Positions 1-64,000 of a stretch of 64,000 nucleotides of DNA are shown piece after piece. This DNA is from Permianibacter sp. Its GTDB lineage: Bacteria > Pseudomonadota > Gammaproteobacteria > Enterobacterales > Permianibacteraceae. A program made the position numbers and the translations under genes. The notes under the pieces were generated by a model. It did not search any database. It was given only the letters and a program-made list of their open reading frames with translations, and was not told the DNA's origin. Within the stretch, counting starts at the first letter, position 1. Each line of letters starts with the position of its first letter. Location of the stretch: positions 20,743 to 84,742 of the forward strand of contig JAYSEY010000015.1 of NCBI GenBank assembly GCA_041913605.1, read 5' to 3'.

Positions 1-1
1 G

Positions 2-217
2 CGCGTTGATCCGTCGCGCGATACTGTGCTGATCGACAACACGCCGATCGACTATCTTGATTTCGCTTCGCCGGTATCCGGTCTCGGTTCGAAAATGGGC
101 ATCGACGCCACGCACAAGTGGCCGGGTGAAACCACGCGCGAATGGGGACGGGCGATCGTCATGCGTGAAGACATCAAGACGCGCGTTGACCAGATCTGGT
201 CATCGCTGGGGCTGTAA
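2..217 (+). CDS. ubiD: UbiD decarboxylase, C-terminal fragment (5' truncated by window)
   Basis: Frame from nt 2 reads [37 protein letters not shown], the characteristic UbiD C-terminus. Confidence 0.95.
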
Positions 218-1267
218 ATGAAATACCAGTTGCAGATCCTGCCGTCCGGGCATCGCACGCAGATTGATGATCAGTGTGGTCTGGTTGAAGCACTGGAACA
301 GCAGGGCTTCGTCACGCCGCACAGTTGTCTGGCGGCCAGTTGCGGCGTTTGCCGTGCGCGTCTTGTCAGCGGCCAGGTCAGCTACGACAACGATCAGGTC
401 CTGCACGCGCTCAGCGACGAAGAAATGGCCGCGCATTACATTCTGCCCTGCGTGGCGCGCGCGCAATCGGATCTGGTGCTGGAGTGGCCGGATGTATTGG
501 CCCCCGGCGAACGCGCCGTGCAACGCCTGTCACTGGCGGTGCTGGGTGTCGAGGCGCTGAATGCTGATGCCGGAGCTGGCGATGCCGGTGTTGCCGACAC
601 GTTCCGTGTGCGCATGCAATTGCCGCCCAGTACGCGTCCGCGCTTTGATGCTGGCCAGTATTTGTTGCTGGTCATGCCCGATGGCAGTGAACGCGCGTTC
701 TCGATTGCTTCGGCGCCGGAATCATCCGAACTGGAATTGCATATCCGCGCCGTGCCCGGTCACCAGTCGGCGCTGGATGTGGTCGAACATTTTCGCCGGC
801 GCAGCATCGTCACGGTGAAACTGCCGCTTGGTCGTGCGCGTTTGCCGGAGAATGATCAGCCCCTGTTGCTGATCGCTGGCGGCACCGGCCTGTCGCCGAT
901 GAAATCGGTGATCGAATCGCTGATGGCGCGCGGTGTGTCGCGACCGGTGTACCTGTACTGGGGAGTAGCCGAAGCGCAGCAACTCTACTTGCACGAACAG
1001 TTGCAGGCCTGGGTGACAGCGCACGACTGGCTGCACTACACACCGGTACTGGCAGGTACTCATGCAGACTGGACGGGGGCGCGCGGTTTTCCGCACGAAC
1101 ATGCGCTGGCTGATCACGCAGGTGGTCTGACGCAGATGGCGATTTTTGTCAGCGGCTCGGAACCGATGGCGCGGGTCGTGTACGCAGCGCTGAAGGCACT
1201 GCAGATCAGCGATGAAAACATCTACTGCGACTGGGTCGATCTTCTGAAAGCACAAAACCGGCTCTAA
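218..1267 (+). CDS. 2Fe-2S ferredoxin + FAD/NAD(P)-binding oxidoreductase (Fre / CDP-6-deoxy-3,4-glucoseen reductase-like)
   Basis: SCLAASCGVC...ILPC ferredoxin cysteines, RAFSIAS and IAGGTGLSP FNR motifs; abuts the ubiD stop (TAAATG). Confidence 0.9.
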   Translation: MKYQLQILPSGHRTQIDDQCGLVEALEQQGFVTPHSCLAASCGVCRARLVSGQVSYDNDQVLHALSDEEMAAHYILPCVARAQSDLVLEWPDVLAPGERAVQRLSLAVLGVEALNADAGAGDAGVADTFRVRMQLPPSTRPRFDAGQYLLLVMPDGSERAFSIASAPESSELELHIRAVPGHQSALDVVEHFRRRSIVTVKLPLGRARLPENDQPLLLIAGGTGLSPMKSVIESLMARGVSRPVYLYWGVAEAQQLYLHEQLQAWVTAHDWLHYTPVLAGTHADWTGARGFPHEHALADHAGGLTQMAIFVSGSEPMARVVYAALKALQISDENIYCDWVDLLKAQNRL

Positions 1268-1285
1268 GGCCGGTTTTGTGTTTTT
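1251..1285 (+). terminator. Intrinsic terminator overlapping the reductase stop
   Basis: CACAAAACCGGC-tctaag-GCCGGTTTTGTG followed by TTTTT. Confidence 0.8.
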
Positions 1286-1307
1286 GGGGTAGCAATGATC
1301 CTGTTTC

Positions 1308-1341
1308 CCGTTCGTCCTGAGCCCGTCGAAGGACAGAACGG
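1308..1341 (+). repeat. REP-like palindrome, family A (CCGTTCG.CCTGAGC..GTCGAAGG)
   Basis: ccgttcgtcctgagcccgtcgaaggacagaacgg; near-identical copies at 6084, 28667, 32040. Confidence 0.8.
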
Positions 1342-1467
1342 CGCACCACGGTCAGAACTTTCGGTTCCGCTTGATCGGCAACATGGAGTCGCATAACGAA
1401 GGGCTTCGTGGGTTTGTCCAGGGCTTCCGTGAGGGTAGGGTGAACTGATATCGGGCAACGTGCCTGC

Positions 1468-2457
1468 TCAGCTCTTGATGCCCAGTTTTTTCAGTTCATC
1501 TTCCAGCTTTTCGCTTTTCAGGGTTTTGTTGTCTTTGGCCACTTCCACAAGCAGCGCTTTTTCGGCTGCTTCGTTTTTCTGGTGACGGTAAATCTGCGCC
1601 AGCCAGAACTTGGCCCAGGTGTGGTTGCTGGCGGATTTTTTCTTGCTGTCGCTGGCAATATAGGTTTTCAGCGCGGTTTCGCCCTCGCCGAGATATTTGC
1701 CGGATGCAGCGGCCAGTCGCCCGCGATCAAACGCCACTTTGATTTCGTCCGGAAAATCGCTTTGCAGTTGCGTCAGCACCGCGTTGGCCTCATCCCATTT
1801 TTCGCTGCTGCTCAGCACGCTGGCCAGCGTATAGCGATAGCCCGGTTTATCCGGTCGTGCGGCGATGGCTTCCTGCAGGGCGGTCACCATGGGCTGGTAA
1901 TCCCTGGTTTCCTTGAGCGTGATTTGAGACTGGGCCAGTTTGCCTTCGATGGCATCGACCGCCATCAGTGTTTCGGCTTGTTTTTTCGCTTTGTCGATAC
2001 CGCCGCCGACCATTGAGGGGGCGCCCATGTAAAAACCGAACAGTGACAAATGGGCATCGACCAGTTTCGGATCCAGTTTCAGCGCTTTTTCGTAGGCTTC
2101 GCGGCAGTCGCCGGCATAGGATGCCGCACTGATCAGGTTGGCCTGCTGGGCTTGGGCGCAGGACATGTTGCCAAAGCTGAGCTGGTATTTTGCGTTGTTT
2201 GGATGCGCCTCGATCAATTCTTCAAGGATGTCCTCTGCCGCATCCAGATCGCCTTCACGCAGGGCAATGCGGGCGAGAAAATGCTGGGCTTCATGGCCGC
2301 GCGCTTTGTCTGCGGCAAGGCGTGTGAACAGTTTTTTTGCGGCGGCGTAGTCAGCGCTTTCGAACAGTTGTTCACCGGTTTGCCAGTCATCGGCGCGGAC
2401 CGGTGTGGCGAGCAGCAGAGCGGGGAGCAGGGCGGCAACGAGCAGTGAGGGTTTCAT
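1468..2457 (-). CDS. Secreted tetratricopeptide-repeat protein
   Basis: Signal peptide MKPSLLVAALLPALLLATPVRA, GGAG RBS before ATG 2457, helical TPR-like repeats (YEKALKLDPKLVDAHLSL). Confidence 0.8.
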   Translation of the reverse strand: MKPSLLVAALLPALLLATPVRADDWQTGEQLFESADYAAAKKLFTRLAADKARGHEAQHFLARIALREGDLDAAEDILEELIEAHPNNAKYQLSFGNMSCAQAQQANLISAASYAGDCREAYEKALKLDPKLVDAHLSLFGFYMGAPSMVGGGIDKAKKQAETLMAVDAIEGKLAQSQITLKETRDYQPMVTALQEAIAARPDKPGYRYTLASVLSSSEKWDEANAVLTQLQSDFPDEIKVAFDRGRLAAASGKYLGEGETALKTYIASDSKKKSASNHTWAKFWLAQIYRHQKNEAAEKALLVEVAKDNKTLKSEKLEDELKKLGIKS

Positions 2458-2596
2458 GTGCGTCTCCATGTGCATGAGCGCACCCAGTGTGCCGCAGTTC
2501 CATAACTGCCGGCTGAACGGAAACAGCTGTTTACCGGAAATGCAGGGGCGGACAAATGCAGTCTCGCCGGCGTCACAATCAGGCGGTGACAGGCAC

Positions 2597-4657
2597 TCAG
2601 AACTCCCACTCCAGTTGCGCACGCAGGGCGCGGCGCGCACCGGGAATGCCGCAGGCATACGAGGTGGTGGTGGAGCCGGTATCCCAGCTGTCTTCGTCGC
2701 CGATGTTTTCCAGCTGCAGGCCGAGCCGCAACTGTTCATCCAGCCGGTACAGCACATTCAGCGACCAGATCCGGTACGCGTCCTGCCGGATGTAGTGATC
2801 GCCGTCAGCGCGGGTGTTCAGGTGTTCGCGTTTGCCGCGCGCGACCAGCGTCAGCGCGCTTTGCCAGTCGCCCTGATCGAACATCAGTGCCAGTGATCCG
2901 AAGTTGCGATCAAAGCGTTGCGGCGCCGGCTGATCATCGAGCAGATGCGTCCAGGTGGCGCGCAATTGCCAGTGACTGTCGAACTGCAGCAGGCCTTCCC
3001 ATTCCAGTCCGCGCATGCGTTCGCTGGCGGCATTGCGTGTGGTGGTCAGGCCGGGCAGCGCGCCCACCGGCACTTCTTTTTGCACGTCTTCGAAACGGCT
3101 GTCGAACGCGGTCAGTGTCGATTGCAGCCAGTCGGTTTTTTCCGTCCAGACCATTTCCAGTGTGCGCACGGTTTCCGGTTTCAGTGCCGGATTGCCGATG
3201 CTGACCGGACTGTTGACTGCCGACAGCCGGCGCACTGATGGCGCGCGGAACGCTTGACCGTATTGCAATTTGAATTGCCGATCCGCGCTGCGGCGATGGA
3301 TCAGCGCCAGTCGCGGATTGCTGGTGCTGCCGAAATCATCGTAGTGATCGCCGCGCCAGCCAATCACGACATCGGTATCCGCTGTCAGCGCCCAGCGATC
3401 CTGGGCGAACACGCCGACAATATCGCGGGTGCCCTGATCGCCCAGCGGCCGGTAAATGCCGTCAGCGTCGTAGCGGATGAAACGCGACTGGCCGAAGACA
3501 TTGACGTCGACAAAGGCTTGGATGTCATAGCTGTGCGAGGAAACGGCGCGGACGATGTCTTCGTGACGGTATTCAATGCCGGTGGTGAACTGGTGTTGAT
3601 CATGCCAGTTGCGGTGCGCGACCAGACGCCATTGCTGCTGGCGCAGATCGTAACCGGGGCCGCCGGTGAAATCGGCGACCACGTCGATCAGGCCGCGGTT
3701 GTACAACGCCTGCATGCCGGCGGCCGGTACCAGGCGCAGGTGATTCTCCTGTTCGATGCGCAGCCAGTGACCGTCGAAACGCAGATCCCATTCACCCACG
3801 CGCAGCGGCCAGCTGGCGCTGAATGCCTGCTGTTCACTGTCGCTGCGGTTGTGGCGATCACTGACGCGACCAAACAGGTAGAAGCCGTCCGCTTCGCGCT
3901 GCAGCCAACGTGCCGACAGCTGCACATCGCCCAGTTGCGCGCGCAAACCCAGTTCGCGCCCGGCGCGCGCATCGCGCGTGCGACCTTCGGGCGTGTCGTA
4001 GAGTTGTCCGTCGTAGGAAAACTCGCGCGCGTGGAACGCGAACGACTGCTCGCCGCCCGCCAGTTGCGTATGCAGGTGTGCGGCGACAAAGACATCGCGC
4101 TCGCCGTCTTCGCCGATGCGCAGGCGTGCGCCGCTGGCATCGGGATCGGTGACGATATTGATCACGGCGGCAAAGGCATTGGACCCGTACAGCGCCGAGC
4201 CGGGACCGCGGATGATCTCCACCTGACGGATGTTGTCGGTGGTGAGCAGAAAATTCATGAAGGTGGCGCCGTCCGACCACGGATCGTTCAGACGCTGGCC
4301 GTCGAGCAGCAGCAGGATGTCCACGCCGGCGCCGGGCATGCGTCCGCGTGCCGAGAGCGTGTAGCCGAGATTCTGTTGTTCGTTGCGATCGGCGCGCAGG
4401 CCGGGCACGAAATTGACCAGCGCTTCGACGCTGTGCACGCCGAGACGACGCAACTGATCGCGACTGAAGACGCTGACCGATGACGGCGCATCGAGCGGAT
4501 TTTCGTCGCGCAGGCTGGCGACTGACACACGCACCTGGCTGAGTTGTTCCAGGCCGAGGGCAAAGACATCGTCGCCGGCGTTGTCGCTGGCGAGTGCTGA
4601 GGCAGGCAACACGCTGCACAGGCAAAACCAAACCGCAAGGCTGGAGCGGTCAGTCAT
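2597..4657 (-). CDS. TonB-dependent receptor
   Basis: Signal peptide, plug motif IRQVEIIRGPGSALYGSNAFAAVINIVT, NPALKPET, C-terminal LEWEF. Confidence 0.93.
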   Translation of the reverse strand: MTDRSSLAVWFCLCSVLPASALASDNAGDDVFALGLEQLSQVRVSVASLRDENPLDAPSSVSVFSRDQLRRLGVHSVEALVNFVPGLRADRNEQQNLGYTLSARGRMPGAGVDILLLLDGQRLNDPWSDGATFMNFLLTTDNIRQVEIIRGPGSALYGSNAFAAVINIVTDPDASGARLRIGEDGERDVFVAAHLHTQLAGGEQSFAFHAREFSYDGQLYDTPEGRTRDARAGRELGLRAQLGDVQLSARWLQREADGFYLFGRVSDRHNRSDSEQQAFSASWPLRVGEWDLRFDGHWLRIEQENHLRLVPAAGMQALYNRGLIDVVADFTGGPGYDLRQQQWRLVAHRNWHDQHQFTTGIEYRHEDIVRAVSSHSYDIQAFVDVNVFGQSRFIRYDADGIYRPLGDQGTRDIVGVFAQDRWALTADTDVVIGWRGDHYDDFGSTSNPRLALIHRRSADRQFKLQYGQAFRAPSVRRLSAVNSPVSIGNPALKPETVRTLEMVWTEKTDWLQSTLTAFDSRFEDVQKEVPVGALPGLTTTRNAASERMRGLEWEGLLQFDSHWQLRATWTHLLDDQPAPQRFDRNFGSLALMFDQGDWQSALTLVARGKREHLNTRADGDHYIRQDAYRIWSLNVLYRLDEQLRLGLQLENIGDEDSWDTGSTTTSYACGIPGARRALRAQLEWEF

Positions 4658-4828
4658 GTCGGATCCTCGTCTCGCGGTCAGCGCGGTGTGCTGCCGGGTT
4701 TTGTTTTGCCGGTTCTGCATGGGGCAGGCCGGAGGAACTCAGGACGGAGAACAGGGATACGGGAGCCGGCGCGGAAATGCAAGCCTGCGCGCGCGTTTCA
4801 TGCGGAGGATGGACAAATGGCAGACAGC

Positions 4829-4857
4829 AAAAAGCCCGGACCAGCCGGGCTTTTTTT
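4829..4857. terminator. Intrinsic terminator downstream of rpoH (A and T tails, possibly bidirectional)
   Basis: AAAAAGCCCGG-acca-GCCGGGCTTTTTTT. Confidence 0.85.
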
Positions 4858-4917
4858 ACGCGTCGCTCTGTGACGAAGTGGCGGCGCTGCGGCGTTGTGG
4901 CTCAGCAGCGCATAAGC

Positions 4918-5766
4918 TCAGGCGACCAGTGCCGTGCGCAGTTTCTTCATGGCATTGGCTTCGATCTGGCGGATACGCTCGGCCGACACGCCGTAGTGAT
5001 CAGCGAGATCCTGCAGTGTGGCTTTGTCGTCATCCAGCCAGCGGCGTTTGAGAATGTGCTGGCTGCGATCATCGAGCGTGCGCAGTGCATGACCGAGGCG
5101 CTCTTCGTGATGCGCGTGCCAGTCGCCTTCTTCCAGGGCGGTGGCCGGATCGTAACGGCGATCTTCCAGATACTGTTCCGGTGCGAAGGCGACGCTGTCG
5201 TCGTCATCAACCGGCGCATCGAACGAGGCATCGCGCGAATACAGGCGCGCTTCCATGCGGTGCACTTCTTCCACCGGCACATTCAGATCGCGGGCCACGA
5301 CTTCGGCTTCTTCGCGGGTCAGCCAGTTGGAACCGGTTTTCGCGCGGCGCAGGTTGAAGAACAGTTTGCGTTGCGCCTTGGTGGTGGCGACTTTGACGAT
5401 GCGCCAGTTCTTCAGCACGAACTCGTGAATTTCCGCCTTGATCCAGTGCACCGCGAAGGACACCAGACGCACGCCCTGATCCGGATTGAAGCGCTTCACC
5501 GCTTTCATCAGGCCGATGTTGCCTTCCTGGATCAGATCGCCCTGCGGCAGGCCGTAGCCGGAATAGGAACGGGCGATGTGCACGACAAAACGCAGGTGCG
5601 AGACGACCATCTGGCGAGCGGCGTCGAGGTCGCCCTGCTCGGTGTAGCGACGCGCCAGCGCCTGCTCTTCCTCGACCGTCAGCAGCGGGATGGCGTTCAC
5701 CGTCGAAATGTAAGCCTCCAGGCTGCCCTGGGGAACGACAGGAACCATGGCCATGCGGTTGCTCAT
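4918..5766 (-). CDS. rpoH: RNA polymerase sigma-32 factor
   Basis: [17 protein letters not shown], RpoH box QRKLFFNLR, region 4 [11 protein letters not shown]; GAGGAG RBS before ATG 5766; follows ftsEX. Confidence 0.98.
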
Positions 5767-5824
5767 CTTCGGCACTCCTCTGGGCGGGCCGCCGGACCTT
5801 CCGGCCACCCGCGATTGGGGCAAT

Positions 5825-5851
5825 TTAGCACTCGCCCCCTGAGAGTGCCAG
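5825..5851. promoter_or_regulatory. CIRCE element (HrcA operator) upstream of rpoH
   Basis: TTAGCACTC-gccccctga(N9)-GAGTGCCAG against consensus TTAGCACTC-N9-GAGTGCTAA. Confidence 0.88.
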
Positions 5852-6062
5852 CGATCGGGAAAAGTTTCCGACCGGTCGTCTTGTTTCGGAATATTTCTGT
5901 TCTTTGGCCGTCCAGACGTAAGCAATGCACTCTGAGGCACATGCCGCTCAGTCACGACCTCCTGAATGACGAACCGGAAGAAATTCCGTTCGCCCGGAGC
6001 GCTTCGTCAGGCCCGGGACAGGCCAGGTCAAAGAGGGGGGCGGGATGGCAACGGCTCGCAAA

Positions 6063-6119
6063 CCAGAAACCCCGTTCGGCAGGCCCTTCGACGGGCGCAG
6101 GGCGAACAGGGTTTTCTGG
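6063..6119 (-). repeat. REP-like palindrome family A inside a larger hairpin
   Basis: cccttcgacgggcgcagggcgaacagg (reverse copy) flanked by ccagaaac / gttttctgg. Confidence 0.75.
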
Positions 6120-6167
6120 CCTGAATGGCTTTGGCCTGAAGCGACGTTTTCAGACCCGGCAAGCGTC

Positions 6168-7148
6168 TCAACGCGGCTGGATGGCGCGCAGGTGGCGGTT
6201 GACCGAGAGCATGGCGCCGACCAGACCGAGCAGCACGCCGAACAGCAGCAGCGCCGCGACATCACTGAAGCGCAGGCCGGCCAGCCGGAACTGGCTGTCG
6301 TAGAGGCCGGCCAGCTCGGCCACCGGCGTCGCCAGCGACAGCAGCAGCAGGCTGACCAGCAGGCTGGCGAGCAGGGCGCCGCCCATGCCGAACCACAGGC
6401 CCAGGTAAAGGAAAGGCCGGCGGATGAAAGCGTCGGTGGCGCCGACCAGCTTGATCACTTCGATCTCGCTGCGCCGGTTCTCGATGGTCAGCCGTATGGT
6501 GTTGCTGACAATCAGCACCACCGCGGCGGCCAGCAGCAGGCCGAGCCCTTCGGCGGCCCGGCCGGCGATGCGCAGCAGGGCATGCAGCCGGCGCAGCCAT
6601 TCCAGATCCAGCGTCGCCGACTCGACTTCCGGCAGGGCACGCAGCCGGGTCAGCAACTGCTCGGCCTCGACCGGCGTCTGGTAGTGCGCGGCTGGCAGCA
6701 CTTCTATCGTCGCCGGCAACGGGTTGCCGTCCAGATAGTCCAGCGCCACGCCCAGCCCGGACTGGGCGCGGAAGCGGTCGAGGTTGTCGGCGGCGGAATG
6801 GAACTGCGCTTCGCTGACGTCGCCTTCGCTGAGCAGGCGCGCGACCAGCGCGCGGCCACTGTCCTCACTGACCGTGCTGTTGAGATAGAGCGTGACGCGG
6901 GCGGCATCGTCCCAGTTGCCGGCCACGGCGGCGCCGTTGCGCAGCAAGACCTGCAGGCTCATCGGCAGGGCCAGGGCGACGGCGATGACCAGCAGCGTGA
7001 ACAGCGTGCTGATCGGCGCGCCGAGCAGATCACGCAGCGAGCGCTGGGCGTCGAGCTGGTGGCTGTGCAGCCACATGCCCAGTCGCGAGGCGAATGTCGG
7101 TTTCGAGATCACCGCGCCTGACGGCGCGCCGCTCGGAGTGTCAAACAT
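6168..7148 (-). CDS. ftsX: Cell-division permease FtsX
   Basis: IVSNTIRLTIENRRSEIEVIKLVGATDAFIRRPFLYLG; four TM segments; overlaps the ftsE stop. Confidence 0.97.
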   Translation of the reverse strand: MFDTPSGAPSGAVISKPTFASRLGMWLHSHQLDAQRSLRDLLGAPISTLFTLLVIAVALALPMSLQVLLRNGAAVAGNWDDAARVTLYLNSTVSEDSGRALVARLLSEGDVSEAQFHSAADNLDRFRAQSGLGVALDYLDGNPLPATIEVLPAAHYQTPVEAEQLLTRLRALPEVESATLDLEWLRRLHALLRIAGRAAEGLGLLLAAAVVLIVSNTIRLTIENRRSEIEVIKLVGATDAFIRRPFLYLGLWFGMGGALLASLLVSLLLLSLATPVAELAGLYDSQFRLAGLRFSDVAALLLFGVLLGLVGAMLSVNRHLRAIQPR

Positions 7149-7854
7149 GGCCGGCCTCCTGCGCCTGTTGCGCGCTCGATGCCGGACCGGACTGTGGCGG
7201 CCAGGGCTGAAGCTGGCCCTGCCTGAGCACCAGCTGGCGCTTGCCCATCGGTTCGATGAGGTGCAGGTCGTGGGTGGCGATCAGCACCGTGGTGCCAACC
7301 TGCTGGAACTTCTCGAACAGGCGCATGATCTCCACTGACAAGTCCGGGTCGAGGTTACCGGTCGGCTCGTCGGCCAGCAGGATGGGCGGCCGGTTGACCA
7401 CCGCGCGGGCGATGCCGACCCGCTGCTGCTCGCCGCCGGAGAGCATGATCGGCCGCGATTTTTCCTTGGACAGCAGGCCGACCATGTCCAGCGCCGCGCG
7501 CACGCGCTTGCCGATCTCCTTGTGCGGAAAGCCGCTGATCACCAGCGGCAGGGCGACGTTGTCGAACACCGTGCGATCAAACAGCAGACGGTGGTCCTGG
7601 AAGATCAGGCCGATCTGCCGGCGCAGGAAGGGAATGTCGCGCCGCGTCATGCTGCCCAGATCGTGGCCGCCGACGAACACCCGGCCCTGACTGGGCCGCT
7701 CCATCAGCGCGATCAGGCGCAGAACCGTGGATTTGCCGGCGCCGGAATGGCCGGTCAGAAAGGCCATGTCTCCGGCCTGCAGCTCGAAGGACAGGCCGCG
7801 CAGGGCATCAAAGCCGGTGTCGTAGCGCTTGGCGACAGCATCAAAACGGATCAC
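7141..7854 (-). CDS. ftsE: Cell-division ABC ATPase FtsE
   Basis: GHSGAGKST Walker A, LSGGEQQRVGIARA, LADEPTGNLD; GTG start at 7854 after GGGAGG. Confidence 0.97.
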   Translation of the reverse strand: MIRFDAVAKRYDTGFDALRGLSFELQAGDMAFLTGHSGAGKSTVLRLIALMERPSQGRVFVGGHDLGSMTRRDIPFLRRQIGLIFQDHRLLFDRTVFDNVALPLVISGFPHKEIGKRVRAALDMVGLLSKEKSRPIMLSGGEQQRVGIARAVVNRPPILLADEPTGNLDPDLSVEIMRLFEKFQQVGTTVLIATHDLHLIEPMGKRQLVLRQGQLQPWPPQSGPASSAQQAQEAGHV

Positions 7855-8030
7855 GCCAGTCCGGCCTCCCTGTTGAAGAGGGCGCCATGATGCATGGCGG
7901 GACGGCGGTCGGAAAGCCTGAATGCGGGCAACGGCCCCGGCAGAGGCAGCCGGTCGCGACGGGCGCAGGGTTTGCACCCGGAGCGGGCTTACGCTGGCGT
8001 CGCAACTCCAGTCCTTTCCGAGGTGACGTC

Positions 8031-8225
8031 ATGCAACGCTTGCTGTTTGCTCCTGCCCGCCCGGCACGTCAGCGCCGGCTTCCGGCCCGGTCCATCCCCC
8101 TGGCCGCCTCGCTTTCTTCCAGCGAACGCGAGCGCCGCCGCCTCGCGCTCGAAGACCGCCTGCTCGGCCTCGGCCTCGCCTTCTGCCTGCTGGTGCAGGC
8201 CGGGGTGATGCTGTCGCAGCTGTAG
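8031..8225 (+). CDS. Hypothetical 64-aa protein with C-terminal TM segment
   Basis: GAGGTG RBS before ATG 8031; ends in hydrophobic LLGLGLAFCLLVQAGVMLSQL; fills the gap between ftsE and the repeats. Confidence 0.5.
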   Translation: MQRLLFAPARPARQRRLPARSIPLAASLSSSERERRRLALEDRLLGLGLAFCLLVQAGVMLSQL

Positions 8226-8240
8226 GGGTGACACCGTCCA

Positions 8241-8672
8241 CGGCTGCGCCGTGCAAACCCGCTCCCGGCGGGTTTGTCGAACGGGCACGTTCTTCGGCCG
8301 GACACACCAGAAATGCAAAAGCCTCCACAAGGGAGGCTGTCGTACGTGTCGCGTGCGCCCGACACGATGCACGCGGCCCATCCCCGGGCCGCGCCCTGCG
8401 GGCGGCTGCGCCGTGCAAACCCGCTCCCGGCGGGTTTGTCGAACGGGCACGTTCTTCGGCCGGACACACCAGAAATGCAAAAGCCTCCACAAGGGAGGCT
8501 GTCGTACGTGTCGCGTGCGCCCGACACGATGCACGCGGCCCATCCCCGGGCCGCGCCCTGCGGGCGGCTGCGCCGTGCAAACCCGCTCCCGGCGGGTTTG
8601 TCGAACGGGCACGTTCTTCGGCCGGACACACCAGAAATGCAAAAGCCTCCACAGGGGAGGCTTTTGCATTTC
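8241..8672 (-). repeat. tRNA-linked tandem repeat, 162-bp period, about 2.7 copies (RtT-like)
   Basis: Unit starts at 8241, 8403, 8565. The two units nearest the tRNA each carry a 14-nt copy of the tRNA 3' end (8355-8368, 8517-8530) and a terminator hairpin core. Confidence 0.95.
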
Positions 8673-8675
8673 TGG
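8631..8675 (-). terminator. Terminator immediately after tRNA-Arg
   Basis: 20-bp inverted repeat ccagaaatgcaaaagcctcc / ggaggcttttgcatttctgg; one arm includes the tRNA CCA. Confidence 0.85.
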
Positions 8676-8749
8676 CGCGCCCGACACGATTCGAACGTGC
8701 GACCCCTGCCTTCGGAGGGCAGTACTCTATCCAACTGAGCTACGGGCGC
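8673..8749 (-). tRNA. tRNA-Arg (anticodon CCG)
   Basis: GCGCCCGTAGCTCAGTTGGATAGAGTACTGCCCTCCGAAGGCAGGGGTCGCACGTTCGAATCGTGTCGGGCGCGCCA: 77-nt cloverleaf, anticodon loop CTCCGAA, CCA end. Confidence 0.99.
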
Positions 8750-8859
8750 TGGAAAACGGCTGGGCTGTGCCGGGCGCAGGGCGGGGTTGCAGGAGCGAAC
8801 CACCGCCGCGGCCGGCGTAGCGTACGGGCTACCTGCATGGAGGCAGGGCTACCGGACAG

Positions 8860-8895
8860 CGTGCGCATCTTACCGGCGAGGCGGCGGGTCGTCCA
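8860..8895 (-). promoter_or_regulatory. Putative sigma70 promoter of tRNA-Arg
   Basis: TTGGAC-N18-TAAGAT followed by a GC-rich discriminator GCGCAC. Confidence 0.5.
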
Positions 8896-8930
8896 ATCGC
8901 TTTGTCTGGCCGTTTTGTGGCCGCGAACGG

Positions 8931-8962
8931 AAAAAAAACGGCCGATGCAAAGGCATCGGCCG
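8931..8962 (-). terminator. Strong orphan intrinsic terminator
   Basis: CGGCCGATGC-cttt-GCATCGGCCG-TTTTTTTT on the minus strand. Confidence 0.85.
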
Positions 8963-9144
8963 ATGAATGGATTGGGTTGCTGAAGAACCAACCCCTACCC
9001 AGGAGACCTGTGCGCCTCGCGCAAGCTCAGAGCGCGCACGGCAACTGTGACTGGGGGCGGGGGACAGGGTTCCGTGGTTCACGTAAATATTTCCGTGCCG
9101 AGCCTTATCGCCTCGCCGCTGGCGGGTGTTCCGGCCCGGAACAG

Positions 9145-9172
9145 CACAAGGCCCGCATCAGCGGGCCTTGTG
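9145..9172. terminator. Hairpin after the RND gene stop
   Basis: CACAAGGCCCGC-atca-GCGGGCCTTGTG; no strong U-tract. Confidence 0.6.
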
Positions 9173-9188
9173 TCGGGAGTGGACAGGC

Positions 9189-12100
9189 TCAGTGGCGTTC
9201 GACCGCCACCGCCGGTGTCCGGCCGCCGCCGGTCAGCTTGAGCACCAGCCATTTCAGCGCCCGGTAAATCGAGCGGATGAACACCAGTGTCAGCAGCGCC
9301 TCGACCAGCGTGAGCAGGAAACCGGTGGCCGGATTCCAGCGCTCGGCGCGGTGATGGAACTTGGCGAGGGCGCGGTCGCGGGCAATCTCGATGCTGTCAT
9401 AGAAGGTCGGCACGACCAGCAGTGTCAGCAGTGTCGAGGTGATGGTGCCGCCGATGATGGCAATCGCCAGCGGCTGGTAAAACTCGCCGCCCTCGCCGGC
9501 GCCGATCGCCACCGGCAACATGCCGGCGATCAGCGCAAATGTGGTCATCAGGATCGGCCGCAGACGCATGCGCCCGGCATACATCAGTGCCTCTTCGCGA
9601 TCAAAACCCTCGGCCTCGCGTTTGCGCGCGCAGTCGAGCAACAGGATGGCGTTTTTCGCCACCAGTCCCATCAGCATGATGACCCCGATCAGGCTCATCA
9701 GGTTGATGGTGCTCTTGGCGATCAGCAACGCAACGACCACACCGATCAGTGACAACGGCAGCGACAGCATGATCGAGATCGGCGCGAAGAAGGAACCGAA
9801 CTGGATGACCAGGATCAGGTACATCAGACCGATGCCCATCACCAGCGCGATCAGCATGCGCGAGAACACTTCCTGCTGATCGCGTCCGGACCCGCCGAGC
9901 TCGATGCCGTAACCGCTCGGGAAATTGATCTGGCGCGCCAGCTTCATCGCATCCTGGATCACTTCACCCTGCGAACGGCCCTGCACGTTCGCCGACACGG
10001 CGACCATGCGCTTGCCATCCATGTGCTGGATCTGCGCCGGGCCGCGGCCCATGGTGATTTTCGCGATCTGCTCCAGCGGCACCACGGCGTTGCTGCCGGC
10101 CGGAACAATCGGCAGACGCTCCAGATCTTCGGCGCTGATGCGATCATCCGGATGCAGGCGGATGGACACATCGCGCGTTTCACCGGTCGGGTCCACCCAG
10201 TCACCGACCTCAACGCCGGCAAAGGCGACGCGCAGCGCTTGTGCCGCATCGTTGACCGAAATGCCGAGACTGTTGGCCAGACCGCGATCCAGTTCAATCT
10301 GCAATTCCGGTTTCGGATCCTGCTGCGACAAACCGACATCGACCGCACCCGGCACTTGCCGCAGTTGATCCATGTAAGCGTTGGTGATCTCCATCAGATG
10401 CCGCGAATCGGGTCCGTAAAACTGGATCTGCACCGGCTTGCGCGTGCCGTTGTTGATGTCTTCCAGCACGGTGTATTCGGCGCCGACCAGGCGGGAAATT
10501 TTCTCGCGCAGTTTCTGGGCAAATTCGCCGGCGCTGAGCTCGCGATCCTGCTTCTTGCCGATGTCGATATAGACGCGGCCGCTGCCCACACTGATGGTGC
10601 TGTTGGTCGCCTTGGTTTCCGGGAACTCGCGCGCCAGTTCAGCGGCTTGTTCGGTTTTCAGGCGCGCGTATTCCAGACTGGTGCCGGCCGGGGTGCGAAT
10701 GTCCACGGCGATGAAACCGAAGTCCGACGTCGGCAGGAAACTGGTCCCGCCAAACTTGCCCTGCAGCACCACGGCAGCCACCAGACTCATCACTGCGATC
10801 AGTGTCATCGCCTTGCGATGGCCAAGCGCCCACTGGATCACGCGGCTGTAACGCGTTGCTTGATGATCAAACCAGTGATTGAATTTTTCCAGCACGCGGC
10901 TGATGCCTTTCTTCGGCATCTCGTGGTAACCCACCGGGTCGCCCCAGTAGGCCGACAACATCGGGTCAAGCGTGAAGGAAATGAACAGACTGACCATCAC
11001 CGACGAGGCGACGGTCAGCGCGAACGGCCGGAACCATTCGCCGGCGACACCGTCCATGAACGCCACCGGAATGAACACGGAAATGATCGAGAACGTGGTG
11101 GCGGCAACGGCCAGACCAATCTCGGCGGTGCCCTTGCGTGCGGCGGTCATGCGATCCGCGCCGTGCTCCATGTGCTTGACGATGTTTTCCCGCACCACGA
11201 TGGCATCGTCGATCAGCACACCGATGGCCAGAGACAGGCCAAGCAGGGTCATGAAGTTGAGCGTGAAACCGCAGGCCCACACGGCAATGAATGCGGTCAG
11301 CACCGAGGTCGGCAGCGCCAGCGAGGTGATCAGTGTTGAGCGCCAGGAATTCAGGAAGGCATAGACGACCAGAATGGTCAGGCCGGCGCCGAGCACCAGC
11401 GCTTCGATGACGTTGTTGAGACTGTTCTGTGCGTCCTCGCCGCCGTCCTGGGTGACTTCCAGCGTGGTGCCGCTGGGCAGCGTCTTGCCGAGCTCCTCAA
11501 CTTTCTTGCGGATCTCGTTGGCCACCGAAACGGTACTGGCATCGCGGCTGCGCACCACATGAATGCCGACATTCGGTTTGCCGTTGCGCAAACTGAAGCC
11601 GCCGATTTCGGCAAAGCTGTCTTCAATGCTGGCGACCTGCGACAGGTAAATCACTTCATTGCCGCGGCGCTTGACGACGATCTGGTTGAACTCATCCGGC
11701 GATTCAATGCGACCGACCAGACGGATGCCCTGTTCTTCCATCGGTCCCTTGATCTTGCCGACCGGTGCGGTCATGTTCTGTGAGCGCACCGCATTCAATA
11801 CTTCCGACACCGACACGTTGTATTCGCGCAGTTTGCCACTGTGCAGCAGCACGGTCAGTTCGCGTTGCAGCGCGCCGCGCACGTTGACCACGGCGACGCC
11901 ATCGATGGCGCGGAATTCATCGGCCAGTTCGTCTTCGGCCATGCGCGACAGCTCGGCATGCGACAGCACGCTGGAGGACAGCGCCATCTGCATGATCGGC
12001 TGCTGGCTCATGTCGAAGCGGCGCAGGATCGGCTCGCGCATTTCCGTCGGCAGTTTGTAGCGCACCGAGGCAATGGCGTTGCGAACTTCATCACCGGCTT

Positions 12101-12407
12101 CGATCAGATCCTTGCCGAAGTTGAAAATGATGGTGATGTTGGCGCTGCCTTCATTGGCGCTGGATTGCACCTGGTAAACGCCGGTGATGCTCTGCATGGC
12201 TTTTTCGACGCGATTGATGATCTCGCGTTCGACGGTTTCCGGTGACGCGCCCGGATACGGGATCGACACCGACAGCACCGGTTGTTCAACGTCAGGATTC
12301 TGGTTGATGCGCAGTTTGGACAGCGCCATCCAGCCGAGAAACATCAGCGCAACGATCACCACAACCGTGGCAACCGGGCGCTTGATACTGAATTCGGACA
12401 GAAACAT
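9189..12407 (-). CDS. RND efflux transporter permease (AcrB/AcrD/AcrF family)
   Basis: 1072 aa; GVLIDDAIVVRENI, KNAILLLD, RLRPILMTT. Confidence 0.96.
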   Translation of the reverse strand: MFLSEFSIKRPVATVVVIVALMFLGWMALSKLRINQNPDVEQPVLSVSIPYPGASPETVEREIINRVEKAMQSITGVYQVQSSANEGSANITIIFNFGKDLIEAGDEVRNAIASVRYKLPTEMREPILRRFDMSQQPIMQMALSSSVLSHAELSRMAEDELADEFRAIDGVAVVNVRGALQRELTVLLHSGKLREYNVSVSEVLNAVRSQNMTAPVGKIKGPMEEQGIRLVGRIESPDEFNQIVVKRRGNEVIYLSQVASIEDSFAEIGGFSLRNGKPNVGIHVVRSRDASTVSVANEIRKKVEELGKTLPSGTTLEVTQDGGEDAQNSLNNVIEALVLGAGLTILVVYAFLNSWRSTLITSLALPTSVLTAFIAVWACGFTLNFMTLLGLSLAIGVLIDDAIVVRENIVKHMEHGADRMTAARKGTAEIGLAVAATTFSIISVFIPVAFMDGVAGEWFRPFALTVASSVMVSLFISFTLDPMLSAYWGDPVGYHEMPKKGISRVLEKFNHWFDHQATRYSRVIQWALGHRKAMTLIAVMSLVAAVVLQGKFGGTSFLPTSDFGFIAVDIRTPAGTSLEYARLKTEQAAELAREFPETKATNSTISVGSGRVYIDIGKKQDRELSAGEFAQKLREKISRLVGAEYTVLEDINNGTRKPVQIQFYGPDSRHLMEITNAYMDQLRQVPGAVDVGLSQQDPKPELQIELDRGLANSLGISVNDAAQALRVAFAGVEVGDWVDPTGETRDVSIRLHPDDRISAEDLERLPIVPAGSNAVVPLEQIAKITMGRGPAQIQHMDGKRMVAVSANVQGRSQGEVIQDAMKLARQINFPSGYGIELGGSGRDQQEVFSRMLIALVMGIGLMYLILVIQFGSFFAPISIMLSLPLSLIGVVVALLIAKSTINLMSLIGVIMLMGLVAKNAILLLDCARKREAEGFDREEALMYAGRMRLRPILMTTFALIAGMLPVAIGAGEGGEFYQPLAIAIIGGTITSTLLTLLVVPTFYDSIEIARDRALAKFHHRAERWNPATGFLLTLVEALLTLVFIRSIYRALKWLVLKLTGGGRTPAVAVERH

Positions 12408-12410
12408 GGA

Positions 12411-13535
12411 TCAGTTCCCCACGGTGGCGACAGCCGGCACTGACATCTGCACTTGCGCGCCGTCTTTCAGTGCACCCTGCGGATGGCGCAGGACCTGTTC
12501 ACCGTCGGCGATACCACTGCGCACGGCGTAATCGCCGCGACGCACATCGCGCGGTCCGAGTTCGATGGCGACTTTCTGCAGCAGGTTGTCTTTCACGCGC
12601 CAGACGAAGGCCTTGTCGCCTTCGCGGACGACGGCGCTTTCCGGCACCATCAGCGTGTCGCTGCTGCGCGTCTGGACACGGCCTTCGGCATACAAACCGG
12701 AGACAGTCGGCGCCGAACCGCTGTCGAGCGCGACCAGCACTTCAACCTGGCGGGTGGCGGCGTTGGCAGTCGGATTGACGCGCTGGATCTTGCCGTTGAA
12801 TTCCTGGTTGTCGTAACCGTTGACGCGGAAGCTGACCGGCTGGCCGCTCTTGACGCTGGCGATCTGATCGGCGGCGACAAACCCTTCGAAACGCATGCTG
12901 CGCGGGTCGATGACTTTCAGCAGTTCCTTGCCGACCTGTGCGGTGTCACCGGCCGAAACTTTGCGCTCGCTGACCACGCCATCAAACGGTGCTTTCACTG
13001 CGGTGCGTTCCATTTGCTGACGTGCCTGCACCACGCGGGTACGGGCGGCGGCGAGATCGCTCTGGGCGTTGTTGCGGCGGATTTCGGCCTCTTCCAGCGC
13101 CTGCGCCGACACGGCACCTGATCCCGACAGCGCTTTCAGACGCTGGAACTGACGCTCGGCCTGATCAAAGGCCTGTTCGGCGGCGCGCGCCGCTTCGCTT
13201 GCCGAGGCGAGGCTTTCGCGGATGGCGGTTTCGTCGAGTTTGACCAGCACATCGCCCTTGCTGACTTTGTCGCCGTTGTCTTTCAGCACCTGGACGACCA
13301 CGGCCGAGACTTCGGCGCGCAAGTCGGCGCGACGTTCCGGTTGCAGCGAGCCGGTGATCACCGGACCGGAGGCCAGCGCGTCACTGCGCACGGCCATCAG
13401 ATCTTCCTGGGTGATCAGCAGCGGTTGTTGAGCCGTCGCGGCGGCGGTGGCACCGGCGTCCGGGCCCGGACCACCTTGGCCACAGGCGGCCAGTGTGGTG
13501 GCCAGCGCGAGCGAGATCAGGGTAAGGCGCAGCAT
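12411..13535 (-). CDS. RND periplasmic adaptor (MFP) lipoprotein
   Basis: Lipobox LAAC, lipoyl-like VKAPFDGVV, coiled-coil hairpin; directly upstream of the RND gene. Confidence 0.95.
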   Translation of the reverse strand: MLRLTLISLALATTLAACGQGGPGPDAGATAAATAQQPLLITQEDLMAVRSDALASGPVITGSLQPERRADLRAEVSAVVVQVLKDNGDKVSKGDVLVKLDETAIRESLASASEAARAAEQAFDQAERQFQRLKALSGSGAVSAQALEEAEIRRNNAQSDLAAARTRVVQARQQMERTAVKAPFDGVVSERKVSAGDTAQVGKELLKVIDPRSMRFEGFVAADQIASVKSGQPVSFRVNGYDNQEFNGKIQRVNPTANAATRQVEVLVALDSGSAPTVSGLYAEGRVQTRSSDTLMVPESAVVREGDKAFVWRVKDNLLQKVAIELGPRDVRRGDYAVRSGIADGEQVLRHPQGALKDGAQVQMSVPAVATVGN

Positions 13536-13851
13536 GTTGTTATTCCCCGGGGCATGAAAAGAAACTGGTGACAGGCTGGCATTGTCGATGGCGGCACGTT
13601 GCCACTTGTGCGGGAATCGTTTCCGAGTGTTACCGGTCGGCCACGGACGCGGGCCGGCGACCGGCTTGTACGGCCGGGCGGAGTGGTCGGATGCATGCCG
13701 TGCTCTCCTCGCTGCCGGGGCGAAAAAGCCCCGCCGCGCGGGCGTCGTTGCCGCCCTACGCCCTGCAGGGGCTTTTCGCTATACTTGCCGCCCTTTTACG
13801 GCGAGCCCCGGCGGGGCCGCGTTTGCTGATGATTCGAGACGAGGTTTGACC

Positions 13852-14301
13852 ATGTCGTTGCTGCGCCACGCGCTGATCGCGCTGACAGTTGCTGCCCTCA
13901 CCGCCGGTCTGGCTGTCCAGGCCTCGGGCGATGCCAAGACCAAGAGCTGGCGCTCGCCGGAAGCGGTCAAGGAACGTACGGCGCCGGTCGGCAAAGTGTA
14001 TGTAGAAGGTGACGATATTCCCAATCCGGCACCGGCCGTCGCGGCAGTGGCCTCGGGCCCGCGCAGTGGCGAACAGGTGTACAACGGCGCCTGCTCGGCC
14101 TGCCACGGCGCCGGCGTCGCCGGTGCGCCCAAGCTGGGCGACAAGGCGGCTTGGGCGCCGCGCATCAAGACCGGCGAAGCGGCGCTGATGAACAGCCTGA
14201 TGAACGGCAAGAACGCCATGCCGGCCAAGGGCATGTGCATGGACTGCTCGGACGACGAGTTCAAGGCCGTGCTCGCCTATATGGTCGATCAGGGCAAATA
14301 A
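13852..14301 (+). CDS. Cytochrome c5 family protein
   Basis: CSACH heme motif, GAPKLGDKAAWAPRI, MPAKGMCMDC; GAGG RBS. Confidence 0.93.
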   Translation: MSLLRHALIALTVAALTAGLAVQASGDAKTKSWRSPEAVKERTAPVGKVYVEGDDIPNPAPAVAAVASGPRSGEQVYNGACSACHGAGVAGAPKLGDKAAWAPRIKTGEAALMNSLMNGKNAMPAKGMCMDCSDDEFKAVLAYMVDQGK

Positions 14302-14342
14302 TCCGTATCCTGCCGGTCGCCGTTTGCGCGACCGGAGCGGAC

Positions 14343-14369
14343 AAAAAGGGCTGCCCGGCAGCCCTTTTT
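14343..14369 (+). terminator. Intrinsic terminator
   Basis: AAAAAGGGCTGCC-c-GGCAGCCCTTTTT. Confidence 0.8.
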
Positions 14370-14414
14370 GCTGGCCGCGATTCGCCGCCTCCCCCAACGA
14401 TCCCGAGGGCAACG

Positions 14415-14765
14415 ATGAAACCCGTCCCGCGACTTTTATCGAGCGTTTTGCCGAGGCTCTCGCCAGCCCTGCTGCTGGCCGGCCTGCTCGCCGGCTGCGG
14501 CCACGAGCCGCGCCCGGACACCGTGATGAGCGGCGAGCAGGTGTACCAGAAGTACTGCGTCGCCTGTCACGGCCGCGGCCTGAACGGCGCGCCGGTGTAT
14601 GGCGACCGGGAGGCCTGGGCGCCCAAGCTGGCCGAGGGCGAAGAACATCTCTGGCAGGTGGTGCTGAACGGCGAACAGGCGATGCCGCCGCGCGGCCTGT
14701 GCCAGCAATGCAGCGACGCCGAACTGCGCGCCGCCTTTGACTACATGCTGGCGCCGGTGCGCTGA
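14415..14765 (+). CDS. Second cytochrome c5-like protein, predicted lipoprotein
   Basis: Lipobox LLAGC, CVACH heme motif, MPPRGLCQQC. Confidence 0.88.
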   Translation: MKPVPRLLSSVLPRLSPALLLAGLLAGCGHEPRPDTVMSGEQVYQKYCVACHGRGLNGAPVYGDREAWAPKLAEGEEHLWQVVLNGEQAMPPRGLCQQCSDAELRAAFDYMLAPVR

Positions 14766-14786
14766 TCCGTCGCCCGGCTGACCCGG

Positions 14787-14816
14787 ATGCCCGACCCGCG
14801 TGTCGGGCATTTTTTT
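14787..14816 (+). terminator. Intrinsic terminator
   Basis: ATGCCCGAC-ccgcgt-GTCGGGCAT-TTTTTT. Confidence 0.85.
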
Positions 14817-14906
14817 GCGTACCCGAAACGGTCTGTGCGCGGTTAGGCTTGGCGACCTGCGCGCGGACCGGTCCGGTCCGCAGATAAAGAGAAGGGGACA
14901 GACGCA

Positions 14907-17900
14907 ATGCATCCATGGCGCTTCGGCCTGCTGGCCTGTGCGATCAATGCGGTCGTGGCGACCGCTGCGGCCGGTGAAGAGGAAAAGAAAAAATGGGACG
15001 TCAACAATCCGCCCGGTGACGCGGCGACCGTGACGCTCGATACCCGCACCGGCACCTGGATGAGTGTCGATGTCAGTCCCGACGGCAAACAGATCGTGTT
15101 CGATCTGCTCGGTGACCTGTACCTGCTGCCGATCGAAGGCGGCAGCGCCAAGGCCCTGACCCATTCCATGGCCTGGGAGATGCAGGCGCGCTTCTCGCCG
15201 GACGGCAAACAACTGACCTTCATGTCCGATGCTGCCGGCGGTGACAATGTCTGGGTGATGGACGTTGACGGCCAGAATGCCCGCGAAGTCAGCAAGGAAA
15301 ATTTCCGCCTGCTGAACAATCCGGTCTGGCATCCGAACGGCCAGTACATTGCTGCGCGCAAACATTACAGCGGCACGCGCTCGCTCGGTTCCGGCGAGAT
15401 CTGGCTGTATCACGTCAGCGGCGGCAGCGGCGTGCAACTGAACGAAAAACCGAACTGGCAAAAAGATCTGGGCGAACCGGCGTTTTCACCGGATGGCCGT
15501 TACCTGTATTTCTCGCAGGACACCACGCCCGGTCGCGCGTTCGAATACAACAAGAATTCCAACGATCAGATTTACCAGATTTTCCGCATGGATCTGCATG
15601 ACGGAAAAACCGAATCGCTGGTCAGCGGCCCCGGCGGTGCGGTGCGTCCGGTGCCGTCACCGGATGGCAAGCATCTGGCGTTCGTGCGCCGGGTGCGCAA
15701 CCAGAGCACGCTGTTCCTGAAAGATTTGCAGACCGGTGTCGAAACGCCGGTCTGGGGTGAACTGGAACGCGACATGCAGGAAGCCTGGGCGATCCACGGC
15801 GTGTATCCAGCGTTCGACTGGATGCCGGACAGCAAGGAAATTGTTGTCTGGGCAAAAGGCAGGATCTGGCGCGTCAATCCGTTTGCAAAGAATGGCGCGG
15901 AAAAAGCCCGCGAGATCGCGTTCCACGTCAAGGACACGCGCGATGTGCGCAAGGCACTGCGTTTTGCCACGCCGGTGGCACCGGAGCAGTTCGACGTCAA
16001 ACAACTGCGCTGGGTAAATGTGTCGCCGCAGGGTGACAAAGTGGTGTATTCGGCACTCGGTCATCTTTATGTTCGCGAGCTGCCCAACGGTACGCCGAAA
16101 CGGCTGACCAAACAGAACGAGCATTTCGAGTTCTATCCAAAATTCTCCCGTGATGGCAAACAGATTGTTTACAGCACCTGGCATGATCAGAAACTCGGCA
16201 GCGTGCGCGTGCTCGATCTGCGCAGCGGCAAGGACACGCTGATCACGAAAACGCCGGGCAAATATCTGGATGCGACGCTGACGCCGGATGGCAAGCAGGT
16301 GGTGTTCAGCAAATCACGCGGCGGTTACCTGACCACGCCCTGGCACGGACTGGAAACCGGCCTGTTTGTCGCCAGCGCTGATGGCAAGGGCACGCCGCGC
16401 AAACTCACCGAGGATGGTGAAGCGGCGCAATTCGGTCGCGACAGCGATTACGTCTATGTGTCGCGGCGCAATTCCAGCGGTGAAGTGGACTGGTCACAGC
16501 AACTGGTGCGCCTGAAGCTGGATGGCAGCGAGCCGGAGTCAGTGGTGGCAAAAAGCGATTTCGCCAGTGAATTCGCCGTGTCGCCGGACGGCAAATGGCT
16601 GGCCTTTGCCGAGCGTTTCCATGTCTATGTCACGCCGTTCCCGGCCACCGGCAAAACGCTGTCCATCGGTCCGAAAATGGACAATCTGCCGGTCAAGCAA
16701 CTGGACGTGAACGCCGGTGAATATCTGCACTGGGCCGGCGACAGCCAGACGCTGCATTTCGCCCTCGGCGATGAATTGTTCAGCCGCGAACTGAAACATG
16801 CCTTCCCGTTTGTGCCCGGCGCGCCGAGTGAATTGCCCAAGCCGGCCGAGAATGGCATCAAGATCGGTTTCACGCAGCAAGCGGCCAAGCCGTCGGCGAC
16901 GACGGTGATCTCCGGTGCGCGCATTGTCACCATGAACGGTGACGAAGTGATCGACGATGGCCGCATCGTCGTTGAAGGCAATCGCATCAAAGCCATCGGC
17001 AAGCGCAGTGATGTTGCCGTGCCGAATGGCGCCACGCAGATCGATGCCAGTGGCAAGACCATCATTCCCGGTCTCGTGGATGTGCACTGGCACGGCGGCA
17101 TGGGCGAAGACGAAATCATTCCGCAGCAAAGCTGGGTCAATCACGCCTCGCTGGCCTTTGGCGTGACGACGATTCACGATCCGTCCAACGACACGTCGGA
17201 AATTTTCACCCAGAGTGAAATGCAGCGTGCCGGGCACATTGTCGGTCCGCGGGTATTTTCCACCGGCACCATCCTGTACGGCGCGAAGGCCAATTTCTCG
17301 GCGGTGGTAAACAATCTCGACGATGCGCTGACGCACCTGAAACGCATGAAGGCGGCCGGCGCGATCAGCGTCAAGAGTTACAACCAGCCGCGTCGCGATC
17401 AGCGTCAGCAAATTCTCGAAGCGGCGCGCCAGACGCAGATGATGGTGGTGCCGGAAGGCGGCTCGTTGTTCCAGCACAACATGACCATGGTGGTGGACGG
17501 TCACACCGGCGTTGAACACGCCATTCCGGTGGCCAATGCCTACGATGATGTGAAGCAGCTGTGGTCGCAAACCCAGGTCGGTTATACGCCGACCCTGGGT
17601 GTGGGTTACGGCGGTCTGGATGGCGAACATTACTGGTATGCGCGCACCGATGTCTGGCGTCATCCGCTGCTGTCGCGTCATGTGCCGCGCAGTGTGCTGG
17701 AGCCGCGCGCGGTGCGCCGCGAAACCGCGCCGGAAGAAGATTTCAACGTCTTCAATATCGCCCGCACCGCGACCGAACTGCAGCGCGCCGGTGTGCCGGT
17801 CAATCTCGGTGCCCACGGACAGCGTGAAGGTCTGGCCGCGCACTGGGAAATGTGGACGCTGGCGCGCGGTGGCATGACGCCGCTGGAAGCGATCCGCAGT

Positions 17901-18191
17901 GCGACGCTGAACGGCGCGCGTTATCTCGGCATGGATCAGGACATCGGTTCGCTGCAGGCAGGCAAGCTCGCCGATCTGGTGATCATCAACGGTGATGTGC
18001 TGGCCGACATCCAGCAGTCGGATCGCATTACCCAGGTGATGGTCAACGGTCGCCTGTATGACGCCGGCACGCTGAACGAGATCGGCGCAACGCCGAAAAC
18101 ACGTGCGCCGTATTTCTTTGAAGCCGGTGACGGCGCGGTGGTGCCGGTGACCACGCGCAGCCACGGCGAGGGCCACGGCCACCGTCATTGA
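14907..18191 (+). CDS. Secreted PD40/TolB-like beta-propeller + amidohydrolase fusion
   Basis: Signal peptide, repeated SPDGK/FSPDG motifs, IIPGLVDVHWH metal motif, GSLQAGKLADLVI, His-rich tail. Confidence 0.9.
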   Translation: MHPWRFGLLACAINAVVATAAAGEEEKKKWDVNNPPGDAATVTLDTRTGTWMSVDVSPDGKQIVFDLLGDLYLLPIEGGSAKALTHSMAWEMQARFSPDGKQLTFMSDAAGGDNVWVMDVDGQNAREVSKENFRLLNNPVWHPNGQYIAARKHYSGTRSLGSGEIWLYHVSGGSGVQLNEKPNWQKDLGEPAFSPDGRYLYFSQDTTPGRAFEYNKNSNDQIYQIFRMDLHDGKTESLVSGPGGAVRPVPSPDGKHLAFVRRVRNQSTLFLKDLQTGVETPVWGELERDMQEAWAIHGVYPAFDWMPDSKEIVVWAKGRIWRVNPFAKNGAEKAREIAFHVKDTRDVRKALRFATPVAPEQFDVKQLRWVNVSPQGDKVVYSALGHLYVRELPNGTPKRLTKQNEHFEFYPKFSRDGKQIVYSTWHDQKLGSVRVLDLRSGKDTLITKTPGKYLDATLTPDGKQVVFSKSRGGYLTTPWHGLETGLFVASADGKGTPRKLTEDGEAAQFGRDSDYVYVSRRNSSGEVDWSQQLVRLKLDGSEPESVVAKSDFASEFAVSPDGKWLAFAERFHVYVTPFPATGKTLSIGPKMDNLPVKQLDVNAGEYLHWAGDSQTLHFALGDELFSRELKHAFPFVPGAPSELPKPAENGIKIGFTQQAAKPSATTVISGARIVTMNGDEVIDDGRIVVEGNRIKAIGKRSDVAVPNGATQIDASGKTIIPGLVDVHWHGGMGEDEIIPQQSWVNHASLAFGVTTIHDPSNDTSEIFTQSEMQRAGHIVGPRVFSTGTILYGAKANFSAVVNNLDDALTHLKRMKAAGAISVKSYNQPRRDQRQQILEAARQTQMMVVPEGGSLFQHNMTMVVDGHTGVEHAIPVANAYDDVKQLWSQTQVGYTPTLGVGYGGLDGEHYWYARTDVWRHPLLSRHVPRSVLEPRAVRRETAPEEDFNVFNIARTATELQRAGVPVNLGAHGQREGLAAHWEMWTLARGGMTPLEAIRSATLNGARYLGMDQDIGSLQAGKLADLVIINGDVLADIQQSDRITQVMVNGRLYDAGTLNEIGATPKTRAPYFFEAGDGAVVPVTTRSHGEGHGHRH

Positions 18192-18633
18192 GACGGAAGC
18201 GGAGGCCCTCGCCTGTGGGCAGCGAAACGTGAAAGCGCCAATGCCCGCCTGACCTGCGCACGCCGTTCGCACTGAGCCCGTTCAGCGGGTCAGCGAACTG
18301 CGTGCGGGCCGGTGAGCCCTTTGTGGCGCGCTGGCGTGACCCTCGTTCCTGAGCCTGACCAGGGGATTGGGGCGAACCGGGCTTCCGCCGTTTCATCCTT
18401 GCAGCCGGCCTCATGGGGCCGGCTTTTCATTTTTGGCGCGTTCACCACGACCAGCCCGGGCGTAAATCCCCCGTTTACCGGGGCTGGAGGGGGCAGCGCC
18501 TACCGAATTTTGTCCAAGACAACTATTCTGGGCTGGATATTGTTCCGGTATTTCTTGATTTGCCGGAATATTGGTCGAATAATATGCGGGTTAGTAAAAC
18601 CTTCACCGGACAATCTTCCTCGGGAGCACCGCC

Positions 18634-19836
18634 ATGCCGTTACGCATTCTGCGTCAGTTCCTGCAGCTGGAATCCGCCTCTGGCCTGCTGCTGATGCTCA
18701 TGGCCGTGCTGGCGCTGCTGGTGGCCAATTCGCCGCTGGCCCATATTTATGACGCGCTGCTCGGGCTGCGCTTCGAGGTGCGACTCGGTGACTGGGCGCT
18801 CGGCAAGCCTTTGCTGCTCTGGATCAACGACGGCCTGATGGCGGTGTTCTTCCTGCTGGTCGGGCTGGAGCTGAAGCGCGAAGTGCTGATCGGCCAGCTC
18901 TCGTCGCGCTCGAAGCTGATGCTGCCGGGCATGGCGGCAATTGGTGGCATGGTCGCGCCGGCGCTGGTTTACCTGCAGGTCAATGCCACCGACCCGGCCA
19001 GCATGGCGGGCTGGGCCATTCCCTGCGCCACCGACATTGCCTTCGCACTCGGTGTGCTGGCGCTGCTGGGGCGCCGGGCGCCGCTGGCCCTGAAGTTGTT
19101 CCTGCTGGCGCTGGCAGTGATTGATGACCTGCTGGCCATCATCGTCATCGCGCTGTTCTACAGCAGCCAGCTGAGCATCATCCACCTGCTGCTGGCACTG
19201 CCCTGCATCGCCGGTCTGGCCTGGCTGAACCGGCGCGGCGTACAGCGGCTGGCGCCCTACATCCTGATCGGCAGCCTGCTCTGGTTGCTGGTGCTGAAGT
19301 CGGGCGTGCACGCGACGCTGGCCGGCGTGATCACCGCCTTCTTCATTCCGCTGCGCCATGCCAGCAGTGGCGATGCGCCACTGGAGCGGCTGGAGCACGC
19401 GCTGCATCCCTACGTAGCGTTCGGCATCCTGCCGGTGTTCGGCTTTGCCAATGCCGGCGTGTCGCTGACCGGGCTGTCGGCGACCGATCTGCTGGCACCG
19501 GTACCACTCGGCATTGCGCTCGGCCTGCTGCTGGGCAAACCGCTGGGTGTGCTGCTGGCGGTGGCCATCGCCCGGCTGCTGAAACTGGCCGAGCTGCCCG
19601 AGGGCACGCACTGGGGACACATGCTCGGCGTCAGTCTGCTGTGCGGCATCGGCTTCACCATGAGTCTGTTTATTGCCTCACTGGCCTTTGAGGCCGGCGG
19701 CAGCCATGCGCCGGGCACCGACCGGCTGGGCATCCTGATCGGCTCGCTGCTGGCGGCGGGCGGCGGATATCTGGTGCTGCGTCTGTGCATGCCGGTGTCG
19801 CGCCGGCCCGGCGCTGCTGCGGAGGGGGCGGGCTGA
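18634..19836 (+). CDS. nhaA: Na+/H+ antiporter NhaA
   Basis: [50 protein letters not shown]. Confidence 0.97.
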
Positions 19837-19895
19837 TGTGAACGGCCGGACATGATCGACATACTCCGACACAGAAGCGGCGAAACGATCACAGA

Positions 19896-19918
19896 GTGGT
19901 GATGTACAACATCAACAC
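19896..19918. promoter_or_regulatory. Candidate palindromic operator upstream of the YggN-like gene
   Basis: GTGGTGATGT-aca-ACATCAACAC, arms match 9/10. Confidence 0.4.
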
Positions 19919-20018
19919 AGCAACGGCGGACAAGTGGTGAGGCCGGTTGCCGAATATGCCGGCCGCCTCGATACGTGACCGGCCTGCATTGCCCGACACA
20001 CATGCCAGGAGCATATCC

Positions 20019-20795
20019 ATGAAACGGACCCTGATCGCCAGCGCCCTGCTGCTGATGACCGGCGCCAGCTTTGCCGGTGACGAAAAATGCAAACTGAATA
20101 TCGACTACGGCATCAAGCTGCACAGCGACAAGGTCGAACTGACCGCGCCGGATGGTGAAAAACTGTTGCTCAGCAACGGCAGCGTGTCGGTGGATGGCAA
20201 AACGCTTGCCGTCAACGACAAGGAAAAACAGCTGCTGCGTGATTACGAAACCCATTCGCGCAAGGTGGTGCCGCAGGTGTATGCCATCACCACCGATGCA
20301 CTGGCGATCGCGGCCGATGCCAGCACGCTGGCGATAGGTGCGTTGCTCGGCAAGGATGATCCGGCACTGAAAAAACTGCAGAGCCGTTTTGCCGAGCTGA
20401 ACAAGGAGATCAGCACGCGCATCACGCCGACGTCGCTGCCGGTGACCGATGCCGGCTGGGAAGGTTTTGATGCCGCCGTGGAAGAGGCCGCTGAAGACAT
20501 CGCGGAGTCCGTCACCAGCGCCACGTTCGCGTCGATGGGCAATGTCATGCGTCTGGTCTTCGACGAAGATTATCGCGAAGACTTCGAAGCACGGATGAAG
20601 AAAATGGAAACGGAAATGGATGAGCGCATCGAAAAACGCGCCGAGGCCATGGAGCCGCGGGCACGCGAACTGTGCGACACCTTCCGTGCGCTGGACAGCA
20701 TCGAAACCACGCTGGTGGCCACCCGTCCGGAACTGAAAGCCCTGAACATGGTGCAGCCGTCGGAAGGCAAGGGCAAAAAATTCGTCACTAAATAA
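20019..20795 (+). CDS. YggN/DUF2884-family exported protein
   Basis: Signal peptide, early Cys (KCKLNIDY), NDKEKQLLRDY...VPQV, late LC motif; AGGAG RBS. Confidence 0.75.
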   Translation: MKRTLIASALLLMTGASFAGDEKCKLNIDYGIKLHSDKVELTAPDGEKLLLSNGSVSVDGKTLAVNDKEKQLLRDYETHSRKVVPQVYAITTDALAIAADASTLAIGALLGKDDPALKKLQSRFAELNKEISTRITPTSLPVTDAGWEGFDAAVEEAAEDIAESVTSATFASMGNVMRLVFDEDYREDFEARMKKMETEMDERIEKRAEAMEPRARELCDTFRALDSIETTLVATRPELKALNMVQPSEGKGKKFVTK

Positions 20796-20814
20796 ACCAG
20801 TGATATGCAAACGC

Positions 20815-20843
20815 GCAAAAGGGCGTCCATGACGCCCTTTTGC
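20815..20843. terminator. Bidirectional terminator between the YggN-like gene and rep
   Basis: GCAAAAGGGCGTC-cat-GACGCCCTTTTGC. Confidence 0.8.
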
Positions 20844-21102
20844 TTTGCGGGCGAACCGGTCAGCCGGTCCGTTTGTCATTCTGCGCTGCAGGGCGGATTC
20901 TTTTCAGCCGCGAAGCGATTCAGTGACGTCAGGCCCCGGTGATCGGGTACGGGAGCCTGGCCGAATACATTCGGCCACCACATCAGGGCCATGCCGAAAA
21001 TCGCGCGGCGAGCGGGCGGGTTTTGAAGCTGTTCGCAGCGGCGTGATTGATCTGGGCCTGAACAGGAAAAACCGGTTTGCATCGACGAGCGGCGCCCCGT
21101 GC

Positions 21103-23115
21103 CTACTCGAGCAGCAAGGCGCGCAGGTTGGCGATGCGGTTGCCGGCTTCTTTTTGTTTTTCTTCCTTGCTGAGCACGATCTTGTCGGCCCAGATCAGAT
21201 CTTCTGCCGGCACTTCAGCGAGAAAACGCGACGGTTCGCAACGCACCACTTCACCGAAACGCTTGCGGTGCGAACAGAGCGTGAAGGTCAGGGTTTCGCG
21301 CGCGCGGGTGATGCCGACATAGGCCAGACGGCGTTCTTCCTCGATATTGTTTTCGTCAATGCTGACCCGGTGCGGCAACAGTTCCTCTTCCATGCCGACC
21401 ATGTACACATGCGGATACTCCAGACCTTTCGCGGCGTGCAGCGTCAGCAGCTGGACTTCATCAGCATTGGCTTCCTCTTCCGCGCTGCGTTCCAGCATGT
21501 CGCGCAACAACAGTTTGCTGACCGCGTCGTCGAAGCTGCGTTTGTCGCTGGCGTCATTGAGGCTGCGTTCCAGCCAGGACACCAGTTCCTGGACATTGCC
21601 CCAGCGCGCCATGGCCACTTTCGGGGCGCTGGCATGTTCCAGCAGCCAGGCCTCGTAACCGATGGCACGCAGCAATTCCTGGACCCCGGCAACAGCATCG
21701 CCGGTGCGGCAATAATCGCGGTAGCGTGCGATCAGTTCGGAAAACTGGCGCACGGCCAGCAGTGAGCGGCCGGTGAGTTCGCTTTCCAGTCCCAGCTCGC
21801 GGCAGGCCGGCAGCAGGCCGATATGCCGGCGCTGCGCATAGGCACCGAGTTTTTCCAGCGTGGTGGCGCCGATCTCGCGACGCGGCACATTGACCACGCG
21901 CAGGAAAGCCGCGTCGTCGTCTTCGTTGATCAGCAGACGCAGATAGGCAAGCACGTCCTTGATCTCGGCGCGGGCGAAGAAGGACTGGCCGCCGGACAGT
22001 TTATAGGGCACGCGTTTTTCAATCAGCGCTTTTTCAAACAGTCTCGCCTGATGGTTGCCGCGAAACAGGATGGCGAAATCGCGCCACTTGCCGCGCAGAT
22101 TGATGCGCCGGGCGGCGATCTCGTTGACCACGCGCGTGGCCTCGTCTTCGTCATCGCGGCAGGTGAGCGCGCGCAGCGGTTCACCGAAATCTTTTTGCGA
22201 CCAGAGCTGTTTTTCGAACAGGTGTGAATTGTTGGCGATGACGGCGTTGGCGGCTTTCAGCACGCGACCGCAGGAACGGTAATTCTGTTCCAGCTTGATG
22301 ACCGTGAGTTTGGGAAAATCCTGTTGCAGCAGATTGAGGTTTTCCGGGTTGGCGCCACGCCAGGTGTAGATGCTCTGATCGTCATCGCCGACCACGGTGA
22401 GATTGTCGTTGCCGCCAACCATCAGCTTCAGCCATTCGTACTGCGCGCCGTTGGTGTCCTGGTATTCGTCAACCAGCAGATAGCGCACGCGTGACTGCCA
22501 GCGCTCGCGGATCGCGCCGTGTTCGCGCAGCGCTTTCACCGGCAGACCGATCAGATCGTCAAAGTCGAGGGCATTGCAGGCGCGCTGGGCGCGTTCGTAG
22601 GCGGCATAGGCGCGGGCGATCTCGCCTTCGCCTTCACTGCTGACCAGATCCTGGGCCATCGCGGCATCGACCAGGGCATTTTTCCAGCTCGAGATCTGGC
22701 CGCGGATCAGCTGGATGCGCTGCTTGTCGAGATGCTCGAGATGCGCCGCATCGCGCAGCATGGCCATCGAATCGTCTTCATCCAGCAGGGTGAAATTGCG
22801 TTTCAGGCCGATGTGCTTGTGTTCGAAACGCAGGAAGTTCAGGCCCAGCGTGTGAAAGGTCGAGACGTTCAGTCCTTCGGCGTCACTGCCCAGCAGCTTG
22901 CCGGCGCGCTCGCGCATTTCGCGCGCTGCCTTGTTGGTAAAAGTCACCGCATACACCGATTCGGCGCGCAGTTTCCGGTCGCGGACCAGATAGGCGAGCT
23001 TGTGGGTGATGGCCAGGGTTTTGCCCGAACCGGCACCGGCCAGCACCAGCAGCGGACTGTGGACATGGCGGACGGCCTGTTGCTGGGCGGGGTTGAGGCT
23101 GGACAGCGAGGACAC
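21103..23115 (-). CDS. rep: ATP-dependent DNA helicase Rep
   Basis: LAGAGSGKT, TFTNKAAREM, VDEYQDTN, LEQNYRS, EEERRLAYVGITRA; 670 aa without the UvrD C-terminal domain. Confidence 0.92.
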   Translation of the reverse strand: MSSLSSLNPAQQQAVRHVHSPLLVLAGAGSGKTLAITHKLAYLVRDRKLRAESVYAVTFTNKAAREMRERAGKLLGSDAEGLNVSTFHTLGLNFLRFEHKHIGLKRNFTLLDEDDSMAMLRDAAHLEHLDKQRIQLIRGQISSWKNALVDAAMAQDLVSSEGEGEIARAYAAYERAQRACNALDFDDLIGLPVKALREHGAIRERWQSRVRYLLVDEYQDTNGAQYEWLKLMVGGNDNLTVVGDDDQSIYTWRGANPENLNLLQQDFPKLTVIKLEQNYRSCGRVLKAANAVIANNSHLFEKQLWSQKDFGEPLRALTCRDDEDEATRVVNEIAARRINLRGKWRDFAILFRGNHQARLFEKALIEKRVPYKLSGGQSFFARAEIKDVLAYLRLLINEDDDAAFLRVVNVPRREIGATTLEKLGAYAQRRHIGLLPACRELGLESELTGRSLLAVRQFSELIARYRDYCRTGDAVAGVQELLRAIGYEAWLLEHASAPKVAMARWGNVQELVSWLERSLNDASDKRSFDDAVSKLLLRDMLERSAEEEANADEVQLLTLHAAKGLEYPHVYMVGMEEELLPHRVSIDENNIEEERRLAYVGITRARETLTFTLCSHRKRFGEVVRCEPSRFLAEVPAEDLIWADKIVLSKEEKQKEAGNRIANLRALLLE

Positions 23116-23315
23116 GGCGGGCAGGGCTTCGGAAACAGGGGACTCATTCTAGCCGGCTGGCGCCGGCGCGGCAGGGCTGGACGGGAAATAGGCCTCTGTG
23201 GCGGAGCAGGTCGCGCCGGATCAGGGCACGCTGGATCAGGACGCGCCGGGGAAAACGGCGGAAAAAACAAACGGCGCCAGAGGCGCCGTTGAATCGTTTC
23301 GCGGATCGCCCGGTT

Positions 23316-23519
23316 TCAGGGCGTATCCAGCGGTCCTTCCCACTGACCGTTGGCCAGCCAGTTGCCCACCGGCAGGGTCATGCCGGCGCAGCGCAGACGC
23401 AGGGTCTGCGGGGAATAGACCGAGTCTTTAACCAAACGCACTTGCAGCCAGGGCAAAAGCGAATGCGCTTTCAGCCGGTAACTGCCGGGTTGGCTCGGGA
23501 TGGTGTGTTGCATCGTCAC
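23316..23519 (-). CDS. Hypothetical small protein (about 67 aa)
   Basis: AAGGAGG RBS 8 nt before GTG 23519 (alternative ATG 23513); lies alone between comM and rep. Confidence 0.5.
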   Translation of the reverse strand: MTMQHTIPSQPGSYRLKAHSLLPWLQVRLVKDSVYSPQTLRLRCAGMTLPVGNWLANGQWEGPLDTP

Positions 23520-23684
23520 GGGTACGTCCTCCTTGTGACTCACAGCGCTTTTTGCCCCTGCCACAGCAGGCTTGGAGACAGTGAGCAAGGGGCGTGCCCA
23601 CTGTCGGGAAATTTGATCCTTGTCAGAACTATTTACGTTTTTCCGCCATTATTGCCCATCTGTGTAAAGGCTACGTTACAGATT

Positions 23685-25196
23685 TTAGCCGTTCAGGGCG
23701 TTTTGCAGGCGTTCCAGCCGTCGATAGGACAGTGCTTCGAGCAGATGGGGGTGCCCTATTTTGTCAGTTCCTGACAAATCGGCGATGGTTCGCGCCACCC
23801 TCAGCACCCGGTGCGTGGCCCGTGCCGACAAGCCGAGTTTGTGCATGGCCTGCTCCAGCAGCGCCCGGTCTTCAGCGGCCAGCATGGCCGGATCGGTGAG
23901 CTGGCGGGTCGCAAGCTGGCTGTTCAGCGCGCCGCGTTGCTGCTGGCGTTCGCGCGCCTGCAGGACCAGCGTCCGCCAGCTGGCGCTGTCCGGGCCGCCG
24001 GGCGAGGCCGAGAGCAGTTCGCCCTGCGGCAGCGGCGGCACTTCGACATGCAGATCGATGCGATCCAGAAACGGCCCGGACAGTTTACCGAGGTAGCGCC
24101 GGACGTCGCCGGGGCTGCAGCGGCAGCGGTCGCCGAAACCGAAATGGCCGCAGGGACAGGGATTCATCGCCGCCACCAGCTGGAAGCGGGCCGGAAACTC
24201 GGCCTGCCGGGCGGCGCGGGAGATGGTCACCCGGCCGGACTCCAGCGGCTCGCGCAGCACTTCCAGCACCTGTCGGTCGAACTCCGGCAGCTCATCGAGA
24301 AACAGCACGCCGTGATGGGCCAGCGAGATCTCGCCCGGTTTCGGTTGCGCGCCGCCGCCCACCAGCGCCACCGCCGAAGCGGTGTGATGAGGGGAACGAA
24401 ACGGACGACGGCCGAACTGGCGGGCATCGAAGCCCTGGGCGCTGATCGAGGTCAACGCCGCCACTTCCATCGCCTCCAGCTCGTCCAGATCCGGCAGCAG
24501 ACCGGGCAGGCGGCTGGCGAGCATGGTCTTGCCGGTGCCCGGCGGGCCGATCATCAGCAGATTGTGGCCGCCGGCGGCGGCGATCAGCAGCGCGCGCTTG
24601 GCGGTGGCCTGACCGCGCACGTCGGCCAGATCCGGCGGCGCATCGACGCTGGCCGGCAGCGTTGGCAGATCCACGGCCGGGAGCCGTTCCTGACCGGCAA
24701 GGTGAGCGCTGACTTCCAGCAGATGGGCAGCCGCCACGACTTTGCCGCCGGCCAGCGCGGCCTCATCGGCACTCGCCTGCGGGACCATCAGCGTGCGCCC
24801 GTCGCGGCGCGCCGCCAGAGCCGCCGGCAAGACGCCCGGCACCCGGCGCAGCTCGCCGGACAGCGCCAGCTCGCCGACAAACTCCATGCCCTCGCAGCTT
24901 TCGGCCGGCACATGACCGGCGGCGGCGAGAATGCCGAGCGCGATGGGCAGATCAAAGCGGGCGCCGTCCTTGGGCAGATCGGCGGGGGCAAGGTTGACGG
25001 TGATGCGCTTGTTGGGAAATTCGTAGCCGGCGGTGATCAGGGCAGCGCGGACGCGATCCTTGCTTTCTTTTACTGCGGCTTCCGGCAGGCCGACGATGTT
25101 GAACGCCGGCAGGCCGTTGGCGAGATGGGTCTCGACCAGTATCGGTGGCGCATCCACGCCGAGCGCGGCGCGACTGACTATGCGTGACAGGCTCAT
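23685..25196 (-). CDS. comM: ComM/YifB Mg-chelatase-like AAA+ ATPase
   Basis: VGLPEAAVKESKDRVRAA, GPPGTGKT, GEISLAHHGVLFLDELPEF, MNPCPCG. Confidence 0.95.
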   Translation of the reverse strand: MSLSRIVSRAALGVDAPPILVETHLANGLPAFNIVGLPEAAVKESKDRVRAALITAGYEFPNKRITVNLAPADLPKDGARFDLPIALGILAAAGHVPAESCEGMEFVGELALSGELRRVPGVLPAALAARRDGRTLMVPQASADEAALAGGKVVAAAHLLEVSAHLAGQERLPAVDLPTLPASVDAPPDLADVRGQATAKRALLIAAAGGHNLLMIGPPGTGKTMLASRLPGLLPDLDELEAMEVAALTSISAQGFDARQFGRRPFRSPHHTASAVALVGGGAQPKPGEISLAHHGVLFLDELPEFDRQVLEVLREPLESGRVTISRAARQAEFPARFQLVAAMNPCPCGHFGFGDRCRCSPGDVRRYLGKLSGPFLDRIDLHVEVPPLPQGELLSASPGGPDSASWRTLVLQARERQQQRGALNSQLATRQLTDPAMLAAEDRALLEQAMHKLGLSARATHRVLRVARTIADLSGTDKIGHPHLLEALSYRRLERLQNALNG

Positions 25197-25525
25197 GCCC
25201 GGCGTCCCTGCAGCGTAGCGTAAGGAGGGCGGGCATCCCGGCCCGCATTGCAGCGCATTGTCCGCGCATCAGCTGGCTGGCGCGAGCGGCAATGTCTCAC
25301 AAGGCTGAGCGAGATCGGCGTGGGGGGAAGAACAGGAGCGTGCAGGAGACCTGTGAACACGTTGACGCTAATCGTACGTACGCTACCGGTGTCACAAGCC
25401 CGGCAACGATGGCGACAGGTGGGCTGCACAGGCCGGAATCAGGCTGAGTAGGTCCGATTGGCGCCGCGCAATCGGACCGCCTTCATTCGGGATCGCAACA
25501 ATCAGGCCCGGCAAGCGTCCCCGTT

Positions 25526-25771
25526 TCACTCCTTAGCTTTGTCCAGCGCATCCAGCCTGGCCGCCAGGGCATCGAGCTTTTCACGGGTGCGGGCCAGTAC
25601 GCGGGACTGGGCGTCGAATTCTTCGCGGGTGACCAGATCGAGTTTGCCGAGCTGGGCGGCGAGCAGGTTGCGGAAGCCCTGTTCGAGTTCAGCCTGGGCC
25701 GCTTTCAGTTGCGGCGGCAGGCTGTCACCGAGACGGCGTGCCAGATCGGCGATGATGGCGGGGTCTATCAT
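25526..25771 (-). CDS. ubiK: Ubiquinone biosynthesis accessory factor UbiK (YqiC/BMFP)
   Basis: KLDLVTREEFDAQSRVLARTREKLDALAARL. Confidence 0.93.
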   Translation of the reverse strand: MIDPAIIADLARRLGDSLPPQLKAAQAELEQGFRNLLAAQLGKLDLVTREEFDAQSRVLARTREKLDALAARLDALDKAKE

Positions 25772-25813
25772 GTGCGCAATTCCCGGACGGGACTGGATTC
25801 GGAGGACGGCATT

Positions 25814-26332
25814 ATGCCGCTGGCAACGGGGCCTATCACCTCAAAGGCCATGGGCGTGCTCCTGCTGCTGCTGGGCGCGGCGGCGGATGCTGCCGAGGTG
25901 CATCGCTGGGTCGACAGCAAGGGCCGGGTGCATTACGGCGACCGGCCGCCGCCGGATGCCAAAACCCAAAAAGTCGAAGTGAAAACCACCGAGCCGCTTG
26001 CTGAAACCAGCGTCGATGCCGCCATGGAAAGCGGCGCGCAGGATGGCGGTGATCCGCAGGCGCGCATCAAGGCGGCGGCCGAGCAGGCGCGCGAGGCCCG
26101 CGTTGATCGCCAGAAACGCTCAACCGAACAGCGCGCCGACCGGCAGAAGCGCGAAGCTGAATGTACGGCGGCGCGCAATGAACTGGCACGCTTCGAACAG
26201 GCCAACATCAAGTCGGTGCGCGCCGAAGGCGGCCAGCTGCGCGACATGTCCGACGCCGAGGTCGGCCAGGTTGGCCAGCGTCTGCGTGAACGGGTGGCCG
26301 AAACCTGTCGCAGCGGTGACCGGCGCTCCTAG
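25814..26332 (+). CDS. DUF4124-domain exported protein
   Basis: EVHRWVDSKGRVHYGDRPP motif after a signal peptide; C-terminal Cys pair; GGAGG RBS. Confidence 0.85.
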   Translation: MPLATGPITSKAMGVLLLLLGAAADAAEVHRWVDSKGRVHYGDRPPPDAKTQKVEVKTTEPLAETSVDAAMESGAQDGGDPQARIKAAAEQAREARVDRQKRSTEQRADRQKREAECTAARNELARFEQANIKSVRAEGGQLRDMSDAEVGQVGQRLRERVAETCRSGDRRS

Positions 26333-26481
26333 TCCGGGCGCCAAAACCGGGCCAAAACGCCGGCCGGAACCGTGACCAAAACGGTGTCCGGATAGGTGCC
26401 GGAAACACGGGCAAAAACGCGGTATCCGTCGCCGGTTGTTTTCCGTACAATCGCGCGCCTCAAACCGGGCTGGGTAAGCAG

Positions 26482-28383
26482 ATGAACGACATGGCCGCCA
26501 ATCCCGCGCAGAAAGCGCAGGCGATTTACAACATCCGGCACTGGTCGGCCGGTTACTTCGACATCAATGCCGGCGGTGAAGTCGTGGCACTGCCGCGGCG
26601 CGGTGACAGCGGCAAGGGGATCGCCCTGAACAAGCTGGTTGCCGATGTCGAAGCGCGCGGTCTCAGCCTGCCGGTGCTGATGCGTTTCGCACATGTCTTG
26701 CACGACCGCCTCGATTCGCTGTGTGGCGCGTTCAACGATGCCATTGCCAGCTACGACTACAACGGCCGCTACACCGCCGTGTATCCGATCAAGGTCAATC
26801 AGCAACGCGCCGTGGTGGAAGAACTGGTGCGTCACGGTGGCGGCGAGCGCTTCGGTCTGGAAGCCGGCTCGAAACCGGAACTGATGGCGGTACTCGGCGT
26901 GTCGATGCCGGCCGGCTCGAAAGTGGTCTGCAACGGCTACAAGGATCGCGAGTACGTTCGTCTGGCGCTGATTGGCGAAAAGCTCGGCCGTCAGGTGTAC
27001 ATCGTGGTCGAAAAACTCAACGAACTGCAGATGGTGCTCGAAGAGGCGGCCAAACTGGATGTCTCGCCGCGTCTCGGCGTGCGCGTGCGCCTGTCGTCGA
27101 TGGGCAAGGGCAAGTGGCAGAACACCGGCGGCGAAAAATCGAAATTCGGTTTGTCGGCCTCGCAGGTGCTGGACATGGTGGAGCGCTTGCGCGCCGCCGG
27201 CAAACTCGATTGCCTGCAACTGATCCATTTCCATCTCGGTTCGCAAATTGCCAACATCCGCGACATCCAGCGCGGCATGAAAGAATGCGCGCGCTATTTC
27301 AGCCAGCTGCACGAACTCGGCGCCAGCATCCGTCTGGTCGATGTCGGTGGCGGTCTGGGCGTCGATTACGAAGGCACGCAGACGCGATCGTATTCGTCGA
27401 TGAACTACTCGGTGCAGGAATACGCCAACAACGTCGTGCACGCGCTGCTGGAAACCTGCAAGGAAAAAGATCTGCCGCATCCGGACATCATCACCGAATC
27501 GGGCCGGGCGCTGACCGCGCACCATGCCGTGCTGGTCATGAATGTCGTCGACATGGAAAGCGCGCCCGGTGAAACCGCACCGGAGCCGGCCTCCGAAGAC
27601 GAACCGAACGTGATCCGCGAATTGTGGGATGCCTACGCCGGCCTGAACCGTCGCGCCGTACTTGAGGCCTATCACGATGCGGTGTACCTGCTCGGCGAAG
27701 CGCAAACGCTGTACGTGCACGGTCTGCTGACGCTGCCGCAATGGGCGCGCGCCGAACAACTGTACTTCACCATCTGCCGTCAGGTGCGCGGCCTGCTCGA
27801 TCCGTCCTCACGCGCCCATCTGGAAGTGCTGGAAGATCTGAACGAGAAACTCGCCGACAAGATGTTCTGCAATTTCTCGCTGTTCCAGAGCCTGCCGGAT
27901 TCCTGGGGTATCGATCAGGTATTCCCGGTGATGCCGCTGGCGCGTCTCGATGAAGAACCGAGCGCGCGTGCCGTGCTGCAGGACATGACCTGCGATTCCG
28001 ATGGCCGCATCGAGCGTTACGTCGATGGTACGGATGTCGAAGCCACGCTGCCGCTGCCGGAATTCCACAAGGGCGAGCGCTATCACATCGGTATTTTCAT
28101 GGTCGGTGCATACCAGGAAATTCTTGGCGACATGCACAACCTGTTCGGCGACACCGATTCGGTCATGGTCGTCACCCAGCCGGACGGCAGCTACCAGCTG
28201 ACCCAGTGCGAAGAAGGCGACACCGTCGCCGACGTGTTGCGCTATGTGCATTTCGAACCGGAAAACCTGTTGCGCTCGTATCAGGAACAAATCATGAGTT
28301 CGGCCATGCCTGTCGATCAGAAAAAGCGCTGCCTCGACAGCCTGCGAGCCGGCTTGTCCGGCTATACCTATCTGGAAGAATGA
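26482..28383 (+). CDS. speA: Biosynthetic arginine decarboxylase
   Basis: YPIKVNQQ (PLP Lys), GLEAGSKPEL, HFHLGSQI, DVGGGLGVDY, DMTCDSDG, GDMHNLFGD. Confidence 0.98.
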   Translation: MNDMAANPAQKAQAIYNIRHWSAGYFDINAGGEVVALPRRGDSGKGIALNKLVADVEARGLSLPVLMRFAHVLHDRLDSLCGAFNDAIASYDYNGRYTAVYPIKVNQQRAVVEELVRHGGGERFGLEAGSKPELMAVLGVSMPAGSKVVCNGYKDREYVRLALIGEKLGRQVYIVVEKLNELQMVLEEAAKLDVSPRLGVRVRLSSMGKGKWQNTGGEKSKFGLSASQVLDMVERLRAAGKLDCLQLIHFHLGSQIANIRDIQRGMKECARYFSQLHELGASIRLVDVGGGLGVDYEGTQTRSYSSMNYSVQEYANNVVHALLETCKEKDLPHPDIITESGRALTAHHAVLVMNVVDMESAPGETAPEPASEDEPNVIRELWDAYAGLNRRAVLEAYHDAVYLLGEAQTLYVHGLLTLPQWARAEQLYFTICRQVRGLLDPSSRAHLEVLEDLNEKLADKMFCNFSLFQSLPDSWGIDQVFPVMPLARLDEEPSARAVLQDMTCDSDGRIERYVDGTDVEATLPLPEFHKGERYHIGIFMVGAYQEILGDMHNLFGDTDSVMVVTQPDGSYQLTQCEEGDTVADVLRYVHFEPENLLRSYQEQIMSSAMPVDQKKRCLDSLRAGLSGYTYLEE

Positions 28384-28387
28384 ACCA

Positions 28388-28420
28388 AAACAAACGGGCG
28401 CCTTGGGCGCCCGTTTGTTT
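28388..28420 (+). terminator. Intrinsic terminator after speA
   Basis: AAACAAACGGGCGCC-ttg-GGCGCCCGTTTGTTT. Confidence 0.85.
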
Positions 28421-28467
28421 CTGTGCGAACAGTTTTTCCGGGTGGACTGTTTTTCTCAGGTAGCCAT

Positions 28468-28521
28468 ACTCTCTGTTGTGGAATGACTCTTTGTTGTGGA
28501 ACGACTCACTGTTGTCGAGTG
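28468..28521. repeat. Degenerate 18-bp tandem repeat x3
   Basis: actctctgttgtggaatg / actctttgttgtggaacg / actcactgttgtcgagtg. Confidence 0.8.
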
Positions 28522-28666
28522 ATTTTCCGCAGTGAACTGCTTTTCCCGGAGCCTGCAGGTAGGGCGAACATCGAGACAGAATGCAGAACGGCTGGTCGGA
28601 ACGTGAAAGCGGCGTGCCGAATGGCCAATTCGTCACTATCTTCCGAAGCACGAAATGAAATGCGTT

Positions 28667-28700
28667 CCGTTCGCCCTGAGCCTGTCGAAGGGCTGAACGG
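28667..28700 (+). repeat. REP-like palindrome family A
   Basis: ccgttcgccctgagcctgtcgaagggctgaacgg. Confidence 0.85.
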
Positions 28701-28757
28701 CAAACCGATACCTCCAGGGCGCAATTTTTTTCGCAACACCGACACGCAGGAGCGATC

Positions 28758-29027
28758 ATGAAAGTGAACATTTCCATCGACGGTACGCCGGATGAAGTGC
28801 GCGCCTTCTTTGGCTGGCCGCCGGTCGCGGCCGTGCACGAGGAATGGCTGAAGAAAATCCGCGAGCAGATGGCGGCGGGCGCACCGGGTTTTGATCCGGC
28901 CAGCCTGATGAAAGCGATGCCGGCCGCGGGCATGCCGCCGCAGATGAGCGAGCAGATGCAGCAGTTCATGACCATGCAGCAGGCGTTCTGGCAACAGATG
29001 GCCGCCGGCGATACCAAGAAGGATTGA
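28758..29027 (+). CDS. Small conserved protein, DUF6489-like
   Basis: MKVNISIDGTPDEVRAFFGWP N-terminus followed by a Met/Gln-rich helix; AGGAG RBS. Confidence 0.7.
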   Translation: MKVNISIDGTPDEVRAFFGWPPVAAVHEEWLKKIREQMAAGAPGFDPASLMKAMPAAGMPPQMSEQMQQFMTMQQAFWQQMAAGDTKKD

Positions 29028-29091
29028 GCGTCCAGGCTGTGCGGGTGCGCACGCGACATGCGTGCGTGGGCTGCGCCTGTGGAGGGCGACG

Positions 29092-30276
29092 ATGGGCGGA
29101 TACGCGACGCCGGACGGGGGCACTGCACCGGCCCTGCGGCTGGTCAGCATCGATCTGCTGCGCGGTCTGGTGATCGTGCTGATGGCGCTTGATCACGTGC
29201 GCGATTTTTTTGCTCCGACGCCGTACTGGCCGGACGATCTCTCGCAGACCTCAGCGGTGTGGTTTTTCACCCGCTGGATCACGCATTTCTGCGCGCCGGT
29301 ATTTGTTTTGCTGGCCGGCACGTCGGCGTTTTTGCGCGAGCAGAAAACCGGCAAAGCAGCATTGGCACGCTGGCTGGCCAGTCGCGGCCTGATGCTGATT
29401 GTCCTCGAAGTCACCGTGATCAGCCTGAGCTGGCAGTTCGCTTACGATTTTGTCTTCCTGCAAGTGATCTGGGCATTGGGCTGGAGCATGCTGATCCTCG
29501 CGGCGCTGATCCGGTTGCCGCTGGCCTGGATCGCGGCGCTGTCGCTGCTGCTGATCGGCACGCACAACCTGCTTGATCCCTTGCGTGCCGGGCAACTCGG
29601 CAGCTGGTGGCTGTTCGTGCACGAGTCCGGTTACATCACGCTGGCGGAAAACGGTTTCGGATTGTTTGTCGGTTATCCCTTGCTGCCGTGGTTTGCGGTG
29701 ATGGCGGCAGGTTATGTGCTGGGCAGGGTGTTCCTGATGCCATTCGCGCAACGCCAACGTTGCCTGCTGACGCTCGGCATCGTGCTGACGCTGCTGTTTG
29801 CGTTGCTGCGGGCCGGAAATTTCTATGGCGATGCCCAGCCCTGGGCAACGCATGAACGCGGTCCGTTGTTTACCTTCATGTCCTTTTTGGCCACCAGCAA
29901 ATATCCGCCGTCGCTGCTGTATCTGTGCATGACGCTGGGGCCGTCGCTGCTGCTGCTGGCCGTGTTCGAACGTTTGCCACAACTGCACTGGCGTCCGCTG
30001 ATCGATTTTGGTCGCACGCCGCTGTTTTTCTATCTGCTGCATATCCCGCTGATCCACGCGCTGAGCTGGCTGTGGTTCCAGTGGCAATACGACGGCGTGC
30101 AACCGTTCGTGTTTGCCGCCGAGCCACAGTATCCGCCCGGTTATGTCGCCAGTGTCGCGGTCTGTTATGGCGCCTGGGCGGGCGTGCTGGTGCTGATGCA
30201 TGTCGCCACCCGCATCTGGCTGCGCCGGCGCACAGCGCGCACCGGTTCAGCCGCGCGTCCGGGTGCACGCACATGA
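29092..30276 (+). CDS. DUF1624 / HGSNAT-domain membrane acyltransferase-like protein
   Basis: SIDLLRGLVIVLMALDHVRDFF, RWITHFCAPVFV, SKYPPSLLY. Confidence 0.88.
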   Translation: MGGYATPDGGTAPALRLVSIDLLRGLVIVLMALDHVRDFFAPTPYWPDDLSQTSAVWFFTRWITHFCAPVFVLLAGTSAFLREQKTGKAALARWLASRGLMLIVLEVTVISLSWQFAYDFVFLQVIWALGWSMLILAALIRLPLAWIAALSLLLIGTHNLLDPLRAGQLGSWWLFVHESGYITLAENGFGLFVGYPLLPWFAVMAAGYVLGRVFLMPFAQRQRCLLTLGIVLTLLFALLRAGNFYGDAQPWATHERGPLFTFMSFLATSKYPPSLLYLCMTLGPSLLLLAVFERLPQLHWRPLIDFGRTPLFFYLLHIPLIHALSWLWFQWQYDGVQPFVFAAEPQYPPGYVASVAVCYGAWAGVLVLMHVATRIWLRRRTARTGSAARPGART

Positions 30277-31013
30277 GCAGCGATCATTTTTCCAGCGTCG
30301 CCGCGGCCTATCGCGCTGCGCGTCCGGCCTATCCACAAACCCTCTACGACTGGCTGCGCAGCCAGTGTCCGGCGCAGGCGCGGGTCTGGGATGTCGGCTG
30401 CGGCAGCGGTCAGGCGAGCGTCGATCTGGCGCGTCATTTTGCGTTTGTCGAGGCGACGGACCTGAGCGCCGAACAACTGGCGCTGGCGCCGCCGCGCGCC
30501 AACATTCATTACCGGCAGGCGCCGGCAGAAGCCAGCGGGCTGGCCGACGACAGCGTCGATCTGGTGACGGTTGCGCAAGCGTTGCACTGGTTCGATTTGC
30601 CGGCCTTCTACCGCGAGCTGGCGCGCGTGCTGCGACCCGGCGGGCTGTTTGTGGCCTGGACCTACTCACCTATCCGTCTGCGTCCGCCAGCCTTGCAGAC
30701 AGTGCTCGCCGACTACTACCAGCGCGAAGCCGGACCGTGGTGGCCGCCCGGACGCGAACACGTCGACAACGGCTATCGCGATCTGCCGCAGCCCTGGCCG
30801 GCCCTGCCGGTGCCCGCGCTGGAACTGGAGCAGACCATGAGCCGCGCCGCGCTGCTCGACTACGTGCGCAGTTGGTCGGCCAGCGCCCGCTGCCTGAACG
30901 CGACCGGCGCCGACCCGGTGCTGAAGCTGGCGGCCGCGCTGGCGCCGTTATGGCCCTCCGGCGATGTGGCGGTGGTCTGGACGCTGACCCTGCGCGCCGC
31001 ACGCCGGCCCTGA
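30273..31013 (+). CDS. Class I SAM-dependent methyltransferase
   Basis: WDVGCGSGQA, DLVTVAQALHWFD; ATGA overlap with the upstream stop. Confidence 0.92.
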   Translation: MSSDHFSSVAAAYRAARPAYPQTLYDWLRSQCPAQARVWDVGCGSGQASVDLARHFAFVEATDLSAEQLALAPPRANIHYRQAPAEASGLADDSVDLVTVAQALHWFDLPAFYRELARVLRPGGLFVAWTYSPIRLRPPALQTVLADYYQREAGPWWPPGREHVDNGYRDLPQPWPALPVPALELEQTMSRAALLDYVRSWSASARCLNATGADPVLKLAAALAPLWPSGDVAVVWTLTLRAARRP

Positions 31014-31209
31014 ACACACGCCTCAGCCGGTGAATATCCCTGATGATCCGCATCCGGCCTTCAAGGATAATGCTGCCCCGCGTCACGGCTTGCGGCCGGT
31101 CAAGACCGCAAGGCTGAAAATATTTTGTAATTTCCCCGCGCCCGCCGCGTGGCGGTAGAACGCCGGCGCCGAAGTGTTTCGGCCGCCGCTACAGGACTCC
31201 GGAATCATC

Positions 31210-31986
31210 ATGGCTGCATTCGAAAAAGAACGCGTGCTCAGTGTCCATCACTGGAACGACACCCTGTTCAGCTTCAAAACCACGCGCGATCAATCGCTGC
31301 GGTTCGAGAACGGCCAGTTCGTGATGATCGGTCTGGAAGTCAACGGCCGGCCACTGCTGCGCGCCTATTCCATCGCCAGCGCCAACTACGAAGAAGAGCT
31401 GGAGTTCTTCTCCATCAAGGTGCCGGACGGTCCGCTGACGTCACGTCTGCAACACCTGAAAGTTGGCGACGAATTGCTGGTCGGCCGCAAACCCACCGGC
31501 ACCCTGCTGCTCGACGATCTGCGTCCCGGCAAACGCCTGTGGTTCCTCAGCACCGGCACCGGTCTGGCACCGTTCATGAGCCTGATAAAAGATCCGGCCG
31601 TGTACGAGCGCTATGAGAAAGTCATACTCATCCACGGTGTGCGCTGGACCAGCGAGCTCGCCTACGCCGACTACATCGAAAAAGAACTGCCCAACAACGA
31701 ATACTTCGGCGAAATGGTGCGCAACAAACTGGTGTACTACCCGACCGTTACCCGCGATCCGTTCCGCAACCAGGGCCGCCTCACCGACGGTCTGCTGAGC
31801 GGCAAGATTTTCGCCGATCTCGGCCTGCCGCCAATGAATCCCGACGACGACCGGGCCATGATCTGCGGTAGCCCGAGCATGCTCACCGACACCAGCAGGA
31901 TCCTCGACGGCTTCGGCCTGAAGATCTCGCCCGGCATCGGCGAGCCCGGCGACTACGTGATCGAGCGCGCGTTTGTCGAACGCTGA
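31210..31986 (+). CDS. fpr: Ferredoxin-NADP+ reductase
   Basis: RAYSIAS, GPLTSRL, TGTGLAPF, MICGSPSM, C-terminal ERAFVER. Confidence 0.97.
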   Translation: MAAFEKERVLSVHHWNDTLFSFKTTRDQSLRFENGQFVMIGLEVNGRPLLRAYSIASANYEEELEFFSIKVPDGPLTSRLQHLKVGDELLVGRKPTGTLLLDDLRPGKRLWFLSTGTGLAPFMSLIKDPAVYERYEKVILIHGVRWTSELAYADYIEKELPNNEYFGEMVRNKLVYYPTVTRDPFRNQGRLTDGLLSGKIFADLGLPPMNPDDDRAMICGSPSMLTDTSRILDGFGLKISPGIGEPGDYVIERAFVER

Positions 31987-32028
31987 GCACAACATCCGCA
32001 GGCCAGCCTTGCCGGTAAGGCTGGTCGG

Positions 32029-32170
32029 AAAAGAAAGCCCCGTTCGCCCTGAGCCCCGTCGAAGGGAACAAGGAACGGGGTTTTCTTTTTCTGCGAGTTG
32101 CTGCCTGTGCGCCGTTCCTGTCTTCGACAGTCCCGTCCCGAGCCTGACGAAGGGCGCAGGACGAACGGAA
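32029..32170. repeat. Cluster of two family-A REP-like hairpins
   Basis: ccgttcgccctgagccccgtcgaagggaacaaggaacgg (32040-32078) inside a larger hairpin; composite copy at 32112-32168. Confidence 0.8.
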
Positions 32171-32296
32171 ATCCTGTCGTTTCGCAGCGCTCAGCACGTC
32201 CAGCGAGCGGGCACGGCCGGCGTGCATTTTCCCAATAAATTTCCCCCGCGACGCGGTATCGTGAACGTCTCATCCCGCAGCACACGGATTGCGCAT

Positions 32297-32797
32297 ATGG
32301 CCATCACGTTCACGCCACTGACCCGCAACGATTACGCCATCGTCGCCGCACTCGGCCAGACCATCTGGCACCAGCACTACAGCCAGATCATCAGCCATGA
32401 GCAAATCGATTACATGCTCAAGGGCCGCTACACCGCCGAAAATCTCGAACGCTACCTGCAAGCCGACAGCAAGCGCCTGTATCTGGTGCGCGATGGCGAA
32501 ACGGCCATTGGCTATTTCAGCTACGCCCGGCAAAGCGATGCGGAAATGAAACTCGAACAACTCTATCTGCTCGCCGACTACCGCGGCCGCGGCATCGGTC
32601 GCGACATGCTCGCCTTCGTGGAAAACGCCGCGCGCCAACAGGTTTGCACGCGCCTCATGCTGACCGTGAACAAGCAAAATCGTGATTCAATACGGGTTTA
32701 CGAGAAAAACGGATTCAGCGTACGTGAAGAAGCGGTGTTTGATATTGGTAACGGGTATGTGATGGATGATTATGTGATGGAGAAACGTTTGGCGTAG
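32297..32797 (+). CDS. GNAT family N-acetyltransferase
   Basis: IWHQHYSQIIS-EQIDYML, LYLLADYRGRGIG, LTVNKQN...YEKNGF. Confidence 0.92.
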   Translation: MAITFTPLTRNDYAIVAALGQTIWHQHYSQIISHEQIDYMLKGRYTAENLERYLQADSKRLYLVRDGETAIGYFSYARQSDAEMKLEQLYLLADYRGRGIGRDMLAFVENAARQQVCTRLMLTVNKQNRDSIRVYEKNGFSVREEAVFDIGNGYVMDDYVMEKRLA

Positions 32798-32845
32798 TTT
32801 GCGGTCTATAGCCATTCCGTCAGAATTGGCCGACAAGGAGAGAAT

Positions 32846-33649
32846 ATGGTCGAGTACAAATGTACACCGGGGCATCGTGAATTCCTGTCCATGACAGATG
32901 CCGGAAATTTTCGGTCGTTCCGTTATCCCGGATATTGTGTTTGCTGTGAGCAACATGTCCTGTTTGAGGTGTCTGGTCCCTATCTGAGGGACACGTTACT
33001 GTGCGGTCATTGCCGGTCTATTCCCAGGGAGCGCGCAATCACTGAAGTTTTTACGCGTGTACTGAATCAGAGCGGGCCGGTTGCGGTGCATGAAACTTCA
33101 CCGGTAGACCGGGGCTTCAGCGCGTATTTGCAGCGCCATTATGGTGACAACTACATCGCCAGCCAGTTTTGGCCTGAGCGCGCGCTCGGCGAAATGTTCG
33201 GGACATTCAGAAACGAAAATATTGAGCATTTGACGTTTGCGGATCAATCAGTGGACGTTCATGTCTCGCAGGATGTCTTTGAGCACGTATTTGATCCTGG
33301 TGCGGCGGCCAGGGAGATATTCAGAACGCTTCGTCCGGGCGGATTTCATATCTTTACCACGCCACTGATCGCCCGGAGTGGCCCGACCCGCCGTCGGGCC
33401 AAAATCCACCATGGTCAAGTCGAGTTGATTGAACACCCGGCCGAGTATCACGGCAGCCCAGTCAGTGAGGAGGGGGCGCTGGTGACATTTCACTTCGGGC
33501 ATGACTTGCCGGCTCTAATCGATGCAGAGAGCGGTCTGCAGACCAGCTTGTTTTCGATTACAGATGTTGCAAAGGGAATCGTTGCTGACCTGAACGAAGT
33601 CATGGTGTCCTGGCGCCCGCATGATGGGCCACGAGCGCGGTTTCCCTAG
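32846..33649 (+). CDS. Low-GC methyltransferase-like protein with N-terminal Cys cluster
   Basis: CVCC...CGHCRSIPRERA, then NIEHLTFADQSVDVHVSQDVFEHV and LRPGGFHIFT (class I MTase C-half); start may be later (MTDAG). Confidence 0.75.
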   Translation: MVEYKCTPGHREFLSMTDAGNFRSFRYPGYCVCCEQHVLFEVSGPYLRDTLLCGHCRSIPRERAITEVFTRVLNQSGPVAVHETSPVDRGFSAYLQRHYGDNYIASQFWPERALGEMFGTFRNENIEHLTFADQSVDVHVSQDVFEHVFDPGAAAREIFRTLRPGGFHIFTTPLIARSGPTRRRAKIHHGQVELIEHPAEYHGSPVSEEGALVTFHFGHDLPALIDAESGLQTSLFSITDVAKGIVADLNEVMVSWRPHDGPRARFP

Positions 33650-33676
33650 CCCGAGGCGCGCACGCTGTTCAATGCG

Positions 33677-33721
33677 CAGCGCCGTAGGATGGGTAGAGGC
33701 GAATGCCGAAACCCATCGCTT
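33677..33721 (+). repeat. GTAG-family REP (family B), copy 1
   Basis: cagcgccGTAGgatgggtagaggcgaatgccgaaacccatcgctt. Confidence 0.9.
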
Positions 33722-33842
33722 TGTACCATTGTGAGTGTCGATTGCTGGTGAGACATCTCGTTTCGGTGAGCTTTGCTCAACCTGCCCGGCACCTCCAACT
33801 TGCAGCTATTCGCATGCAGCTGGCGATTTCTGGTGGCGAAAC

Positions 33843-34127
33843 TCAGAATCTACTGTCGTTTTCACATGGAATACCATCATGGTCGCCGTCCATTTTGGTG
33901 TTGGGGCAATTTCTTAGAAAGTACTCTGCCTCTGCTCTTGAATTCATCTGGCTGCAGTGTTGCCGGCCATCGCAAGAGAAGGTAATTGCCTGAGCCTGAA
34001 TTTCTTGTGTGGATGTCTGCGAAGACTGATGCGTATCAAACGCCGAAATTTTTTCGGCATTGCGGTGGGTCTGGAAATAGTTCCACGCCGCAAATGCAAT
34101 CAGTGCAATCAGTGCAAGCTTTTTCAT
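33843..34127 (-). CDS. Excalibur calcium-binding-domain exported protein
   Basis: FSCDGRQHCSQMNSRAEAEYFLRNCPNTKMDGDHDGIPCE; N-terminal TM segment; GGAGA RBS. Confidence 0.9.
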   Translation of the reverse strand: MKKLALIALIAFAAWNYFQTHRNAEKISAFDTHQSSQTSTQEIQAQAITFSCDGRQHCSQMNSRAEAEYFLRNCPNTKMDGDHDGIPCENDSRF

Positions 34128-34175
34128 GATTTCTCCGTTTCCTTTCGTATTGCTGTCCGCAGTTCTACTATGCCA

Positions 34176-34296
34176 CAGCGCCGTAGGATGGGTAGAGGCG
34201 AATGTCGAAACCCATCGCTTGATGATGGTGCAAGAGCGACTGCCGGGCAGCAACGCTTTACGCTGATGGGTTTCGCTGCGATCTACCCATCCTACG
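34176..34296. repeat. REPIN-like inverted doublet of GTAG REPs (family B)
   Basis: Forward copy 34176-34220 (1 mismatch to the 33677 copy); reverse copy gatgggtttcgctgcgatctacccatcctacg at 34265-34296. Confidence 0.9.
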
Positions 34297-34352
34297 CAAA
34301 TTTGCCGCCGGCCGTTCAGGTCCGGCGTGTTTTTCTGATCACGGTTACTCCG

Positions 34353-35681
34353 TCACAGTTCGGCGAACGCCTCGCGTGTCAGGTTTCGGTGTCCGCTTGC
34401 AGTGACGACGACGTTGTCTTCGATGCGGATGCCGCCGAAGGGACGCAGTTCGTCAACGCGCTTCCATTGCACCATGTTCGCCGCCGGTTTTGCTTTCAGT
34501 TCGTCCAGCAGCATGTCGATGATGTACAGACCCGGTTCGATGGTGAACACGAAGCCGGCGTCGATGTTGCGTGTCAGGCGCAGGTAGGGATGTGCGGCCG
34601 GGGGCGGGTTGCGGGTGCCCGTGGCGTCAAGGAAATGGCCGCCGATATCGTGCACCTGGATGCCGAGCAGGTGGCCGAGTCCGTGCGGGAAAAACGCCGA
34701 GGTGATGCCGGTTTCGATCAGGCTGTCGCTGCTGCCGCGCGCCAGATCAAATTGCTGGAGCAGATCGGCCGTGTCGCGATGACAGCGGACGTGCAAATCA
34801 ATATAGGACTGCCCGGGTTGAATGCTGGCGATCAGCGCACGCTGCTTTTCGTCGAGTGCCTGGATCAGATCGGCAAACAGGCCGGGATATTTGCTGTAGC
34901 TGCGCGTGATGTCAGCCGCGTAGCCGTTGCAGCTGGCGCCGGCGTCGATGAGAAAACTCAGTGAATCTTCCGGCGCCCGGACCTGCATTTCCGTGTAGTG
35001 CAGCACGGCGCCGTGTTCGTTGAGGCAGACGATATTGCCATACGGCAACTGGCTCTCCTGACTGCCGGTGGCGGCGACGTAAGCGTGATGTATGGCCAGT
35101 TCGCTGTGACCGGCAAGAAACGCATCACGTGCGGCGTTGTGGGCGCGCGCGGCGATGCGGTTTGCTTGCGCAATGCAGGCAATTTCGTAATCCGTTTTCC
35201 ACGCCCGCTGCCAGTGCAGCGGCGCCAGCAGCTCCTGCGGATTGACGCCGGCAAAGCCCCAGTTGTCGAAGCGCTCGCTCGATTCGCCAATCAACGCCGT
35301 GCGCGCCGCCAGGTTGAGCAGGGCCTTGGCTTCGTCAGGCGTGCGGATGATGCGGATATCGAAATGTTCGACCCAGAAACCTTGCGGATCTTCCGGCACG
35401 ACATGCCAGTAATCATGCGGCTGCAAAAACGCCAGCAGCGGTTTGCGGCCGTCGGCATGGATCAGCACAAAGCAGTGCGGGTGTGCCGTCAGCGGCAGCA
35501 GGTGGACGAAGTTTGGATTGGCCTTGAACGGGTAGTGGTAGTCGTCCTGGAACGTCACTTTCGGTGCGCCGGAGTGGATGGCGATCTGCTCGTAAGTGCT
35601 GGTCTTGAGCACGCCGGCAACGCGTGCGAGCACGGTGCGCAGATGGGCGGCGTAGTGTTGTGCGATCAGATCCTGGGTCAT
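34353..35681 (-). CDS. pepQ: Xaa-Pro dipeptidase (prolidase)
   Basis: DDYHYPFKANPNF, LIDAGA...ADITR, FPHGLGHLLGIQVHD, TIEPGLY, GGIRIED; divergent from fadBA. Confidence 0.96.
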   Translation of the reverse strand: MTQDLIAQHYAAHLRTVLARVAGVLKTSTYEQIAIHSGAPKVTFQDDYHYPFKANPNFVHLLPLTAHPHCFVLIHADGRKPLLAFLQPHDYWHVVPEDPQGFWVEHFDIRIIRTPDEAKALLNLAARTALIGESSERFDNWGFAGVNPQELLAPLHWQRAWKTDYEIACIAQANRIAARAHNAARDAFLAGHSELAIHHAYVAATGSQESQLPYGNIVCLNEHGAVLHYTEMQVRAPEDSLSFLIDAGASCNGYAADITRSYSKYPGLFADLIQALDEKQRALIASIQPGQSYIDLHVRCHRDTADLLQQFDLARGSSDSLIETGITSAFFPHGLGHLLGIQVHDIGGHFLDATGTRNPPPAAHPYLRLTRNIDAGFVFTIEPGLYIIDMLLDELKAKPAANMVQWKRVDELRPFGGIRIEDNVVVTASGHRNLTREAFAEL

Positions 35682-36010
35682 GAGCGTGTCCTGCAGTGGG
35701 GCAGACGGCGTGGTCGCCGTTTCAAGGCCGGTATTCTGCCTCAGCAGGGGCGGGCCCGGCATGGCGCGGCGGCATGTCGGGGAAGGGCGGGGCTGCGGAG
35801 AGAGGCAGCGGAGAGGGCCGCGGGATGGTTGTCCGGCTTGTCGTTGCCAGAGAAGCGCTGGAGCTGCCCTGATGGCGGCCCGTCGTGGCGGTACGGCCCG
35901 GCTTTCCAGAAGGCAGGACCGGCATTCGCCGGTTTGACCGCAAGCGGCGCTGGCGACCGGGCGCGCGGCCTATACTTGCCGCCCACCCCGGACTGTTCCC
36001 GTCCCCGCGC

Positions 36011-36040
36011 TTGCTAACTGGTCGGGCCAGCGCCTACCAT
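36011..36040 (+). promoter_or_regulatory. fadB promoter with a FadR-like operator in the spacer
   Basis: TTGCTA-N18-TACCAT overlapping AACTGGTCGGGCCAGCG (36016-36032); FadR consensus is AACTGGTCNGACCAGTT. Confidence 0.55.
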
Positions 36041-36107
36041 CGGGTTTTTCCGCAACGCGTCATGGCGTATAACGACGCTTCAATCTTCCCCGCAGGGAGT
36101 CACGCTC

Positions 36108-38255
36108 ATGCTGTTCCAAGGCAAGTCCATTACCTGCACGCTGCATGAAGGCGGTATCGCCGAACTGCAGTTCAATCTGCAGGATGAATCGGTCAACAAG
36201 TTCAATCGCCAGACGCTGGAAGAACTCGCCGCCGCCACCGCCGCGCTGAAGGCGGCGCCGGGCGTGCATGCCGCCGTGGTCACCAGCGGCAAGGACGTGT
36301 TCATCGTCGGCGCCGACATCACCGAATTCCTCGGCCTGTTCGCCCAGGGGCGCGACAAGCTGATCCAGTGGACGCGTGAAGCCAACAGCATCTTCACCGC
36401 CTTTGAAGATCTGCCATTTCCGACCGTCTGCGCCATCAACGGCATCTGCCTCGGCGGCGGCATGGAAATGGCGCTGGCCTGCGACTACCGCGTGCAGTCG
36501 GTGAAAGCGCAAATCGGCCTGCCGGAAGTCAAACTCGGCCTCATTCCCGGTTTTGGCGGCACCACGCGCCTGCCGCGCCTGATCGGCTCCGACAACGCGC
36601 TGGAATGGATCGCCAGCGGCGGCCAGCAGAAAGCCGATGCGGCGCTGAAAGTCGGCGCCGTCGATGCGGTGGCCGACGCCGAAAAATTGCGCGACGTGGC
36701 GTTTGCCATGGCCCGTGAAGCGGCGGCCGGAAAACTGAAATGGCAGGCCCGCCGCGCGCAGAAAACCGGCCCGCTGAAGCTCAACAAAATGGAAAGCCTG
36801 ATGGCGTTTTCCACCGCCAAAGCCTTTGTGGGCGGCAAGGCCGGTCCGAATTACCCGGCGCCGCTGGAAGCGGTCAGCGTGGTGGAAAAATCGGCGCGCC
36901 TGTCCCGTGACGACGCGCTGCTCATCGAGCACGAAGGCTTTGCCAATGTCGCGCTCAGCAGCCAGGCCGAAGCGCTGATCTCGATTTTCCTCAACGATCA
37001 AATCGTCAAGAAAGTGGCCAAAAAAGCCGCCAAGCTCGCCAGGCCGGTGAAATCGGCGGCGGTGCTCGGGGCAGGCATCATGGGCGGCGGTATTGCCTAT
37101 CAGTCGGCCAGCACCGGCACACCGGTGGTGATGAAAGACATCAAGCCCGAGCAACTCGATCTCGGCATGCGTGAAGCCAGCAAGATCCTGCTCAAGGGTA
37201 TCGAGATCGGCAAAGGCACGCCGGAGCAAATGGCGAAAACGCTGGCCGCGATCACGCCGACGCTGGACTACAGCGCCATCCGTCACGCCGATGTCGTGGT
37301 TGAAGCGGTGGTGGAAAATCCGAAAGTCAAAGACGCCGTGCTCTGCGAAACCGAGGGGCTGCTGCGCGACGACGCCATTCTCTGCTCCAACACCTCGACC
37401 ATTTCCATTGATTTGCTGGCGCAGAATCTCAAGCGTCCGGACAAATTCTGCGGCATGCATTTCTTCAATCCGGTGCACAGGATGCCGCTGGTGGAAGTGA
37501 TCCGCGGCAGCAAAACCTCAGATGAAACCATTGCCACGGTGGTGGCCTGGGCGAGTGCGATGGGCAAATCGCCGATCGTGGTCAACAACTGCCCCGGCTT
37601 TCTCGTCAACCGTGTCCTGTTCCCGTACTTCCACGGTTTCAGCCTGCTGCTGCGCGACGGCGCCGATTTTGTCGCCATCGACAAGCTGATGGAAAAATTC
37701 GGCTGGCCGATGGGCCCGGCCTATCTGCTCGATGTGGTGGGTCTGGATACCGCCGTGCACGCCGCCAACGTGATGGCCGACGGTTTCCCGGATCGCATGA
37801 AGAAAGATTTCACGGACGCTATCGACGTGCTCTACAAGGCCGGTCGTCTGGGCCAGAAGAACAGCAAGGGTTTTTACGCCTACAGCGAAGACAAGAAAGG
37901 CAAACCGAAGAAAGATGCCGATCCGCAAGTTTCGGAATTGCTCAAGGGTGCCGTGGCCAGCGGCCGCGAATTCGACAAGCAGGAGATCATCGATCGCATG
38001 ATGATTCCGATGGTCATCGAAACCGTGCGCTGCCTCGAAGAAAAAATTGTCGCGACAGCGGCCGAAGCCGACATGGGTCTGGTGTATGGCATCGGTTTCC
38101 CGCCTTTCCGTGGCGGCGCGCTCAAGTATCTCGACAGTGTCGGCATCGGCAATTTCATTGCCCGCTGCGAGCAGTTCGCCGCGCTGAGCAAGCTCTATGA
38201 GCCGACTGCCGGCATGCGCGACATGGCGGCAAAAAACGCCAGGTACCACGCATAA
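36108..38255 (+). CDS. fadB: Fatty-acid oxidation complex alpha subunit
   Basis: Crotonase domain ([16 protein letters not shown]) + 3-hydroxyacyl-CoA dehydrogenase ([17 protein letters not shown]). Confidence 0.98.
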
Positions 38256-38369
38256 CGCGCAAACGGCTAAACGAACGAATCGCAGCCCGGGTAGAGCACA
38301 GTGAGTCTCAACAGCGAACCCGGCAGCGAAACCCAACAGCGGAATGATGACCTCGGGTTGGTCGCGTGA

Positions 38370-39578
<1,209 letters not shown>

Positions 39579-39598
39579 GTGACAGCTGAAAGTCAGAC

Positions 39599-39626
39599 AG
39601 GGCGGTCCGCAGTGGCCGCCCTTTTT
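39599..39626 (+). terminator. fadBA terminator
   Basis: AGGGCGGTC-cgcagt-GGCCGCCCTTTTT. Confidence 0.75.
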
Positions 39627-39749
39627 GTTGGCCCGGCCTGTTGCTCTGACTTTTTGCTCGGTCTGCAGCCCGGTCTTGTTGCGCCGGCCACGCGCGGACG
39701 TTGGCTACACTTCGGTTGATTGCTCGTCCTTTTGCCCTCCGGACTGTTC

Positions 39750-40535
39750 ATGCTGCCACTGCTGTTACTGCTCCTGATTGCTGCACCGGTGTTGGCCGGT
39801 GAATCGCCTGCCGACGGAAAAGTGTGCGAGCGGCCGTTGCGCTTTTCGGAAATCGACGGTGTCTCGGAAAACTACCTGGCGCGGGTCATCGCCATGGAGG
39901 TGGTACCGGCCATGGGCTGCGTGCTCGAGCCGGTGAAAATGATCGGCGCGTCGCTGCGTCATCAGCAGATGCTGCAGAAAGGTGATCTGGACATGATGGC
40001 GGAGGCGTCACGGACGCCGGAACGGGAACGCCACGCCTGGTTTTCGCTGCCTTATCGTGTTGAGCGCATTGTCCTGATCCGCAGCCGCAATTCGGAGCGC
40101 GCGCGTCAGGTGCTTTCGATTGATGATGTGCTGGGCCGGAAACTGAAAATCATTGATGCCGGCACGAACTGGCTGGGACCGGAAGTCGCACGGCTGCGAC
40201 CGCAATGGCGGTCGGCTGGCTTGATGGTGGCAGAAGACAAGCCGGATGTGGCGATGAATGCGCTGCGCGATGGCCGTGTCGATCTGGCGATCTCCAGCGA
40301 TGAATTCTTCCATTCAATCCGCGCCGAGTACCCGACGCTGGAAATGGTGTTGCCCCCGGTTTACGAGGCGCCGGTACATTTCATGTTCAGCAAGCGCAGC
40401 GTCAGTCGCGAACAGGTGGACAAGTTTGATGAAGCCTTGCGTGGCTGGCTGGCGCGTCATCCGCAGGGCGTCGAGTCAGCACAGGGCGCTGCCCCAGAAC
40501 AGGACACGCCGGCCCGGCAGGACCGGAAAAACTGA
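39750..40535 (+). CDS. Stand-alone periplasmic substrate-binding protein (SBP family 3-like)
   Basis: Signal peptide, LQKGDLDM...RTPERE...FSLPY, GRVDLAI, HFMFSK. Confidence 0.8.
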   Translation: MLPLLLLLLIAAPVLAGESPADGKVCERPLRFSEIDGVSENYLARVIAMEVVPAMGCVLEPVKMIGASLRHQQMLQKGDLDMMAEASRTPERERHAWFSLPYRVERIVLIRSRNSERARQVLSIDDVLGRKLKIIDAGTNWLGPEVARLRPQWRSAGLMVAEDKPDVAMNALRDGRVDLAISSDEFFHSIRAEYPTLEMVLPPVYEAPVHFMFSKRSVSREQVDKFDEALRGWLARHPQGVESAQGAAPEQDTPARQDRKN

Positions 40536-40565
40536 ATTGCGCAGCTCCGGACAGGGCGGAACTCA

Positions 40566-40640
40566 TTCGCACGCAACGTATTCACACAACGCAGCTTCAC
40601 ACAACGCAGATTCACACAAAGCGGATTCACCACAAACTCA
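40566..40640. repeat. Degenerate 15-bp tandem repeat x5
   Basis: ttcgcacgcaacgta / ttcacacaacgcagc / ttcacacaacgcaga / ttcacacaaagcgga / ttcaccacaaactca. Confidence 0.85.
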
Positions 40641-40648
40641 CGTACATG

Positions 40649-40689
40649 AAAAACGCCCCCGGCACCAACAGATGCCGGGGGCGTTTTTT
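40649..40689. terminator. Bidirectional terminator
   Basis: AAAAACGCCCCCGGCA-ccaacaga-TGCCGGGGGCGTTTTTT between convergent genes. Confidence 0.88.
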
Positions 40690-40722
40690 CAGGTCAGGAT
40701 CAGCGGGACGTGTGCCGGGTGA

Positions 40723-41514
40723 TCAACGTTTCTCTTCATTGCCGACATTGATGAACGGGATCGCGCCGCCGCCGGTGTAGGTCGGCAGTTTTCCGTCCCA
40801 TTTCTGTACCGCTTCCAGTTGCACCAGCACCGGATTCTTTTCCAGCGCTGCGGCGCGGATCTGGATGGACTCGGCTTCGGCTTTGGCCGCGATCAATTTC
40901 TGTTTGGCCTGTTCCTCGATCTGGCGCGTGCGGTTTTCTTCCTCGATGGCACGCTGGGTGGCGATCACTTTCGCCTCAATCGCTTTCTCGAACTGATCGG
41001 TGTAGGACAGATCGTTGAATTCAAAATTGACGATCTGGATGCGCTGCGCTTTCAGCGATTCGCTGAGCTCGGCGATCACTTCTTTCTGGGCGACAGCGCG
41101 GTTGGTGATCAGCGCTTCCGCAGTCTGCTTGCCGATTACTTCCTTGATGCTGGCGTAGACCACTTGCGGCAGCAGTTTCTGGTCCCAGTCGAGACCGACC
41201 TGCTGATAGGTTTCGTGCGCGGTGGCGGCTTCCAGACGGTAGTTGACGGTGAAGCGCACATCGGCTTGTTGCACGTCCTTGGTATAGCCCTGCGTGGTTT
41301 CGGTCCAGGATTTCACTCGCGTGTCGATCTCGACAATGTCGGTGGTCAGCGGGTTGTACCAGTAGAAACCTTCCGGCAGCGATTCCGGCTCCACTTCACC
41401 GAAGCGCACCTTGACGCCGCGGTGACCGGTGTCGACCACTTCGGCGCAACCGCCAAAGGTGAACAGCGCGGCCAGACCCAGGGCGGCGATGATCAGTTTG
41501 ATGACATAGCGCAT
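40723..41514 (-). CDS. Prohibitin/SPFH (band 7) family protein
   Basis: VVDTGHRGVKVRFG, F-KAIEAKVIATQ, AKAEAESIQIRA, KWDGKLP. Confidence 0.9.
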   Translation of the reverse strand: MRYVIKLIIAALGLAALFTFGGCAEVVDTGHRGVKVRFGEVEPESLPEGFYWYNPLTTDIVEIDTRVKSWTETTQGYTKDVQQADVRFTVNYRLEAATAHETYQQVGLDWDQKLLPQVVYASIKEVIGKQTAEALITNRAVAQKEVIAELSESLKAQRIQIVNFEFNDLSYTDQFEKAIEAKVIATQRAIEEENRTRQIEEQAKQKLIAAKAEAESIQIRAAALEKNPVLVQLEAVQKWDGKLPTYTGGGAIPFINVGNEEKR

Positions 41515-41608
41515 GACGCACTCCTGTAGCGTGAGGGGGATAAAGCAGTAAGAAGAATTGCTGCGGCCTGATCGGCGCGACCAGGCCGCGCACCATCGCG
41601 CATTGCGC

Positions 41609-41806
41609 TTAGTGGCGCACGAACATCTGCATCAGGCGCTGGCGACCTTCGCGGGACAACAGGGCCAGCGGCCAGAGCAGCGCCACCGGCAGATGCAGCA
41701 GTGTCGATTTGATCGGCGCGCCAAACAGCATGCGCGACAGCAGCAGCACGACCAGCAGCGCCGCGCCACCGAGCCAGATCTTCCAGAACAGGTTGATCAG
41801 TGCCAC
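41609..41806 (-). CDS. Hypothetical 65-aa membrane protein
   Basis: Two hydrophobic segments; GGAGG before the start; fills the gap upstream of the SPFH gene. Confidence 0.55.
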   Translation of the reverse strand: MALINLFWKIWLGGAALLVVLLLSRMLFGAPIKSTLLHLPVALLWPLALLSREGRQRLMQMFVRH

Positions 41807-42029
41807 CTTGACCTCCAGACGGACAGGATTGTCCTGCAGACGATTATGCCAGTTCCGTTTCGCGCGTCTGTGTGTTTATGTAGTGCGACGGCCGTCACCG
41901 GGCCGCGCATGTCGCAGTGGCGGCATGCTCTGTCAGCAGATGTTTCCGTCGCCGCTTCTGCTGCCGCTGCAGCGACGTTCAGCGGGGCCCGTTTGCGTCA
42001 TCAAGCTTGCTGCCTTCAGGAGGGCGCTC

Positions 42030-42929
42030 ATGCTCAGTGCAGAAGAATTGGATCGGCTGATTGTGCGTGCGGGGCGTCGTGTCCGGCTGGCGGAATTTGC
42101 CACCGACGGCGATGGCTTTCCGTCGCTGGCGGCGCTGGATCGCAAGGCGCTGAAAAACCGTGCCCAGGATGTGCTGGCCGAGAGTCGCGAACAACTGGGC
42201 AAGGCCCAGGAGTTGTTGTGGGCCAACGATACCTGGTCGGTGTTGCTGATCCTGCAGGGCATGGACACCAGCGGCAAGGACGGTGTGATCAAGCACGTGT
42301 TCTCGGGCATGAATCCGCTCGGTTGCCAGGCGGTCAGTTTTCGCGCCCCTTCCGATGAAGAGCTGGATCACAATTTTCTCTGGCGCTACATGAAACATTT
42401 GCCGGAGCGCGGTCGCATCGGCATTTTCAACCGTTCCTGGTATGAGGAAACGCTGATCGTGCGCGTCGTGCCCGCCGTACTGGCCCGCCAGAAACTGCCG
42501 CCGATCGCGGATGCCGATGCGTTCTGGGCGGCTCGCCACGATGACATCAATGCCCTGGAACAGCATCTGGTGCGCAACGGCACGCAGGTGCTGAAATGTT
42601 TCCTGCATCTGGGCAGGGACGAACAGAAGGCGCGTCTGCTGGAGCGCATCGACAATCCGGACAAACACTGGAAATTCGATCCGGCCGATCTGCAGGCGCG
42701 CGCGCAGTGGGACCGTTATCAGCACGCCTACGAAACCACGCTGTCGGCAACATCCACCACGCACGCGCCCTGGCATGTGATCCCGGCCGACAACAAACCG
42801 CTGGCCCGGGCACTGGTCGCGATGCTGCTGTGCCGGGTGATCGGCAAGTTGCCGCTGCACCTGCCAACCGGCAGTGCCGAAAAAGAACAACAGATCGCGC
42901 AGGCCAGACGGGATTTGCTCGCCGAGTAA
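42030..42929 (+). CDS. ppk2: Polyphosphate kinase 2 family protein (probably class III)
   Basis: LQGMDTSGKDG, FRAPSDEELDHNFLWRY, GIFNRSWYE, DNPDKHWKF; AGGAGG RBS. Confidence 0.93.
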   Translation: MLSAEELDRLIVRAGRRVRLAEFATDGDGFPSLAALDRKALKNRAQDVLAESREQLGKAQELLWANDTWSVLLILQGMDTSGKDGVIKHVFSGMNPLGCQAVSFRAPSDEELDHNFLWRYMKHLPERGRIGIFNRSWYEETLIVRVVPAVLARQKLPPIADADAFWAARHDDINALEQHLVRNGTQVLKCFLHLGRDEQKARLLERIDNPDKHWKFDPADLQARAQWDRYQHAYETTLSATSTTHAPWHVIPADNKPLARALVAMLLCRVIGKLPLHLPTGSAEKEQQIAQARRDLLAE

Positions 42930-42949
42930 GGTGCGAACGCGCACCAGGG

Positions 42950-42993
42950 CTGTCACGCGGCTGTCGCCTGCCCGTCACGCCGCTGACATGACC
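42950..42993 (+). promoter_or_regulatory. Four phased Pho-box half-sites (11-bp period)
   Basis: CTGTCACgcgg CTGTCGCctgc CCGTCACgccg CTGACATgacc, 47 bp upstream of ATG 43041. Confidence 0.75.
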
Positions 42994-43040
42994 GGTCTCC
43001 AGACTCGCCGCATCCTGCGGTCCGCGTCTCTGGAGCTGTC

Positions 43041-46000
43041 ATGTCCCCGTTGTCACTGCATCACACCGCGCGTGCGGTCGGTCTGGCCCTTGGCCTGTTG
43101 TCCCTCTCTGCCTGTGATCTGGGCGGCGATGATCCGCAAGTGGTCACCCTGAGCAAGAAAGCTGCCATCGCCATCGGCGACAGCCAATGCTGGAACGGTG
43201 GTGATCTGGTGCAGAGCGGTGGCGACAGGAATTTCAACGGTACGCTCGACAACGATGAAATCACCAGCAGCGAAAAAGTCTGCAAGGCGGCACTGGCACC
43301 GACCTGGTTGCAGCGCAGCTTCACGATCAATCCGGCGCTGAAAACCGTCGCCATTCCCGGTGGCAAGACGCTGAACCTGACGCTGGGTGTCGGCAGCGGC
43401 GCGTTCCGTCGCGCCAGCGACGCGCCGGGCATGTTCTGGACCGTTTCGGATCGCGGTCCGAATCTCGATTGCGGCGCCTCGGAAAAACTGGCCGGCATCA
43501 AGGACCTGTGCAAAACCAGCGCCGGTGCCGTGGACAATCTCGGCAAGATCTTCCCGACGCCGGATTTCACGCCGTCGATTTACCAGTGGCAGATCGAACA
43601 GAACAGCGCCGGCAACGCCCGTCTGGTGCTGAAGAACACCATCACGCTGAAAGACAAGGATGGCGCGCCGATCAGTGGCCGCTCCAATGAACTGAAAGTC
43701 ACCAATACCGAAGTCAGCTACGACGTACAGGGCAAGCCGCTGGCTTTTGACAACGAAGGTCTCGACACCGAAGCACTGGCGGTGCTCAACGACGGCAGCT
43801 TCTGGCTGGCCGAAGAATACGGCCCGTCGATTGTCCGGGTTGCCGCCGACGGCAAAATTCTCGAACGCATCGTGCCTGCCGGCATGGAAAACGATCTGAA
43901 GAATGCCAACTATCCGGTGCGCGGTTTGCTGCCGGCAATTCTTGCCAGGCGCACGCTGAATCGTGGCGCGGAATCCATCGGCGTTACCGCCGACAACAAA
44001 TACCTGTACGTCGCCATGCAGAATCCGCTGTCGAACCCGGACGGCGCGACGTATGCCACCGCGCGCAACACCCGCGTGCTGAAAGTGGCGCTGGCCAACG
44101 GCGCGTTTGATCGCGTGGTCGGCGAATACCTGTATGTGCTCGACAGCGCGCAAACCTACGGCAACCTTGCCGAGAAAACCGGCGACCTCAGCAACGGTCT
44201 GCCGATGAAACAGTCGGATGTCAAAGTCAGTGAGTTGCTGGTCCTCGGCGAAGATGATCTGCTGGTGCTCGAGCGCATCTCGAAAGTCACCAAGCTGTAC
44301 CGCGTCAACCTGAAAACCGCCGACAACGTGCTCGATGGCGCCGCCGATCAGCTGACCCAAACCCCGTCAGTGGAAAGCCTGCTCGACACGCGTCGCGTGT
44401 TCAATGCCAAACCGGTGGTCAAGCAACTGGTGTTCAACAGCCTGACCGATGCCGGCAGCCTGAATGTGCCGGAGAAAATCGAGGGCGTGGCGCTGCTCGA
44501 CAACAACAACCTGTTGCTGATCAATGACAATGATTTTGCGATTGAAGGAGCATCCACCGGCGTGCTGGTGTACCCGCTGGCGGCCAATCAACTGGGCAGC
44601 ACGCCCAAACGTCTGTCGCTGAGCCAGTTGGGTCGCTATGACTCCGGCGTCTTCGCTGAAGGCGCCGCGGAAATCGTTGCCTACGACGCTGCCAGCAAAC
44701 GCCTGTTTGTCGTCAATGCCAAGGCTGCGACCGTCGATGTGCTGGATGTCAGCAACCCGGCCGCGCCGTCGCGCGTGCACCAGATCAATGTCGGCGCGGT
44801 GGCGGCAAATCTCGGCGCCGCCAATTCGGTGGCGGTACACAACGGCGTGCTCGCCGTGGCGATCGAGGCCAGTCCGAAAACCGCCAACGGCCGCGTCGCG
44901 TTTTACAACACCAGTGACTACCGTCTGCTGAACGCGGTGACCGTGGGGGCGCTGCCGGACATGCTGACCTTCACGCCGGATGGCAAGCGCGTACTGGTCG
45001 CCAACGAAGGTGAGCCGGCCGATGACTACAGCGTTGATCCGCAGGGCAGCATCAGCATCATCAACCTCGCCGGCGGTGTCGCGGCTGCAACAGTAAAAAC
45101 GCTGGGCTTTGCCGACTTCAACGTTGGCGGCGCACGCGCTGCCGAGTTGCCGGCCGGTGTCCGCATCTATGGTCCGAACGCCAGCGTCGCCAGCGATCTG
45201 GAGCCGGAATACATCACCGTCAGTGCCGACGGCAGCAAGGCCTGGGTCTCGCTGCAGGAAGCCAATGCCGTGGCCGTTCTGGATCTGGTGTACGAGCGCA
45301 TCGCCGGCATCAGCGCACTGGGCCTCAAGGATCACGGCGCCGCGTTCAACGAACTCGACGCCAGTGATCGTGACAACACCACGGCGCTGAAAAGCTGGAA
45401 GAATGTTTTCGGCATGTATCAGCCGGATGCGATCGCTGCCCTGCGTGCCGGTGGCCGTGACTATGTGGTCAGCGCCAACGAAGGTGATGCGCGTGACTGG
45501 GCCGGCTACTCGGAAGATGCGCGCGTGAAAGACCGGGCGCTGGATCTGTCGATCTTCAAGAACAGCGAAAACCTCGATGCCAACATTGGTCGCCTGAAAA
45601 CCACCAAGGCAAACGGTGACACGGACGGCAACGGACTGATCGACAAGGTGCACGCCTACGGTGCGCGTTCGTTCTCGATCTGGAATGAAGCCGGCAAGCT
45701 GGTGTTTGATTCCGGCCACGAATTCGAGCGCATCACGCTGGAATACCTGCCGGCCGGTTTCAATGCCAGCAATGACAACAGCAAGAAAGATGACCGCTCG
45801 GACGACAAGGGGCCGGAACCGGAAGGCGTGGCGATTGGCGTGATTGACGGACGCAGCTATGCGTTCATCGGCCTTGAGCGCACCGGCGGCCTGATGGTCT
45901 ACGACATCAGCAGCCCGTTTGCACCGCAGTTCATCGACTACGTCAACAATCGTGACTACAGCAAGACACCGGGTGTCGGTGTTGATGCCGGTGACCTCGG

Positions 46001-46115
46001 CCCGGAAGGTGTGCTGTTCATTCCGGCCGACAAATCACCGAATGGAAAACCGCTTATCGCGGTTGGCAATGAAGTCAGCGGCACCACCACGCTGTGGCAG
46101 GTCAACCTGCAGTAA
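43041..46115 (+). CDS. Lipoprotein: phytase-like esterase domain + choice-of-anchor-I-like propeller
   Basis: Lipobox LSAC; SDRGPN, DTEAL...FWLAEEYGPS, NRGAESI, EKIEG (phytase-like); GALPDMLTFTPDG..VANEGEP, LEPEYI, YQPDAI, SDDKGPEPEG (anchor-I). Confidence 0.85.
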   Translation: MSPLSLHHTARAVGLALGLLSLSACDLGGDDPQVVTLSKKAAIAIGDSQCWNGGDLVQSGGDRNFNGTLDNDEITSSEKVCKAALAPTWLQRSFTINPALKTVAIPGGKTLNLTLGVGSGAFRRASDAPGMFWTVSDRGPNLDCGASEKLAGIKDLCKTSAGAVDNLGKIFPTPDFTPSIYQWQIEQNSAGNARLVLKNTITLKDKDGAPISGRSNELKVTNTEVSYDVQGKPLAFDNEGLDTEALAVLNDGSFWLAEEYGPSIVRVAADGKILERIVPAGMENDLKNANYPVRGLLPAILARRTLNRGAESIGVTADNKYLYVAMQNPLSNPDGATYATARNTRVLKVALANGAFDRVVGEYLYVLDSAQTYGNLAEKTGDLSNGLPMKQSDVKVSELLVLGEDDLLVLERISKVTKLYRVNLKTADNVLDGAADQLTQTPSVESLLDTRRVFNAKPVVKQLVFNSLTDAGSLNVPEKIEGVALLDNNNLLLINDNDFAIEGASTGVLVYPLAANQLGSTPKRLSLSQLGRYDSGVFAEGAAEIVAYDAASKRLFVVNAKAATVDVLDVSNPAAPSRVHQINVGAVAANLGAANSVAVHNGVLAVAIEASPKTANGRVAFYNTSDYRLLNAVTVGALPDMLTFTPDGKRVLVANEGEPADDYSVDPQGSISIINLAGGVAAATVKTLGFADFNVGGARAAELPAGVRIYGPNASVASDLEPEYITVSADGSKAWVSLQEANAVAVLDLVYERIAGISALGLKDHGAAFNELDASDRDNTTALKSWKNVFGMYQPDAIAALRAGGRDYVVSANEGDARDWAGYSEDARVKDRALDLSIFKNSENLDANIGRLKTTKANGDTDGNGLIDKVHAYGARSFSIWNEAGKLVFDSGHEFERITLEYLPAGFNASNDNSKKDDRSDDKGPEPEGVAIGVIDGRSYAFIGLERTGGLMVYDISSPFAPQFIDYVNNRDYSKTPGVGVDAGDLGPEGVLFIPADKSPNGKPLIAVGNEVSGTTTLWQVNLQ

Positions 46116-46262
46116 ACGCTGGCACGGGAGGCGGAGCGCGTGCCGCTTCCCGTGCGTTCTCATTGCCCTGACACCGTCACCGCAATATTGGTTTGTGCCG
46201 GTGTTCAACAGAACTGGCTCGTTGCGCGCGGCAGAAAAACAAAACGGCAAACTTCCGGCCGC

Positions 46263-47099
46263 TCAGTTTTCGGTGTGCCAGGTGTCAGTCTGTCCGGATT
46301 CGCCTGGCTGATCGTCGGCCACTGTATCGGCACGCAAGTCTTCACTGATTTGCGTGCTCCCGCATAGCGCGCGTTTGTCGTAGGGAAAATCATTGCCGTT
46401 GCAGAGCCGTGCAAAATCCTCATCGCTGAAGTAGCGGCCGCCCATGCGCAGCAGCAAGCGCACGGTTGGCGCCAGCGGTGCGGGGCCGAAGCTGTTGGCG
46501 AACTGGTAGTCCAGCCGGACCACCTGATCGGCAATGTCTGCACTGAAGCGCGGCGTCAGCGGCAAACGGAGTTTCGGTCTATCGCCATTCCAGAGTTGTT
46601 GCTGATAGCGCTGCCAGGTTTGCAAGCCGATATCGCCGAGCGCAAAGACATGGTGATGCACCGGCTCTGGTGGGGCAGTGCTGCTGTCCGCTGGTGCCGA
46701 TGCCGTTTCAGCGTCCGCTGACGCCACTTCCGGCGCCGCCAGAAAATCATCGCTGTGACGGCTGATCAGGCGTAGCGGACTGACGACGGTCTGCCATTCC
46801 TCGCCACTGTGGACAAGAATTTCCACATGCGCGGTGTCGATCACTTCCGCAGACAGTGGCGTACGGGTGTCGAGAAAAAATCGCCAGTCAGCCGCATCGC
46901 TGACCATGATCTCGGCGTTGAAATAGACGCCGCGGACAAAATCAGGTTGCGCATCACGCAGCGCGGCCGGTTCGAGTTTCCAAAGTCCGACGCTCGCCTG
47001 CAGGAAGCTTTTTTGGGCGCCGCCGATCAGGCTGCAGCCGCTGCACAGGGCGAGCAGCAGCAAGGCCAGCGACGCGTGCAGGAGACGGAAAGTGATCAT
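46263..47099 (-). CDS. Hypothetical lipoprotein
   Basis: Signal peptide with lipobox LCSGC, GGAG RBS, C-terminal Cys pair; no family recognised. Confidence 0.65.
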   Translation of the reverse strand: MITFRLLHASLALLLLALCSGCSLIGGAQKSFLQASVGLWKLEPAALRDAQPDFVRGVYFNAEIMVSDAADWRFFLDTRTPLSAEVIDTAHVEILVHSGEEWQTVVSPLRLISRHSDDFLAAPEVASADAETASAPADSSTAPPEPVHHHVFALGDIGLQTWQRYQQQLWNGDRPKLRLPLTPRFSADIADQVVRLDYQFANSFGPAPLAPTVRLLLRMGGRYFSDEDFARLCNGNDFPYDKRALCGSTQISEDLRADTVADDQPGESGQTDTWHTEN

Positions 47100-47112
47100 C
47101 GTCAGCAACTCC

Positions 47113-47149
47113 AAAAAAAAAGGGACCGCGCCGGACAAACGGCGCGGCC
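47113..47149 (-). terminator. Terminator after the MipA-family gene
   Basis: CCGCGCCG-tttgtc-CGGCGCGG-tccc-T9 on the minus strand. Confidence 0.7.
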
Positions 47150-47186
47150 AGTGGTGACAGGAGTGTTGGTTGCCGCGCGCAGCAGC

Positions 47187-48020
47187 TCAGAACAGGAACA
47201 TCACCCCCATCGCGGCGACGTTCTGATCTTTTTCACCGCGCAGGCGGACAATCGGACTGTCGGCGACGGTTTTGCTGAGCTGTGACACGCCGACCATCAT
47301 GAACAGGCTCATGTCCGGTGAAATGCCGTAGCTGGCGGTGAATGTGCCGCTGCGATCCTTGACGCCTTCTTCGGGCGTGTAGCGCGCCAGTCCCGCGCGT
47401 CGCGCGTTGTCGGCATCAATCGCGAAGTAGGTGTCCATATAGGCGCTGTCGGCCCAGCTGTGTGCGTGTTCGACACTGAAGCGCCAGCGTTCACCGATCA
47501 TCCAGGAGTAGCGGCCACTCAGTGTTGCGATGCGGCCCTCGTGGGCTTCGCGCAGATCCTGGACTGTGCTCAGTTGCACGGCAATTTCCCCGGGCACGCG
47601 CCGGCCGACCTGCCAGCGCACTTCCGCGAAGCCGCCGGCCTCCACTGTGGCGTCGATCTCGCGCAGCTTGGCGATCACCGGATCATCGACTTCGTCATCG
47701 CGGCCGAGACGCCCCTGGATCAAGGGGCCGGCGGAAAAATGTGCCGTTTCGATCAGGTGCAGGCGCAGGCCCATGCCGGTCATGTCGATGCGCGTACCGC
47801 CGATGCGCTCGTCGAACATCACCATCGGCAGCGTCATGTCGGCTTTCGCACCTTCATACTCGGGAAATTGCGCCACGCCGATGCCGAAGCTGCGTGTTGC
47901 TGCCGGCGCGTTTGCCGGCGCGGCTGTGTGGTGTTCGCTGGCGCAACTGTCAGCAAATGCGAATACGCCCGCCAGCAGCGTGGCGCTGCGCCAGAAGCGT
48001 GGCAATAATGAAACGCTCAT
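47187..48020 (-). CDS. MipA/OmpV family outer-membrane protein
   Basis: GIGVAQFPEYEGAK, WADSAYMDTYFAI, DSPIV, C-terminal F. Confidence 0.9.
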   Translation of the reverse strand: MSVSLLPRFWRSATLLAGVFAFADSCASEHHTAAPANAPAATRSFGIGVAQFPEYEGAKADMTLPMVMFDERIGGTRIDMTGMGLRLHLIETAHFSAGPLIQGRLGRDDEVDDPVIAKLREIDATVEAGGFAEVRWQVGRRVPGEIAVQLSTVQDLREAHEGRIATLSGRYSWMIGERWRFSVEHAHSWADSAYMDTYFAIDADNARRAGLARYTPEEGVKDRSGTFTASYGISPDMSLFMMVGVSQLSKTVADSPIVRLRGEKDQNVAAMGVMFLF

Positions 48021-48101
48021 GAGTCCTGCTCCCTGAAAGTGGAAAATCAGCAGGCATATTTTTCCGGCCGGCAGCCGGTTTCACTACTCGCATGGCAGAC
48101 G

Positions 48102-48752
48102 ATGAAAGAAGCGAAGGAACTGGCGCTGAAGCCGCGAAAACAGCCACGTCAGGCGCGCGCGGCGTATATGGTGGACGTGATCCTGGAGGCGGCTACTCGC
48201 GTTTTGGCCGCCGACGGTCTGGTGCGCTTCACCACCAATCATGTCGCCGAGGCGGCCGGCATCAGCATCGGCTCGCTGTACCAGTATTTTCCCAACAAGC
48301 ATGCGCTGCTGGCGGAACTGGCCTGCCGCGAGTACGAACGTTTGCTGACCATGATGCGGGCGGCGTTTGCCGCCGCTGACACGCTGGCGCTGGAAGACGG
48401 TGTGCGCGGCATCGTTACCGCCACGGTCGATGCCATGCCGGCGCAGGCCGGGCTGGCGCGCTTGCTGATGACTGACATGGCCAGCCTGCAACTGAGTCAG
48501 CAATTGATGCTGCGTCTGGATGCCGTGCTCGGTGAATTGATGCAGCTGTCCATCCAGCACAGCAGCCGTTTCCAGTCGCCGCAGCTGGCGCGCGATCCGG
48601 CGCAGACCGCAGCGATGTGCATGAGTATCAGCCGCGCGCTGGTGTATGCCGCGCAAGTGGACCGGATGCTGCCGATGTCGCGCGCGCAGCTGATCGATGC
48701 GCTCACCGATCAGCTGCTGTTCACGCTTGGCTACGTGCAGCGCGCGGGGTGA
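48102..48752 (+). CDS. TetR/AcrR family regulator
   Basis: PRKQPRQARA...FTTNHVAEAAGISIGSLYQYFPNKHAL. Confidence 0.93.
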   Translation: MKEAKELALKPRKQPRQARAAYMVDVILEAATRVLAADGLVRFTTNHVAEAAGISIGSLYQYFPNKHALLAELACREYERLLTMMRAAFAAADTLALEDGVRGIVTATVDAMPAQAGLARLLMTDMASLQLSQQLMLRLDAVLGELMQLSIQHSSRFQSPQLARDPAQTAAMCMSISRALVYAAQVDRMLPMSRAQLIDALTDQLLFTLGYVQRAG

Positions 48753-48775
48753 TGCGCGCTGAACCTGCCCGGTCT

Positions 48776-49288
48776 TCAGTCAAGCTTCTGCACTGACTGG
48801 GCGACGATCAGGTATTCGCGCGGCGAGACGAACTTGCTTTTGTCGTCGCGGGCCAGATGTTCCTGCATGGCCTTGTCGTTCACTTTTTCCGACAACACGC
48901 CGAACACTTCGACGCGGCCGGCCAGATCCTTGTGCACCAGAAACGCGTGATCCTTGGTGCGCACGCGCGCCCAGTGCGTGCCATCGGCGAGGATCAGCCA
49001 GCAGCCTTCCTTCTGGCAGACTTCGCGCACCTCGCCGCTGATCTTGCGTGCTTCACCACCGGTGCCGGCGGCAATGGCGGCGGCCAGCGGCGTCGCCGGG
49101 CCGGCGGGCATGGCGCTGCCGAACAGCCGCGCACCGGGCGCTGGTGCGGCCGTGTGTTTGCCTTCATCGGCGGCCGCCGTGCCGGTGAACAGGGACGAAG
49201 TGAACAGGCTTGCGGTGAACAGGGCCGTGCAGAACAGGCCGGCGGCGGGCAGTGCACGGCGGCGCAGGAAAGTATGCGAAGTGGACAT
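48776..49288 (-). CDS. DUF4920-domain exported protein
   Basis: [14 protein letters not shown]...[10 protein letters not shown] motif; long signal peptide. Confidence 0.8.
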
Positions 49289-49384
49289 GGGCGATCTCCC
49301 TGGAAAAACGGCGCTACCATAGCCAGCCGTGGCCGTGTCCGGCCAGCGTTGTCAGCAAACACGATGCGATCAGGAGCAGAAAAA

Positions 49385-50023
49385 GTGAAAGCGGATATTG
49401 CCGACCTGCGCAAGGACTACAGCAAGCAGGAGTTGTCGCCGGAACAATGTCTGGCCGATCCGCTGGCGCAGTTCCGCGTCTGGCTGGATGAGGCACTGGC
49501 CTCCGAGCTGCCTGAACCGACGGCGATGCATGTGGCCACTGTCGATGACGCGGGCCGGCCGAGCGCGCGCATCGTGCTGCTCAAGGGCATCGAGCAGGAT
49601 CGCTTTGTGTTTTACACCAATTACCAGAGCCGCAAGGGCACGCAGATTGGTGGCAATCCGTTTGTGGCGCTGACGTTTTTCTGGCCCGAGCTGGAACGTC
49701 AGGTGCGTGTCGAAGGCCGCGCCGATCCGGTTGCGGCTGCGACGTCCGATGTCTATTTCGCTTCGCGTCCCTATCAGAGCCGGCTCGGTGCCTGGGCGAG
49801 TCCGCAGAGCCAGGAAATCGCCAGCAAAAGCGAACTGCTGCAACGCGCGGCGGCGTTTGGTTTGCGTTACATCACCGAGGTGCCACGTCCGCCGCACTGG
49901 GGTGGTTATGGCGTGTTGCCGTCGCGGATCGAATTCTGGCAGGGCCGGCCGAGCCGTCTGCATGATCGCGTGCTCTACCTGCGCGACGGTGAACAGTGGC
50001 GCAAATCGCGTCTGGCACCGTGA
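49385..50023 (+). CDS. pdxH: Pyridoxamine 5'-phosphate oxidase
   Basis: [48 protein letters not shown]; GTG start after AGGAG. Confidence 0.97.
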
Positions 50024-50074
50024 GCTGGACGCCGGGTACGCAGCACAGGAATTACCCCATGCGGAGCGCGCTTC

Positions 50075-50584
50075 ATGCTGAAAAATGATCACCTGCCGTT
50101 TGCCGAACTGCCGCAGGTGCAGGATCTGCCCTTCGAAGCATTTCCGGCGCAGGCGGTGAAAGTCAGCCGTTTCAGTTGGCTGGTGTTCTGGGCCATTTTC
50201 CACGTTTCGCTGATCACGCTCGCGGTGCTGATCGCACCGGCGCGTGTGGTATTCATCGCCGTGATCCTTGCCGCACTGCCGCTGACAGCTCTCAGCTTCT
50301 GGTGGGCGAAATGGAGTTGGCAACACCGGCGCATGAGTTTGCGCGAACACGATGTGTTATTGCAGAGCGGCGTCTGGTTTCGCGCCACGCGCGCGCAAAG
50401 CCTGCAGCGCGTGCAGCACGTGAAACTAGCGCAGGGGCCGTTGCAGCGACGCTACGGTCTGGCAACGCTGACGCTGTACAGTTCCGGCAGTGATGATGCC
50501 GACTTCACGCTCGCCGATCTGGATATGAACCGCGCCACACAGTTGCGCGATTACATCCTCGGCCACGGCAAGTCCGCAGCATGA
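50075..50584 (+). CDS. bPH_2-domain membrane protein (YdbS-like)
   Basis: Two TM segments, then SGVWFR...RVQHVKLAQGPLQRRYGLATLTL. Confidence 0.85.
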   Translation: MLKNDHLPFAELPQVQDLPFEAFPAQAVKVSRFSWLVFWAIFHVSLITLAVLIAPARVVFIAVILAALPLTALSFWWAKWSWQHRRMSLREHDVLLQSGVWFRATRAQSLQRVQHVKLAQGPLQRRYGLATLTLYSSGSDDADFTLADLDMNRATQLRDYILGHGKSAA

Positions 50585-52251
50585 GCACAGAGGAAAGCGG
50601 AACCGCGGTCAGCAACGACGCGGCAGTCGAACACTGGCAACGTTTGCCGCTGCGTGCCTTGCTGCATCTGTGTCTGGAAGTGCTGCGCGAAAACTGGGCA
50701 CTGATCGCCGGCGGCGCGGTGGGTGGTGGCTGGCAGATTGAAAAATACACGCACATCGATTTGCCCGCCTGGGCGCTCGGTCCGCTGGCCATCGTCCTGA
50801 TGCTGCTTGCCGCACTGTGGCGCTGGTGGCATTTGCGCTACGCGATCCATGCGCATCATGTGCACGCGGTGCGCGGTCGCTGGTCACGCGAAGAACACCT
50901 GTTGCCGTTCGCGCGCGTGCAGGGCGTGCGTGCCACCCAGCCGATCGGTTTGCGCTTGCTGGGGCTGCATGAAGTGGCGCTGGAGTCCTCCGGCAGTGAA
51001 AGCGAAGAGGTGAAACTGCCCGGCGTCAGCGATGCAACGCTGGCGCAACTGCGCGCGGCGGCGCGACGCGCGCGCAGTCCACAAACGCCTGCATCGCATG
51101 TGTCATTGCCGGCAGACGCGGATTCTGTCAGCACAAATGCAAATGCGCCGTTGCACGCGCCGGATGCCGGACAGGCTGAAGCGGAACCCGACAGCGATCA
51201 CGCTGCGCCGGTGCTGCACAGGCTGAACTGGCGCCAGATCATGCTGGTGGCGCTGACCAGTGGCCGCACGCTGGCAATTGCACCGCTGCTGCTCTATTTC
51301 GCCAATCGTGTCGGCGATGACGCGCTGGATCGCTGGCTGTGGAAGCCGCTGAAAGTCTGGACAGAAAATCACAGCGACACCTTCATGCACGCGCTGGTCG
51401 GCGGTGTGATCAGTGCGGCAGTGATCGTGCTGGTGATTGCGGTGCTGGCGATCGCCTGGGGACTGTGGCGCTACTGGGATTTTCGTCTGCAACAGTTGCC
51501 GCGCGAATGGCATCAACACAGCGGACTGATCACCCGTTATGCGCAGACGCTGCGACCGGAACGCGCCTGCGCCGTGATCTGGGAACAGGGCGCGTTGCAA
51601 CGGCCGTTCGGCCGTGGCTGGTTGCGCGTTGCGGTGGCCGGTGAAAACGAAACCCAGGCGGCGGCCGAGGGCAAAACCTCGCGCAGTTTTCGCGTGCCCT
51701 GGCTGGGTTTGCGCGCGGCCCTGCGACTGCGCAATGAAGTGTTCAACCGACATCCGGAGACGCTGAAAAAATTCGCCCGTTTTCAGGGGATTGATCGCTA
51801 TTACATGGAGCGGAACCGGCGCTATTTCATCGTTGCGCCCTGCGTGCTGGCCGCGGCGACTCTGGGCGTACTGTCGATCTGGCAATGGCCACTGGTGAAA
51901 TTGCTGCTGATGTTCGCGCTGCCCTTGCTGCCGCTGCTGATCCTGCACGCCGAATGGCAGCTGCGGCGTCGCTACCGGCATTGGCGTTTCGCAGTGTCTG
52001 CGCAGGCGCTGCGCATCCAGCAGGGTATGGTGTCGCGACAACTGGCCTTCATTCCCTGGTCGGCGGTGCAGGGCGTGGTGCTGGAACAATCACCCGGCGA
52101 ACGCAAACGCCAGCTCGCCAGCCTGCAATTCATTCTGCCGCACGCCAGCGTCGAGCTGCCCTGTCTGCCACTCGCCGATGCGCAGGCGCTGTTCAACTAT
52201 GCGGCAGCGCAGGCAGTGATGCCGGCGACCACGGCATCCGGCAGTGCTTGA
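50581..52251 (+). CDS. Multi-bPH_2-domain membrane protein (YdbT-like)
   Basis: Three bPH_2-like segments (RVQGV...QP; GLIT...WEQGALQR; VQGVVLEQSP); ATGA overlap with the YdbS-like gene. Confidence 0.82.
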   Translation: MSTEESGTAVSNDAAVEHWQRLPLRALLHLCLEVLRENWALIAGGAVGGGWQIEKYTHIDLPAWALGPLAIVLMLLAALWRWWHLRYAIHAHHVHAVRGRWSREEHLLPFARVQGVRATQPIGLRLLGLHEVALESSGSESEEVKLPGVSDATLAQLRAAARRARSPQTPASHVSLPADADSVSTNANAPLHAPDAGQAEAEPDSDHAAPVLHRLNWRQIMLVALTSGRTLAIAPLLLYFANRVGDDALDRWLWKPLKVWTENHSDTFMHALVGGVISAAVIVLVIAVLAIAWGLWRYWDFRLQQLPREWHQHSGLITRYAQTLRPERACAVIWEQGALQRPFGRGWLRVAVAGENETQAAAEGKTSRSFRVPWLGLRAALRLRNEVFNRHPETLKKFARFQGIDRYYMERNRRYFIVAPCVLAAATLGVLSIWQWPLVKLLLMFALPLLPLLILHAEWQLRRRYRHWRFAVSAQALRIQQGMVSRQLAFIPWSAVQGVVLEQSPGERKRQLASLQFILPHASVELPCLPLADAQALFNYAAAQAVMPATTASGSA

Positions 52252-52305
52252 AGAGAAAGGGCATATCAGGCGTCCGGTTTTCTGAAGCGGTCGCTAGCTG
52301 TAGCG

Positions 52306-52412
52306 GGAGATTCCGGATAACGGCGTTGCCGTTTCCGGAATGACAGCGCTTCATTTTTTGTGAAAAGACAATTGTCATTCCGGCCGGAGCGTAGCTCAGA
52401 ACCGGAATCTCC
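52306..52412. repeat. Inverted doublet of TGTC-tagged palindromes (family C, CGTC-REP-like)
   Basis: Reverse copy 52306-52345 and forward copy tgtcattccggccggagcgtagctcagaaccggaatctcc at 52373-52412. Confidence 0.8.
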
Positions 52413-52479
52413 GTCGTAAAGCACACAGCGTCAGAAGTTGTTCTACTGGCCAGTAAACCTGTTCTGTCTGATGCACAGA

Positions 52480-53244
52480 TCACAGCGCCTGCAGGCACGC
52501 ACGCTTGAGCAGTTGCGCTGACAAATCTGCGCCTGCCGGTTCGGGCGTCAGTGCCTGCATTTGCAGCGGCAGCACGCCGGTCCACGGTGTGTAGCCGGCT
52601 TCGTCATCACTGCCTTTTTCGCGTCCCGGCGGGCCGCTGCGGATTTTCGCCACGGCGTTTTCTATCGGCAGTGCCAGCAGCAGTGTGGCGTTGCGTTCCT
52701 TGTCATCGACCGGAACGACTTGCGGCCAGCGATCCGGCAGTACCGTGTCGAAGAAGTGGCGGAAGGCGTGTTGCTTGTAGTCGTCATCATCGATGCGCGT
52801 GAAGCGGCCGTAGAGATTGACCGAGCGGTAATTCGCCGAGTGATTGAAAGCGCGTTTGGCAAACACCAGTCCGTCGATCAGCGTGACATTGACGCAAGCC
52901 GGCGCGCCTTCGGCGAGCGCCAGCAGCATGCGGCTTTGCAGGGCGCCGTGTATGTAAATCCGGTCGTTTTCGCGCCAGTAGATCGTCGGCAGTACGTGCG
53001 GACCGTGCGCGTCGTTGAACGCGATATGGCAGAGCCAGTGGCTGTCGAGGATGGCGTGGACGGTGGCGCGATCATGGCTGCCGCGCTCGGGATGGCGTTG
53101 CAGCGTGGTGTGTGGCGTCGGTGCAAACCTTGGTGCAACAGTCGGTGCAGTAATCGGCGCAGCAATCGGTGCAACAGTCGGATTCATCGTGGTTACCAGT
53201 GCAGGGGCGATCAGGATGGGGTCAATCAGAACGGGCGCATTCAA
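52480..53244 (-). CDS. Pyridoxamine 5'-phosphate oxidase-like flavin-binding protein (NimA-like)
   Basis: RHPERGSHDR, LCHIAF, RIYIHG, VTLIDGLV, HSANYRSV. Confidence 0.88.
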   Translation of the reverse strand: MNAPVLIDPILIAPALVTTMNPTVAPIAAPITAPTVAPRFAPTPHTTLQRHPERGSHDRATVHAILDSHWLCHIAFNDAHGPHVLPTIYWRENDRIYIHGALQSRMLLALAEGAPACVNVTLIDGLVFAKRAFNHSANYRSVNLYGRFTRIDDDDYKQHAFRHFFDTVLPDRWPQVVPVDDKERNATLLLALPIENAVAKIRSGPPGREKGSDDEAGYTPWTGVLPLQMQALTPEPAGADLSAQLLKRACLQAL

Positions 53245-53795
53245 CCGCCAGTGGCTGGCGGCAAAAGTGAACTGCTGGCTTCAACAACATTGGCCGGCGC
53301 GTACACATCGGGACGATGTTTTTCCATCACCTGCGCCGGTGAGGCCAGCGCGCGAAAAGCAAATTTTTCATACAGGCCGTGGGCATCGCGGGTGACCAGC
53401 ATTTGCCGGCGCAGGCCCTGCAGATCCGGATAGGTGTCGATGGCCTGCATCAGTGCCGCGGCGATGCCCTGACCGCGAAAGGCCTCGGCAACGATCACGT
53501 CGCAGAGATAGGCAAATGTCGCCCGGTCGCTGATCACGCGCGCGAACCCGCAGCAGTTGCCGTCCGGGGTCAACGCCGCGAACAGCAGCGAGTGGCGCGC
53601 CGCGCGTTCGAACAGCGGCCAGGGAATGTCGCGTGCCCAGTAGGTGCCGGCGATCAGCGCGTGCACCTGACGCAGCGGAATGGCCCCGGCGTCGGTGCAG
53701 ATCCGCCAGCCGGGCGCGGGCGGCTTGACTGCAGGTGTTGAGTCGGCGGTTGAGGCCTTGGCTGTAGGGCTGTCGGCGGCTGCGGTGTGGGTCAT
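53241..53795 (-). CDS. GNAT family N-acetyltransferase
   Basis: TYWARDI, GFARVISDRATFAYLCDV, FRGQG, TRDAHGLYEKF; start uncertain (ATG 53795 or 53897). Confidence 0.88.
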   Translation of the reverse strand: MTHTAAADSPTAKASTADSTPAVKPPAPGWRICTDAGAIPLRQVHALIAGTYWARDIPWPLFERAARHSLLFAALTPDGNCCGFARVISDRATFAYLCDVIVAEAFRGQGIAAALMQAIDTYPDLQGLRRQMLVTRDAHGLYEKFAFRALASPAQVMEKHRPDVYAPANVVEASSSLLPPATGG

Positions 53796-53908
53796 GAATC
53801 CGGCTCCGGGCGGGGCGGTGGTGACGGGTACGGGCGGACGGCTACTGACCGGCTGGCGGACTGGGCGTGCCGGCAATCGTGGTCCCGGGGCTGACATTAG
53901 CCTGACAA

Positions 53909-53951
53909 TGGCCCTATGCTTGGCGCCGATTCAAACTTCACAAGGGAGCCA
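53909..53951. promoter_or_regulatory. Candidate MocR/GabR-type operator (two direct motifs + one inverted)
   Basis: TGGCCC (53909), TGGCGC (53921), GAGCCA (53946, inverted). Confidence 0.5.
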
Positions 53952-53953
53952 AT

Positions 53954-55441
53954 ATGGCGACCGCCTGGCTCACCGAGCACCCGCTGGTGGCGCTCGACAA
54001 GTCCGCGCCGCTGCCGCTGCAGCAACAGCTCTACCGCGCCATCCGCGGTGCCATCGTCGCCGGCGATCTGCCGCCCGGCCGGCGCCTGCCGGCATCACGC
54101 GCGCTGGCCAGCGAACTCGGCATAGGCCGCAACACGGTGGTCGCCGCCTACGCCCAGCTGGAAGCCGAGGGCTGGCTGCGCAGCCGCGTCGGCGCCGGCA
54201 GCTATGTCGCCTACGATGCCCAGCTCGCCGCCAGCCAGCGCGGCGAGCGCAAAACGCCGCGCCATGAGGCCGGGATCATCACGCCGCCGGCGGCGCAGCT
54301 GTCGCAGCGGGCACTGAGCCTGGTCGGCACCGCGGTCGGCGGGCGTGCCAGCATCGGTGCGTTTGTCCCGGCACTGCCCGATGTCCGCGAGTTTCCGGCC
54401 GCCGATTTTGCCCGCCGGCTGGCCAGCTATTGGCGTGCGCCGCAGCTGTCCTGGCTGTGTTACGGCCGCGACGCCGGCCTGCCGGAACTGCGCGCCGCCA
54501 TCGCCGACCACCTGCGCGTTGCCCGCGCCGTCACCGCCGACGCCGATCAGGTGCTGGTGCTGCCGAGCGCGCAGGCAGCGCTGTCGCTGCTGGCCACCGC
54601 GCTGGCCGATCCGGGCGCCTGCGTGGCGCTGGAAAATCCCGGCTACACCGGCGCCCGCGCGGCGTTCATCGCCGCCGGGCTGCAGGTGCTGCCGGTGCCG
54701 GTGGATGACGGCGGGCTGATGGTCTCGGCGCTGCCGGAGCGGGCGCCGCCGCAACTCATCTACGTCACGCCCTCGCACCAGTTTCCGCTCGGTGCTGTGA
54801 TGGACGTGTCGCGCCGTCAGGCGCTGCTCGACTACGCCCACCGTCACGGCAGCCTGATCATCGAGGACGACTACGACAGCGAATTCCGCTACCGCTCGCG
54901 GCCGCTGGCTTCGCTGCAGGGCCAGGATCGCGACGGTCGTGTGCTCTACATCGGCACCTTCAGCAAGGTGCTGACGCCGGCCCTGCGCACTGCTTATCTG
55001 GTGGTGCCGAAAGCGCTGGCGCCGCAACTGAACCGGCTCGCGCAGCGATTGATTGGCGAAGGTCATTACCCGACCCAGGCGGCGCTCGCCGACTTTCTGC
55101 GCGCCGGCAAACTGGTGGCGCACATCCGCCGCACCCGCGCGCTCTACGCCGAGCGTCAGGCGGCGCTGCGCGAGGCGCTCGACGGTCGCCTGCCGACCGG
55201 CTGGCGGCTCAGTGGCGGCGATGCCGGCCTGCATCTGGTGCTGCACGCGCCCGCCGATGTCGATGATCGACAACTGGCCGAACACGGCGTCGCCTACGAT
55301 CTGCTGCTGCGCCCGCTGTCCGCCTGCGACATGCTCGAACCACCACAACGCGGCTTCATGCTCGGCTACGCCAGCTGCGATCCCGATGATCTGCGCGCGG
55401 CAGCGGCGCGACTGCTGGACTTGCTGCACGCGCGGCGATGA
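53954..55441 (+). CDS. MocR/GabR family PLP-binding transcriptional regulator
   Basis: GntR HTH (RLPASRALASELGIGRNTV) + aminotransferase-like domain (YVTPSHQFPLG, IEDDYDSEFRY, GTFSK). Confidence 0.95.
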   Translation: MATAWLTEHPLVALDKSAPLPLQQQLYRAIRGAIVAGDLPPGRRLPASRALASELGIGRNTVVAAYAQLEAEGWLRSRVGAGSYVAYDAQLAASQRGERKTPRHEAGIITPPAAQLSQRALSLVGTAVGGRASIGAFVPALPDVREFPAADFARRLASYWRAPQLSWLCYGRDAGLPELRAAIADHLRVARAVTADADQVLVLPSAQAALSLLATALADPGACVALENPGYTGARAAFIAAGLQVLPVPVDDGGLMVSALPERAPPQLIYVTPSHQFPLGAVMDVSRRQALLDYAHRHGSLIIEDDYDSEFRYRSRPLASLQGQDRDGRVLYIGTFSKVLTPALRTAYLVVPKALAPQLNRLAQRLIGEGHYPTQAALADFLRAGKLVAHIRRTRALYAERQAALREALDGRLPTGWRLSGGDAGLHLVLHAPADVDDRQLAEHGVAYDLLLRPLSACDMLEPPQRGFMLGYASCDPDDLRAAAARLLDLLHARR

Positions 55442-55442
55442 T

Positions 55443-55551
55443 GGGTGTGCTGAGTGTGGTGCTGTGCCGTGTTGTGTTGTGTGTTGTGTGCTGTGTGCGG
55501 CGTTGCGTGCGTTGGGCTGTGCTGCGTGGTGTGGTGCGGGCTGTGTTGTGT
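55443..55551. repeat. GT-rich degenerate low-complexity tract
   Basis: About 110 nt of gtgt/gttgt/gctgt units with a single A on the plus strand. Confidence 0.85.
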
Positions 55552-55698
55552 ACCGTCTTGAGCAGTGTTTGAGTCAGCTTGCTGAAGTGTGTGTGCCGAA
55601 ACGGGGCAGGGCGACTCCGGTGCCGGAGCGGAATGGGCAGATTGCTTTTTTTACCGCGTCAGCTTCGCAGGCCTGCAGTTTTGCCAATGCCAATACGC

Positions 55699-55736
55699 TG
55701 TCATTCCGGAAGCCGCATCGCGGCTATCCGGAATCT
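55699..55736 (+). repeat. Family C palindrome, single copy
   Basis: tgtcattccggaagccgcatcgcggctatccggaatct. Confidence 0.8.
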
Positions 55737-56054
55737 TCGCGGGGCCTGTGCTGCGGGACGATCCGGAAACCTGCAGCACCAGTACCATCGGCCAAGCGTG
55801 CATGAAAGCTGATCCGCGGCCAAATAAATTCGGCCCCACAATTTCTGCATCGGCCGCAGATGCCTGCGAGAGAATGCCTGCGCAGGCTATGGGGACGAAT
55901 TGATCCGGCCTGCGTGACCTTACGATCCGGCGCAACTGAGACAAGCGCACTTCAGCGGCGCAGCACTGAATGCGCAGTACACTTGTCATCACCCACGCTG
56001 ATCGCGCCGGAAAACTGCTTCGCTGCGCCGCCGTGCGCGAGGAGTGCCGCATTC

Positions 56055-56717
56055 GTGTCCGGGACCACGCTGCAACTATCCGACTGCGCATTCCGTCGTC
56101 TGGCGCTGGCGCTCTGCCTGCTGCCGGTGTGCGCGATCAGCGCGGCGATGGCCCTGAATATCTGGCAGGGCAGCATCGCGGCATCGCTGCCGTTCATCGA
56201 CGGTTCGCTGTCGATCTCGCGCGCCTGCCGGCAACTGCCGGGCCTGTACCTGTTCCGCCTGCTGATGATGCCGGCCGCCGTGCTGATGGCAATTTTCTGG
56301 CTGGTGCTGCGTGCGCGTTTGTCGCTGCACGATGCGTCACCGCGGATCACGCAGGCGATGAAATACAGCGGCCTTGTTGGTGCAGCGTTCCTCCTGCTGT
56401 ACGCGAATTTTCTTGGCACAGACGGCGAGATCTACGCCTGGCTGCGCCGCTTCGGTATCACGCTGCATTTTGCCGGTACGCTGCTGGCACAACTGCTCTG
56501 CCTGCTGGCGCTGCGCCGCGGGCAACGGCGACGGCCGCCCGCACTCTGGTATCTGAGTCTGGCGATCTGGTTGCTGGCGCTGGCGCACGTTTTACTGAGT
56601 GTGTTCACCGGCAGCAATGAGGTGCGGGAAAATCTGTTTGAGTGGTGGCTGGCACTGCTGATGACGCTGTGGTTTGCGGCCGTGCCGGCGACGTTCGTGC
56701 GCCGGACGCAAAGCTGA
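56055..56717 (+). CDS. Hypothetical polytopic membrane protein
   Basis: About 6 TM segments, PFIDGSLSISRACR loop; GAGGAG before GTG 56055. Confidence 0.7.
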   Translation: MSGTTLQLSDCAFRRLALALCLLPVCAISAAMALNIWQGSIAASLPFIDGSLSISRACRQLPGLYLFRLLMMPAAVLMAIFWLVLRARLSLHDASPRITQAMKYSGLVGAAFLLLYANFLGTDGEIYAWLRRFGITLHFAGTLLAQLLCLLALRRGQRRRPPALWYLSLAIWLLALAHVLLSVFTGSNEVRENLFEWWLALLMTLWFAAVPATFVRRTQS

Positions 56718-56845
56718 TTCAGATAGCGACACTTTCAAGGCGTGATGGCAGCGCCGGAGTTCTGCGCGGTTGGTGCGCAGAACTCCGGCGCTGCGGCGGG
56801 AAAACGGTCAGTGCAGGGGCTGGCCGCGCTGCAAACCGTGAGTGC

Positions 56846-57124
56846 TCAGCGTTGCCGCGAGGACCATTGGCGTGGGCTCTGATACGGTTGTGCCAGCATC
56901 TGGTAAAGCTGGTCTTTGAGCAGGCAGCGGCGCTTCTTCAGATCTTCGAAGTAGTAGTCGGATACCGGCATGTTGTTCATTTCCAGACCACGGATCTGCT
57001 TGTCCAGCGCGTGGTATTCCTCGGCGGCGCTGGCGAAATAATTGTCCTCCTGCCAGAGAAATTCGATGCGGTCGGAGTACTCGGGAAACTCATTGAACAA
57101 ATTGTGATCTTCAACCAGCTGCAT
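56846..57124 (-). CDS. YdcH/DUF465 family protein
   Basis: HNLFNEFPEY...F...EYHALDKQI...LKKRR-LLKDQLYQML; AGGAGG RBS before ATG 57124. Confidence 0.88.
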   Translation of the reverse strand: MQLVEDHNLFNEFPEYSDRIEFLWQEDNYFASAAEEYHALDKQIRGLEMNNMPVSDYYFEDLKKRRCLLKDQLYQMLAQPYQSPRQWSSRQR

Positions 57125-57414
57125 GGCGGCATCCTCCTTCATCCGGGGCTCGCCTGTGCAGCCTAGTCCGCCCGTTGACGTCGCTCCATGCGGGTTTTAG
57201 AACGAATGCTTGTTCCCGCACATCTGCTCATTCCGCAAGGGACTTTAAGGGCGGCAGCGAACTGGCCATGTTGCAGGCGCCATCGCGCCAACAGTGAGCG
57301 GCACCGCTACACTGCGCCGGACGGGCGGGCGCAGTCCTGACGCGATTGGACTGGCAGCGACGCGGCCCAAAGCAAATGCCGTTGTCCCGTGTTCACGAAT
57401 GAGGATCTTTGTTG

Positions 57415-57663
57415 ATGTCCGATGCGGAAATCGCCCGTCGCGGACCGTTTCCGGTGCGTGTCGAACAGGGCAAGACTTACTGGTGGTGCCGGTGTGGAAA
57501 AAGTGCCACGCAGCCGTTCTGCGATGGCTCACACAAGGGCGGATCGTTCACGCCGGTGAAGTTTGTTGCCGATGACACCGAAACGGTGTTTTTCTGCGGT
57601 TGCAAACGCACGGACGATCAGCCGCTTTGCGATGGCAGTCACCAGAAACTGGGTGGCTGCTGA
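57415..57663 (+). CDS. CDGSH iron-sulfur domain protein (two motifs)
   Basis: WCRCGKSATQPFCDGSH and FCGCKRTDDQPLCDGSH. Confidence 0.95.
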   Translation: MSDAEIARRGPFPVRVEQGKTYWWCRCGKSATQPFCDGSHKGGSFTPVKFVADDTETVFFCGCKRTDDQPLCDGSHQKLGGC

Positions 57664-57825
57664 CAGGCGCCTGCTGTCGTTGAAGTTGTTGCCGGGTGTG
57701 CTGCAGATCAGCGCCCCGAAAAAATGCCCATCCGGGCTTAGGCGAACTCATCGATTTGCACCGACGAAAAAAGTGCAGGAACAATTGCAAAAAATCGCGC
57801 ACTGTTCCCGGACAATTTTCCGTTG

Positions 57826-57859
57826 CGCGCAGGTTTGCTGAAATCGGCAAACCTGCGCG
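57826..57859. terminator. Hairpin between convergent genes
   Basis: CGCGCAGGTTTGC-tgaaatcg-GCAAACCTGCGCG. Confidence 0.6.
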
Positions 57860-57864
57860 ATAGT

Positions 57865-58764
57865 TCAGCGATTGCCGACGGCGCGTGGCGGCAGGCTGCG
57901 CAGATATAATTGCATCGCATCCAGATCGGTATCGGTCAGTTGCCCGAGGCTGGAAAATGGCATCACTGCACTGACCGCACTGCCATCCGGCCGCCGGCCG
58001 CTGCGCATCATGCTGCGGAAACTTTCCGCATCGGCATAGCGCGGCCAAATGCTGCCTTCGCCCGGCGTCAGGTTGGCGGCGGGTGGCCATTCCGGCGGTG
58101 CGCCGGGAATGCGGCCACCGGAAAATTGTTCGCCGTGACAGCCCATGCACATCGCCGCAACATAGGCACCGTATTCAGGCGTAACGGCAGCGGTGACGGC
58201 TGGCGCAGGCGGCAGATGGTGATCAACTTTTTCCGCGCCGTCCCTGATCACGCCGAAACCGTACAGCGTTTTGACCAGCGTGGTCAGGCGGATCTCGGTG
58301 CCCGGACTATTGCTCGCCGGTAACTGGCGCAAATATGCGATCAGTGCAGCGAGATCGGTATCGGAGATCCGGTTGTAATCTTCGGTCGGCATGATCAGCA
58401 GCGGCCGGCCATCCGGTTTCAGACCGTGACGGATCGCCGCCACCCAGTCTTTTTCCGTGTACTGGTTCACCACACCGCCTGGCGTGATATTCGGTGCGCG
58501 CACAAAAAATCCGTCCGGCGCGTCGATGAACACTTTGCCGGCGCCATCGTTGCCGTGGCACTCGGTACAGCCGCGCGATTCGAACAGGTATTTGCCGTGC
58601 GGCAGAATCGCCGGATCGGTGTTGTAGGGCAGTGCGGGAATATCGACGCGTACCACGCGTCCGCGTTTCTGATCAGCAAGGAAATTGCCGGCCAGCAGGG
58701 CGCCGCCGATGACCACGGCGATCACGCCGACGCCGACCAGCGGCCATTTGATGATCCGCTTCAT
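57865..58764 (-). CDS. Membrane-anchored diheme cytochrome c
   Basis: CTECH and CMGCH motifs, APNITP / AANLTP, N-terminal TM segment. Confidence 0.92.
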   Translation of the reverse strand: MKRIIKWPLVGVGVIAVVIGGALLAGNFLADQKRGRVVRVDIPALPYNTDPAILPHGKYLFESRGCTECHGNDGAGKVFIDAPDGFFVRAPNITPGGVVNQYTEKDWVAAIRHGLKPDGRPLLIMPTEDYNRISDTDLAALIAYLRQLPASNSPGTEIRLTTLVKTLYGFGVIRDGAEKVDHHLPPAPAVTAAVTPEYGAYVAAMCMGCHGEQFSGGRIPGAPPEWPPAANLTPGEGSIWPRYADAESFRSMMRSGRRPDGSAVSAVMPFSSLGQLTDTDLDAMQLYLRSLPPRAVGNR

Positions 58765-59019
58765 GACACGCTCCATCGTGTTGTCTGAGCTTCTGAATAT
58801 CGGCAAACGCGACGTTCCGGTAGCGTTTGCCGGTTCCCGCGGTGGCGGGTCGCGCGCAAGGCCCGGGTGGTCATGCGCAGCGCCCGCGCATGGTAAAGCA
58901 GGCGCGCTGGCGAAGCATCGCCGGCACGGTCACGGGTGTAAGCGGATGTGTGTCTGCAGATCAGTGGCGGGGAAGCCGTTGCCACAGGGGAGTGGCACAG
59001 TAGTGCGAAAACGCAAGAT

Positions 59020-59050
59020 AAAAAAATGCGCACCGGAGTGCGCTTCTTTT
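59020..59050 (-). terminator. Terminator after the yebC paralog
   Basis: Minus strand: GCGCAC-tccg-GTGCGC followed by ATTTTTTT. Confidence 0.7.
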
Positions 59051-59079
59051 AAATCTGGTATCTGCAGTTCGAGCGGCGA

Positions 59080-59784
59080 TCAGCCGGCCAGACCGACGTA
59101 CACGTGCTGCACATCATCATCGCCGTCGAGCGCTTCGAGAAACGCTTCGACTTCGGCGAGCTGCGTGGCATCGCTGATGGTGACCGGATTTTTTGGCTTG
59201 TAACCGAGCTTGGCGCTCTGCACCGTGAAACCGAAATTCGGCAGTGCGCGCTGCACGGCGTCGAGATCGGTCGGCTCGGTGTAAAACAGTGTCGCGCCGT
59301 CTTCGCCCGGCTCGAAATCCTGGGCGCCAGCTTCGATGGCCGCCACTTCGGCGTCGGCGTCCTTGTTGGCCGGCGCCGCTTCGATCATGCCCAGATAGGC
59401 AAAATCCCAGCTGACGGCACCGGCGGCGGCGAGCTGGCCCTTGCGGAACAGCACGCGCACCGAGGAGGCGGTACGGTTTTTGTTATCAGTCAGGCATTCG
59501 ACGATCACCGGTACCTGATGCGGGGCAAAGCCTTCGTAGGTGACCAGCTCGTAGTTGACGACTTCATCCAGCAGGCCGGCGCCTTTCTTGATGGCGCGTT
59601 CCAGCGTGTCGCGCGGCAGCGAGGCTTTTTTCGCCGCTTCAATGGCCAGACGCAGGCGCGAGTTCATTTCCGGGTCGGGACCGCCACGTGCAGCGACCGT
59701 GATTTCTCTGGTCAACTTGGTGAAGATGCGACTTTTCGCGGCCGCTGATTCCAGCTTGCCCTTCGTCTTCCACTGTGCGCCCAT
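59080..59784 (-). CDS. yebC: YebC/PmpR family protein (stand-alone paralog)
   Basis: [61 protein letters not shown]. Confidence 0.95.
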
Positions 59785-59989
59785 ACCTGCAATCTCGCTT
59801 GTTCAATGAGGCCCGCCTCGCGGGCTGTAACGGCCGTCCGCGCGGCGCGCGGAGCGGGCGGCGAGTATAACTGCCGGCCACGCGGGCGGGCAGCGGGGCG
59901 GGGTCAAAAAGAAGGTGGGGAGGGCGTGACGTCGCCAGCGGGCCGGGTACTGGCGGACGTGGTGATGGTTGAGGAGGGGGCGTGTACCC

Positions 59990-60115
59990 GTAGGATGGGT
60001 AGAGCGCAGCGAAACCCATCAGGGTAAAGCGCTGAAGTCCAGGCTTTGTTTCTCCAGCCGGCCGCAGTGCTTTACGCCGATGGGTTTCGGCGCCTTGCGC
60101 CTCTACCCATCCTAC
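59990..60115. repeat. REPIN-like inverted doublet of GTAG REPs (family B)
   Basis: gtaggatgggtagagcgcagcgaaacccatc (59990-60020) and reverse copy at 60079-60115. Confidence 0.9.
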
Positions 60116-60144
60116 GTTTCACGTTTCACGTTTCACGTCTCACG
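60114..60144. repeat. Heptamer tandem repeat (ACGTTTC) x about 4.4
   Basis: acgtttc acgtttc acgtttc acgtctc acg, abutting the REP tag. Confidence 0.9.
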
Positions 60145-60166
60145 CTCCGCACCGAGCTCCTTGTGC

Positions 60167-60664
60167 TCAGCTTGCACTGGCCGGCAACGACAGTTTGTAG
60201 AATCTGGAATCGACGGCCATGACGGGGAACGTGGCGGGCAGTCCGGATTTGGCGACTTCGATGAAACCGTTCTTTTCGTAGAAGCGGTGTGCGGCCAGAA
60301 ACTTCGCGGTGGTGCCCAGATAAATGCGTTCGAGTTGATGCTGTGCGGCCCAGTCCAGCAAGGTATGCAACAAGCGCTGGGCAACGCCAAGGGTTTGGCC
60401 GCGGAACGGCGCGGCGACGAACATCTTGCGCAGTGCGGCTTCTCTGTTGCCGATATCGAGCAGGGCGATGGTGCCGACGATCTGCTGGTCCACTTCCGCT
60501 ACCCAGAAGTTGCCGCTGCCGTGCTGGTAAAACTGCGCGATGTTGCTCAGGTCCGGTTGCGCATCCAGTGTGATCGGAATACCAAATTCGAGTTGTTGTA
60601 TGGGCAGGATGACGGCAGCGATGGCCTGCGTGTCCTGGGCTTCACTGGGACGAATATGCGTCAT
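60167..60664 (-). CDS. GNAT family N-acetyltransferase
   Basis: IQQLEFGIPI...QPDL, GNFWVA, LRKMFVAAPFRG, LGTTAKFLAAHRFYEKNGF. Confidence 0.92.
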   Translation of the reverse strand: MTHIRPSEAQDTQAIAAVILPIQQLEFGIPITLDAQPDLSNIAQFYQHGSGNFWVAEVDQQIVGTIALLDIGNREAALRKMFVAAPFRGQTLGVAQRLLHTLLDWAAQHQLERIYLGTTAKFLAAHRFYEKNGFIEVAKSGLPATFPVMAVDSRFYKLSLPASAS

Positions 60665-60786
60665 GTGCGGGGCACCGGCGTTTGAACTGGTCGGGTCCAG
60701 TACATCCGGCTGGCAATGCCGGCGACTGGTTTGGTAGTGCGTGATTTTTCAGTTCGCCGACCGTTCCGGCAAGCATGCAAACGTTA

Positions 60787-60825
60787 CAGGATAAGTTTCG
60801 GCGCCGGGCGCCGAAACTTATCCTG
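60787..60825. other. 39-bp near-perfect palindrome downstream of the EF-G-like gene
   Basis: CAGGATAAGTTTCGGCGCC-g-GGCGCCGAAACTTATCCTG. Confidence 0.85.
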
Positions 60826-60878
60826 CTTTGCGCTGCGTTCATTATTCATGTTGTGCATTGCACGCGAATGCTGCGCTT

Positions 60879-62915
60879 TCATTCCTCTTCATGGCGTTTG
60901 TATTTGCCGGCCAGTTCTTTTTGCACGGCCGGCGGTACGGCTTCGTAGTGGCTGAGTTCCATGACGAAGAAACCTTCGCCGCCGGTTTGTGCGCGCAGCC
61001 GGGTCTGGAAGGCGGGCAGTTCGGCGATCGGCAATTGCGCGCGGATACGGGCGCGGCCGTTGAGGCCGCTGTCGGTGCCGTTGATCAGGCCGCGCCGGCC
61101 GGTGAGTTCGCCGGTGATGTCGCCGACGTTGTGCGCCGGCGCGTCGATGTCCAGTTGCGCGATCGGTTCGAGAATGATGGCCATGGCCTTGTCGATGGCA
61201 TCGAGCATGGCTTTGCGTCCGGCGGCGACAAACGCGACTTCCTTGGAGTCAACGGAATGGTGTTTGCCATCAAGGATGGTGACACGCAGATCCTGTAACG
61301 GAAAACCGGCGATGGCGCCGCTGTGCAAAACCTCGCGCACGCCTTTTTCCACGGCCGGCATGAACACGCCGGGAATGGCGCCGCCGACCACGGCATCGAC
61401 AAAGACAAAGCCTTCGCCGCGCGCCAGCGGTTCGATTTTCAGCGCCACTTCGCCGAACTGGCCGGCGCCGCCGGTTTGTTTTTTGTGGCGCGCAAATCCG
61501 TCGGCAGCAAGGCTGATGGTTTCGCGATAGGGCACCGAGGGCGGCGTGATCTGCAAGGCGACATTGGCGCGTTCACCGAGGCGTGCCTGGGCAATGCGCA
61601 GGTGCATATCGCCGAGTCCCCAGAGCACGGTTTCATTTTGCTGGGCGCGGTGTTCAACGCGCAGGCTCGGATCTTCCAGGGCGAGTTTTTGCAAGGCTTC
61701 GCCGAGCCTGGCTTCGTCGCCGGGTTTGGTGCAATGCAGGGCAATGCCGTGCAGCGGCGTCGGCAGTGCCGGCTCGGCGAGGTGATGGTGATCTTCATCG
61801 TGACTGTCGTGCACCACGGCGCCGTAATGCAGTTCGTCAATCTTGCTGATCACCACCAGTTCTCCGGGGCCGGCACTGGCGATCTCCTGTGCCTGTTTGC
61901 CGCTGCCGTTGAGCAGATGCGCCAGCCGGAACGGTTTGCGCGCGTCGCCGACGAACAGGTTCTGGCCGCTGCGCAGGCTGCCCTGCCAGATGCGCAAAAA
62001 CGCCAGTCGACCAACGTAGGGATCGAGCGTGAGTTTGAACACATGCGCGAGCGCGTGCGCGTTGGCATCGACGGTGACAGGAACCGGTTTGTACGGTGGC
62101 TGTTCGCCTTTGACGAAGTGCGGCGGATTGCATTCACCGGGATGCGGTGCCAGTGCCATCAGCACCTGCAGGGTTTCGGCGATGCCGATGCGCGGCCGCG
62201 CGGCGGCAAACAGCACCGGCACGACATGACCTTCACGCAGCGCACGTTCAAACGGATCGTGTAGCTGTTCCGGTGTCAGCGCTTCGCCCTGTTCCAGATA
62301 GCGGCTCATCAGGGCTTCATCGAGCTCGATGATTTGATCGACCAGCGCGTCGTGGGCGGCGCTGATGCGACCGAGATCGCTGTCGCCATCGACCGGGGCA
62401 AAAAACGCATCGGCAACGCGCGCGCCGCGTCCGGCCGGCAAATTGATCGGCAGGCATTCGCTGCCGAAACGTTCGCGCACCTGTGCCAGCACGGCGCCGA
62501 GATCGACGCTCGGCTGATCGATGCGGTTGAGGACGATGAACACGTCGAGGCCGCGTTCGCGCGCGGCGCGGAACAGCCGTTCACTGTGGTAGTCGACGCC
62601 GGTGCCGGCATTCAGCACCAGCAGTACGGCATCGACGGCGGCCAGCACGCTGAGTGTGCGGCCGATGAGATCCGGCAGGCCGGGTGTGTCGAGGATCTGG
62701 AAGCGCACACCCTGGGCGGTGAAGGTGTGCAGGCTGACGTCGAGGGTGTGGCCGAGTTCGCGGGCCAGCGGATCGGTTTCGCTGACCGTGACGGGACTGC
62801 CCGTGTGCTGCTGCAACTGCTCCAGCAGCGTGGTCTTGCCGGCGCCGGCGGGGCCGACCAGCGCCAGCGTGCGGTGGCTTGCCAGGGTGGTTCCGTTGCG
62901 TGGGGTGTCGTTCAT
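60879..62915 (-). CDS. Elongation factor G-like protein (EF-G2-type paralog)
   Basis: GPAGAGKT, DTPGL, NRID; HKKQTGGAGQFGEV, GGAIP, GKHHSVDS and domain V; AGGAG RBS; not in the str operon. Confidence 0.93.
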   Translation of the reverse strand: MNDTPRNGTTLASHRTLALVGPAGAGKTTLLEQLQQHTGSPVTVSETDPLARELGHTLDVSLHTFTAQGVRFQILDTPGLPDLIGRTLSVLAAVDAVLLVLNAGTGVDYHSERLFRAARERGLDVFIVLNRIDQPSVDLGAVLAQVRERFGSECLPINLPAGRGARVADAFFAPVDGDSDLGRISAAHDALVDQIIELDEALMSRYLEQGEALTPEQLHDPFERALREGHVVPVLFAAARPRIGIAETLQVLMALAPHPGECNPPHFVKGEQPPYKPVPVTVDANAHALAHVFKLTLDPYVGRLAFLRIWQGSLRSGQNLFVGDARKPFRLAHLLNGSGKQAQEIASAGPGELVVISKIDELHYGAVVHDSHDEDHHHLAEPALPTPLHGIALHCTKPGDEARLGEALQKLALEDPSLRVEHRAQQNETVLWGLGDMHLRIAQARLGERANVALQITPPSVPYRETISLAADGFARHKKQTGGAGQFGEVALKIEPLARGEGFVFVDAVVGGAIPGVFMPAVEKGVREVLHSGAIAGFPLQDLRVTILDGKHHSVDSKEVAFVAAGRKAMLDAIDKAMAIILEPIAQLDIDAPAHNVGDITGELTGRRGLINGTDSGLNGRARIRAQLPIAELPAFQTRLRAQTGGEGFFVMELSHYEAVPPAVQKELAGKYKRHEEE

Positions 62916-63070
62916 GGCGGTGCTCCTGCTTGCGGCCGTCGCGCAGGCGGCGGCGGACAGGCCGACGGGGTCGGCGTTCGGCAGCGACAGGCAGGGGGAT
63001 GGCGGCAGGACTGCAGCACGTGTGCCGGCTGCACGGGGCAGGGCAGGCGGAACGTGCTCGGGCCGTGCAT
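62912..63070 (-). CDS. Possible 52-aa proline-rich upstream ORF overlapping the EF-G-like start (ATGA)
   Basis: Manual translation: MHGPSTFRLPCPVQPAHVLQSCRHPPACRCRTPTPSACPPPPARRPQAGAPP*; no clear SD. Confidence 0.25.
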   Translation of the reverse strand: MHGPSTFRLPCPVQPAHVLQSCRHPPACRCRTPTPSACPPPPARRPQAGAPP

Positions 63071-63106
63071 CCCGGGGTCTGGGGCCGGTGGGATGAGGCG
63101 AGTCTG

Positions 63107-63150
63107 AGTATAGACAGCGACGGCTCGCGCTCCTGACAGTCTGCTGTCAG
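63107..63150 (-). promoter_or_regulatory. Palindromic operator plus -10 element facing the EF-G-like gene
   Basis: CTGACAG-tctg-CTGTCAG (63133-63150); minus-strand TATACT at 63112-63107, 20 nt downstream of it. Confidence 0.7.
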
Positions 63151-63287
63151 CATGGCGCCCGTAAGCTGCGCAAGCGGCCGGCCATCACACCCGGCCGCAT
63201 CAGTTGTCCCGCTGCAGTAGCCCTGCAGCAGGCGCCCCTGTAGCCGAAACCCCGCTGCATCAGTAGCCCCGCTGGAGATCGCCGTTC

Positions 63288-63980
63288 ATGACCCGTCGCG
63301 CCGACCGGCTGTTTGCCCTGTTGCAGCAATTGCGCGGCGGCAAGGTATGGACGGCGCAGAAGCTCGCCGAAGCGCTGGAAGTGTCCGAGCGCACCATCTA
63401 TCGCGACATTGCCGATCTGCAGGCCAATGCCGTGCCCATCGACGGCGCCGCCGGTGTCGGCTATCGCTTGCAGCCGGGCTTTGAACTGCCGCCGCTGATG
63501 TTCACCCGCGACGAGATCGAAGCGCTGGTGATCGGCGCGCGGCTGGCGCGGGCGGTGGTCGGCGATGCGCTGGTGCCGAGCATTGACCGGGCACTGGCGA
63601 AAATCGAAACCGTGCTGCCGAAAGAGCGGCGCCGTGATCTGCAGCGTCCGAAAGTGTTTGCGCCGGCGCCGGTGGTGGAAAAAGCCGTGCAGGACACGCT
63701 GCACCAGCTGCGCATGGCCATCGACACCCGGCACGTGGTGCATGTCCGTTACACGCGCGAAGACGGTGAACAGAGCGAGCGCGATCTGCTGCCGCTCGGC
63801 CTGTATTTCTGGGGCAAGACCTGGACGCTGGTGGCCTGGTGCGAAATGCGCGACGACTTCCGGCATTTCCGTCTTGATCGCATCAATGCCCTGACACTGA
63901 GCGCGCGCACTTTTGTCGATGAACCCGGCCGCACCCTGCAGGATTTTCTGCGCGGCATCGGCGTGGAGCAGGACGTCTGA
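63288..63980 (+). CDS. YafY-family HTH-WYL-WCX transcriptional regulator
   Basis: RRADRLF...LAEALEVSERTIYRDI, LPPLMFTRDEIEAL, WTLVAWCEMRDDFRHFRLDRI. Confidence 0.95.
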   Translation: MTRRADRLFALLQQLRGGKVWTAQKLAEALEVSERTIYRDIADLQANAVPIDGAAGVGYRLQPGFELPPLMFTRDEIEALVIGARLARAVVGDALVPSIDRALAKIETVLPKERRRDLQRPKVFAPAPVVEKAVQDTLHQLRMAIDTRHVVHVRYTREDGEQSERDLLPLGLYFWGKTWTLVAWCEMRDDFRHFRLDRINALTLSARTFVDEPGRTLQDFLRGIGVEQDV

Positions 63981-64000
63981 TGAACCTGATCAGGTAGCTG

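Follow-up and report, generated by a model that had tools for sequence, protein, structure and literature searches.

An unusual EFG II-subfamily paralog of elongation factor G in Permianibacter, with leucine at the catalytic histidine position and a shortened switch I

Our analyses place an elongation factor G (EF-G) paralog encoded in a Permianibacter genome in the EFG II subfamily (fusA2 type), within its beta/gamma-proteobacterial group, as an unusual member and not as a new kind of factor. The gene (P0001) lies on the minus strand at positions 60879–62915 of the window, the 64,000-nucleotide stretch of DNA that was analysed, and its 678-aa product was classified from Pfam and NCBIfam matches and an AF2 model. 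It is the single EFG II copy in a genome that also encodes a canonical EF-G (G000:C8; TIGR00484, 1219 bits, with DTPGH), with which it shares 31% identity. The subfamily was known already, and its members almost never have the catalytic histidine; specific to this lineage within Permianibacter are a leucine at the histidine position, the G4 motif NRID, an AA in G5, and a nine-residue deletion in switch I. We regard the product as most likely a GTP-binding ribosome factor with poor hydrolysis, working either in slow translocation or under stress in the manner of the characterised EF-G2 proteins.

EFG II proteins are among the most widespread translation-factor paralogs in bacteria. Few members have been characterised (Thermus, Mycobacterium, and Bacteroides supply those cited here), and the findings on GTP hydrolysis conflict; for the beta/gamma-proteobacterial group, neither a paper nor biochemistry was found in the literature searched. 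At least two lineages have reached a leucine together with a shortened switch I while under purifying selection, and such copies, alongside the tyrosine-bearing, full-length orthologs of sister species such as P. fluminis and P. aggregans, constitute natural variants for testing the requirement for the GTPase switch.

Placement within the EFG II subfamily

The reading frame contains the Pfam domains GTP_EFTU, EF-G_D2, EFG_III, EFG_IV, and EFG_C of a complete five-domain EF-G, and AF2 predicts this fold with confidence (pLDDT 92.5, pTM 0.87), the pLDDT being 76 for residues 41–50 in switch I. The predicted model has a TM-score of 0.77 both to the Thermus thermophilus EF-G-2 structure 1WDT and to ribosome-bound Bacteroides thetaiotaomicron EF-G2 (8DMF), and a Foldseek TM-score of 0.68 to Mycobacterium smegmatis EF-G2 (9K0Z/9K10). 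In a phmmer search of the PDB with the G domain, the nearest matches were 1WDT, 9K0Z, and 7UVP together with TetM, with canonical EF-Gs well behind.

A comparison with the EF-G and EF-G2 subfamilies, suggested as a check in the preliminary description, leads to the beta/gamma-proteobacterial group of EFG II. The protein matches the profile NF009891 (PRK13351.1-1, "elongation factor G") at 833.4 bits against a cut-off of 597, spanning profile positions 8–679 of 681. The score against the canonical EF-G model TIGR00484, 380 bits in two stretches, falls below the cut-off of 659.4, as do those against the EF-G2 equivalog NF009377 (456.6 against 890 bits) and the Bacteroides EF-G2 model NF058620 (389.1 against 1000). 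The latter two models cover other sub-subgroups. The name of NF009891 masks its membership, which is EFG II-like and devoid of the histidine, and the pipeline label "elongation factor G" is misleading for the paralog.

EFG II and its sub-subgroups were defined by Margus, Remm & Tenson 2011 (PMC3150367), and the subfamily appears as "EFGII" in Atkinson 2015 (PMC4342817). Every member shares its genome with another EF-G, in most cases EFG I, and carries signature residues at positions 16 (Gly, not Ala) and 25 (Leu, not Thr), with a G2 motif of the form xxHSL in the beta/gamma-proteobacterial group, where position 4 remains Ser or Thr (PMC3150367). The paralog co-occurs with the canonical EF-G, and its P-loop, GPAGAGKT (G1, residues 21–28, minus strand, 62832–62855) followed by T-L, has the EFG II-type first glycine and the leucine after GKTT, giving GPAGAGKTTL against AHIDAGKTTT in the genome's EF-G. 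The trGTPase consensus RGITI is absent and replaced at G2 by LGHTL (residues 54–58), in which the Mg-coordinating threonine occupies position 4, compared with LGHSL or LQHSL in relatives. The equivalent motifs of the canonical EF-G are AHIDAGKT, RGITI, DTPGH, NKMD, and GSAFKNKG; it also differs in its G' subdomain, which is shorter in the paralog, and shares with it the five-domain architecture, the elements of the EF-G binding site, and the domain IV tip loops. Further traits held in common with the beta/gamma group are this G' subdomain deletion, the basic HKKQTGG stretch of domain IV loop I (HKKQTGGAGQFGE in 118 of 120 sequences), and relaxed domains I–III beside a conserved domain IV, which the subfamily definition describes as no less conserved than that of EFG I. 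Between Permianibacter pairs, identity is 43–54% in the G core and 72–83% in domain IV, which are the least and the best conserved domains, respectively, in every pair.

The paralog departs from the subfamily where DxPG, NKxD, and (g)SAx are conserved: DTPG is present, G4 reads NRID, and G5 reads AAA. We treat these as deviations inside EFG II and not as grounds for exclusion, since G4 variants of the form N/T-R/Q-x-D are common among clear EFG II relatives, where they occur in 38 of 169 and have arisen at least 16 times. In a tree of same-genus and gammaproteobacterial relatives with EFG II signatures that also included the genome's own EF-G1, the paralog is nested among the relatives with 100/100 support, and the branch leading to EF-G1 measures 4.4 substitutions per site.

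A missing histidine and a shortened switch I

In canonical EF-G the histidine of DTPGH activates the hydrolytic water, switch I helps to order the GTPase active site, and the tip loops of domain IV contact the codon–anticodon helix during translocation. The preliminary description concerned positions 62480–62915 (residues 1–145, the core of the G domain), and the motifs that it listed, DTPGL, NRID, LGHTL, and intact KQTGGAGQFG and HHSVDS, are all read in the 678-aa frame. All features given below are on the minus strand. G3 is DTPGL (residues 76–80, 62676–62690), with Leu80 (codon 62676–62678) at the site of the catalytic histidine of EF-G and of the usual EFG II tyrosine; G4 is NRID (residues 130–133, 62517–62528) against NKID in the family; and the G5 region reads AAARPRIG (residues 237–244, 62184–62207) against SA(E/R)(T/S)GxG. 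At the tip of domain IV, Q480, G482, G483, and G485 of loop I (KQTGGAGQFG, residues 479–488, 61452–61481) are invariant across 91 sequences, as are H553, V555, D556, and S557 of loop II (HHSVDS, residues 552–557, 61245–61262).

The histidine is indeed absent, as had been noted, but its loss does not set this gene apart: the residue is missing from all 120 close homologs and present in four of 110 diverse representatives, where the position holds Y (58), F (17), A (8), S (7), H (4), M (3), E (3), or L (2). The G3 motifs of the solved EF-G2 proteins, DAPGY in T. thermophilus, DTPGY in M. smegmatis, and DCPGS in B. thetaiotaomicron, likewise lack it. Loss of the histidine is thus the normal state of EFG II, and the "catalytic" position is evolutionarily labile within the beta/gamma-proteobacterial group, where a non-aromatic residue has arisen at least 11 times among EFG II relatives.

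More distinctive is the segment between G1 and G2, which had been suspected of being short. Switch I with G2 (residues 38–58, 62742–62804) is nine residues shorter than in the family according to the alignments, and G1 and G3 are separated by 47 residues. The corresponding figure is 56 in every one of the 120 nearest homologs that were compared and in 98 of the 110 diverse representatives. A spacing of 47 is the shortest among the approximately 400 sequences examined, the next shortest being 50–52. In all six same-genus orthologs, switch I is full length and the motifs read DTPGY and NKID. The changes from Tyr to Leu, from NKID to NRID, and from Ser to Ala in G5, together with the nine-residue deletion, are specific to this lineage within Permianibacter; against the wider group, the threonine in place of serine at G2 can be added. 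A short switch I has at least four origins among EFG II relatives.

One unrelated lineage (L094) independently combines a leucine and NRID with the loss of six residues at the corresponding site, a parallel suggestive of an evolutionary path that can be taken more than once. In the raw list, the aromatic residue at the histidine position and the G4 lysine seemed to be lost together; this candidate co-variation was rejected once phylogenetically independent pairs were applied (4.0 same versus 2.9 opposite, p ~1).

Possible roles on the ribosome

We propose the following model, to which we assign a probability of roughly 0.55. The paralog would act as an accessory EF-G beside the canonical factor, occupying, in its GTP-bound form, the ribosomal site of EF-G, with very slow GTP turnover, if any. 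The binding energy would drive slow translocation, occupancy of the A site, or both, as reported for Bacteroides EF-G2, and the protein would serve under energy or nutrient limitation. The elements that bind GTP and Mg, namely the P-loop, the G2 threonine, DxxG, and the asparagine and aspartate of G4, are retained. Judging from the motifs, the Lys-to-Arg change in G4, the Ser-to-Ala change in G5, and the truncation of switch I could also weaken or alter nucleotide binding itself, beyond any effect on hydrolysis.

The preliminary description suggested a translocase or ribosome factor with little hydrolysis, and published work on the M. smegmatis and B. thetaiotaomicron proteins points in the same direction; the T. 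thermophilus protein is reported to be active without the histidine. B. thetaiotaomicron EF-G2 (BT2167; 7UVP/8DMF) is reported to enable GTP-independent translation and to be induced on carbon limitation (PMC10294740). This 718-aa protein shares with the paralog the absence of the histidine (DCPGS) and a non-lysine G4 (NQLD), and differs in belonging to a Bacteroidota sub-subgroup and in its full-length switch I.

M. smegmatis EF-G2 (9K0Z/9K10), an accessory and non-essential protein reported to lack ribosome-dependent GTPase, provides a second precedent. Tyr98 replaces the histidine, ribosome-dependent GTPase is minimal, no recycling activity was seen, the 70S complex is non-ratcheted, and the role is stress specific (bioRxiv 10.64898/2026.05.25.727771). 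By analogy, the Permianibacter protein may be a non-translocating stress factor that docks on the 70S or 50S particle and stabilises or silences ribosomes, with neither GTPase activation nor ratcheting; we consider this possible, at clearly lower odds than the proposed model. Its P-loop GPAGAGKT resembles the Gly-Pro-Ser-Gly-Gly stretch of the mycobacterial protein (both are GP(S/A)G(G/A)GKT-like), for which a loss of sarcin-ricin loop contacts is reported, these contacts being made in canonical EF-G reportedly by the P-loop (AHIDAGKT) and G2 (RGITI) (bioRxiv 10.64898/2026.05.25.727771). With Leu80 and a short switch I, coupling to GTPase activation would be weakened still further. The family-wide invariance of the domain IV tip loops, however, fits a translocase-like engagement of the A site. 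The stress-factor and translocase readings are not mutually exclusive and cannot be separated by sequence. The mycobacterial protein belongs to an actinobacterial sub-subgroup and has a full-length switch I, TKLD at G4, and Tyr instead of Leu.

It is conceivable, if rather doubtful, that the nucleotide switch of the Permianibacter protein is inoperative, given that a leucine replaces the residue that faces the gamma-phosphate, that switch I is cut short, and that both G4 and G5 are altered. Ribosome binding would then be GTP-locked or nucleotide independent, and the protein, perhaps placed under a ligand-sensing WYL regulator by a local rearrangement, might serve translation as a signal-induced brake or slow gear.

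Less likely again, the paralog could be a ribosome-dependent GTPase and translocase with a different catalytic arrangement, in effect a slower second EF-G. T. thermophilus EF-G-2 (1WDT/2DY1; DAPGY), the top PDB hit for the G domain, is reported to possess intrinsic and ribosome-dependent GTPase activity and to support translocation (PMC3150367; bioRxiv 10.64898/2026.05.25.727771), and EFG II is said to stand in for EF-G, though far more slowly (PMC4342817). Loss of the histidine alone is therefore no proof that GTPase activity is lost, and hydrolysis by the paralog may be possible as far as its sequence goes, its nucleotide-binding elements being kept. The Thermus protein, however, has the tyrosine, a full-length switch I, and TKLD, whereas Leu80 offers neither a hydroxyl nor a ring nitrogen for positioning water, and the element that orders the active site is nine residues shorter. 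In mycobacterial EF-G1, moreover, H88Y alone nearly abolishes GTPase activity (bioRxiv 10.64898/2026.05.25.727771).

Integrity of the gene and its locus

Could the gene instead be in decay, a superfluous duplicate with a G domain on its way to losing function? Four G-domain positions or elements are off the family consensus in this lineage alone, the locus shows rearrangement on either side when compared with same-genus genomes, and EFG II evolves fast, at 58–65% identity within the genus against 84–92% for EF-G1. Nevertheless, the reading frame is full length and preceded by a good Shine-Dalgarno-like AGGAG (minus strand, 62923–62927), read from the sequence 7 nt 5' of the ATG, and a sibling protein of 94% identity (P0122, from a Logan assembly) keeps the leucine, NRID, the G5 variant, and the switch I deletion. 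Selection was assessed at the protein level from this one sibling, by BLOSUM62 simulation and by permutation of column conservation. Its 41 substitutions are conservative: their mean BLOSUM62 score is +0.83, whereas random missense changes average −0.59 ± 0.26 (none of 5000 simulations reached the observed value). The columns that they hit are poorly conserved (0.356 versus 0.515; 0 of 20000 permutations), an avoidance of conserved sites that persists when the G domain is taken by itself (p = 0.009). Beyond this sibling, scans of metagenomes and genomes yielded no relative above 62% identity.

Because the sibling keeps the variants, the substitutions are conservative, and the AF2 fold is confident, we conclude that the gene is not decaying and that purifying selection continues, as far as sequences can tell; the signs of pseudogenisation that the preliminary description had named as a refutation were not found. 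Non-aromatic residues at the histidine position, arginine-type G4 motifs, and short switch I segments have each arisen repeatedly in intact relatives, which also makes decay very improbable. The copy in this genome (G000) is 64% identical to that of another Permianibacter genome (G005), whereas their EF-G1 proteins are 92% identical. An exceptional acceleration or a horizontal origin of the G000 copy was considered and rejected: downstream synteny with G005 is kept, the stem branch of 0.47 is not much longer than the 0.38 of the sister clade, and per-domain divergence is typical of deep Permianibacter lineages. The copy is fast evolving like all EFG II and not uniquely so.

A role in ribosomal protection, which had also been raised, or in antibiotic resistance, as a Tet(M)/Tet(O)-like or fusidic-acid-insensitive factor, is the least probable reading: an EF-G-like fold, an accessory gene, and the rank of TetM as second among the PDB matches to the G domain are set against 213.8 bits to NF012153 (tet_protect; cut-off 775), far lower scores to other Tet models, domain IV loops of the EF-G/EFG II type, and no resistance-gene context at the locus.

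No operon partner of EFG II is conserved across the Permianibacter loci. A divergent gene for an HTH–WYL regulator (plus strand, 63288–63980; Pfam HTH_11 and WYL) lies upstream. A conserved linkage between WYL and EFG II was rejected: no WYL homolog occurs within the 20-kb loci of same-genus relatives, and in the wider family distant homologs alone were found, about 2.3 kb downstream, in 5 of 167 loci. A regulon defined by the palindrome CTGACAG-N4-CTGTCAG (63133–63150) was also set aside, as one other perfect site exists in the genome, near genes for a TetR regulator and an aquaporin, and a control pattern also yielded one. A scan for sigma-70 promoters upstream of the paralog found nothing.

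In Steroidobacteraceae the ortholog lies directly 3' of prkA–DUF444–spoVR, an adjacency limited to this family and to MAGs, which lends weak support to the proposed model; this genome (98.7% complete) has no match to SpoVR, and the prkA context is absent from it. Finally, a perfect palindrome with a 19-bp stem (60787–60825), REP-like or terminator-like and without a clear U-run, lies 54 nt 3' of the stop codon and suggests that the EF-G paralog is a separate transcription unit.

Family assignment of the EF-G paralog

The window, from a Permianibacter species, encodes an intact EF-G paralog that is under selection (60879..62915, minus strand; 678 codons) and belongs to the EFG II subfamily; its switch region is unusually reduced. 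A Pfam search recovered all five EF-G domains, and an AGGAG Shine-Dalgarno-like sequence lies 7 nt 5' of the ATG on the minus strand. The motifs quoted in the preliminary description were all recovered: G2 LGHTL at residues 54-58, G3 DTPGL at 76-80, G4 NRID at 130-133, and the domain IV loops KQTGGAGQFG at 479-488 and HHSVDS at 552-557. The P-loop (G1) GPAGAGKT lies at residues 21-28. The anomaly reported there falls within the first 145 codons. Nucleotide- and Mg-binding elements are retained (P-loop, Thr57, D76/G79, N130/D133), an acidic G' helix is present, and the decoding-centre loops of domain IV are invariant.

Curated models and sequence signatures place the paralog in EFG II. Its top curated model is NCBIfam NF009891 (833 bits, cut-off 597), with the canonical EF-G model (380 vs 659), two named EF-G2 models (457 vs 890 and 389 vs 1000) and the Tet protection model (214 vs 775) all below their cut-offs. 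Signatures of EFG II and of its beta/gamma-proteobacterial sub-subgroup were defined by Margus et al. 2011 (PMC3150367). The paralog carries a Gly-first P-loop, Leu after GKTT, an xxHSL-type G2 instead of RGITI and basic residues preceding the QTGG loop of domain IV; EFG I, whose co-occurrence is obligatory for EFG II, is present in the same genome. Domains I-III evolve fast and domain IV is conserved, with EFG II identities between Permianibacter pairs of 43-54% in the G core and 72-83% in domain IV. In a PDB search, the G domain alone was closest to T. thermophilus EF-G-2 (1WDT), TetM, M. smegmatis EF-G2 (9K0Z) and B. thetaiotaomicron EF-G2 (7UVP), and canonical EF-Gs scored far below these.

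The genome's canonical EF-G (TIGR00484, 1219 bits; contig C8) is 31% identical to the paralog and reads AHIDAGKT, RGITI, DTPGH and NKMD at the equivalent positions. RF3, LepA, BipA, EF-Tu and IF2 are also encoded elsewhere in the genome, in which no third EF-G-like gene was found. NF009891 is a curated 'equivalog' named plainly 'elongation factor G', although the proteins matching it best here are EFG II members that lack the His, and the genome's true EF-G scores 590 bits, just under the cut-off. Automatic annotation therefore calls both genes 'elongation factor G', a misleading label that the paralog exposes.

The histidine position and the switch region

How unusual is the missing catalytic histidine? 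It is absent from all 120 closest homologs, at least 114 of which read D(T/A)PGY. Among 110 diverse representatives (50%-identity level, G1 and G3 both recognisable), DxPG is followed by Y in 58, F in 17, A in 8, S in 7, H in 4, M in 3, E in 3 and L in 2, and by other residues in a few; the solved EF-G2s have DAPGY (Thermus), DTPGY (Mycobacterium) and DCPGS (Bacteroides). In M. smegmatis EF-G2 the His-to-Tyr change has been tied to the missing ribosome-dependent GTPase, and H88Y nearly abolishes the GTPase of mycobacterial EF-G1 (2026 preprint, bioRxiv 10.64898/2026.05.25.727771). Judging from these alignments, a missing histidine is the EFG II norm. The preliminary description was thus correct about the absence, but the property in its headline was already known for this established subfamily.

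The shortened switch I, also claimed there, is borne out and sets this lineage apart. Nine residues are deleted in the stretch from helix A to the GxTVxD segment, together with a Gly more than 90% conserved across the family. G1-G3 spacing is 47, compared with 56 in 98 of the 110 representatives and at almost every one of 168 family loci; the next-shortest spacings are 50-52. Ten of ten comparison orthologs (six from the same genus, four from the same order) have a full-length switch I, with Tyr at the His position in nine and Ser in one. Relative to these, the window's lineage has changed Tyr to Leu, NKID to NRID and the G5 Ser to Ala. Within DTPGLPDL (62667-62690, residues 76-83), a Leu also stands three positions beyond the His site, where canonical proteins (DTPGHVDF) and the EFG II family (DTPGYPDF) have Phe; a possible counterpart is the S. 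aureus EF-G F88L fusidic-acid-resistance mutant (PDB title of 3ZZT).

On a 169-sequence tree, the origins number at least 11 for non-aromatic residues at the His position, at least 16 for a G4 without Lys and at least 4 for a shortened switch I; by this count, the three sites are labile in the EFG II group. Locus L094, on a metagenome contig (Ga0256841_1002432) from an unrelated gammaproteobacterial lineage, independently combines DTPGL, NRID and a 6-residue deletion at the same switch I site, within the N-terminal 80 codons. Among its nearest neighbours the residue is Tyr or Phe and the spacing is normal. A suspected co-variation of aromatic loss with loss of the G4 Lys failed to hold up in independent-pair analysis.

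Pseudogenisation, named earlier as a refutation, was not seen. A 94% identical sibling protein from another assembly, P0122, matches the paralog in length and shares its Leu, NRID, G5 and deletion; genome and metagenome scans gave no DNA closer than 62% identity. The 41 differences between the two proteins are conservative (mean BLOSUM62 +0.83 vs -0.59 +/- 0.26 for simulated random missense; 0 of 5000 as high) and favour weakly conserved family columns (0.356 vs 0.515; 0 of 20,000 permutations), a bias that persists for the G domain by itself (p = 0.009). That domain diverges no faster than the whole protein (5.0% vs 6.0%). AlphaFold2, using a 91-sequence alignment, returned a confident complete EF-G (pLDDT 92.5, pTM 0.87) whose sole dip, to 76, covers switch I residues 41-50; Foldseek TM-scores against 1WDT and against ribosome-bound Bacteroides EF-G2 were each 0.77. 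The retention in P0122, the conservative substitutions and the confident fold make a decaying gene very unlikely. Identity to congeners is 84-92% for EF-G1 and 58-65% for EFG II, and the tree stem shared by the window's protein and P0122 exceeds that of the sister clade by a modest margin only (0.47 vs 0.38). By these measures the paralog evolves quickly, like EFG II in general, without standing out.

Possible action on the ribosome

Contacts with the sarcin-ricin loop have been reported for canonical AHID (P-loop) and RGITI (G2) (bioRxiv 10.64898/2026.05.25.727771). The paralog departs from both and lacks the histidine. From its characterised relatives, we infer that it would bind the ribosomal EF-G site in the GTP form, with GTP hydrolysis not efficiently activated. 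It could then either support slow, hydrolysis-independent translocation, as reported for Bacteroides EF-G2, or merely occupy ribosomes under stress, as reported for mycobacterial EF-G2. We favour translocase-like engagement, which is suggested by the domain IV tip being the family's most strongly conserved part. The earlier proposal of a hydrolysis-poor translocase or ribosome factor is partly supported: it fits the characterised EF-G2s, but activity has been reported for Thermus EF-G-2 despite its missing histidine (PMC3150367; bioRxiv 10.64898/2026.05.25.727771). Residual GTPase is conceivable in the paralog for that reason, and would be less likely in the window's protein, with Leu80 and a truncated switch I, than in Tyr-bearing orthologs. 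As a natural variant, the paralog could help to show how much of the GTPase switch is needed by EFG II factors.

Gene context

On the downstream side, synteny with P. fluminis is kept by a set of genes (PNP-oxidase-like, GNAT, GntR-aminotransferase and two unknowns). In this genome a segment of about 3.7 kb (57200-60870), absent from the P. fluminis locus, intervenes between them and EFG II; it carries cytochrome c (57865-58806), YebC/TACO1-family (59080-59784) and GNAT acetyltransferase (60167-60664) genes, all on the minus strand. Recent work connects YebC/TACO1 proteins with the relief of stalled ribosomes, and their proximity to EFG II may or may not be meaningful. REP-like palindromic elements (59989-60116 and 60787-60829) flank the GNAT gene; the arms 59989-60004 and 60101-60116 complement each other perfectly, and copy 60079-60118 is related to copy 60790-60829. 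A perfect hairpin with a 19-bp stem (60787-60825) lies 54 nt past the EFG II stop codon. Upstream, nothing was shared with congeners over the roughly 15 kb compared. A divergent HTH-WYL regulator gene (63288-63980) adjoins EFG II only in this genome, and a perfect 18-bp palindrome, CTGACAG-TCTG-CTGTCAG (63133-63150), lies between the two. Its only other perfect copy in the genome is at an unrelated TetR regulator/aquaporin intergenic locus (contig C1, 46874-46891).

Of 109 family loci whose upstream sequence spans at least 3.5 kb, 41 have EFG II directly 3' of prkA (yeaG)-DUF444 (yeaH)-spoVR (ycgB) on the same strand, at a median gap of about 350 bp; PrkA here comprises AAA and kinase domains. 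In all, the arrangement was seen at L120:1139-8046, L080, L105 and about 50 other loci. All named loci of this kind are from Steroidobacteraceae and are therefore counted as one clade's arrangement. The E. coli homologs are starvation and stationary-phase genes. By analogy, this context would loosely fit a starvation role for EFG II, and the four genes may form a starvation-response module. A literature search found no paper linking prkA/DUF444/spoVR to EF-G2, and no SpoVR match was found in the window's genome. Chromatiaceae-type EFG II loci instead have a divergent response-regulator gene upstream.
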